Below are positions 1-51,964 of a stretch of 51,964 nucleotides of DNA, piece after piece (position 1 is the first letter of the stretch; the number at the start of each line of letters is the position of its first letter). Below the pieces are notes generated by a model. It saw nothing but the letters and a program-made list of their open reading frames with translations. It was not told the origin of the DNA and did not search any database. Made by a program: the position numbers and the translations under genes. This stretch comes from Vicugna vicugna (Eukaryota), in contig PNXW01001546.1 in NCBI GenBank assembly GCA_013265495.1, forward strand, positions 1 to 51,964, in the 5' to 3' direction.

Positions 1-1589
1 AAAAGAAGCATCTTTAAGTTGTTTCATTTTGGTGCCCTATATCAGAATCTCATTTATATTAATATTATAGACATATCAATATTTTGATATATTTATATAA
101 TTGATATAAATATCTAGTTATTTATATTAAACATAAATATCAGTTATTGATATAAATTTATATTGATTCATATATCAAGTTACTTATATTTATAATCTTG
201 ATGATTAAGATAGCAGTGCAGCTTGAGTTGAAAGAAAGAAAAGGAATTGCCATTTGGTACTTTTTTGGAAAATCATAATTTATTCTACGAGTTTTTGTTT
301 GTTTTTACTTTGCTCCCTGTTAGTGTGAATGGATTCTTCTTGACTTCCCTCCCCAATTACCAGGGGCCTTTCAGCCATCAGAATCTGAGCTCATCATTGA
401 AGTCTGATGTATTTTAAAAAATTAAGATATAATGCACATGTAATACATATGTAAGTCTTATGTGTGCAGTCCAATGCATTTTTACCTATTAATATACCCA
501 TGTAATGTAATCACCAGTAGATCAACCTTGGTGTCATTTCATTTCCCCTTAAGTGAGTGACATGCAGTCTGGAGTAGCCTGTACAGTACTTCCCTTCATT
601 GTGTAGCTCCCTTTCTTTCATTTCACTCTCTTTTCTATTTTCCCTGCTCTATCTCTTTGTCTATCCCTATTGCTGCCCGCTTCCTCATCTTCTCCACACC
701 TCTTTACTTAGAGCAGCTCTCTCTGGTTCCATTCTCCCCTTGGTTCTCCTACCTGGTCTCCCTTCCACTTGTGTCCCAAGTGTATGTGCAGGTTCCTGGG
801 CTCATTATAGCTGGTTGCTCATCCTCATCACTCTATTTGGGTTCCTGCTGGGGCTCTGAATCAGCCCAGAATCAGACACTTCAGGGAGGGTGAAGTGGGA
901 TGACTGATTGGTCCCTTCAAGCCCTAGTGTTTGGGAGAAAGAGGCTGGCTTTTCTCTTTTAGTAAATGATCAACTCGCTGACTCCATCACTGACTTAAGG
1001 TGGTTTTCCAACCCGAGGAGCAGGTGCTGCCTCAAGCCAACCTGACTTGGTTATGTCAATATGACACAGGCATAAAAACAGTAAGAGAAGGCAACTTTTC
1101 CGGCAGAAAAGAATGCCAATGACCACCAGTTCTTTATGAATTTACATTTATCAGAATGAAAAGTTATTACTATAAAATGATTACTTTCATACATTCTCAT
1201 AGGAAAAATGAAATAAAGACATAAAATCAGAAGTGTATAAAAGGAAACTAAAATTGAAAGAAATAGACACCCTCGGTGGCTGCCTGAAATAACTGTCATT
1301 TAAAAATATATTAAGACTTATTTCTCATATTCCTCTAAGAAAGTGGAATCATATTGGAAAGAGCATTTTAACAAAAATATTAAGCTGAAATATGTCTATC
1401 AATAAACAAAAATATACATCAAAATTAAATGCCTGGGATGAGAAACACCTGGGTGCTCCTCCTCTTGGACCCGTTTGTGAGCAGTCTGGCCAATGCAACC
1501 TATGAAGCAAATCCTAATCTTGACTGAAGACTGACCGAAGCCTCTCCCAGCGCCCAGGTCAGAGTCACAACGCAGAAGCACCTCACTCC

Positions 1590-1956
1590 AGGAGCCCCGC
1601 CAGGTGTAGGGCACTGAAGACTGCGCTCCTGGCGGAAAGACAGCAGGCGCGCGACCGCCCGAGGCCAGCACGGGGGCGTGAAGCGCGCATGCGCAGGGGA
1701 CCCGCGGTCTGTCTCCTTCCTGAGGCGAAGGCGGAGGCGGCAGGCCCCGGGCGGCTGTGCCAGCTTCTGACTGGGAACCGGGGCACCGGTCCGAGGTCGG
1801 CCAAGGTCCCAGGCCACAGCCACCCAAGCACCCTGTTGCAGTGCAGTGCATACCCTCAGGGCCTGTTCCTCCTGGCGCGTGTTCATCTCAGGAGGCGGCT
1901 GCTGCCGGTTCCCGGAGCCTTTCCCCTGAGGAACAGCCTCAGGTACATGCACAGTG
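1590..1956 (+). promoter_or_regulatory. Small CpG island / candidate promoter and first exon
   Basis: Abrupt GC- and CpG-rich patch in a CpG-depleted window; GC box GGGGGCGTG at 1672-1680; NRF1-type motif CGCGCATGCGCA at 1684-1695; splice donor TG|GTAAGT at 1957. Confidence 0.65.
1684..1695. promoter_or_regulatory. NRF1 binding motif
   Basis: CGCGCATGCGCA matches the NRF1 consensus YGCGCAYGCGCR. Confidence 0.65.
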
Positions 1957-1965
1957 GTAAGTACC

Positions 1966-2050
1966 TTTCTTCTTCTTCTCCTCCTCCTTCTCCTCCTCCT
2001 TCTTCTCCTTCTTCTCCTTCCTTCTTCTCCTTCTTCTCCTTCTTCTTTTT
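1966..2050. repeat. (CTT/CCT)n polypyrimidine low-complexity tract
   Basis: Directly visible; abuts the 3' end of a minus-strand L1, so probably derived from its A-rich tail. Confidence 0.9.
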
Positions 2051-3130
2051 GCTGTCTTTTTGAGATATAATTGACATACAATATTGTGTGAGCTTAAGCG
2101 GTACAATGTAATGATTTGATACAGGTGTATATTGTGAAGTGATTGCGACATGAGTTTAGTTACTTACGTTACATAATTACCCTTTTTTGGGTGTGTGGTG
2201 TGAACTTTTACTATTTACTCTTTCAGTAGGTTTCAAGTGTATAAAACAGTATCGTTAACTATAACTACAGTTACATTATCATCTTATAACTGGGAGTTTT
2301 TACCATTTGACCAACAGCGTGCCATTTCCCCGGTCCTCAACCCTTGATACCACTATCCTACTGTTTCTATGAATTGGTTTTTTTTTTTTTTAGGTTTAGC
2401 GTAATGTCCTCAAAGTTCATCCATATTGTTTCCAATGGCAGGATTTCGTTCTTTTTATGGCTGAATAATATTCCATTGTGTGTGCGTGCATCACATTCTC
2501 TATATCTATTCATTCCACCACGGACCCTTACATTGTTTCCTGTTTTGGCTGTTGTGAATAATGCTATAATGAACTTGAGGGTGCAGATATTGCTTCTAGA
2601 TAATAATTTCATTTTCTTAGGATCTATAACCAGAAATGAGATTGCTGGATTATATGGTAGTCCTATTTTAATTTTTGGAAAAACCTTAATGTTGTTTTTC
2701 ATAGTCCCAATTTACATTCCCACCAACAGTACATGAGGGTTCCTTTTTCTTCTGATCATTGCAAACACTTATCTCTTGTCTCCTAAATGACAGTTCTTCT
2801 AACAGGTGTGAGACAATATTTCAGTATGGTTTTGATTTGTGTTTCCTTGATGGATAGTAATGTTGAGCTTTTTTCTTATACCTTGTATATGTATTTGGAA
2901 AAATGTCTATTAACATTCTCTGCCCACTTTTAATATAATAATAATAATTATTATTCTGTTGATTTATATGAGTTTCTTATATATTTTGGATATTAACCCC
3001 TTTTCAAATACATGTATTGTCAATATTTTCTCCCATTCCCTTTGGTAATGGTTTCCTCTTCTGTGCAGAATATTTTTAGTTTTATGTAGTCCCACTTGTT
3101 TATTTTTGCTTTTTTTTTTTGCTTTTGCTT
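2051..3130 (-). mobile_element. Old LINE-1 3' end (3'UTR plus ORF2 C-terminus, L1MA/L1MB-like)
   Basis: Minus ORF 2367-2702 (LPYNPAISFL...FIIALFTTAK) resembles the L1 ORF2 C-terminus; typical L1 3'UTR start TGAGATATAATTGACATACAA on the + strand. Confidence 0.85.
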
Positions 3131-3199
3131 TGTCAATTCCTGGTGTATAGCACAATGCTTCAGTCATACATGAATATACAGATATTTGTTTTCTTCCTT

Positions 3200-3350
3200 T
3201 TTTGAGATGATATGATTCTTTTTCAATTTATTAATGGTTGATTGGTTTGTGGATAATAAACCATCTTTTCATCCCTGGATAAATCCCAGTTGATCATGGT
3301 ATATGATTCTTTTAATGCATTTTTGAATTTGATGTGCTAGTGGTTTTTTA
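3200..3350 (-). mobile_element. LINE-1 ORF2 (RT-region) fragment
   Basis: TTCATCCCTGGATAAATCCCAGTTGATCATGGTATATGATTC is the antisense of the L1 ORF2 IIxHDQxGFIPG segment. Confidence 0.7.
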
Positions 3351-3465
3351 AAAAAAGTCTTTTCTTATTCTTTTTTTGAAGTATAGTCAGTTTACAATGT
3401 TGTGTCAATTCCTGGTGTACAGCACAATGCTTCAGTCATACATGAATATACATATATTTGTTTTC

Positions 3466-3558
3466 TTATTTTTTTTTTTTAATGGCAGTGCTGGGGATTG
3501 AACCCGGGACCTCATGCATACTAAGCATGCACTCTACCAATGAGCTATACCCACACCC
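3466..3558 (-). mobile_element. tRNA-derived SINE (Vic-1-like, camelid)
   Basis: Reverse complement reads GGGTATAGCTCATTGGTAGAGTGCATGCTTAGTATGCATGAGGTCCCGGGTTCAATCCCCAG with A and B boxes and a poly-A tail; TSD CATATRTTTGTTTTC at 3451-3465 and 3559-3573. Confidence 0.9.
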
Positions 3559-6500
3559 CATATGTTTGTTTTCATGTTCTTTTTTACTTTAAGCTACTAC
3601 AAGATATCAAATATAGTTTCTTGTGCTGTACAGTATAAACTTGTTCATCTGTTTTATATATACCAGTCAGTAACTGCAAATCTCGAACTCTCAATTTGTC
3701 CCATCCTCTTCCTTCCCCCTTGGTAACCATAAATTTGTTTTCTGTGTTTGTGAGTCTGTTTCTGTTTTGTAAATAAGTTCATTTGTCTTTTTTTTTTTTT
3801 ATTTTAGATCCCACATATGAGTGATATCATATAGTATTTTTCTTTCTCTTTCTGGCTTACTTCACTTAGAATGACATTCTCCAGGGCCATCCATGTTGCT
3901 GCAAATAGCATTATTTTATTATTTTTTATGGCTGAATAGTATTCCATTGTATAAATATACCACAACTTCTTTATCCAGTCATCTGTCAATGGACATTTAT
4001 GTTGCTTCCATGTCTTGGCTATTGTAAATAGTGCTGCTATCACCATTGAGGGCACGTATCTTTTCAAATTGGACTTTTCTCCAGATACATACCCAGGAGT
4101 TGATTACTGGATCAAAGGGTAAAGCTGTTTTTAGTTTTTTTAAGAAATCTCCATACTGTTTTCCATAGTGGCTACACCAAATTACATTCCCACCAACAGT
4201 GTAGGAGGGTTCCCTTATCTCCGCACCCTCTCCAGAATTTACTGTTTGTGGACTTTTTAATTATGACCATTCTTATTGCTGTGAGGAGATACCTCATTGT
4301 AGTTTTGATTTGCATCTCTCTGATACTTAGTGATGTTGAACATCTTTTTATGTGCCTATTAGCCATCTGAATATCTTCATTGGAAAATTGCTTGTTTGGG
4401 TCTTCTGCCCATTTTGGACTGGGTTGTTTGTTTTTTGTTATTCAGTTATATGAATTGTTTGTATATTCTGGAGATTAAGCCCTTGTCAGTTGCATCATTT
4501 GCAAATTTTTTTTTCTATTCCATAGGCTTTTGGTTTTGTTTATGATTTTCTTTGCTGTGCGAAAGCATATAAGTTTAACTAGTTCCATTTGGGGTTTTTT
4601 TGTTGTTGTTTGTTTCTTTGTTTTTATTTCTATTGCCTGGGTAGACTGCCCTAGGAAAATATTGGTAAGATTTATGTCAGAGAATGTTTTGTCTATGTTT
4701 TCTTCTAGGAGTTTTATAGTGTCTTATGTTTAGTCTTTAAAGCATTTTGAGTTTATTTTTGTGTATGGTGTGAGAAAATGCTCTAAATTCATTGATTTAC
4801 ATGCAGCTGTCCACCTTTCCCAACACCACTTGCTGAAGAGACTTTCTTTTCTCCATCGTATATTCTTGCCTCCTATGCCAAAGATTAATTGACCATAGGT
4901 GTGTGGGTTTATTTCCAGGCTCTTTATTCTGTTCCATTGATCCATAGATCTGTTTTTGTGCCAATACCATGCTGTTTTGATTACTATAGCTCTGTAGTAT
5001 TGTCTGAAGTCTGGGAGGGTTATTCCTCCTTCTTCATTCTTTGTCTTCAGTATTGCTTTGGCAATTCTGGGTCTTTTGTGATCCCATATAAATTTTAGGA
5101 TTATTTGTTCTAGTTCTGTGAAAAATACCCTGGGTAATTTGATAGGGATCACATTAAGTCTGTAGATTACCTTGGGCAGTATGGCCATTATAACAATATT
5201 GATTCTTCCAGTCCAAGAGCATCAGATACCTTTCCATTTCTTTAAATCATTTTTAATTTCTTTTCTCAGTGTTTTGTAGTTCTTTCAAATAAGTCTTTCA
5301 CCTCCTTGGTCAGGTTTATTCCTAAGTATTTTATTTTATGATTTTGATGTGATTTTAGAAGGGACTATTTCTTTACTTTCCTTTACTGATATTTCATTGT
5401 TAGTGTAAAGAAATGCAACTGATTTATTTGTTAATCTTGTATCCTGATACTTTGCCAAATTCTTTTATGAGCTCTAGTAGTTTTTATGTGGAACCTTTGA
5501 GGTTTCCTATGCAGAGAATCATGTCATCTGCATATAGTGGCACTTTTACCTATTCTCTTCCAATTTGGATCCCTTTTATCTTTCTTGCATGATTGCTAGG
5601 GTTAGGATTTCTAATACTGTGTTGAATAGATGTGCTGAGAGTGAACATCCTTGTCTTGTGTCAGATTTTAGTGGGAAGGCTTTCAATTTTTCACTGTTGA
5701 ATATTATGTTGGTTGTGGGTTTGTCATAAATAAGCTTCTATTATATTTTGATATATTCCCTCTATACTTGGTAAGAGTTTTTATCATAAATGGGTGTTGA
5801 ATTTTAGCAAATGCTTTTTCTACATCTATTGAGATGATCATGTGATTTTTGTTCTTTCTTTTATTGATGTGGTGTATCACATTGCTGAGTATGTTGAACC
5901 ATTTTTGTGTCCCTGGGAGAATCCAACTTGATCATAGTGTATGATATTTTTCATGTGTTGTTGAATTTTGTTTGCAAATATTTTGTTGAGAATTTTTGCA
6001 TCTACGTTCATCAGAGATACTGGCCTATAATTTTCTTTTTTGGTAGAGTCTTTGTCTGGTTTTGGTATCAGGGTGATGGTGGCTTCATAGAATGAATTTG
6101 GGAGTATTACCTCCTCTTCGATCTCCTGGAAGAGTTTCAGAAGGATCGGTATAAGTTTTTGTTTGTACATTTAGTAGAATTCCCCTTTCAAGAAAATAGT
6201 TCTTGGTTTGATTGATTTTTCCTATTTAAAAAAATTTCTATTTTATTTATTTCCTCTCTGATCTTTATTATTATTTCTATCTGCTGACTTTGGGTTTTAT
6301 TTATTCTTCTTTCTTTAATTTTTTAGGTGGTAGGTTAGGGTGTTTGAGGTTGTTCTTATTTTTTGTGGAAGGCCTGTATCACTATGAACTTCCCTCTTAG
6401 TACTGCTTTTGCTGCATCCCATAGATTGTGTGTGGTTGTATTTTCATTGTCATTGGTCTCAAAGTATTTTTTAATTTTTTCTTTTATTTCATCATTGATC

Positions 6501-7018
6501 CATTGTTTTTTTAGTAGCATGTTGTTTTGTCTCTATGCAGTCATTTTCTTGTTTTTCTTTCTGTGGTGGTTTTTAGTTTCATACCATTGTGATCAGAAAA
6601 GAGGTTTGAAATAATTTCTATCTTCCTAAATTTTTTGAGGATTCTTTTATGTCTGAATATGTGGTATATCTTAGAGAATGTTCCATGTGCAGTTGAAAGG
6701 AATGTATATTCTGTTTTTTGGGGATGTAATGTTCTAAAAAATATCAATTAAATCTAATTGTTCTGTTGTGTCATCTAATGTCACCATTGCCTTATTGATT
6801 TTCTGTGTGGAAGTCCTGTCCAATGATGTAGGATGTTAAAGTCTCTTACTATTACTGTATTCCCACCAGTTTCTCCCTTTATGTTTGTTAGTATTTGTTT
6901 TCTATATTTAGATATTCCTATATTGGGTGCATATATGTTAATGAGTGTAATAGCCTCTTTTTTTATTGCTGCTTTTGTCATTATATGGTGTCCTTCTTTA
7001 TCTTTCTGTATGGCCTTT

Positions 7019-7407
7019 TTTTTTCACATTATTTTTGTTGAAGTATAGTCAGTTTACAGTGTTATGTCAATTTCTGATGTACAGTACAATACTTCAGTTA
7101 TATAGGAACATACATATATTTGTTTTCATATTCTCATTCACCATAAGTTACTACAAGATATTGAATATAGTTTCCTGTGCTATACGGTATGTTTTTGTTG
7201 TCTATTTTTTATATATTAGTTAGTATCTACAAATCTTGAACTCCCAATTTATTCCTTCCCAACCCCCCTTCCTCCCCTGGTAACCATAAGTTTGTTTTCT
7301 ATGTCTGTAAGTCTGTTTCTGTTTTGTAAATAATTTCATCTTTTTTTTTCTTTTTTGATTCCACATACAAGTGATATCATATGGTATTTTTCTTTCTCTT
7401 TCTGTCT
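7019..7407 (-). mobile_element. Short L1 3'-end insertion (~390 bp) nested in an L1
   Basis: Homologous to the 3'UTR at 3375-3865; poly-T; TSD TGTATGGCCTTT at 7007-7018 and 7408-7419. Confidence 0.9.
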
Positions 7408-7904
7408 TGTATGGCCTTTGTTTTAGTCTGTTTTGTCTGATATGAGTATTGCTACCCCCACTTTCTTGTCATTTCCATTTGCATGCTATATCTTTTTCTG
7501 TCCTCTCACATTCAATCTGTGTGTATCCTTTGCCCTAAAGTGGGTCTCTTGTATGGAGTATATTGTAGGGTCTTGTTTTATTATCCAATATACTACTTTA
7601 TGTCTTTTGTTTGGATCATTTAGTCCATTGAATTTATGGTTATTATTGATAGATGTGTGTTTATTGCCATTTTATACTTTGTTTTCCAGTTGATTTTGTA
7701 TTTCTTCTTTATTCCTTTCTTTTGTGTGTGTGTGTCTGGCTTGATAATTTTCTTTTGTATAAGCTTTATTTCTTTTCTTTTTGGTATTTGTGATTCTATT
7801 TTATGCTTTTGATTTGTGGTTACCTTGTTTTTCAAATGTTTAACCCATTACTAAATCTCTTTGCTTTAGATTAGTAATCATATAGACTGAAACATGATGT
7901 ACTA

Positions 7905-9697
7905 ATGTTTTATTGAGGATTATTAGCATCTATGTTCATCAGTGATAGTGACCTGTAATTTTTCATTTTATATGGTATCTTTATCTGGTTTTGGTATTAG
8001 GATGGGGCTGGCATCAAGGAAAGAGTTTGGAAGCATTTCTTCCCCTGCAAGTAATTGAGAATGGTTTGAGAACTGATGTGAAGTCTTCTCAAAATGTTGT
8101 TTAGAAGTCATCCATGAAGACCTCTAGTCCTACTCTTGTTGCTGGGAATTCTTAAATTACTGATTCAATTTCATTACTAGTTATTTCTCTATTCATATTT
8201 TTCATAGTTCAGTATTGGTAGATTGTATATTTCTAGCTTTGTCCATTTATTCTTGGTTGTCCATTTGACTGGTATATGATTGTTCATAATATTTTTTATT
8301 ATCTTTTGTATTTCTGTGGTGTTGATGTTAACTTTTCTTTTTTCATTTCTGATTTTATTGATTTTGGCTTTAGTTTTTTCTTTATGACACTGACTAAGTT
8401 TCATCAATTTTTTTCATCTTTTCAGTAAGTCAGGTCTCAGTTTTATTGATCTTCTCCATTGTTTTTTAGTCTCTATTTCATTACTTTCTGCTCTGATCTT
8501 TATAATTTAGTTCCTTCTACTCATTTTGGACTTGTTTGTTCTTTGTTTTCTAATTTCTGCAGTGTGAGGTTAGATTATTTATTTGAGTTTTTTTCCTGTT
8601 TCCTGAGGTAGGGTTGTATCAGTATAAATGTTCCTCTAAGCTGCTTTTGCTGAATACCGTAGATTATGGATCATTGTGTTTTCACTTTCATGTGTATCTA
8701 GACTTTGTTCATTTTTTCTTTAATTTTTTTATTTTTTAGTAGTATATGGTTTAGCCTCTTCTGTCTGTGTTTTTGCAGTTTTTTCTTTCTGTAGTTGATT
8801 TCTCATCCCATTGCCTTGTGTGAGGAAAAGATGCTTGATATGATTCTAATTTTCTTAAATAGACCAAGACTCATTTTATGGTCTAGCATGTGATCTATTC
8901 AGGAAAATGTTTCATGTACACTTGAAAAGATTGTGTCTTCTGCTACTTTTGGATGAGATGTTCTATATAGATATGTTAAATCTATTTGGTCTAATATATC
9001 ATTTAAGATCAGTCTTTCCTTATTGATTATTTATCTGGATGATCTGTACATTGATGTAACAGGATTGTTTAAGTCCCCTACTATTATGATGTTACTGTCA
9101 ATTTCTCCCTTTATCTGTTAATGTATGCTTTGTATATACAGATGTTCCTTTGTTGGGTGTATATTTATTTACAATTATTACATGTTGTTATATAATTGAT
9201 GCCTTGATCATTGTGAAATGTTCTTCTTTCTCCCTTATTATGGTCTTTGTTTTAAAGTCTATTTTGTGTGATATAAGCTTTGCTTCCTTTGCTTTCTTTT
9301 CATTTCCATTGGTATGGGATACCCTTTTCCTATCCCTTCATTTTCATCCTGTGTGTGTCTTCAGATCTGCTCATCTTCCTGGTGCAGGATTCCCAAGGCT
9401 GGTGAGCCCAGTGTGGAACTGAGACTCCTCTCTCTCAGAGACAACCTGTATGATTGTTATTATCCTCCCATGTAAGAATCACTCACCTAGGGTATGGGTC
9501 TTGACTATACTGCATTTCTTCCTCTTATATCCATTTCAGTGTGATTCCTTCTTCATGTCCTTAGCTTTAGAATGCCTTTTCTTCTAGTCTTCTGGCCATT
9601 TTCATGAACAGTTTATCTTTACATGGTTATAATTTTGGTGTGCCCATGGGATGAGGTGGGTTTAGGATCTTCCTACTCCACCATCTTGGCAACCAAC
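7905..9697 (-). mobile_element. LINE-1 with 5'UTR joined to ORF2 endonuclease region (ORF1 deleted)
   Basis: 5'UTR start (rc CCAAGATGGTGGAGTAGGAAGATCCT at ~9665-9690) resembles the 5' ends at 16851 and 31603; jumps at ~9365 into ORF2 EN sequence; ORF 8189-8407 is ORF2-like. Confidence 0.8.
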
Positions 9698-9704
9698 CTC
9701 TCAT

Positions 9705-11220
9705 GCGTAGATTTGAGCTGACAAAAGGTAGAATGAGTTAACTTGAAGCTATATCAATAGGGAATATACATTTCAAAAGATACAGAGAGAGAAGAATGAA
9801 GAAGAACCAACAGAGTATCAGAGAAATTAGGGATACCACTAGATGCATCAGCACATGCATATAGGAGTACCAGGAAGAGAAGAAAGTGAGAAAGAAGCAG
9901 AAAAAATATTTGAAGAAATAATAGGATTAAACTTCCCAAGTTTATTGCAGAACAGTGACTTACATATCCAGGGTATTTAAGGTATTCAAAATATAAAAAG
10001 TGCAAGGACATTAATAAAGAGATACATAATATTAATACTTCTGAAACTCAAAGACAGTAGAAAGTAAAAAATGGAAGGACATTAATAAAAAGGTACTACA
10101 TAGTACTACTGCTGAAACTCGAAGATAGAAAATCTTGAAGACAGCAAAAGGAAGACCACCCATCACTTACTGGGGAACCCCAAGAAGTTTAATATTGACT
10201 TCTTAGTAGAAATGATTTAGACCAAAAGCAGTTGGATAACATATATATAGTGCTCAGGGGAAAATAACCCCATCAGATAAGAATCTCATTTCTAGTAAAG
10301 TTATATTTCAAAGGCAAATGCAAATTAAGGATTCACCCAAATAAACAAAAGCAGAGAATCTGTTGCTAGTAGATGTATCTTATAGGAACATTTAAAGAAC
10401 ATTTAAAGAAAATTTACAAGCCAAAAGCAAGTAGCTTAGGAAGTAATTCAAATCCATGCAGAAAGCCAAAGAGCATTAGTAAAATAACTAGGCAATTGTA
10501 ACAGTTTAAATGCCTATTTTTTTTTTTTTATTCTGGCAGGGCAGGATGGGGAAGTAATTAGATTTATGTATTTCTAGAGGAGGTACTGGGGATTGAATCC
10601 AGGACTTCATGCATGCTAAGCATGCACTCTACCACTTGAGCCATATCCTCCCCCACTTAAATGCCCATTTTTATGTTTTTTCCCTAATAATTGATTTAAA
10701 TATCAATTTTTCTAAAATAATATGTATGTAATAAAATCTCAGACCTGTAACTTACAGAAATATAATATGTGTGTAATATATTACCAATAACTCACAAAGA
10801 AGGTGAGTCATAACAAAATGTATTGGGCTAAGGAAATGATAATAGATTGCAAAGTGAAAATTATAATATTGTATATGTCTCAAACATTAATACCTATAAT
10901 ATGTTATAACACTAATACCACAAAATGGAAGAAAGTAAAAAGAGTTCTATAGGTGTAACATTTTTATATATTGCTAGAGTTAAGCTAGTATAAATTGGAT
11001 GTTGATTCTGATAGGATGTATGTTTAAACCCTAGAGCAATCACAGAAAACTATACAATATAAATGTGATAAGATATAATATGATATAACATAATATGATA
11101 TTTAGAAAGAGTGACTTATTAAAGAAATTAAAACGTTACATTAGGAAATACTCGATGAAGCATTAAAAAATTAGATGAAAAAAAGTACATGAGATATACA
11201 GAAAACCAAAAGGAAAAAAA
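9705..11220 (+). mobile_element. Old LINE-1 ORF1 and spacer remnant
   Basis: ORF1-like segments (GAAGCAGAAAAAATATTTGAAGAAATAATAGG; AAAATCTTGAAGACAGCAAAAG). Confidence 0.7.
10520..10655 (-). mobile_element. tRNA-derived SINE (Vic-1-like, camelid)
   Basis: Reverse complement reads GGGGAGGATATGGCTCAAGTGGTAGAGTGCATGCTTAGCATGCATGAAGTCCTGGATTCAATCCCCAGTACCTCC; TSD TTAAATGCCYATTT at 10506-10519 and 10657-10670. Confidence 0.9.
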
Positions 11221-12825
11221 GCAGTATTTCTCAAAGCAATATTGAGAAAAAAGAACAAAGCTAGGGGCATCACTCTCCCTAATTTCTAACTATATTACAA
11301 AGCTATGGTAATTAAAACAGCATATTGGCATAAAAGAGACACATAAATCAATGGAACTGAATAGAGAGCCCAGAAATAAACCTATGCATTTATGTTATAA
11401 TTCATTTATGATGAAGGAACCAAGAATATAGAATGGGGAAAGGACAGTTTTTTCAATTACTGTCACTGAGAAACCTGGACAGCCACATAGAAGAGAATAA
11501 AATTGGAGCACTATTTTATATCATATAGAAGAATTAACTCTAAGTGAATTAAAGACTTGAACATAGGACCTGACAACACAAAACTCCCAGATGAAAACAT
11601 AGGTCATAAGCTCCATGACATAAGTCATGGCGAAGATTTTTTAATCTGACACCAAAAGCAAAAGCAACAAAAGTAAAAATAAGCAAGTGGGACTATATCA
11701 AACTGGAAAGCTTCTGCACAGCAAAGGAAACCATGAACAAAATGAAAAGGCAACCTACTGAATGGGAGAAGATAATTGAAAATAATATATCTGATAAGGG
11801 GCTAAAATCCAAAATATCCAAATATACATATAACTCAATAGCTTAAAAGCAAACAGTCCTTTGAAACAAAGACCATAATGAAAGACAATGAAAAGCATCA
11901 TATAATGATACATGGATCAATACAAGAAAAGGATATTACATTTGTTAGCATATATGCACCCAGTATAGGAGCCTAAATATATAAAACAAACATAACAGGT
12001 ATGAAGGGAGAAATTGGCAATAACATAATAATAGTAGGAGGCTTTTAACACCCCATTGACATCAATGGACAGATCATCTAGACAGAAAATAAGTAATGCA
12101 ACAGAGATCCTAAATGACACAATAGACAGATTGGACCTAATTCATATCTACAGGACACTACATCTAAAAAAGCTCAATATACATTCATTTCAAGTTGCAT
12201 GTACCATCCTCTAAGATAGGCCAAATACTAGGATACAAAACAAGCTTCAACAAATTTAAGAGGATACAGATTATTTCAAGCATGTTTTATGACCAAAATG
12301 TTTTAAAATGAGACATCATCCACATTAACAAAAACAGGAAAAGAAGAAACAAATGGAGACTAAATAACATGCTATGCAAAAGGCAAAAATTAATGATGAA
12401 ATCGAAAGAGAAATCAGAAAATACCTCAAGAAAAATCAAAATGAAAACACAGCTTTAAAAAAAAACCTGGAGTGCTGTAAAACCAGATCTAAGAGGGAAA
12501 TTTATAGCAATACAGGCCTTCCAGAATCAAGGAAAACTCAAACAACCTAACCTACTATCTAAAGAAAATTAGAAAAGAGGAATAAACCTGAAAGTCAGCA
12601 AAAGGAAAGAAATGATAAAAAATCAGAGAGGAAATAATTAAAATAGAGAAGGAATACAGAATAGAAAAGATCAGGAAAACCAAAAGCTGTTTTTTTTTTT
12701 AAAGAAAACAAAATTGACAAACAATTATGTTCCCAAGGTTCACTTAGAAGAGACAGAACCCAAATAAATGAAATAGGAAATTAAAGAGGAGAAGTAAAAC
12801 TGATACCACAGAAATAAATACAAAT
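11221..12825 (+). mobile_element. Two scrambled LINE-1 ORF2 fragments (late ORF2 11221-11865, then EN region 11866-12825)
   Basis: GGCATCACTCTCCCTAATTTC and AAGCTTCTGCACAGCAAAGGAAACC in the first block; ATATATGCACCC (IYAP) and TCAATGGACAGATCATCTAGACAG in the second; order is reversed relative to an intact ORF2. Confidence 0.8.
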
Positions 12826-14990
12826 TTGTTCTGATTCCCAAACCAGACAAATAAATCACCAGAACCAATATGTGTTAGAATATACATGCAAAATTCTCAA
12901 AATTTATTTAATCCAGCAACATATAAAAAGAATTATACATAATACCAAGTGAATTTTACTTCATGAATGCAAGGTTGGTTTAACCTTCAAAAAAGGCATT
13001 AAGTAAAAATCATATCAATAGACAAAATGACAAAAACCATAACATATCAAAAGAGAAAGAAAAATATTTCACAAAATTTTGTACCCTTTTATGATGAGAA
13101 AAACATGAGCGAGAGTAGGTATATAAGAGAACTTATGAAACTCAATAAAAGACACTTATAAAAAAAAAAGTCACAGCTAACATTATACTCAGTGGTGAAA
13201 AGACAGAAAATTTTCTTCCTAAGTTGAGATATAGATGAGAATATCTGCTCTTGCCACTACTAATCAACATTGTACTGAAAGTTCTAGTCAGATCAACTAG
13301 GCAAGATATGGAATGAAAGGCATTAAGTATGGAAAGGAAGAAGTGAAAAATGTACCTGTTTCTGCAGATGACATAATCTTGTATATAAAAAATCTTAAAG
13401 AGGCAACTGAAAAAAACTGTTAGAACTAATAAACAAGTTGGAAAGCCTGCAGGAAATAAGATTAATACATGTACATTGAATTTGTTTTGTACCTTTGCAA
13501 TGAACAACCCAAAAGGGAAATTTTGAAAACAATCTCATTTTAGTAGCATCAAAAAGAAAATACTTAGGAACACATTTAAGAAAAGAAGTACAATACTTAT
13601 ACTGAAAACTAAAATACATTGTTGAAAGATATTCAAGAAGGTAGAAGTAAATGGAAAGACATCTTGTGTTTATGGATCAGATGTCTTAATATTGTTAAAA
13701 TAGCAGTGCACCTCAAATTGATCTAAAAATGCAAGGTAATAACTATGAAAATCTCAGCTTGGTTCTTTGTAGAAACTGGCAAGTTGATCCTAAAACTCAT
13801 AGGGGCTCAAAACAGCCAATATAGTCTTGAATAAGAAGAATAAAGCAGGGGAACTCACACTTTGGATTTCAAAACCTATTTAAAAACTACAATAATCACA
13901 ACAATTTGATACCAGCACAAAGCTCAACATTATAGATCAATGGAAAACAGATGAGGTTCCTGAAATGTACCCTCTAATCGTGGGCAGTTGATTTTTTAAC
14001 AAGAAAGCCAGGTAATTTAAATGGGGGAAAGAATAGTCTCTTCAACAAATGGTGCTATGGCAGTGAGATATCCACATGCAAAATAATGATTTTGAACCCC
14101 TGCTCCAAACTGAAACAGAAGTTAACATATGTTAGATTAAATAGCTAGAGAGTGAAAGCTAAAGCTTTAAAACTCTTAGGAAAAGCATAGGTGTAAATAT
14201 TTGTGACATTGTATTGTGCAATTGTTGCTTAAATATGACACCAAGAACACAGGCAATATGTTAAACAAACTAGACTTCATCAACATTAAACTCTTTTTGC
14301 TTTAGAGGCTGCCATCAAGAAAGACAACCAATAGAGTGAGAGAAAATATATGGAAATCATAAAATTGAAAACGAACTTGTATGTAGAAAATAGAAAGGAC
14401 TCATAACTTAATAAAATCATAAATTACCCCATTATAAAAATGGCAAAGAATTCTGAATTGTCATTTCTCCAGAGAAGATGCAGGTCAATAGTTCATGACA
14501 AGATGCTCAACATTATTAGCCTAGGAAATCAGTGAAACCCACAGTAAGATACCACTTTACATGAAATATAAAGTTGTCATAAAAAGGCCAACAGTAACAA
14601 GTACTGTTGCTGATGTGGCGTTATTGGAAGCCTCACGCACTGATGTTGGGAATGTAAAATGGTGGAGCTACTTTGGAAAACAGTATAGCAGTTTCTGAAA
14701 ATGCTACACAAAGATTTGCCATTTATATGACCCAGCATTTCCACCTCAAGGTATATACACAAGAGAAATGAAAACATATGTCCATATACAAACTTATATG
14801 AATCTTCAGAGCAGCATTATTCATAATTGAAAAACTGGTTCTAACATTTGTATGAAAAAGCATAAGACAGAAACATTCAACAAAATACTGAAGAAGAAAA
14901 ATACAGTTGAAGGACTCACATTACTTGAATGCAAGCCAGACTGTAGAACTACAGTAATAAATACATCACGGTATTCTAGAAAGAGCAGAA
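12826..14990 (+). mobile_element. Old LINE-1 ORF2 RT to C-terminus (L1MB-L1MD-like)
   Basis: CTGATTCCCAAACCAGACAA; degenerate SADD (TCTGCAGATGAC at 13361); ORF2 C-terminal motifs. Confidence 0.8.
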
Positions 14991-15242
14991 TTTCTTTATT
15001 TTAAATTGAAATAAATATATTTTCTTACTGGACATTTTAATTTATTATTTGAATGTCCATTGATCCTTCTTTCTATTCAGTTGTTTGCTTTATTATACTA
15101 ATTGTAAGAGCTCTTTGTATAGTAAATGTGTTAAACTTCTTCTTCCCCTCATAAATGTTTTAAATATTTTTTCCTTATATTTTTATTTGACTGTTAACTC
15201 AGTTTATTATTATATAAAAGTTAAAAAAATTTACATAGTCAT

Positions 15243-15700
15243 TGTAAGAGGATCAAGTCAGGGAGAATTGAGACCTTGGCCACTAGTTAAAAAGAGAAAA
15301 TTTTAATTTAATTAACAATTCAAAAGGGTGGTAAAAGCAAAAAGTCAAATAGGGTACAGTAAAGCAACCCAAATACTACTAATGATGGGAAGCTCCAACA
15401 GGAATGAGTGGTGTTAACAGATGCCATGATTTCAGCCACCTGAGCAGTTTTCCTGCAGGAACTGTACTCAGTAAGAAGATGTAGCTTGTGTTGGAAACAC
15501 TGTGTATAGCAGAGAAAGAGGGAGAAATATTGTGGTTTCTTGTTCCCCACTCTCCAGCTTATCATTGCCTCCCATTTTCCAAGTCTAGCCAGAAATATTT
15601 GGAAATCTGAGAAATAGAGTTTACAGTGTTCATTGATTGTGAAACACAATACAGGAGAGGAAGTAGGGAAATGGATTGAGGGTAAACAGACAATAATTAA
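15243..15700 (-). mobile_element. Old solo LTR, ERVL type (LTR33-like)
   Basis: Reverse complement begins TGTCTGTTTACCCTCAATCCATTTCCC and ends ...CTCTTACA; subfamily recognised from memory only. Confidence 0.5.
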
Positions 15701-16249
15701 GAGAATTATATACATCAATTATTATGTTATGATTTCTAGATTTGGTGTTTTTGTAATAAGTCCTTTCCTCTCTGAAGATTACTTCTATTATTTATATTCT
15801 GTATTGATTCTTATATTTTCAGTTCACATGAAATATATTTTGGTATAAGGTGTATATAAAGATCCAATCTTATTTTTCAATGACATTTCAGTTTTCAAAA
15901 CACCACCATTCTCTATTGATTTGAAATTATACCTTTGTCATATTCTGAATTTTTAGGTAGTTTGTGTTTATTTCTGTACTTTTATTTGGTTTCTTATATC
16001 TCCTAGTATATCTTGATAATATACCATGTTGCTTTATTTTCACTTATTCTACAGTATTTAAAAGCTCAGCAAACATTTATTTTTCCAGATGATTCTTAGG
16101 ATATTTTTGTATAATGAAGAAAACATACGAGAATTAAAATAATTAGAAATTCATGAGGTGTATTTATTAATTTGGTACCCAACCAAAAGTCTAATTCCTA
16201 TTTATACTATTTAAATTGACTGCAGAGAAACAAATATAATCCTTTACAT

Positions 16250-16845
16250 CAGTAGACTAAAAAAGAAATCTTGTAATCATATCAACTGATCATAGCAAAT
16301 CTTTTCATTTCAAAAATTCCAACACTCATTTATGGTAAAAACCTCAAAAATTTGAGCAACTCACAAATAAATGAAGATTTCACAATGCACTCTCAATTAA
16401 TCAGTGGTTCAGAGAAGAAAGCACAAGGAAAGTATAAAATAGTTTGAGATAAGTGGAAATAATGTCACAACATATCTAAGTACATGGTATGAAGCTAAAG
16501 CAGTGCCAAGAGGGAAATTTATAGTATTCAACATCTATGTTATAGAGACAAAGATCTGAAATAAATAGCTTAAAACTCTACCTAAAGGAATATAAGAGGA
16601 AACTAAAAATAAAGCAAGAAAGAGAAAGAAATTATAAATATTAGAGGTGAAAATAATGAAACAGAGAATAGAAAACAGTAGTGAGAAGTAACATGCCCAA
16701 AGACTGGCTCTTTAAGAAGCTTAATAACAGCCTTTAATTAAACTACCAAGAACAAAACAGAGAAGACAAATTAATAAATTCAGAAATGAGAGGACTTTAC
16801 TGTGTCAAATGTACAGAAATACCATGGATTATAAGAAATACAATG
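16250..16845 (+). mobile_element. Old LINE-1 ORF2 fragments
   Basis: AAAATTCCAACACTCATTTATGGTAAAAACC; GCTAAAGCAGTGCCAAGAGGGAAATTTATAG. Confidence 0.65.
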
Positions 16846-16850
16846 TGTGT

Positions 16851-19800
16851 GGAAGCCAAGATGTCAGAGTAGAAGGAGCTGGAGCTCACCTCCTCTCATG
16901 AATATACCAAAATCATAACTAATTGCAGAACAACTATTGATAAAAAGACTGGAACCTACCAGAAAAGTTCTTCCATAACTAAAGACATAAAGAAGAAAAC
17001 ACAACAAAAGGGGTAGGAGAGGCAAACTCAATCAAATCTTATTCACCCCAGGTGTGTGACCCACAAATTGGAGAATGTATTGCAGAGAGTGTCCAACAGA
17101 AGTGAGAGTTCTGAGCCCCACATCAGGCTCCCCAGCTTAGGGGGCTAGCACCAGGAAGGGAGCCTCTAGAGTATTTGGCTTTGAAGTCCAGCAGGGCTTA
17201 ATTGCAGGAGCTCCACAGGACTGGGGGAAAAAGAGATTTCCCTCTTAAAGGATGCATGCAAAATCTCATGCTTACTGGAATCAAGGGCAAAAGCAGTAAT
17301 TTCATAGGAGTCTGGGCCAGATCTACCTGCTAGTCTTGGAGGGTCTCCTGGAGAGGTTGGAGGGGGCAGCTGTGGCTCACCCTGGGGACATAAAAACTGG
17401 CAGAGGATATATCAGGGAGTATTCATCTGCATGAACCCCCCTTCCTGGAGGCAGACATTGCTTGGATCATTAGCACCAAGCCCCGACCCTACCCAAAAGC
17501 CCGTAGGATACAGTACGGAGATGCCTCAGGCCAAACAACTAACTAGATGGGGACAGAGCCCCACCAATCAGTAGACAGGCTGCCTAGAGACTTCCTGAGC
17601 TCATGACTGCCTCTAGATATGCCCCTAGACACAGCCCTGCCCACCAGATGGCCAGTACCAGCTCCACCCTCCAGCAGGAAGCTATCAGCCCCTCCTGCCA
17701 GGAAACCTGTGCAAGCCTCTAGACCAGCCTCACCCACTGGAAGGCAGACACCAGAATCAAGAAAAGAACAATCCTGCAGCCTGTGGAATGAGTCCACAAA
17801 GGCAGGCCAGACTCTACCCTGGGACCAACTGGCCCCTGGCCCTTGGGCTCAGTCTCCTAAGATTGAACCAAGAAGAAATAGAAAATAGGAACATATCAAT
17901 TACCAGTACTGAAACTGAATCAGTAATTTAAAAAACGCCCAACAAACTAAAGTCCAGGACCAGACAGCTTCATGAGTGAATTCATTCAAACAATTAGAGG
18001 AGACTTAATGCCTGTCCTTCTAAAGTATTCCAAAAAAATTGCAAAGGAATGAACACTTCCAAACTCATTCTATGAGACCACCATCACCCTCATACCAAAA
18101 TTAGACAAAATTACAGGTCAGTATCACTGATGAACATAGATGCAAAAATCTTCAGCAAAATACTAGCAAACTCAATCCAACAATACAGTAAAATGAATAT
18201 ACACCATCACAAATTGGGATTTAGCCGACAGATGTAAGAATTTCTCAATATCTTCAAAACAATCAATGTGATATACCACATTAACAAATTGAAGAATAAA
18301 AACCACATGGTCATCTCAATAGATGCAGAAAAAGCTTTTGATAAAATTCAACATCCATTTATGATAAAAACTCTCCAGAAATGGCATAGAGGGAACAGAC
18401 TTCAACGTAATAAAGGCCATGCATGACAAACCCACAGGTAACATCATACTCCATGGTGAAAGCTGAAAGCCTTCCTTCTAAGATCAGGAATAAGACAAGG
18501 ATGCTCACTCTCACCACTTTTATTCAACATAATTTTGGCAGCCATAGACATCACAATCAGAAGAGAAAGAGAAATTTTTTAAAATCCAAATTAGAAAAGA
18601 AGTAAAACTGTCACTGTTGGTAGATGACATGATACTATACATAGAAAATCCTAAGGACACTACCAGAGAACTACTAGAGCTCATCAATGAATTTGGTAAA
18701 GTTGCAGGATACAAAATTGATCTACAGAAATCGGTTGCATTCTATGCACTAACAACAAAATATCAGACAAAGAAATTATGGAAACAATTCCAGTTACCAT
18801 CACATAAAAAAAACCCCAAAAAAACCCCTAAAAACCCCCGAAAAAACAAACGCCTAGGAGTAATCCTACCTAAGGAGTCAAGAGACCTATACTCCAAAAA
18901 TGGTAAGACACTGGTAAAGGAAATTGAAGATGATGGAAACAGATGGAGAGATATACCATGTTCTTGGATTGGGAGAATCAATATCATTTAAATGACCATG
19001 CTGCGTAGGGCAATCTACAGATTCAGTGTAATCCTTATCAAATTATCAGTGGCATTTTTCACAGAACTAGAAAAGAAAAATTTAACATTTGTATGGAAAC
19101 TTAGAGGACCCTGGATAGCCAAAACAACCCTGAGAAAGAAGAATGAAGCTGGAGAAAGCATGCTCCCTGACTTCAGATTCTACTACAAAGTTACAGTAAT
19201 CAAAACCAGTATGGTAGTGGCACAAAAACAGACACATGGAACAAGATAGAAAGCCCGAAAACAAACCCAAGCACTTATGGTCAATCTATGATAAAGAAGG
19301 TAAGAATATACAATGAAGAAAAGACAGTCTCTTCAATAAGTGGTGCTGAAAAAACTAGACAGCTACAGGTAAAAGGATGAACTTAGAATTATCTCTAACA
19401 TGATACACAAAAATAAACTGAAAAAAATTACATATCTAAATGTAACACTGGATACTCTAAAACTAGAGAAAAACATAAGCAGAACACTTTTTGACAAAAA
19501 TAAATCAAAGCAATATTTTTTTTTGATCCATCTACTGGAGTAATGGAAATAAAAGCAAAAATAAGCAAATGGGACCTGATTAAACTTAAAAGCTTTTGCA
19601 CAGCAAAGGAAACCATAAACAAAATGAAAAGACAACCTGAAAGAATGGGAGAAAATACTTGCAATTAGACTGACATGGGGTTAATTTCCAAAATATACAA
19701 ACAAGTCATATAGTTTAATACCAAAAAACCAAACAACCAAATCAAAAAATGTGCAGAGGACTAAATAAACGTTTCTCCAACAATGACATACAGATGCCAA

Positions 19801-20680
19801 CAGGCACATTAAAAGATGCTCAACATTGCTCATTATTAGAGACATGGAAATCAAAACTACAATGAGGTATCACCTCACACCAGTCAAAATAGCCATCATT
19901 CAAAAGTCCACAAATGATAAATGCTGGAGAGGGTGTGGAGGAAAAGGAACCCTCCTACACTGTTGGTCAGGATGTAAGTTTGTGCAGCCACTATGGAGAG
20001 CACTACAGAAGTTTCTTAAAAAACTAAAAATAGAGTTACCATATGATCCAACAAACCCACTCCTGGGCATATATATGGCGAAATCTCTAATTCAAAAAGA
20101 ACATTCACCCCAATATTCACAGCAGCACTGTTTACAATAACCAAGACATGGAAGCAACCTAAATGTCCATGGAGGAGATGAATGGATAAAGAAAATATGG
20201 TATATTTATATACAATGGAATATTACTCAGCCATGAAAAGAATGCAAAAATCCCCTTGCAGCAACATGGATGGAACTACAGATTATCATATTAAATGAAT
20301 TCAGTCACACAGAGAAAGACAAATATCATATGATATCCCTTCTATGCAGAATCTTAAAAAATTATACAAATGAACTTACTTACAAACCAGAAATAGGCCC
20401 ACAGACACCAAAAACAAACTTATGATTACCAAAGGGAAAAATGTGGTCAAGGGATAAATTAGGAGTTTGGGATTAATATATGCACACTACCATATATAAA
20501 ATAGTTCAACAACAAGAATCTGCTGTGTAGTACAGGGAATTGTATTCAATATCTTGTAATAACCTATAAAGGAAGCAAATCTGAAAAAGAATACATATTT
20601 ATAAATCTGAATCTCTGCTATACACTGAAACTAACAGAACATTGTAAATCAACTATACTTCAGTTAAAAAAAAAAGAAAG
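16851..20680 (+). mobile_element. LINE-1 with ~1 kb 5'UTR and 3' half, ORF1 and endonuclease deleted
   Basis: 5' end GGAAGCCAAGATGTCAGAGTAG; jump at ~17850 into ORF2 (AAGATTGAACCAAGAAGAAATAG); ORFs 18617-18991 (xVDD...[13 protein letters not shown]), 18992-19249 and 19826-20140; poly-A at 20666-20679. Confidence 0.92.
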
Positions 20681-21640
20681 TGAAAGACAAGCAATAGAAT
20701 AGGAGAAAATATATGGAAATCAATATTTGAAAATGATCTAGTATCAAGCAAATATAAAGAACAATTACAACTTAATAATAAAGTAACAAATTACTCTTTT
20801 GTAAAAAGGCAAAGGATCCTGAAGTCATTTCTCCAAATAAGATAGAGTCTAAGTACATGACAAGATGCTCCACATTAGTAGCCATTCAGGAAATCAGTCT
20901 AAATGACAATGACATTCCACTTTGCATAAACTATAATGGCTGTAATAAAAAAAGATAGACAATAACAAGTGCTGCTGCTGCTGTAGCAAATTGGAACACT
21001 CATGCACTGCTGTTGGGAGTACTAAAATAATACAGCTACTTTGGAAAACAGTCTAGTAGTTCTTCAAAGACAAAACAGAGTTACCATATGATTCAAGAAT
21101 TCCTCTCCTAGCTAAAATCTAAAGAGTAATGAAAAAATATGCACAAGCACAAATCTACATGAATGTGCAAACAGTACCATTTATATTTGGCAAACTGTTT
21201 CTAAAGTTTATGTGGAAAGGCACAAGACTTGAATAGCCAACAAAACAATGAATAAGAAGAATAAAGTTGGAGGACTCAAACTACATGATTTCAAGACTAA
21301 TTACAGAACTACAGAAATCAAGACAGCATGGTATTTCTGAAAGAATAGACACAGAGGTGAAAGAAAGAATGAAGAGCCCAGAATAAAGCCACACAAATGT
21401 ATTTGATCTTTGACAAAGAAGCAAAGGCAATTCAATAAAGAATGGACTTTCAAAAAATATGTCCTGGAACAAATTTGTGTCCATATGCAAAAAACCTAGA
21501 CATAGACCTTACACATTTTGCAGAAAACAACCAAAATAGGTTACAGATCTAAATGTAAAACTCAAAACTATCAACCTAAAAGAAAACATGGGAGAATGTT
21601 TAGGTGGGCTAATTGGGAAAAATTTTAATGTGAACTTCAT
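20681..21640 (+). mobile_element. Old LINE-1 ORF2/3' fragment, paralogous to 14320-14990
   Basis: Collinear with 14320-14990, including the same internal junction. Confidence 0.75.
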
Positions 21641-21831
21641 ATTGATTATTGTTAAATTTCTTGGTGATGATAATGACACTAAGACTGAATCAAATGTTAC
21701 TAGTGTAACTAAATATACCCTGACACAATGTGACCTCAAGAGTAATTATTTAGTTCACCCTTGATAGACCTAGTAGCTTAGATTTTAGAATGCATTTTAC
21801 ATTTTAGCAGAATCTCTCCTTTCCGGACTTG

Positions 21832-21837
21832 TTTATT
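21832..21837 (-). terminator. Candidate polyadenylation signal (AATAAA) for the OR gene
   Basis: TTTATT on the + strand, about 145 nt downstream of the OR stop codon. Confidence 0.35.
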
Positions 21838-21982
21838 TGACTCATACACCATTATGTTTTAGTAATTTAATATTTTATACACATAGTGGCCATTTTCCAC
21901 TTTCTCAGTATTCCTTGATTTTGAAAAATTTTAATCAAATTAAAATCAGTTGACTACAAGGCTTGACATTTGTTTCAGAGTC

Positions 21983-22909
21983 TTATAACTTCTTCCTAAT
22001 TTTTTTCATAACATTTATTACTTCCTTATTCCTTAGGCTATAAATAAAAGGGTTCAATAAAGGAATCACTAGAGTATAAAAAATAGCAACGGGTATATCT
22101 TTATCATTTTCATTAACTGAATTTGGTCGAATGTACATGAAGAGAAGCGAACCATAGAATATTGAGACAGAGAGAAAGTGAGATGTACAAGTAGATAAGG
22201 CTTTCCCTTTTCCCTCTTTGGATTTCATTTTGAAAATTGTGAAAAGGATGAAAAGGTAAGAAATTATTTCTATAGTAATAGAGAAGGTTTGAACAGATCC
22301 TGAAAAGGTAAATATCATCAATTCATTGATACAAGGATCAACACAGGAGAGTCTGTATAATGGAAGAACATCACAAAAAAAGTGATTGATTTGATGAGAC
22401 CCACAGAACCTTAACCTAAATAGAAGGCCTATGTGAATTATGGAGTGCAGGTTTCCAGCTATGTAGGCCCCTGTGGTCATCTGAATGCAGAGTTTCTTTG
22501 ACATCATGGTGTGGTACTGCAGTGGGTTACATGTGGCCACAAAACGATCATAGGCCATTGATGCCAGGAGAAAGCAATCTGCAGTTTCAGCAAGGCAGAG
22601 AAAGTAAAATTGTGCCATGCATTCATAGAGAGAAATCATTCTGTTCTTGGAAAAGAAGTTCTCTAACAACTTGGGAGTAATGGCACAGGAACAGCAGGAA
22701 TCCATCAGAGCAAGGTTACCAAGAAAGATATACATTGGTGTGTGAAGACGACTTTCCATAAATATCAATGTGACCAGGCCAAGATTCCCCAACATGGTGA
22801 TCAGATAGATGGTAAGGAACACCAGAAACAGAAGAGTCTTCAGCTCTGGGTGATCTGTGAATCCTGTGAGGATAAACTCTGTTGTCAAGGAGTGGTTATC
22901 CTCTGTCAT
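21983..22909 (-). CDS. Olfactory receptor, class II, OR5K subfamily (OR5K3/OR5K4-like), 308 aa, single coding exon
   Basis: Intact ORF with OR motifs: NHS glycosylation site, [51 protein letters not shown]5K-type segments [30 protein letters not shown] and [15 protein letters not shown]. The exact orthologue cannot be assigned. Confidence 0.96.
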
Positions 22910-22920
22910 CTCTGTCTTGT

Positions 22921-22960
22921 CTGTTGAGATAGGAATTATGGAGACATAAGGTTCTAATTT
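22921..22960 (-). promoter_or_regulatory. Splice acceptor of the OR coding exon
   Basis: Reverse complement ...CTTATGTCTCCATAATTCCTATCTCAACAG|ACAAGACAGAG-ATG; AG at 22922-22921, 11 nt before the ATG. Confidence 0.7.
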
Positions 22961-23865
22961 AGAATGTAGTTAACTTTTCCTTTAAAATTTCCTTTTTAAA
23001 TAAGAAGGGAGATTGTTATCAAGCTTCTTCTACTACTCTCTCTGATACAGGCACACAGACTTCTAGGGGACATTCGTTATAACATAAGGGCTTCTATGAC
23101 TTCAAGTCTGAAACTGAATTCCCAAGACTGTTTTGATAATTACAGGGAGGATGCTTGCAGTGGAAAAGGTTTGTTTTTATGAATTTATATAAATATATTT
23201 GACATATTTGTGAATAAATTTAGGATACTTAGGTTTATTTCAGTTGCCCACATAATTTCAGTGTCAATTTTTATTTTAAAGATCCTTAAAATGAACTTAA
23301 AGTCAACTTTTCATACATATAAACTTTTTCATTGAACAATAAGTTCTCATATACTTTCCCAGTTGAGTGACTATTTAAAAATAGCATACAATAGATATGT
23401 TAAATTTATATCAAGACTTGTTTGAAGATTACTAAGGATTAATGAAAGGGCTATTCAGTTTTAAGGAGAGTAAACTTAGAAAGCTAAGTAATTGAATATT
23501 TGATCATGACCTCTTTATCCTTATTGTCATACCCATTTCTATAAACACTGACTCTGTTCACATCATTATTCCTGTTGATTTCTTGCCCATATATGTGAAT
23601 TCTTTCCTCCTTTATCTAAAGCATTGCATAATAATGCTACTTAATGAAATTAAATGTATGCCTCTGATTACACTGATTTCCACTTTCTAGACTCTCATCT
23701 TATATACCCAACACAATCTACCATGACTTATGTCTAATCTACATTGCATTTTTTTTCATACATGGACACAATTTCCTTATTGTACATTAGGCATTTTGAG
23801 CTTAGCTATAACTTATAACAGCTGTACATGCTCTGGAGAAAAAGCAGTATTGATTCCAGTCTTAC

Positions 23866-24003
23866 CTTCCCCCCAGTGACCTGGGATGGATGAGCTTGTT
23901 TACAGGGTCATACCAATGACTGTTAATGACTTCTTTGGTGGTCCCACCAGTGATCCTTAGTGACCTCTTCTGCAAACTGAGTCTTTTAATTTTGAATAAG
24001 AGT
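23866..24003 (-). other. Candidate non-coding 5'UTR exon of the OR
   Basis: Reverse complement acceptor TATCTTTGCAG| and donor AAG|GTAAGA. Confidence 0.35.
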
Positions 24004-24044
24004 CTGCAAAGATAATTATTCAAAACTCATCATTAAAAATTTAA

Positions 24045-25065
24045 GGATTAGTATCCAAATATGTAAGGAACACATACAACTCAGTAATAAAAGTACAAAA
24101 CATTCAGATTAAAAAATGGGCTAAGGAACTAAAAGGACATTTTCCCAAAAGACCTCCAAATGGCCAACAGACACATGAAAAGATGTTCAACATCCCTAAT
24201 CATTAGGGAAATGCAAATCAAAACCATGAGATATCACCTCACATGTGTCAGAATGCCTATCCTCAAGAAGGTAAGAGATAAATATTGCCAAGAATGTGAT
24301 GAATAGAGAATGTGAAGGAAATACTGTTGGTGGGAATGTAAATTGGTTTAGCCACTATGGATACCAGTACGAAGTTTTCTCAAATAACTAAAAATAGTAC
24401 TGACATATGATCCTGCAAGGTCCACTTCTGCAATACTCAAAGGAAATGAAAACAGGTTATCATTGAGATATATGCACTCCTGTATATTTATAGCAGCATT
24501 ATTTACAATAGCTAAGATATAGAAACACCTCAGTGCCTGTCAAAGGATGAATGGATAAAAAGGAATGGACATTCAGCCTTCAGAAAGGATATCCTAACAT
24601 TTGCAACAACATGGATTAACCTTGAGGACATTATGCTAAGAGAGATGTCAGAGAAAGACAAATACTGTAAGATAAGATACGACTTACGTGTACATCTGAA
24701 AAAGCCAAACTCATTAAAATATAATAAAATAGTGGTTACCAGGGGCTGGGTGGTAGGGAAGTAAGAGAGAGACTGTTTAAGGGTACAAACCTGCAACAGG
24801 TAGGTAAATAAGTCTTGAAGACCTAATACACACAAAGTAAATATAAACAACAATATTTTATTATAATCATTATAACTGGTAAGAAACTACCAGTTTTAAT
24901 TGTTCCCACCACAAAAAAGAAGTGACAATTAAATGATGTGATAGAATGCCAACTCATGCTACAATGGCAATCCTATTACTTTATACAAATGTATAACATC
25001 AACATGTTATATATCTTAAACTTACACAGTGTTATATGTCAAATATATTTCAATAATATACATAT
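24045..25065 (+). mobile_element. LINE-1 3' end (L1MA-like) in the OR 5' intron
   Basis: CACATGAAAAGATGTTCAACATCCCTAATCATTAGGGAAATGCAAATCAAAACC; 3'UTR ending GTTATATGTCAAATATATTTCAATAA. Confidence 0.85.
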
Positions 25066-25531
25066 ATTTTAATACAAAATTTAATTATCTTTCTTTTATC
25101 TGAGTTGTCTCATCTACTATTTTTATGTTTCTAAGAAAATTATGTGAGTTTCTGAAGTATTTCACAGTAGATTAAAAGCTAATAAAAGTAAACTTACCAT
25201 TATACCTTAGTTTTCTAACACTTAGAAAAAGAGAAAATCCTTTAAATCTTAATAAAAATTTTTGTGTACAAATTCCATTTTGCTTTAAATGGCTGTCTTC
25301 TACCATTATTTAGTAATCCATAGGAATATTGACTGATGTGTCTAATCATATGAATTCTATGTATAAAATGAGTTTATTTTTCCATAATCACATATTAAAA
25401 TAAAGATATTGGTTGAAAATTTTATTTGTTTAAAATATTAAATATTAGCCCATTAATTATTCAGCTATGCTTAGAAAAAAATTCACTGTTAAGTTTCTGA
25501 ATTATTTAACAGATTTACTTTATATTCTTAC

Positions 25532-25630
25532 CTGTATATTTTGATGTTCTACCTCAATCAGAAAAGGTCAATGTGAATTGAATTTTCAGTCTTATCCTAG
25601 TTTCTCCATAGCCTTCAGTTTTGGGAAGAG
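25532..25630 (-). other. Candidate non-coding 5'UTR exon of the OR (99 nt)
   Basis: Reverse complement acceptor GTTATCTTTCTAG| and strong donor CAG|GTAAGA. Confidence 0.5.
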
Positions 25631-25751
25631 CTAGAAAGATAACTGAGTAGTTGAAATCTAACAACAGCAAACAATGCTTAAAACTTCATATAAATAAGTA
25701 TTAATGAATATTTATATTAAGAGTAAAAATAGATTAGGATACTTCCCTTAC

Positions 25752-26100
25752 CTAGATTTGTAACACCTCATGTTTGCTTTGTTGTGTTAGATCTCATAGA
25801 ATTTCAGATATAAACCTTGGTCTCTAAAGCATTTGGGATTAAAAGAATTTTTGAAAACATGGACAAATAGGTCAGAATCAATAACTCTGTTCCTCTCAAT
25901 GCAAAGTTAAAAATCACTGTTAAGTCCTAAGGGATTTTCCTGCACTGACATCACTATATTTCTGTGTGGGGATTTAGTCACCAACACACATAAGGATGCC
26001 CCATGAGACAGGTTAAAGCAAACTACCTTCACTAAGGTCATTTGATGATCACCTGCTGGTTATTATGTAACTGACCTCATTTTTAATTCTGTTAATTATT
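25752..26100 (-). promoter_or_regulatory. Candidate OR first exon and promoter with O/E (EBF) and homeodomain-like sites
   Basis: Donor TAG|GTAAGG at 25751; O/E-like TCCTAAGGGA at 25925-25934 and TCTCATGGGG (rc of 25999-26008); TTAATT cores near 26083-26098. Confidence 0.5.
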
Positions 26101-27169
26101 CTACATAAATGTAAAATGAGCAGGAAAGAGTTTCATGTTGACTTGAACTTTTACTGAAGGAGTTAATATGGCTTATGAAAGATGATTAGAATTTTGAGAG
26201 GAGACTGAAAGTTGTGATAGGTTGAGCCAGGGTCAGCAAATTCACTTGTGAGTTGATTTATCCTAATGTCTTACAAAAACCTCACTGTAAACTCTAGTAT
26301 TATTATATAGTCTGGCATATGAATTACTAAGATGGTTCTTCTTTCTTTTTAAGTTTACTTAGCTGTCTTTATCTTTCTTACCTTGCCTTTTCCCCCTTCA
26401 TTCACTAATCACTCTTTAATGCACTACATATTTGTTAGTACATCTGTAATAGGTTACTCCTTCATTAATTCCACCCACCCCCCATCATTATATAGACTTA
26501 AAAGGAAAAGGGTTTCTCTGTTATGTTCATTCCTGTATTTACAACACCTTGATAGTATGTGACACTTTGTAGTACTCAGCTAGTATTTCAGATGAGTGAA
26601 AAAATTATACTCTCCTGCTCGAGAATTTGAAATGATATTTGATTAGTTTTCAAACAAATCAGTTTTCTTTATTTTGGTATTCCAGATGCGCTGTAGTCTC
26701 TCTGTATCTTAACTATGAACTTGCTTTCTTCCTCTCAACACAGGACACTTGGCCATGTTTATTCCTTCATTGTTCGTGTGTGTACCTGCTTCATTCATTT
26801 ACTTATAAAGTTTCCTTCAACTTTAAAAACACCTTCTTCAACTTCTCTTTTCATTCTTCCCCTACTCATTCTTATCTCGAATCAGACCTGCATGAATATA
26901 TCCCTAGGTCCTTTAAATTAAATTGATTTTCCTTTTCCTAATCTACTTGATAATTACCTGATATTATACTGCATTTGCCACTTTATCATGTTTGACTTGT
27001 TATTTGTTGATTGTAAAAGTATTGCTAATCATCCTTAAGTGACCAGTCATGTCATCTATATTTTGGGTTTCTGACAACAAACTGAGCTAGATCCCCAGGA
27101 CACACTGTATTGATACTTAAAATCAAATACTTACATTATAAAGGATATTGGAAGAGATGATGAGTATAA

Positions 27170-27990
27170 TGGGAACAGGATAAGAAGTTCTTTGATTTTA
27201 GAAATGGCTCCTGACAAGAGGCTCATAATCGAGTGGGGAGAAAGACACTTACATTGCTAACTAGCAGGTAATTCAAGCTGTGATAGTAAAAAGAGTAAAA
27301 TTCTATTTAAAAATATGGTGAATGATGTGAATGAAGACCCAGAAGGAAAAAGAAAGATTTTTCATTGAAAGTGTCATTTCAGATAAACTTTGCAGGGTAA
27401 GTAGGATTATAATAAGCAATACACATGAGGAAAAGAAGCCTAATGGAAGCATGTAATAAAAGCCTGGAAGGTTGAAAGAGTAAGACCTAATTAAAATATG
27501 GATCTTAAACTGGGGTGGCTGAAGCTTACTCATATGTGATATAGGAGATACTTATAGGTAGTATAAGGAAAATGGGAAAATAGATTGGAAATAGTTCTAC
27601 TTGGTTCTTTCCCATTTATTTTTTCTGCCCCTATCAGTTCACTAAACCTTTCTCAGTGAGATCACAACCATCTCTAAATGCCACCTTCAAAAAACATCTA
27701 ATTCTCTTCCTAACCAAGCCGTGGTGTTGGGTATAGAAATTCTTCACCTCTGGTTCTGTGATAACACTCACTGCTGCTATCTTCCTGAGTGTTAGATCTT
27801 TGTCTTTTTTTCCTCACTTTTCCTTTAATGATGCGTGTGTTCCCCTTGGTTCTATACTTGACCTTATTCTTTAATTCTAGAGTTTCCCCCAGATTATCTC
27901 ATCTAATTATGTATCTCCCCTATATTCCATCCTTTGGTGGCATGACTAGAGGAGAGTTCCAAGCTACTTTTGGTGTATATTCATATCACT
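27170..27990. mobile_element. Ancient LINE-2-like fragments
   Basis: Degenerate L2-like phrases (GGCTCCTGACAAGAGGCTCATAATCGAGTGGGGAGAAAGACA); recognised from memory. Confidence 0.4.
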
Positions 27991-28349
27991 AAATTCATTG
28001 GGAGTATATTTTAGATATATACATTTTTATCTATGAATAGGTAAATGTACCACTGTGCTAAGATATTATGTATGTTATAAAATAAGAAAGATAACTTAAA
28101 AAGAATAAGAATTAAAGAAATGGTATTAAAAGTTTAATTTTTATATTAATGCTATAAAAACAATGTTGTTCCCACTAACACTTATTAATTAAATAATCAT
28201 AATCTTACATTCAGAGAATAAAATGTAACATTCTGTGGTGTATTAATAAAATCTTAGGGCTGTGATACAGCAATTTAAGATCTTGTTTGAATTTATTTCC
28301 AAATATATCTTAATGTCTGACACAGTTGAAAAGATCCTACACACAGATA

Positions 28350-30552
28350 AATCTGTCCAAATGGAAAAGATTGCAACTTTTAATAGCATCCCAAAACAGG
28401 AGAGGGCTTTTTAGCAGATCATGTTGTGGGGTAAATAGCCTCGATGGGCCAAATGACTCAACAGGCCAATGTTACTAGAGGTATCTGAGGTAGGAAGAGA
28501 TGGGAATGGAAAGTTTATGGAAAACTCTGATAGGAGAATTGCTTATGGTTTTGGAGCAAGGCTTTGTTCTCTGCAGCAGAGAATTATGCTCAAAAAAAAA
28601 ATAACTGCCTAGTATGCTATGAACCCTGATAAAGAGTTCTTGACTTTGAAACATCAAATGACCAAGAGGCCAGAACTGACTACATGAACTGGACTGTATC
28701 AGACTAAAAAGTATAAGGTTGAGCAGACCCAAGACCAATTCTTTGGAAGATGAAGAAGCCACATTTCAGAATCAGGCATGAGCAGGGTGAGAGAATAGAG
28801 TAAGCTACTCAAGTGGGTTACCCAGACCTCCTTGTCATCAACTATCATTGCTCTGGTATTTTTCCCTCAGCTCACATGTCTGGCCTTAAAAGGCCAAGTT
28901 GGCTCTTGGACAGTTAACTTGGTATGTTGATGCAAACCAAAATGTATTGCTGTTGAGCTATAGCTCCACCCAGGGTGACCTTGAAAGGCACCAATAAGGG
29001 AAAATTCTCCTTTAAGACAGTGGAATGATCATCCATTGTCATTGTATAGACAGAGAAGTGGTCCAAGCTAAGAATATATAGATTCAAAGTAGAGGTGAAT
29101 GATTTGAATATTGGTCAGTGGCCTGAGAGGAGAAAGATGAGAAGATCAGGGACCAGGATACCCGAGGAAGAGACTTATGAATGGATCTCCTGGAGTAAAT
29201 ATGAAGTGTGGAGATCCTCATATTCATGTAAATGTCCAGCAGAGAGCATCTACCATGGAAGGGCTACTAAACAACCAAGTAGAGGTAATGACTCAGCCAA
29301 TTGAGATCATCTTACTTTGTTCATCTGCCACCTCATAGCTGGATTATGGACACTTGAAAACTGGCTATATGACTAGTATGGAGCCATCCATGTATCTCAT
29401 GGCATAGGCTCCAAATTTTCCAGGCTGATCTAGCAACTGTCCCTGCCAAGTGTTCAAATTGTCCAACAGAGACCACTGCAGTGTCCCCAGTTTGGCAACA
29501 CCCCTCCAGGAGATCAGTCAGAGTGGCAAGAGTGCTGCTCTGAACCTTTTCCACTCTAAAGTGGGAAGAAGTTCATCTTGAATAGAATCAGCATAACCCC
29601 AGTAAGTTTTTATCTTTCCTATGTGCAAAGCCTCAGGAAGCACCACTGAGGCTGATAGACTGTTGCATAAAATTGCATTGGATCAAGAAATCTAGTCTGC
29701 AGTAAGGATGGTGTGGTATTGGTTAGTGGCTGGTCATTTGGTTCTATTCTATTATATTCACCCAGAAGTTACTGGTTTAGTAACTGATGTATGAAATGGC
29801 CTAATGAAAATATAATTGAGGTATTAGGACTGCAGTACTCCAGGGTGCAGGATCAACCAGGAAGAGTGGCCATTATTTGTTGCCAAGTTTTCAGTAAATG
29901 AATACCAGAAAGTGTCCACAAACTCTTGGGGAATTTGGACTCTATGTCCCTATATCCGTGGATTATATGGGTACATATGTGTTGGTTCTCAGAGTGAAAA
30001 TGCTCTGAACAGGGAATGTAGAAAGGGGCCCATTATACGTAAAGCTACAACTGCCATTCAGTCTCTTTGGGCTTCTTGTCCCAAGATTCCACCAGGAAAG
30101 GGAAGGATCACAAGCTTTTTGGGGTAATTAACCCAGGTTATCAGGAGGAGGTATAGCTATTATGATGCAATTGGAGAAGGAAAAAATATGTTTGGCATTC
30201 AGCTGATTCATAGGCATATGTTGTTACTCTCTTACTCAGATTTGACAATAAGTAGACAAATACTACAGCAATATCCTGAAATCGTTCAGGCATCCAGGCT
30301 CACACCCCCCAGGGATCTGATTCTGGATCATCCCACTATGTTAGTCACCTGGACCAGCAGAGGTTAAATGAATCAAGTGGAGGGAGAAGGTGAGTATTAG
30401 TGTAGCCTTGAGACTAGTTGAGACAGTGGGAACTACAGGTGACCCATTAATCTTCATCTTATAAGATTTTCTAGGAAAAGAGAAAGACCCAAATCATGGT
30501 GAGGCTTTCCCTGGAACTTGTTATAGTAAATAACTGAGCAATATAAGAGGTG
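28350..30552 (+). mobile_element. Ancient ERVL-class internal region (ERV3-16A3/LTR16-int-like), degenerate pol remnant
   Basis: ERVL/MaLR-like internal phrases (CAATGTTACTAGAGGTATCTG; AAGTGTTCAAATTGTCCAACAG, an integrase zinc-finger-like C-x2-C remnant); purine tract before the LTR. Confidence 0.65.
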
Positions 30553-30964
30553 GTTGCTAATAGGCCTGTGGTTCACAATCCAGATCTCACCTTAATTGCC
30601 GAGTTATAAGAATGCTAGTAGGTGACAGCTCTCAACTAAGTTCCTTTCCAGGAAATGTCTTTAGCTGAAGAGAACTCACTTTTGAAGGTTATATAACCTT
30701 TCTAGAGTGAAGCCTGCATCCAGTTACTATTCATAGAGGCACAAATTCCAGTCTTCTGCCTTAATGCATGAAAACTATGACGAGACATTCCAGCTTCACA
30801 CGTGACTGGGTAAAGTCTTTTTGTGACTACATTCAACTGACTCTTCTGCCCAGTTTAATTCCTTCACCCCCTCAGTATGTATGAAGCTGAGGGCCTTCCT
30901 CAACAAACTTCTTAGATGCAAATCTCCGTCTTGAGTCATTTTCTTGGGTACCTCAACTTAAACA
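30553..30964 (+). mobile_element. 3' LTR, LTR16-like (ERVL)
   Basis: Ends TGCAAATCTCCGTCTTGAGTCATTTTCTTGGGTACCTCAACTTAAACA, resembling LTR16-family termini. Confidence 0.6.
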
Positions 30965-31602
30965 AGTTTCTACATAAATGAAAGAGTATCACAAGTTTGG
31001 AAGACACATCTGCATCTATCCATCATAGATAAACCATCTATTAAAGAAATAGTGTTTTCCTGTACCTACCTATTAGTCCCAAACTAATAACTTTAAACTA
31101 TAGCATCCCCTCACTGCCCCTTGAATAGAATCATTTATCCTTGCTGACCCAGAATGAAGTAGACATTAGAAATAGAATACAAAATACAAAATGATAGGCT
31201 TCATCAGAATGAAACTTATATAAGAACAAATTAGAAAATATGAACAGAAATATTTAATTTGATGAAAATTCTTTCCAGAATAAACAACCATAGACAGAGA
31301 ACTCTTACACGATACCTCAGTCTGAACTTACTATCTTTAAATAGCATTTGCATATATGGAAAAACATCTTTTATCAAAAATTCATAAATCAAAATGAGAG
31401 CTGGACAAAAAGAAAATGTATAAGATGAAAACTATGGGTACAAAAGAAATTGTATTGGATTAAAAGACATAGTCACATTAGAAATAAATATTAAATTATG
31501 AGATTCTGAAGATGTAGGAGATTCTATTATCTGTATGTGTCATTGAAGAGAGGAAAGGAAATATGAAGAGAATGAAAGCGAAACAAAGGGGTAAAAAGAA
31601 TT

Positions 31603-34600
31603 AGAGGAGGAGATCAAGATAGTGATAGTGGAGTGGGACTCTGAGCTCATCTCCTCCCATGAAGACATTAAAAATACATCTACACGTGGAACAATTTCAT
31701 TGAACACAAAGTTGGGACAGGTAGAAATACTCTTATACTACCAAGACTAAAGAAAAATTAACAGAGTTGAGTAGAAAATGAGGAGACGTGATCATGTCAG
31801 GGTTTGTGACCCTGGAAGGGGACAGAGAAGTGAAGGCAGTTTCATGGACTCAGAGATCCTGCCTGAGGAGTGACATTTTCTAACCACATATTGGAACCCC
31901 AGGCCTGTAGTTCAATACCAGGAAGACAAGTTCTTTTAGCCTGTTTGAAAATCAGTAAGACTAAGAAAAGGGCTGTAAGAAACCAAGATTCCACTCATGA
32001 AGACTCTGCACATGACAGTCACAAGACAGATATAGCAGATTGAAAATGACCTGCTACCTCCCCAGGACATGCACTGGCAAACACCAAGCACCCACTCTGG
32101 TCCCCTTAGGCCTGGTGCAGCTTCCTGCTAGGTTGAAGACTGCCATTGCTGAGAAGAATGCACAGTTGTGGTTGACATAACCAGCTTGGGTAGGGCACTG
32201 CATCAACATGGGTCAAGGATGGCCATTACTGGCATCATGGAGGTGGCATATCAGGAGCAGTTTATGATGGTGTTCTAGGACTGGCCCAACACATGCCCTG
32301 GCCCATGCTGAATGCTGGCTCTATCCTCTTTTTCCAGTGCTGCTCCACTCTGAGGGGAAGGTGTTGATTCTGAGAGTATGAAGAGTGCACACTTAGAGGA
32401 AATGGAACCAACTCAGAACTGACCTTTAGGACTTTCCCCTAGAACTACATTACCTGCTCTTCTCCACTCCCTCATAAGGAGCTATCAGCTACTGAGCATA
32501 AGAGAAGCCCCAGCTCACACATGGCTTTGGCTTTGGTGCCTCAGTCTTCAGTCCTCCTTCCAGCAGTGATATTTGCCAGCACACCCTCGGGGAAGACGTG
32601 ATCCATGCCCACTTCAAATCAGGCTCACATAGGCTGCATAGGGATGATCCCACAGAAGGACACCTCTTCAAGACTGGGATAGGTAATGGTCCCACCTAAT
32701 TACATAGAGACAGAGTAAATTAAGCAAAATTAGAAGAGGAATTTGTTTCAAATGATAGAACAAGAAAACTGAAAAACAACTAATGAAACAAAGATAAATA
32801 ATTTACCAGATAAAGAGCTCAAAGCATTAGTAATAAGTGCTAACTGAACTATGGAAAAGAATAGAGAGTGAGAATTTTAACAAGGAACTATAAAATATAA
32901 AAAACACCCAGTCAGAGCTTAAAATACAATAAATGAAATGAAAACCAAACTAAAAGAAATTAATAGCAGATGAGGTGATAAAGAAGAATGCACAAACAAT
33001 CCAGAAGATGTAAGAATGGACATAACCCAATCAGAATAGCAAAGAGAATAATCAATTTTAAAATGAGAGTTTGTGGACCTTTGGGACAAATCAAGTGTAC
33101 CAACAATCACATTATAGGGATCCTAGAAGAAGAGAGAAAGAAAGGTGTCAAAAATGTATTTGATTGATGAAATTATGGCTGAGAGCTTCCTGAACCTGAA
33201 GAAGGAAACAGATATCCAGGTACAGGGAGCACAGGGAGTCCCAAACAGGATGAACTCGGAGACCCACAGCAAGACACATTATAATTTAAATGCCAAAATT
33301 AAAAATAGAGAATCCTGAAGGCAGCAAGAGAAAATCAAAGAGTCACAACAAAGGAACACCCATAAGTCTATCAGCTAATTTTTCTGCAGAAACTTTGCAG
33401 GTCAGGAGGAAATGGCATGATACATTTAAAGTGCTGAAAGGAAAAACCTACAACTTAGGATACTCTACCCAGCAAGATTAACATTTAGAATTGAAGGATA
33501 GATAAAGAAATTCTGACACAAGCAAACACAAAAAGTATTCATCAATACTAAATGGATCCTAACAGAAAATGGGAAAGGGTTTTCCCTAAATGGAAGAGGA
33601 ATGAATAAAGCAAGAAGAATTTATAGGAAAAGAGAAATCCCAATAGTGAAGACAACTATATAGTGAAAGCTAGGATCAACCACTTAAATGAGCTAGGATG
33701 AAGAGTTAAGGGCAAAAATTACAAAATTATAACTACAACAAGCAGAAATAGACATGAGGATGTAAAATATGATATCCAAAACACAAAATGTGGGGAAGTG
33801 GAGAAAAAAGTAGATCTTTTAGATTGGGGTTTGAATTTAAATGGCTATCATTTTTAAACAAGTAGATATATAGGTTAACATATATGAGTCCCATGGTAAC
33901 CACTAATCAAAACCTACAATAAATACATAAAACTAGAGAAAAATGAGTACAAGTATACCACTAAAGAAAATTATCAAACCACAAGAGAAGAAACTAAAGG
34001 AAGGAAAAAAGAGCAGAGAACCAGAAAACAAATAATGAAATGAGAATAAGCACATATCAGTATTCACTTTAAATGTAAATGGAATAAATTCTCCAGTCAA
34101 AAGACACAGGGTGGCTGATTAGATTAAAAAACCTAAAACAACAACAGAATCCTTGAATACACTTTGTTCAAGAGGCTCACTTCAGGGCTAAATATATACA
34201 CAGACTGAAAAAGAGAGATAGAAAAAGATATTTCATACAAACAGAAATGCCAAGAAAGCTGGGGATAGCAATACTTATTTTAGACAAAATAGACTTTAAA
34301 AAAAAGTCAATGACAAAAGAAAAATGCATTATACAGGGAGTAAGGGATCAATACAAGAAGAGGATATTACACTTGTTAACATATATGCATCCAATACAGG
34401 ACCACCTAAATATATATGGCAAATTCTAACAGACAAAAAGGGAAAAATTGACAATAATGCAATAATAGTAGTGGGCTTTATCATCCAACTTACATTTGAT
34501 TCAGACTGTCAACCAATAAGGCAACTGTGGTTATAAATTACACAATAGTCCACTTAGACTTAATAGATATCTATGGGGCATAATATCCCCAACAACAGAA

Positions 34601-37600
34601 TACACATTGTTTTCAAGTGCACATGGAATATTCTCTAGGATCAGACACACAGTAGGCCATAAAATAAGTCTCAAGAAATCTGAGAGGACAGAAATTATAA
34701 CAAGCTTTCTTTCCAACCGTAATGATATGAATCTAGAAATCAATTACAGGAAGAAAAATGAGAAAAACACAAAATACATGGAGACTGAAAAACATGCTGC
34801 TAAGAAAACAATGCACCAATCAAGAAATCAAAAAGGAAATTTTTTAAAACCTAGGAAAAAATTAAATAAAAACACAACTTTCCAAGATCTCTAGCACACA
34901 GTGAAAGAATTTCTAAGATGGAAATTTGTAATAATACAGGCCTACCTCAAGAAACAAGAAAAATTTCAAGAAAACAACCTCAAATACTGAAAATCTAAAG
35001 CAATTAGAAGAAGGAGGGAAAACAGAGCCCAAAGTCAACAGATGGAGGCACATAATGAAGATCAGACAGGAAATAAATAAAATAGGGATCAAAAAAGCCC
35101 AATAAAGACCAAGGAAACCAAGAGCCGTTTTCTTGAAAAAGCACAAAATTGGTAAAACTTTAGCTAGGCTGACAGAAAAAAAAAGAGAGAGCATACCCAA
35201 ATAAGCAAAATAAGAAATGAAAGTGGAGAAATTAAAGCAAATATCACAGAAATACAATAAAATCATAAGAAAGTGTTAAGAATAGTTATATGCTAACAAA
35301 TTGGACAACTTAGAAGATATAAATAAATTTCTAGAAGCAAACAATCTACCAAGACTCAATGAAGAAGAAATAGACAGTCTAAACAGATAGATCAATAGAA
35401 GTGAAATTGAACTTGTAATTAAAAAAAAAAAAAGCTCCAAGCAAACAAAAGTTCAGAATTGGAGGGCTTCACAGAGGAATTCTACCAAACATATATAAAG
35501 AAGAGGTAATACTTACTCTTCTCAAACTATTCCAGAAATTTTAAGTGGAGGGAGTACTCCCAAATTCATTCTATGAGGTCACCATTTCCCTGATATCAAA
35601 ACCAGACAAAGACCCTACAGAGAAGGAAAATTACAGACCAATATGTCCTGTGAATATAGATGCAAAAATCTGCAAAATATTAGCAAACCAAATTCAACAA
35701 TATATGAAAAGGATCATATACTATGAAAAAGTGGGATTTATGAGGGATGCAAGGATGGTATCTGTAAATCAATTTGATACCTCATGTTAAGAAAATGAAG
35801 GATAAAAATTACACGATAATCTCAATAGATGCAGAAGAAATCATTTGACAAAATTCAACATCCATTTGTGATAAAAACTCATCAAAGTTAGCATAGAAAG
35901 AACATACCTCAACATCATAAAGGCCATATATGACAAACCCACAGATAATATCATACTCATTGGTGTAAAGCTGAAAGCCTTTCCTTCAAATTTAGGAAAA
36001 AGGCAAAGAATGCCCACTCTCACCACTTCTAGTTAACATAGTATTGGAAGTCCTAGCCACAGCAATCAGAGAAGAAAAAAGAAATAAAAGGCATCCGGAT
36101 AGGAAAGGAAGAAGTAAAACTGTCACTATTTGCAGATGACATGATACTATATGGAAAAAAAAAGTCTTCACCAAAAATCTATTAAAACTAGTAAATGAAT
36201 TCAGCAATGTTGGAGGATACAAGTTTAATGTATAGAAACTGGATGCTTTTCTAACACTAATAACAAACTATCAGAGAAAGTAAAAAAAAAATCTTATTTA
36301 AAATCACATCAAAAATAATAAACATAATCAAGGATGTCAAAGATCTATACTCTAAAAACTATTAAACATTGTTGAAAGAAATTGTAGATGATTCAGACAA
36401 GTGGAATGATATCCTGTGTTCATGGATAGGAAGAATTAACATTGTTAAAGTGGCCATACTACCCAAAGCAAACTACAGATTTAATCTCTATTAAAATACT
36501 GATGAGATATTTCAAAGTAATAAGACATATAGTCGTAAAATGTGTTGGAACTGAAAAGACCCTGAATAGCCAAAGCAATCTTAAGAAAAGAGAACAAAAT
36601 TGGAAGTATCAAACTCCCTGACTTCAGACTACACTATAAAGCTACAGTACTCAAGAGAGTGTGGTCTGGCACAAAAATAGACACATAGATCAATGGATCT
36701 ATGAACAAAATAAATTAGAGCCCAAAATAAACCCACACATTTATGGTAAAATAATCTATGGAAAACAAGGCAAGAATACACAGGATATAAATAGTCTTTT
36801 CAGGTAGTGGTGCTGGGAAAACTGGAAAGCTACATATATAAGCAATTAGAACATTTTTTCACACCGTATACAAAAATAAACTGAAAATGGATTAAAGGCC
36901 TAAATGTAAGACTGAAAACCATAAAAATTCTGGAAGATAACACAGGAAGAATGCTCTTGTACGTAGATCATAGCAATATATTTTTGGGTCTGTCTTCTCA
37001 GGCAAAGGAAACAAAAGAAAAAATAAACACATGGTACCTAATTAAACTTAAAGGCTTTTACAGAGCAAAGCAGTCAACAAAACAAAAGACAATTTACTGA
37101 GTGAAAGAATATATTTGCGAGTGATATGCTGGTAAAAAGTTGATATGCAGAATATATAAATAGCTCATAAAACTCAACAACAACAGCAACAGCAAAACAA
37201 CATGGTTAAAAAATGGGCAAAATATATGAATGGACAGTTTTTCAAAGATGGTGTACAAATGGCCAGGAAACACTAGAAAAGATGCTCAGTATCACTAATT
37301 ATCAGGAAATGCAGTTCAAAACCACAATGAGATATCACCTTACACCTGTCAGAATGCTGTCATCAAAAAGTCTACAAATAATAAATGTTGGTAAGGATGT
37401 GGAGAAAAGGGAAGCTTTGTACATTATTGGTGTGAATGTAAATTGGTGTAGCTGCTATGGAAAACAGTATGTAGAGTCCTCAAAAAACTAAAAATAGAAC
37501 TACCATATGATCGAGCAATTCAACTTCTGGGTATGTATCTGAGAAAAACACAAATACTAATTAGAAAAGCTCTGTGCACTTCAATGTTCATAGCAGCATT

Positions 37601-38138
37601 ATTTACAGTAGCCAGGATACGGAAGCCTCTTAAGTGCCCATCCACAGATGAATGGTTAAAAGGGTGTGACGTGTGTGTGTGTTTGTGTGTGTGTGTATGT
37701 GTATGTGTGTGTGTATATATATACATACATACAATGGAGTATTACTCAGCTACAAAGGGGAATGAAATTCTGCCTTTTGCAACATGGATGGACCTAGAGG
37801 GTATTATACTTAGTGATATAAGCCAGACAGAGAAAGAGAGATACTGTAGTTACCACTTATATGTGGAATTTAATAAATAAACACATGGATATAACAAAAC
37901 AGAAACAGATTCACAGATGCAGAGATCAAACTGTGGTTACCAGTGGGAAGATGTAAGTGGATAAAGATTAAGAGATACAAACTACTGTATATAAAAGAGG
38001 TAAGCTTCAAGGATACATTGTACAGCACAGGGATATTTTATAACAACTTTAAATGGTGCATAATCTAAAATTATTTAATATGTTGTACCATGAAACTAAT
38101 ATAATACTGTAAATTAAATATAATTAAAAAGTAAAAAA
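31603..38138 (+). mobile_element. Near full-length (~6.5 kb) degenerate LINE-1
   Basis: 5'UTR from ~31603; ORF1 remnant ~32730-33600 (PISLSANFSAETLQVRRKWHDTFKVLK); ORF2 from ATG 34040 with NIYAS, LPNSFYE and FADD (36129-36140); A-rich tail at ~38125-38138; many stops and frameshifts. Confidence 0.95.
37664..37730. repeat. (TG)n/(TA)n microsatellite inside the L1 3' region
   Basis: Directly visible. Confidence 0.9.
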
Positions 38139-38139
38139 G

Positions 38140-39900
38140 AGTCTGATTGTATGGAAAATTAGCAAGGTGATACATCTCACACAAAGGCAAATAATAAAGC
38201 ATATACCTAATAATTAAAAGAAATGATGCATTAGAAATAATGTTTAAAATTATGATCCAAGAAAAATTTGGAGAATAACTGACTTTAATATACATTTTAA
38301 AACATACTGGTGATAATTGTTCCAGAAAATGAAACTCTAAGATATGTCCTAGTAAATGTAAAAGTCATAGTCTTCAGGGTGGGTGTAGCTCAGTGCTAGA
38401 GCACATGCTTAGCATGGAAGAGGTCCTGGATTCAATTCCCACTACCTCCATTAAAAAAATTACAAAAAACCTAAAACAAAAGTAATAGTCTCCAAGTTAA
38501 GGAAAAATGACCTGTACTTCCACATAACTGACAATCTCAATTCTAAAGAAAGGAAATTAGGGCGCAAAGTGTATGTGTGTGTCTGAGTATATAAGTTTTT
38601 TTGTATGCTACAATTTGTGTAAGAAATATTTTCTTATGTTTGAAGACAATTGAAGGAAATATAGACTAGAATCTAGTGAACTAGTCTTACAGGGAGGGCG
38701 CCTCTGGAAAAATGTCTAATTCCCATTCTAAGGCAGGAAGTGCACAAGAGTACCCTAGACATCTTGTACTAGAGAATGAGAAATGTATCAGAGGCTGCTG
38801 CGGTCATATCAGAAGGACTCAGGACTCATACTGAAAATTTTGAGTTCAATTCCTACTAGCTAAAGATGAGACAACTTTGGCATCAAAATGGATAGGAAGT
38901 ATAATGGATTTCTGCTGATGAAACACTTTAAAATCTGAGTTCATGATGATTTTTCTAATATGTTAATGACTTTTATAGGATGCTAGGAGAACAACTTAAT
39001 CTGAAAAATGGTAATTAAGTTTATTTATTCTGTTTTTTTCTATGTGAATTGTGTCTGTTTTGTACTCTCAGGTTTGTCTTTGTTGAAGTAAAGCTTTGAA
39101 TATTTAAGTCTGAACGAAATTAAGAGGAGAGAGGGAGTCCAGAAATGAGGAGGGGAGAGGTGGTAGGTACATGAATAGAGGAAAGGAAGAGGAGTCATGG
39201 AAAGGGGAGGGAAGGATGGAAGTAAAAGGAAGAGATGGAAAAGAGAAGGAAAGGAATGAACAAGTAAAGTATGGAAATGGGAAGGGATGGAAGAGGGAAG
39301 GAATAAGAAATAAAAAATTTTTAAAAAGAGACAAATAAAAGAGAGCCAAGCAGGCAAGTAGGAAAGAAAAAATCATCTACTATTACGTAAAAAAATAAAT
39401 GAAAGAAAAAACATGAAAAGATTTTTTTTCTGAGATTTTATGATGCCAGTGATAAATAAAACTAAAAGTTTCCAGAGAGACAACAAAGAAATGGGAACCA
39501 AAATTACATTTAATTTCTCAAAAGCAACACTGCTTACCAGAATGTAAAGGAATGCCTTTAGTGTTACAAAGGAAACTTATTTCAAATATAGGATTCTATA
39601 GAAACCAAACAATTAATCTTGTGTGGGGAAAGAACAAAGATTATTTCCAACACATCTAGATTTCAAATTTTGACTCGCAATGAGGCAGTCAAGATTTAGA
39701 AGCAAAATGAGAGCCTGAACCATGAAGGGCAGTATAGGGAGCTTGGAGACAGAGTATAAGACACCAGGAGTAAGTAAAGGGAATTGTCAGCAGGACAGCT
39801 GAACACTGGGGTTAGAGAACCACCTCTCCAGTCTAGCGCAGGAGGATGTCAGGCACCAGGAAAAGGTCTTTAGGATAAAAAAAAAATAGCAAAAGCTTAT
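38140..39900 (+). mobile_element. Ancient HAL1/L1-ORF1-like remnants with a purine-rich tract at 39120-39370
   Basis: ORF1-like phrases (ATGATCCAAGAAAAATTTGGAGAA; TTTCTCAAAAGCAACACTG); appears to continue the remnant at 31040-31600. Confidence 0.45.
38377..38477 (+). mobile_element. tRNA-derived SINE (Vic-1-like, camelid)
   Basis: GGGTGGGTGTAGCTCAGTGCTAGAGCACATGCTTAGCATGGAAGAGGTCCTGGATTCAATTCCC with an A-rich tail; TSD AAAAGTMATAGTCTYCA at 38360-38376 and 38478-38494. Confidence 0.9.
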
Positions 39901-39939
39901 TTAATGGAGTTGAGTTCCAATTGAGGAAATGGTTAATAA

Positions 39940-40965
39940 TTTTTTTTTAATTTGGTCCATTAAACTTTCTTTTAATTGAAGTATTCTGTTACAATATGTC
40001 AATTTCTAGTGATCAACATAATGTCTCAGTCATACATATACACAAATATATTCATTTTCACATTCTTTTTCATTATAGGTTACTATAAGATATTGAGTAT
40101 ATTTCTCTGTGCTATACAGAAGAAATTTATTTTTTATCTGTTTTTATATATACCAGTTAGTATTTGCAAATCTCGAACTCCCAATTTATCCCTCCCAATC
40201 CCCTTTCCCCTGGTAACCATAAGATTGGTTACTATGTCTCTGGGTCTCTTTCTCTTTTGTAGATGAGTTTATTAGTGTCTTTTTTCTTTTTTTTTTAAGA
40301 TGCCACATATGAGTGATATCATATGGTATTTTTCTTTCTCTTTCTGACTTACTTCAAATGATGATCTCCAAGTCCATCTGTGTTGCTGCAAATGGCATTA
40401 TTTTATTCTTTTTTATGGCTGAGTAGTATTCCATTGTATAAACAAACCACATCTTCTTTATCCAGTCATCTGTTGATGGACAGTTAGGTTGTTTTCATGT
40501 CTTGGCTATTGTAAATGGTGCTGCTATGAACATTGGGCTGCATGTATCTTTTTGAATTAGAGTTCCCTCCGGGTATATGCCCAGGAGTGGGATTGCTAGA
40601 TCATATGGTAAGTCTATTTCTAGTTTTTTGAGAATCTTCATACTGTTTTACATAATGGCTACACCAAACTGCATTCCCACCAACAGTGTAGGAGGGTTCC
40701 CTTTTTTCCACACCCTTTCTAGCATTTATCATTTGTGGACTTCTGAATGATGGCCATTCTGACTGGTGTGAGGTGATACCTCATTGTAGTTTTGATTTGC
40801 ATTTCTCTGATAACTAGTGATACTGAATATTTTTTCATGTGCCTATTGACCCTTGCATGTCTTTATTGGAGAATTGCTTGTTTAGGTCCCCTGCCCATTT
40901 TTGGATTGGGTTGTTTGTTTTTTTTTGCTATTAAGTTGTATGACTATTTGTATATTCTGGAAATT
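39940..40965 (-). mobile_element. Lineage-specific LINE-1 3' end (~1 kb)
   Basis: Collinear with 3375-4475 (same 3'UTR family). Confidence 0.92.
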
Positions 40966-41219
40966 ACTACAAGGATGAGAGAAGTGATGAAGTATTTAAA
41001 TAAATAGATAAATGTTCATTAACTATAACTTAGAGTTGGTTAATATGTGTAAAACTGATACTAAGAAATATAAAGTTAAATTTTCATAAAACAGCTAAAA
41101 AAGAAGAAAAAGTTGTTTACCTGAAATGCAAATGTCATGATGAGAAAACCACCCACTTTAGAATATACATCTTAGTACTATTTTAAATAATGGATTCTGA
41201 AGAAAAATTATAAAGATAT

Positions 41220-41750
41220 ATAAGGATAACAGTAAGAGAGATCAGTCAAAGCTATTTATATCATTCAGGTGAGAGATGATGGCAGAATGGAATTGTATGA
41301 ATTAGTGTAAATGGAGAGATATGGGAACATTTCAGATATTTCAGAGACAAGTTGACAGTCCTGTGAAAGTTTGGATAGAAAAGCATTAGAAGAAAAGGAT
41401 TTGCTTCTAATTTCCTCCTTGAATAACTGGTTGGAAGAAGCTATCTTCAAAATGGAGAAGACTGAGGAAAACCATTTTTTTTAGAAAATTTTAAAGTTGC
41501 TTTTGATAATATAAATTTGAGATGTCTTTGAGGCATTCAAATAATTGTGTTCTGCTTGTCGCTTGGATACATGAATCTAGAGATTGAGGAAGATGTCAGA
41601 GCTGGAATCATCTTCATATTGATGCTTATAAAAGTCATAAAAATGGATTGAGTCACATAAAAAGAAAGAATAGGAAGAGCAGAATTGAGATTCTTACAGC
41701 TGATCCTCATAGTGTCCTAACTTATAGACTGGGTAAAGACAGAAGAGTCT
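41220..41750. mobile_element. Ancient LINE-2 fragment
   Basis: TTCAGGTGAGAGATGATGG...TTTGAGATGTCTTTGAGGCATTCAAAT...TTGGATACATGAATCTAGAG are L2-like; recognised from memory. Confidence 0.55.
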
Positions 41751-41959
41751 TCCCCATTTATAATACTTATTACTATTTAGTTTACTGACTTTTAAAATTT
41801 CTCTTTTCCCTACTAGAATGTAAGTGTATAGTTTGGGTTGATTTACAATGTTGTGTTAGTTTCAGGTGTACAGCAAAGTGATTCAGTTATATATACATAC
41901 ATGTACTCTTTTTAGATTTTTTTCCATTATAGTTTATTACAAGTTGTTGAATAAGCCTA

Positions 41960-42895
41960 GGACTTCTAAAAATATTAATTCTTCTAGTCCATGAGCCCAG
42001 GGCATCTTTCCACTTATTTGTGTCTTTTTAAAATTGTTTTCATCAGTTTCTTATAGTTTCCAGTTTGTAGTTCTTTCACTTTCTTGCTTTAATATATTCC
42101 TATGTATTTTATTCTATTTGATGCATTTGCAAGTGAGATTTATTTCTTAATTTCTCTGTTATTAGTGCATAGAAATGTAATTGATTTTTGTATATTGATT
42201 TTGTATTGTCAGCTTTACTGAATTGTCTTTTAATTCTAACAGTTTGGGGATGGAATCTTTTAGGTTTTCTAGATGTAATACTATTTTATCTGCAAATAAT
42301 GCCATTTTATACTTCTCTTCAGATTTGGAACCTTTTATTTCTTTTTATTCTCTAATTGCTCTGGCTAGGATTTCTATTACTGTGATCAATGCAGTAATGT
42401 TAGAGGAAAAACTTCGGATTTTTGCTGTTTAATGTCGTTAGCTGTGGGCTTATCATATATGACCTTTCATTATATTGAGGCACATTCCATCTATATGACC
42501 TTGTTTAGAGTTTTTAATCATAAATGGGTTTTGAATTTTGTTAAATGCTTTTTCTACATCGACTGAGGTTATTATTTTGTAATTATCCTTTGTTATTTTA
42601 ATGTGGTTTATCACACTGGTCAGTTTGTGGATGTAGAACCACCTTTGCATCCCTTGAATATATCCCACTTGTTCATTTTATATGATCCTTTTAATGTATT
42701 ATTGAATTCAATTTGCTAATATATTTTGAGGATTTTTCATTTGTGTTCATCAGGAATATTAATCTGTTACTATCTTTTCTTGTGCAGTTTTTGTTCATTT
42801 TTGGTTCAGAGAATTGTTGGCCTTATAAAATAAGTTTGGAAATGCTCCCTCCTCTTCTGTTTTTGGAAGAGTTTGAGAAGTATTGGTATTATTTA
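41960..42895 (-). mobile_element. Old LINE-1 ORF2 RT fragment
   Basis: ORF 42453-42668 (IQGMQRWFYIHK...SVDVEKAFNKIQNPFMIK). Confidence 0.85.
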
Positions 42896-42909
42896 TTACA
42901 TTAATATGT

Positions 42910-45900
42910 TTATATTTTATTGAAATATAGTTGATTTATGGTATTATATTAGCATCAATCATACACATAGTGGTTCAGTATTTTTACAGATAATTCATTA
43001 AAAGTATTACAATATGACTGAAAGTCCCTGTGTTATACAGTATATCTTTGTTGCTTATGTATTTTATACTTAGTAGTTTGTGTCTCTTAAACTCACACCC
43101 TTAATTTGCCCCTCACACCTTCCCACTCTACTTTGGTAACCACTAGTTTATTTTCTGAATTTGCTTCTGTTTTGCATGTACATTTGTTTGTATTATTTTT
43201 TAGATTCCACATAAAAGTGATATCACATAGTATTTGTCTTTCTCTTTCTGACTTATTTCACAAAGCATAATATTCTCTAGGTCCATCATGTTGCAGAATT
43301 TCATACTTTTTTATGGGTAGTATTCCACTGTGTGTATGTGTGTGTGTACGTACACACACATGCATGCCAATCTTCTTCATCAGTTAGTCTATTGATGGGC
43401 ACATGGGTTTCTTCCATATTTTGTCTGTTGTAAATAGTGCTCCTATGAACACCTGGGTATATGTAACTTTTTGAATTAGTGTTTGTGTTTTCTTTGGATC
43501 TATACCCAGACTGGAATTTCTGGATCACATGGTAGTTCTATTTTTAGTTTTTTGAGGAATTTCCATACTGTTTTCCATAGTGGCAGTTAGAAAATTTTAA
43601 AGTTGATATTTGACTAATTTTTGATGATAGCTCTTATGCTGAATATGAGGTGATATCTCATTGTTTTTATTTGCATTTTTCTAATAATTAGTGATGTTGT
43701 GCTTCTTCTCATTTGCCTGTTAGCCAGCAGTATGTCTTTTGAAAAAATATGTATTCCATCCAGTCTTCTGCACAAGTTTTGAATAGGTTGGTTTTTTTTA
43801 AAATATTGATTTGTATGTGTTGTTTATATAGTTTGGATATTAACCCCTTATTGGTCATATATTTGCTAATGTTTCTCCCATTTCATAGGTTGTCTTTTCA
43901 TTTTATCAACTGTTTTTTTTGCTGAGCAAAAAAGCTTTTAAGTTTAACTAGGTCCTATTTGTTTATTTTTGTTTGTATTTCTTTTGACTTAGGAGAGAGA
44001 TCCAAAAAAAATACTGTTCTAATTTATATCAAAGAATGTTTTACCTGTGTTCTCCTCTAAGGTTTTTATATTTCAGGTCTTATATTTAGGTCTTTAAACT
44101 ATTTTGAGTTTATTTTTGTATATGGTATGAGGGAAAGTTCTAATTTCAGTTTTCCCAGCATCACTTGTTGAAGAGACTATCTTTTCTCCATTGTATATTC
44201 TTGCCTCCTGTGTTGTAGATTAGTGAGCCACAGTTGCACAAGTTTATTTCTGGGTTTTCTATTTTGTTTCATTGATCAGTGTGTCTATTTTTGTGTCACT
44301 ATCACACTGTTTTGTTTATTTTAACTTTGTAGTATTGTCTGAAGCCTGGGAAGTTCCAGCTTTGTTCTTTTTTTCTCAGGATTTCCTTGACAATTTGGAA
44401 TCTTTGTGGTTCTATGTTAATTTTAGGATTATTTGCTCTAGTTCTGTGAAAAATGTGGCTATTTTGTTATGGAATTCATTAAACATGTGGTTTGCATTGG
44501 GTAACATGGCCACTTTATCATTATTAATTCTTCCAATCCAAAAATACTGGATAACTTTCCACTTCTCTGAATCAGTGTTTTATACTTTTCATAATATAGG
44601 TATTTCCCTTCCTTAGTTAAGTTTATTCCTAGGTATTCTTTTTGCTGTGGCTTTTGAACAGAATTTTAAAAAACTTTTTTTCTTGATATTTAAGTATTAG
44701 TGCATAGAAAAGCAACCTATTTCTATATATTAATTTTGTATCCTCCAATATTGCTTAATTCATTTATTAGTTCTAATCGTTTTTTGGTGGAGACATAGAG
44801 TTTTCTATATGTAATATCATGTCATCTATATATAGTGACAGTTTTACTTCTTTCTTTCCATTTGGATGCCTTTTTATATCTTTTTCTTGTCTCATTGCTG
44901 TGGCTAGGATGTTCAATATTATGTTCAATAGAATTGGTGAGAGTGTGCATCATTGTCTTGTTCCTGAATTTGGAAGAAAGACTTTCAGCATTTCACCATT
45001 GAGTACAATGTTATCTCTGAGTTTAACATAAATGGTCTTCACTCTGTTGAGTATGTTCCCTCTTTGCCCACTTAGATGAGAGTTTTTACCATAAATATAT
45101 GTTGAATCTTGTTAAATGTTTTTTCTGCATCTATTAAGATGGTCATGTGATTTTTACCCTTCCTTTTGTTAATGTGGTGTATCACAGTGACTGATTTGCC
45201 GATGTTGAAAAATGCTTGTGACACTAGAAAAAAATCCAAATTGATAATGGTATATGAGCCTTTTTATATATTGTTGAATTTTGTTTTCTAATGTTTTACT
45301 GAGGGTTTTTATATCTATATTCATCAAAGATATTTGCCTATAATTTTCTCTTTTTTTTGTAATGTCTTTGGTTTTGATATCAGGGTAATGGTCACCTCGT
45401 ATAGTGAATTTGGGAGTATCCCTTCCATTTGCATTGTTTGGAATCGTTTGAGGAAGATAAGTACTAATTTTTCCCTCTATTTTTGGCATTATTCCCTTGT
45501 GAAGCCATGTGGTCTTGAACTTTTGTTTGCTGAGAGGTTTTTTTTTTTTAAATTACAAATTCTATTTTACTATGAGTGATCAGTCTGTTCAAATTGTGTT
45601 TCTTTTTGATTCAGTCTAGGTTTATATTTCTAGAAATTTGTCCGTTTATTCTAGGGTGTCCTGCTTGTGGGCATAAATCTGTTCATAGTGTTTTCTTATG
45701 ACATTTTTTGTAAAAAAAATCCTCTGTGGTATTGGTTGTAATTTCTCCTTTTGCTTTTTTTATTTTGTTTGTTTGGGCCTTCTTTCTTTTCTTCATAGGT
45801 GAACGTAGCTGAAGGTTTTTCAACTTTATCTGTTCAAAAAACTACCTTCTGATTTTGTTAATCTTTTCTATTGTATTTTGATGTCTATTTTATTTAATTT

Positions 45901-47344
45901 CTCTCTAATCTTCATTATTTCCTTCCTTCTACTGACTTTAGGCTTCATTTGATCTTATTTTCTAATTCTTTTAAGTGTTAGGCTAGGTTGTTTAGTTAAA
46001 TTTTTGTTTGTTTCTTGAGGTAGACTTTTATTGCTATAAACCTCCCTCTTAGAACAGCTTTTGCTGCATCCCATAGGTTTTGGCATGTTGTGCCTTCATT
46101 TTCATTTGTCTCAAGGTATTTTTCTAATTTCCTTGTTGATTTCTTCATTGGCTCTCTCTCTTTTTTTTTTTTTCAATAGCATGTGGTTTAGTCATCCCAT
46201 GTTTTTTCTTTTACCGTTTTGTTTCTATAATTGATTTCTAGTTTTATACCATTGTGGCCAGGAAAAATGCTTGATACAATTTCTATCCTCTTAAATTTGT
46301 TGAGACTTGTTTTGTAGCCTACCATGTGATATATCCTGGAGAACATTCAAAGTACACCGCAAAGAATGTTTATTCAGCTCTTTTTGGATGTGATGCCCTG
46401 TAGATTTCTATTAAGTCTAATTGAGCCATTGTATCATTTAAGAGCAGAACTGCTTTAATGAATTTCTCAATGTCAATGGACAGATGATGCAAAACCCCCT
46501 ACTCTTACTGTGTAAATATCAGGTTCTTCTGTTAGAATATTCTTCATATATTTACGTGATCCTGTATTGGGTGCATATATGTTTATATATATATTTTTTA
46601 ATTGAAATATAGTCAGTTTACAATGTTGTGTCAATTTCAGGTGTACAGCATAATGTTTCAATCATATGTGAACATACATATATTTGTTTTCATATTTTTT
46701 ATCATAAGTTATTACAAGATATTGAATATAGTTCCCTGAGCTATCCAGTATGAACTTATTTATCTATTTTATATAGTTAGTGTATGCAAATCTCAAACCG
46801 CCAATTTATCCCTTCCCACCTACTTTCCCTCCTGGTAACCATAATTTTGTTTTCTATATCTGTGGGTCTGTTTCTGTTTTGTAAATAAGTTCAATTGTCT
46901 TTTTGTTAGATTCCACATATAAGTATTTTTCTTTCTCTTTCTGGTGGGTGCGTATATGTTAATGAATATAATATTCTCTTCCTATATTGATTCTTTTGTC
47001 ATTATATAATGCTCTTCTTTGTGTTGTTATAGGCTTTGTATTAAAGTGTGTCTGATATGACTATTGCTATTCCTGCTTTCTTGTCATTTCCATTTGTATG
47101 AATTATCATTTTCCATCCTCCCACTTTCAGTCTAGTGTGTCTTTACCCCTGAAGTGAGTCTTTTAAAGGCAGCATATGAACAGTCTTGTTTTTTATCCAA
47201 TCAGCCATTCTATGTCTTTGATTGGAGCATTGATGTTTAAAGTAATTATTAGTAGATATGCACTTTTTGCTATTTTGTAATTTTTTTCAAGTTGTTTTTG
47301 TAGTTCTCTATTTGTTCTTCTTTTTCTTTCTTCTCTTGTGGTTT
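42910..47344 (-). mobile_element. Degenerate LINE-1 (3'UTR and ORF2 to spacer), interrupted by the ERV
   Basis: ORF2 remnants 45169-45489 (ENYRQISLMNID) and 46473-46661 (NIYAPN); stops abruptly at the LTR TG. Confidence 0.92.
46584..46944 (-). mobile_element. Short L1 3'-end insertion (~360 bp) nested in an L1
   Basis: Same 3'UTR family as 7019-7407; TSD TGGGTGCRTATATGTT at 46568-46583 and 46945-46960. Confidence 0.9.
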
Positions 47345-47871
47345 TGAGAAGAAACAGACAGGCTCAGCTAACAAGCTAACTGTAAATCTAAGTGTAACAA
47401 GTGTTGGTTTGCTGATTCCCTGCTCATGTTTTATTTTATTTTATTTTACTTTATTTTATTTTATTTTATTTATTTTATTTTATTTTATTATTTTATTTTA
47501 TTTTATTTTATTTGTTTTATTTTATTTTTTTATTTTATTTTATTATTTTATTTTATTTTATTTTATTTTATTTTATTTTAATTTTATTTTTGCTAGCCAG
47601 CTGGATTTTCAAAGAGACATACCCGGCCTTGAAATGTTGGTTTGCTGCCTCCCTGCCTCTACTTTCGTGATAATGATGCTGCTAAAGCTATTCCATGCCT
47701 GTGGCCGAATACCCCAAGCTTGTAATTAATCCTATAAAACCTTATCCACACATCTTGGAGGTGCTTTTAGCATCGGAGCAGAAGCCCCTCTGAGCCTGCT
47801 GGTGTAATAAATCTGAGTACTCCAGCCCTCCAAGTGGTGCTTGTTTCTTGGCTGACCTGTCGTTTCCATAA
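47345..47871 (+). mobile_element. 5' LTR of ERV1 (gammaretrovirus-like) provirus
   Basis: Begins TG at the L1 breakpoint; TATAAAA at 47733-47739; AATAAA at 47806-47811; followed by a PBS. The terminal CA appears mutated, so the 3' boundary is approximate. Confidence 0.85.
47429..47591. repeat. (ATTTT)n pentanucleotide microsatellite in LTR U3
   Basis: Directly visible, about 160 bp. Confidence 0.95.
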
Positions 47872-47876
47872 ATTTC

Positions 47877-47894
47877 TGGAGGCCCCAGTGAGAT
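47877..47894 (+). promoter_or_regulatory. Primer binding site, tRNA-Thr
   Basis: TGGAGGCCCCAGTGAGAT is 17/18 complementary to the recalled tRNA-Thr(UGU) 3' end ATCTCGCTGGGGCCTCCA; the mismatch is CpG>TpG. Confidence 0.8.
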
Positions 47895-48212
47895 TTAACC
47901 ATGCCAGCCGCTTGAACCGCTGGGCTGGTGGCTCTGACCAACCGGGAGACGGGACTCCAGCAGCGAACGAGGTGGCACAGCCCGACGGTATTCTGGGTTC
48001 TCTTTTGTGATGGTGACTTGGCCCCCTCGGGTGGCTGGGCTACAACCAGAGCCAGACTCGGTGGAGGGACAGACAGACTCACCAGGTGGCTGTCTGGACA
48101 AGATAGGAACCCCCGGGGAGAAATCAGGTCCTGTCCCAGTGGACAGAGGAGCAGGCTGATCCCCTCCTACAGGAAACATGATATTGGGACTGGTGGGAGG
48201 ACTGTTGTTAAC

Positions 48213-48214
<2 letters not shown>

Positions 48215-48257
<43 letters not shown>

Positions 48258-48259
48258 TG
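48215..48259. repeat. (GT)n microsatellite in the ERV leader
   Basis: Directly visible. Confidence 0.95.
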
Positions 48260-48564
48260 AATGAATGTGTGGCCTGTGAAGCATGAGATCCGGCTCCACT
48301 TTGTAGCTCCATGGCATTCTGCTACGGAGTTCGAGTGAGTCCCAGCCTGCGGTTCCGTGGTGACCTCATACGGCTCAGGGCAGTATCGGTCCCTCAGGGT
48401 CCTGATCAGAGTCAGCGGCTTATACTGACCCACCAAAACTAAGAGGCACCTTCGTCCCCGCGAGGGGAGCAGCCAGGCAGATGCAGCAAAAACCCTCCTT
48501 TGTCTTGTCTGCGACACCAGTACAGGGTGGCTACACTGGGAGGGAAAGGGGTGTAAAACAGCCA

Positions 48565-49070
48565 ATGAGTCAATGCCCCCTGTGCCCTCAGAGGCTAGGA
48601 TGCTATTTCTTCGAGAAAGTCTCCTACCTGGCTCTGTCACAGAACACCTGAGACTTATTGTTCCCCTACTGAACTGACCCAAGGAGTGCCCCTTTTGCCT
48701 AGCCTCAGACCCCCAGGACTTGAGTTTAGAAGATGAATTTCTTCAGGACTGGGCTCATCCAGCCTTGGATGTCCCCTTTCTAGTCCATTTGTTTTGCCAT
48801 CAGCCGTCAGTCCCACGCCCTTGGTACGTTAGTTCAAGATAAAGAGAGGATTTAGTGAGGAAGCGCCTGAAACTGCTTGAGGCCTTGAGCTCCAGAGACA
48901 TCAGCTGTGACTGGAACCCAGACTCCCTGACCAAATTAGCCTTCAAATGACTCATAGAGCCATCAAGAGAGTGGTCTTTCCGGGAACTCTGGTGTTTTGA
49001 AGAGTGAAGAAGGAAAAGATATAAAGGCTACCTTCCCAAACACCCAAAGCAACAGATCTATTATCCTTAA
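48565..49070 (+). pseudogene. Putative decayed pre-gag ORF (~168 codons, two CxxC motifs)
   Basis: Manual translation with one 1-nt frameshift at ~48680 and five internal stops, four of them TGA; ends TAA 13 nt before the gag ATG. Confidence 0.5.
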
Positions 49071-49083
49071 ACATCTAGACAGA

Positions 49084-50664
49084 ATGGGAGGCTCGAAGTT
49101 GAAACCCACCACCCTAGGCTGCATGATTAAGAATTTCAAAAAGGGATTCTCAGGAGACTATGGAGTTTGAATGACCCCTGGCAGGCTCTGCACTTTGTGT
49201 GAGCTTGAATGGCTGGGCTTTGGAGTCCGGTGGCCCTCAGGAGGAACTCTGGACCTAGCAACAGTGCGAGCAGTCTATCAAATAATCACTGGAACCCCAG
49301 GCCACCCAGATCAATTCCCTTACATTGACTCCTGGCTGAATATTGCCCAGACTCTACTCCCATGGATTCGGTTCTGCTCAAATGGACCTGGACAATGCAA
49401 GATATTAGCAGCTCGGCCGGTCCAGGCCAAAAAGACAGAGAAAAGCCCATTTTCCAGGGAGACACAGAGGACAAGATGTGCCTGCCCCCTCCATATGCCT
49501 GTGGGGCACCGACACCTCCAGTCCCACTGGTGACACCACCACCCTCTGTGTCACCACCTCCCTAACCTGAGGACCCAGAGGCAGAGCCCAGCCCCCAGCC
49601 TGAGCCTGTAGGAAGGAGACTCCGCTCAGCACAAGCCAGGAGACCAGCACCACCGGCCCTCCAAATGCCACTGCGGGAGAAACAATGACTGCAGCAAGTT
49701 GGGGAAGACGGGACTGTTCAGCCCAGGTACCCCGTACTCTACTACCAACCCTTTAGTACTACAGACCTTCTCAATTGGCACCATCATACTCCTTCCTACG
49801 CTGAACAGCCGCAGGCTATGATTGACCTCGTAGAGTCTATCTTCCATTCTCACAGGCCCACCTGGGAAGATGTCCACCAGCTGCTTCTGATTCTTTTCAA
49901 TACGGAGGAGAGGAGACTCATTCTCACTGAAGCACGAAAATGGCTACAGGGCCAAGCTCCCAGGGACACAATGGATGTTGAGGGGTGGGCCATGACACGG
50001 GCCCCTGACAGCAGGCCAGATTGGGACTTTAACACCCAAGAAGGAAGAGAAGCACTGTGTGAGTACCAGGAGGCCATCCTACAAGGGCTAAGAGCCGGAG
50101 ACAAGAAGCCAACTAACATGTCTGAAACGACCATGGTGACCCAGAGGCCAGACGAAACCCCCACTGACTTCTATGATAGACTATGTGAAGCATTCCGAGT
50201 CTACACTCCTCTTGATCCTGAGGCCCAAGAAAACCAGCGGATGGTCAACACTGCCTTCGTAGCCCAATTGTGCCCAGATATACACCGGAAACTAGAAACT
50301 GGATGGATTTGCAGGGATGAATGCTATACAGCTACTGGAAGTAGCAAACAAAGTTTTTGTAAACTGAGAATGGGAAGTCCAACGAGAAGCAGACCAGCGA
50401 ATGAAGCAGAAAGCCACGCTCCTTGCAGCAGCCCTGGGGAAAACAGGCTTCAGCCAGAATCCTGCACCACCCCAGAAGAGGGGACCCCGACCATGGATGC
50501 CCTTGGGTGGAGATCGGTGCGCATATTGCCGGGAGACAGGACACGGGAAGAATGAGTGCCCAAACAGAGAGGATGGGAAGAGAGCCCCCTGCAAAAGGCC
50601 TCCTTATCAGCTGGAGCCACTAGCCAGTAATTGCATCAGACTGGCTATGGTTGACTCAGAATAG
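49084..50664 (+). pseudogene. gag: ERV1 gag (MA-p12-CA-NC), disrupted
   Basis: MGGSKLKPTTLGCMIKNFKKGFSGDYGV*MTPG...GHPDQFPYIDSW; PPPY late domain at 49485-49496; CA YYQPFSTTDLLNW; MHR QRPDETPTDFYDRLCEAFRVYTP; single zinc knuckle CAYCRETGHGKNEC; amber stop at 50662-50664; stops at 49168, 49686 and 50365; frameshifts near 49430 and 50294. Confidence 0.93.
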
Positions 50665-51964
50665 GAGAGACCGGGCTCCCCCAGAAGCCCAAGGTCAAAA
50701 TGTTGATAGGGGGCCAACCAATGACTTTTATGGTGGACACAGGAGCAGAGTATTCTGTGGTGACTCAACCTGTAGACCCCCTGACCAAGAAAAAGGCGAC
50801 TATTATAGGGGCTACTGGGGACTTGACTGCCCCCCATTTCTGCCAACCACGATCCTGTCAAGTAGGGGGCCACCTAGTGACACATGAATTTTTATACTTG
50901 CCTGAATGCACGATACCATTGCTCAAAAGAGATCTTCTATCTAAATTGGGGGCACAAATCACCTTCGTCCCCGGGAAACAGGCACATCTGACCCTACGGG
51001 GAGAGTCTATGATTCTAGCCATCTCAGTTCCCCGAGAAGAAGAATAGCATCTATATGAGAGCAGAGAACTCCAGGAAAATCCTAGCAAGCTCCTGGAAGA
51101 GTTTCCATTAGTCTGGGCTGAGAATGGGCCACCAGGCTTGGCACATAATCAGGCACCACTGGTGATTGACCTCAAACCTGGAGCCAGCCCGGTCAGACAG
51201 AAGCAATATCCCATGCCTTGAGAGGCTCACCTAGGAATCCAGAAGCATATACAGCGCCTCCGACAAGAGGGAATCCTAACCGAGTGCAGATCTCCTTGGA
51301 ACACACCATTGCTCCCAGTGAAGAAAGCTGAAGGAATAGATTATAGGCCAGTTCAGGACTTATGAAAAGTGAGTGAAGTAGTCACTACAATACATCCAGC
51401 AGTGCCAAATCCATACACTCTTCTAGGCCTCATTCCAGCAGGCGCCAAATGGTTTACATGCCTAGACCTTAAAGACGCTTTCTTCTGTTTTTGACTCTTA
51501 CCTGTGAGCCAGCCCATATTCGCATTTGAATGGGAGAATCCCCACACAGGAGGGAAAACTCAACGGACATGGACATGTCTCCCCCAAGGCTTTAAAAACT
51601 CACCCACCCTGTTTGGAGAGGCACTAGCCTCAGACCTTGTAAAGTTCCCTGGGGAGACATTGAACTCTACTCTGTTCCAGTATGTGGATGACTTGCTGTT
51701 AGCCAGCCCCAGTGAAGAGGACTGTTGGAGAGGAACTTGAGCCCTTCTAGGGTTACTCCAAACAACTGGATATAAGGTCTCATGGAAAAAGGCCCAGATC
51801 TGCAAAAAGACAGTCAAATACCTGGGATTTATTATCTCAGAGGGACACCAAGCCCTAGAACCAGAGTGAAAACAAGTTATTTGTGCCATACTCAGACCAG
51901 AAACAAAAAGGAACCTGCAAGAGTTCCTGGGCGCAGCTGGGTTTTGCCGGATCTGGATCCCCGG
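50665..51964 (+). pseudogene. pol: ERV1 pro-pol (protease and RT), disrupted, runs off the window
   Basis: Protease FMVDTGAEYS...[53 protein letters not shown]; one frame from 50700 with stops at 51045, 51219, 51363, 51738 and 51867. Confidence 0.95.

Follow-up and report, generated by a model that had tools for sequence, protein, structure and literature searches.

Layout of the provirus

The window, that is, the whole stretch of 51,964 nucleotides of Vicugna vicugna DNA that was analysed, carries from position 47345 onward the 5' part of an ERV provirus on the + strand. The features of this provirus are the following:

47345..47876, + strand: 5' LTR, in which homology to the LTRs of other family copies begins at 47337-47345 and extends to the PBS
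47877..47894, + strand: PBS of the tRNA-Thr type, in which the 15 bases after TGG complement the 3' end of the host tRNA-Thr(CGT) exactly
47895..48564, + strand: non-coding upstream leader, with no consistent codon signal in any frame
48565..48664, + strand: pre-gag ORF remnant, part 1, in the frame of ATG 48565, with an in-frame stop at 48649
48664..48666, + strand: frameshift, the window being one base short relative to copies that have both parts in one frame
48666..49070, + strand: pre-gag ORF remnant, part 2, in the frame of 48666, with stops at 48675, 48840, 48948 and 49005
49084..50664, + strand: gag, broken in this copy, comparison of 493 codons with an open family copy revealing 4 stops and 2 frameshifts
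50665..51964, + strand: pro-pol, with protease- and RT-like ORF translations, cut off where the window and the contig end

The U3 of the 5' LTR contains a (TTTTA)n microsatellite (~47430-47585), and the LTR also has a TATA-like box (near 47744) and an AATAAA (near 47806). No second LTR is present within the window. Where the window has (TTTTA)n, the U3 of L006, a family copy with an open gag, displays a ~104-nt tandem duplication (82.7% identity over 150 nt). The tRNA-Thr(CGT) gene of the host (L069) was located by pattern search and typed by ARAGORN, and three host tRNA-Thr(TGT) genes have one mismatch to the window PBS. The gag of the window is 91.8% identical in nucleotides to that of L006, which matches the Pfam families Gag_p30 (E 1.4e-59), Gag_MA (9e-15) and zf-CCHC (2e-4). 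These matches, together with the tRNA-Thr PBS, therefore identify a gammaretrovirus-like ERV of the Thr-PBS type. Indeed, the element combines the MA (p15), the p30 capsid and the single CCHC knuckle of gamma-like (class I, ERV1) elements with the PBS complementary to the tRNA-Thr 3' end that characterizes the 'T' type, the PBS type alone carrying weak taxonomic weight according to a passage of Grandi et al. 2020 (PMC6995185).

The leader extending from the PBS to gag is 1189 nt long and includes a (TG)n run at 48217-48255 in its upstream part. Its most conserved stretch is 48460-48564, which shows 76-90% identity between ERV groups versus 59-63% for the ORF body. This stretch is devoid of codon signal and is a candidate RNA element (packaging or dimerisation signal); Rfam gave no family at gathering score in 47700-49300.

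The pre-gag frame within the window

In the forward translations of 48563-49072, the frame of ATG 48565 reads MSQCPLCPQ... until the stop at 48649, and the frame of 48681 reads KECPFC... until the TAA at 49068-49070, which ends part 2. The gag ATG at 49084 stands 13 nt after this terminal stop. A sequence-only reading had joined both parts into one decayed ORF, and its reading strings, stops, coordinates, leader length (~1.19 kb) and 13-nt gap were all reproduced by translation. Its path runs through internal stops at 48649, 48670, 48840, 48948 and 49005, four of them TGA and one TAA. The TGA stops had been ascribed to the type of lesion that disrupted gag and pol; the stops are not uniformly of this proposed type.

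The same reading had restored one base at ~48680 to join both parts. This frameshift is real, although misplaced. In the related copy L050, a single frame of 169 codons takes in the whole path; it contains two stops, and its start codon is altered. Relative to L050, the window has just one indel that shifts the frame, a base missing at ~48664. With the frameshift there rather than at ~48680, the path meets the stop at 48675 instead of the one at 48670, and the corrected path counts 5 stops in the 163 codons read. The joined state of the two parts is also found in L031, L033, L034, L045 and the F groups described below. A second ATG, at 48600, is in the frame of part 2, and no frameshift is needed from there; its fourth following codon is a stop in most copies, and this ATG is present in only 9 of the 22 other aligned copies.

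Taken alone, the pre-gag frame of the window does not exceed chance expectation. At best, a single frame has 5 stops, a count matched or bettered by 24.3% of 1000 dinucleotide shuffles, and the best path with one shift is equalled by 28.0% of them. Among 182 further pieces of 506 nt taken from the window, 27-31% likewise equal the pre-gag frame. The sequence-only reading had itself conceded that the stops are not by themselves far below chance. As the statistics of the window stand at chance, the case for a gene rests only on the comparison among copies.

The window's own family, in which every copy is broken

At least 40 scored family matches, at 88-93% identity, were obtained among 76 candidates in the host assembly (2.03 Gb). 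The family sample consists of 30 loci, including the window, and site counts are given among the 29 others. Over the 506 nt of the ORF, all 30 copies display 4-13 stops per forward frame. The stop at 49005 is found in 29/29 of the other copies, that at 48675 in 28/29 (likewise that at 48670), and the frameshift at ~48664 in 29/29. A consensus of family copies had been proposed as a test for one open frame, and within the window's own family this test would fail. The three other stops are private, or nearly so, to the window: 48649 is a sense codon in 27/29, 48840 is a stop in 0/29 and 48948 in 3/29 (sense in 26). The additional base expected near 48680 is carried by no family copy among the 29 others. 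In 27/29, a C-run that is one base shorter puts the ATG out of phase with the codons after it, and 26/29 have an extra base at 48857.

Nine copies (L006 and L008-L015) are identical over the 506 nt, and along ~2.9-3.3 kb covering LTR, leader and gag their identity to L006 is 98.9-100%. Since their flanks differ, they correspond to separate recent insertions. In eight of these nine copies, gag is free of stops and frameshifts along 494-496 codons, thus the family was active recently. The pre-gag path of the same eight copies carries 5 stops and 3 frameshifting indels, thus the gene was not needed for this recent amplification. Within the family, the NG86 dN/dS is 0.56 in the pre-gag frame versus 0.74 and 0.80 in the other frames, and the differences are distributed as 159/159/183 over the three codon positions. 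Based on the window statistics, the 30 broken copies and the young copies with open gag, a chance frame in a non-coding leader was the first reading adopted; it was dropped after deeper lineages were found. For L016, L017, L019, L023-L027 and L029, the alignment to a young copy ends ~350 nt into gag and is followed by divergence, a pattern suggesting that they stem from a common derivative with an internal deletion or rearrangement, which was copied in its turn.

Coding signal between deeper lineages of the same genome

More distant relatives were found by searching the host genome with P0002, a 71-residue orphan predicted protein (73 matches), and then with a natural open stretch of 97 codons (149 matches). 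Over the ORF, the relatives are distributed into four groups, namely the window family (clades O, W and Y), F1, F2 and F3. The F groups and the window family share 54-63% nucleotide identity in the ORF, the values rising to ~67-69% for gag and 71-77% for the upstream leader. In frame-blind nucleotide alignments of the window family with F, 44-51% of the amino acids are identical in the pre-gag frame versus 26-34% in the other two frames.

The distribution of stops singles out the same frame. Over 23 aligned copies, the pre-gag sense frame accumulates 70 stops (~3 per 163 codons), whereas 103-248 stops were counted in each of the five others. Alone among the six, the pre-gag frame lacks a deeply shared stop, no stop column being common to more than 7 of the 23 copies. 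The start columns are ATG in 16/23 and one base away from ATG in the other 7; the terminal-stop columns are a stop in 23/23, with a gap to the gag ATG of 12-22 nt. The frame is a separate sense-strand ORF located between the PBS and gag, which is the definition of a pre-gag ORF in gamma-like ERVs. No ATG-to-stop ORF of at least 100 codons ending before gag was detected in 58 rows (50 distinct loci, 8 of which were fetched twice). In L041 and L051, indels bring the end of pre-gag into the reading phase of gag, and the resulting long fusions (169 open codons in L051) look like an intact ORF in automated scans.

Synonymous changes were counted in codons with a single difference, against a null keeping the classes of CpG transitions, other transitions and transversions. 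In the pre-gag frame, they exceed expectation for the pairs L050-L045 (43 observed for 22.1 expected, P 4e-7), L043-L032 (38 for 18.9, P 8e-7), L050-L043 (35 for 20.3, P 1e-4), L044-L058 (32 for 19.3, P 5e-4) and L058-L001 (31 for 18.4, P 6e-4). The excess is also found between clade O and the rest of the window family (27 for 15.3, P 3.5e-4, and 29 for 17.7, P 1e-3) and within F for L043-L044 (22 for 13.8, P 0.0065). The F2-F3 pair L041-L063 is not significant (19 for 17.5), and L051-L056 likewise gives no signal. These significant pairs share deep branches and amount to about three independent comparisons (F1 versus F2/F3, F versus the window family, and O versus W+Y). The signal is present in each half of the second segment separately, and the N-terminal 36 codons show, between groups, 46 synonymous changes versus 27.7 expected in the ATG frame.

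When the pairs are added up, neither off frame displays an excess (91 for 102.8 and 86 for 115.8, P 0.93 and 1), one single pair reaching P 0.047. The upstream leader, used as a control, gave weak values in some frames (P 0.012-0.08), thus the null is imperfectly calibrated. The positive control, consisting of the first 139 codons of gag, gave 182 synonymous changes for 99.6 expected. By NG86, pN is 0.15-0.34 and pS 0.46-0.82 in the pre-gag frame, whereas pN and pS are about equal in the off frames; omega is ~0.24-0.28 in the pre-gag frame where unsaturated. This deficit of pN relative to pS is comparable to that of the N-terminal part of gag, and differences between groups concentrate at the third codon position, as in the example 35, 43 and 76. 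Within groups, no signal was obtained (134 synonymous changes for 122.5 expected, P 0.12), as neutral decay after integration would give.

The codon-position check proposed by the sequence-only reading, with its dN/dS, is therefore positive in exactly the frames that it had designated, provided that ERV lineages are compared with each other. The coding signal between lineages likewise bears out the ancestral ORF of ~168 aa that it had postulated, starting from the position of ATG 48565 and ending just before gag. These substitution patterns show purifying selection, as read at the protein level, to have held the frame while ERV lineages diverged in the genome. The region 48565-49070 is probably a decayed copy, with 5 in-frame stops and 1 frameshift, of a genuine 5'-proximal pre-gag gene of ~169 codons belonging to a gamma-like ERV with a tRNA-Thr PBS.

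In the group of relatives, L031 stands apart by its composition. The GC content of its pre-gag region is 0.61 versus 0.49-0.52 in its closest relatives, and it has G/C where others have A/T (42 G/A differences in one direction versus 6 in the other, against L006). Both strands of L031 contain several open frames. Hypermutation or differential CpG decay among copies might account for its composition.

Start contexts and access to gag

In the window, ATG 48565 has C at -3 and A at +4, whereas the gag ATG has A at -3 and G at +4. The contrast between a weak pre-gag and a strong gag context, already pointed out from the sequence alone, is conserved in the 23 aligned copies. Indeed, a pyrimidine at -3 and A at +4 surround the pre-gag start in 23/23, and gag has a purine at -3 in 22/23 and G at +4 in 21/23. 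A weak start placed before the strong gag start would fit leaky scanning. In the ~520 nt separating the two starts, 80 ATG triplets were counted versus 170 expected from base composition, and in the upstream leader 122 versus 132. Under dinucleotide-preserving shuffles, one of the six copies examined remains clearly depleted, so that the scarcity is at most suggestive of leaky scanning. The pre-gag ORF would be translated from the unspliced genomic RNA, its weak start context letting some ribosomes scan past it to the strong start of gag.

Alternative explanations

A non-coding 5' leader, in which the frame would be a chance occurrence within a stop-poor stretch and the conservation would reflect an RNA-level function (packaging, dimerisation or translation control), agrees with the chance-level stop count of the window, with the 4-13 stops found in every forward frame of all 30 family copies and with the broken pre-gag of the young copies with open gag. 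It also agrees with the lack of protein relatives beyond the orphan P0002, of domains and of a confident fold, and long pre-gag leaders are described as general in gamma-like ERVs in the part of Grandi et al. 2020 (PMC6995185) devoted to them. This explanation is nevertheless unlikely, as three-base periodicity is not a product of RNA structure. The synonymous excess, the pN below pS and an amino-acid identity 15-20 points higher are restricted to one frame and recur on at least three separate deep branches, the adjoining upstream leader lacks these coding signs, and the pre-gag frame is alone among six in having no deeply shared stop. A short regulatory uORF was ruled out by the ~169 codons, by pN being lower than pS and by an amino-acid identity of 44-51% between groups whose nucleotide identity is 54-63%. 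The coding frame could also be real with a start other than ATG 48565 (non-AUG, internal or on a spliced upstream exon), only the part from ~48666 onward being translated. In support of such a start, ATG 48565 is out of frame not only in 27/29 family copies but also in all 5 aligned O-clade copies (L045 and L031-L034), the length of the C-run being variable. Moreover, the N-terminal 36 codons are statistically weaker, one off frame being borderline there (P 0.04), and the upstream leader has several ATGs, one of which, at 48283, is common to 14/22 other copies. This possibility is given a slightly smaller chance, for no frameshifting indel separates the start columns from PLCP in 13 of 14 F copies (L063 has one), the N-terminal codons do show their synonymous excess in the ATG frame, and the start columns are ATG or one step away in 23/23. 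In addition, no splice joint was seen in the leader in RNA-library contigs, though contigs cannot show absence.

Two further readings keep a protein-coding function and change its nature. An N-terminal extension of Gag comparable to the glyco-gag of MLV, FeLV and KoRV, with no separate gene, would occupy the same place upstream of gag in a gamma-like virus; the frame of L041 is in phase with gag, and the gag frame of L031 is open ~100 codons upstream. It is very improbable: all 23 aligned copies end the frame with a stop located 12-22 nt ahead of the gag ATG, the selected frame differs from that of gag in the window and in L050, and the GC-rich L031 (0.61) is open in several frames on both strands. 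An in-frame upstream start with no stop before the gag AUG, by which glyco-gag is recognized, is thus contradicted by the conserved terminal stop. As for a selected antisense gene, similar to HBZ of HTLV-1, the antisense frame sharing wobble positions with the pre-gag frame shows a similar synonymous excess (159 for 90.6). However, this frame has 186 stops over the 23 copies, in columns common to 21, 19, 14, 13 and 12 of 23, which are so widely shared that they are ancestral, and other antisense frames have stops common to 19 and 18 of 23. The conserved stops decide for the sense frame and the antisense gene, whose probability is close to nil, was rejected.

Predicted product of the pre-gag gene

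For the decayed sense-strand gene retained here, the segments conserved in natural pieces are PLCP, CP[F/S]C, VPFLVHLFCH, WNPDSL and a basic C-terminal stretch, the latter corresponding to the basic patch noticed in the sequence-only reading. The CPLC...CPFC pair put forward in that reading holds for its second half only. The cysteines of CP[F/S]C are found in 28/29 (48687) and 29/29 (48696) family copies, and the motif is present in most O and F copies. The second Cys of CPLC (48583) is conserved in 29/29, whereas the first one (48574) occurs in 0/29 and is absent in other groups too, being private to the window, so a pair of CxxC is not ancestral. A zinc-binding pair of two CxxC was consequently discarded as an ancestral trait, four-cysteine conservation failing at this first Cys.

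The search for a zinc-binding fold was negative, as no Pfam family was found at cut-off for the pre-gag product and a PDB sequence-profile search gave no hit with E below 0.39. The ESM Atlas provided no usable lead. With the window read-through containing X (P0001), a word-index protein search found no match, and a full phmmer search retrieved only P0002 and a spurious repeat protein, P0003. A profile built from 29 natural pieces again retrieved only P0002 in the protein search, and scans of viral and metagenome contigs gave no relatives of the pre-gag product. AlphaFold2, run on the alignment of natural pieces, gave a mean pLDDT of 55 and a pTM of 0.31. This weak model has helices at 11-20, 26-37, 100-113 and 122-164, and the Cys/His middle is modelled at pLDDT below 50. 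Tentatively, the product may have been small and soluble, its N-terminal part being helical, its middle bearing Cys and His residues (PLCP, CP[F/S]C and VHLFCH) and its C-terminal part forming a long basic helix. As a guess, the Cys/His middle may bind metal. Zinc binding and leaky scanning, both advanced in the sequence-only reading, are properties that we would infer from motifs and start contexts.

RNA-library contigs of three runs (X1, X2 and X10) cover the family at 95% or more. Over L006:1-3300, their summed depth is 3000-16000 for the LTR versus 30-650 for the leader and gag. This excess may come from solo LTRs or LTR-driven transcripts, or possibly from DNA carry-over. A cDNA run at raw-read level gave 4 reads. 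Contigs and reads together establish neither transcription of the window locus nor translation.

Recurrent loss in amplifying lineages

Pre-gag lesions are shared within several groups. Clade Y has three shared pre-gag frameshifts, one frameshift is common to 4/6 copies of F1, and another one is found in 5/5 copies of F3 plus L051. The stop at 49005 is common to all 30 W+Y copies. At least three lineages (clade Y, an F1 subgroup and F3) thus have shared pre-gag lesions. As lesions are shared within groups, elements already bearing them kept making copies. These lesions show the putative gene to have been lost repeatedly in lineages that kept amplifying, the family of the window being one of them.

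Comparison with known systems

Among reported systems, the closest in description is the reconstructed ancestor HERV-T3, in which an extra ORF of unknown function precedes gag on its 5' side (Blanco-Melo, Gifford and Bieniasz 2017, eLife, PMC5388530). In both cases, the pre-gag ORF becomes visible only after comparing many decayed copies, and a one-base frameshift was also handled in the account of HERV-T (PMC5388530). The HERV-T ORF, however, was inferred in primates from a reconstructed ancestor, and the likeness to it drawn here is one of position and description, not of sequence. A predicted pre-gagV1 flanks gag in HERV-V (PMC12679747), and ERV-W and other gamma-like HERVs are described with long pre-gag portions containing putative ORFs (Grandi et al. 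2020, PMC6995185). In common with the ORF of the window, pre-gagV1 and the pre-gag ORFs proposed for ERV-W and HERV-H are predicted coding frames that occupy the space from PBS to gag in class I ERVs (PMC12679747, PMC6995185). HERV-V, ERV-W and HERV-H nevertheless are ERV groups different from that of the window, likened to it by position and not by sequence. As described for ERV-W, the sequence of the pre-gag ORF differs even between primate parvorders, and part of that pre-gag region derives from the pol of another ERV.

The glyco-gag (gPr80gag) of MLV, FeLV and KoRV likewise uses the leader upstream of the gag AUG and is presented as an accessory function, dispensable for particle formation (PMC6995185, PMC5120145). 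It is described as an in-frame extension of Gag from an upstream CUG, whereas the ORF reported here has an AUG start, another frame and a conserved stop before gag. Full-text searches of the literature gave no pre-gag ORF in camelid or other non-primate gamma-like ERVs. By its kind, the ORF of the window belongs with the reported pre-gag ORFs of HERV-T and others.

Significance of the pre-gag gene

Gammaretroviruses are taught as 'simple' viruses having gag, pol and env only. As a best guess, the product of the pre-gag gene would be an accessory factor useful for infectious spread and dispensable for germ-line amplification. Its roles in infectious spread could be to counter host restriction or to handle viral RNA through the Cys/His region and the basic helix. 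Tentatively, and with odds that are rather against it, the gene might represent an uncharacterised family of accessory proteins of tRNA-Thr-primed gamma-like retroviruses, possibly homologous to the pre-gag of HERV-T, needed for infectious spread and discarded at each switch to the germ line. If the homology with the HERV-T pre-gag were true, the gene would be shared across mammalian orders. The loss of env is known in ERV 'superspreaders', and a discard of pre-gag on the germ-line switch would, if true, parallel it.

The pre-gag ORFs of HERV-T, HERV-V, ERV-W and HERV-H are mostly predictions, and what is new here is the explicit evidence of selection and the pattern of recurrent loss. A consensus of the family's own copies would wrongly reject the gene, as only deeper relatives revealed the pre-gag ORF. 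Such comparisons may give a handle on what the extra genes of these viruses did, and on whether losing them accompanies the conversion of an infectious virus into a genomic parasite.
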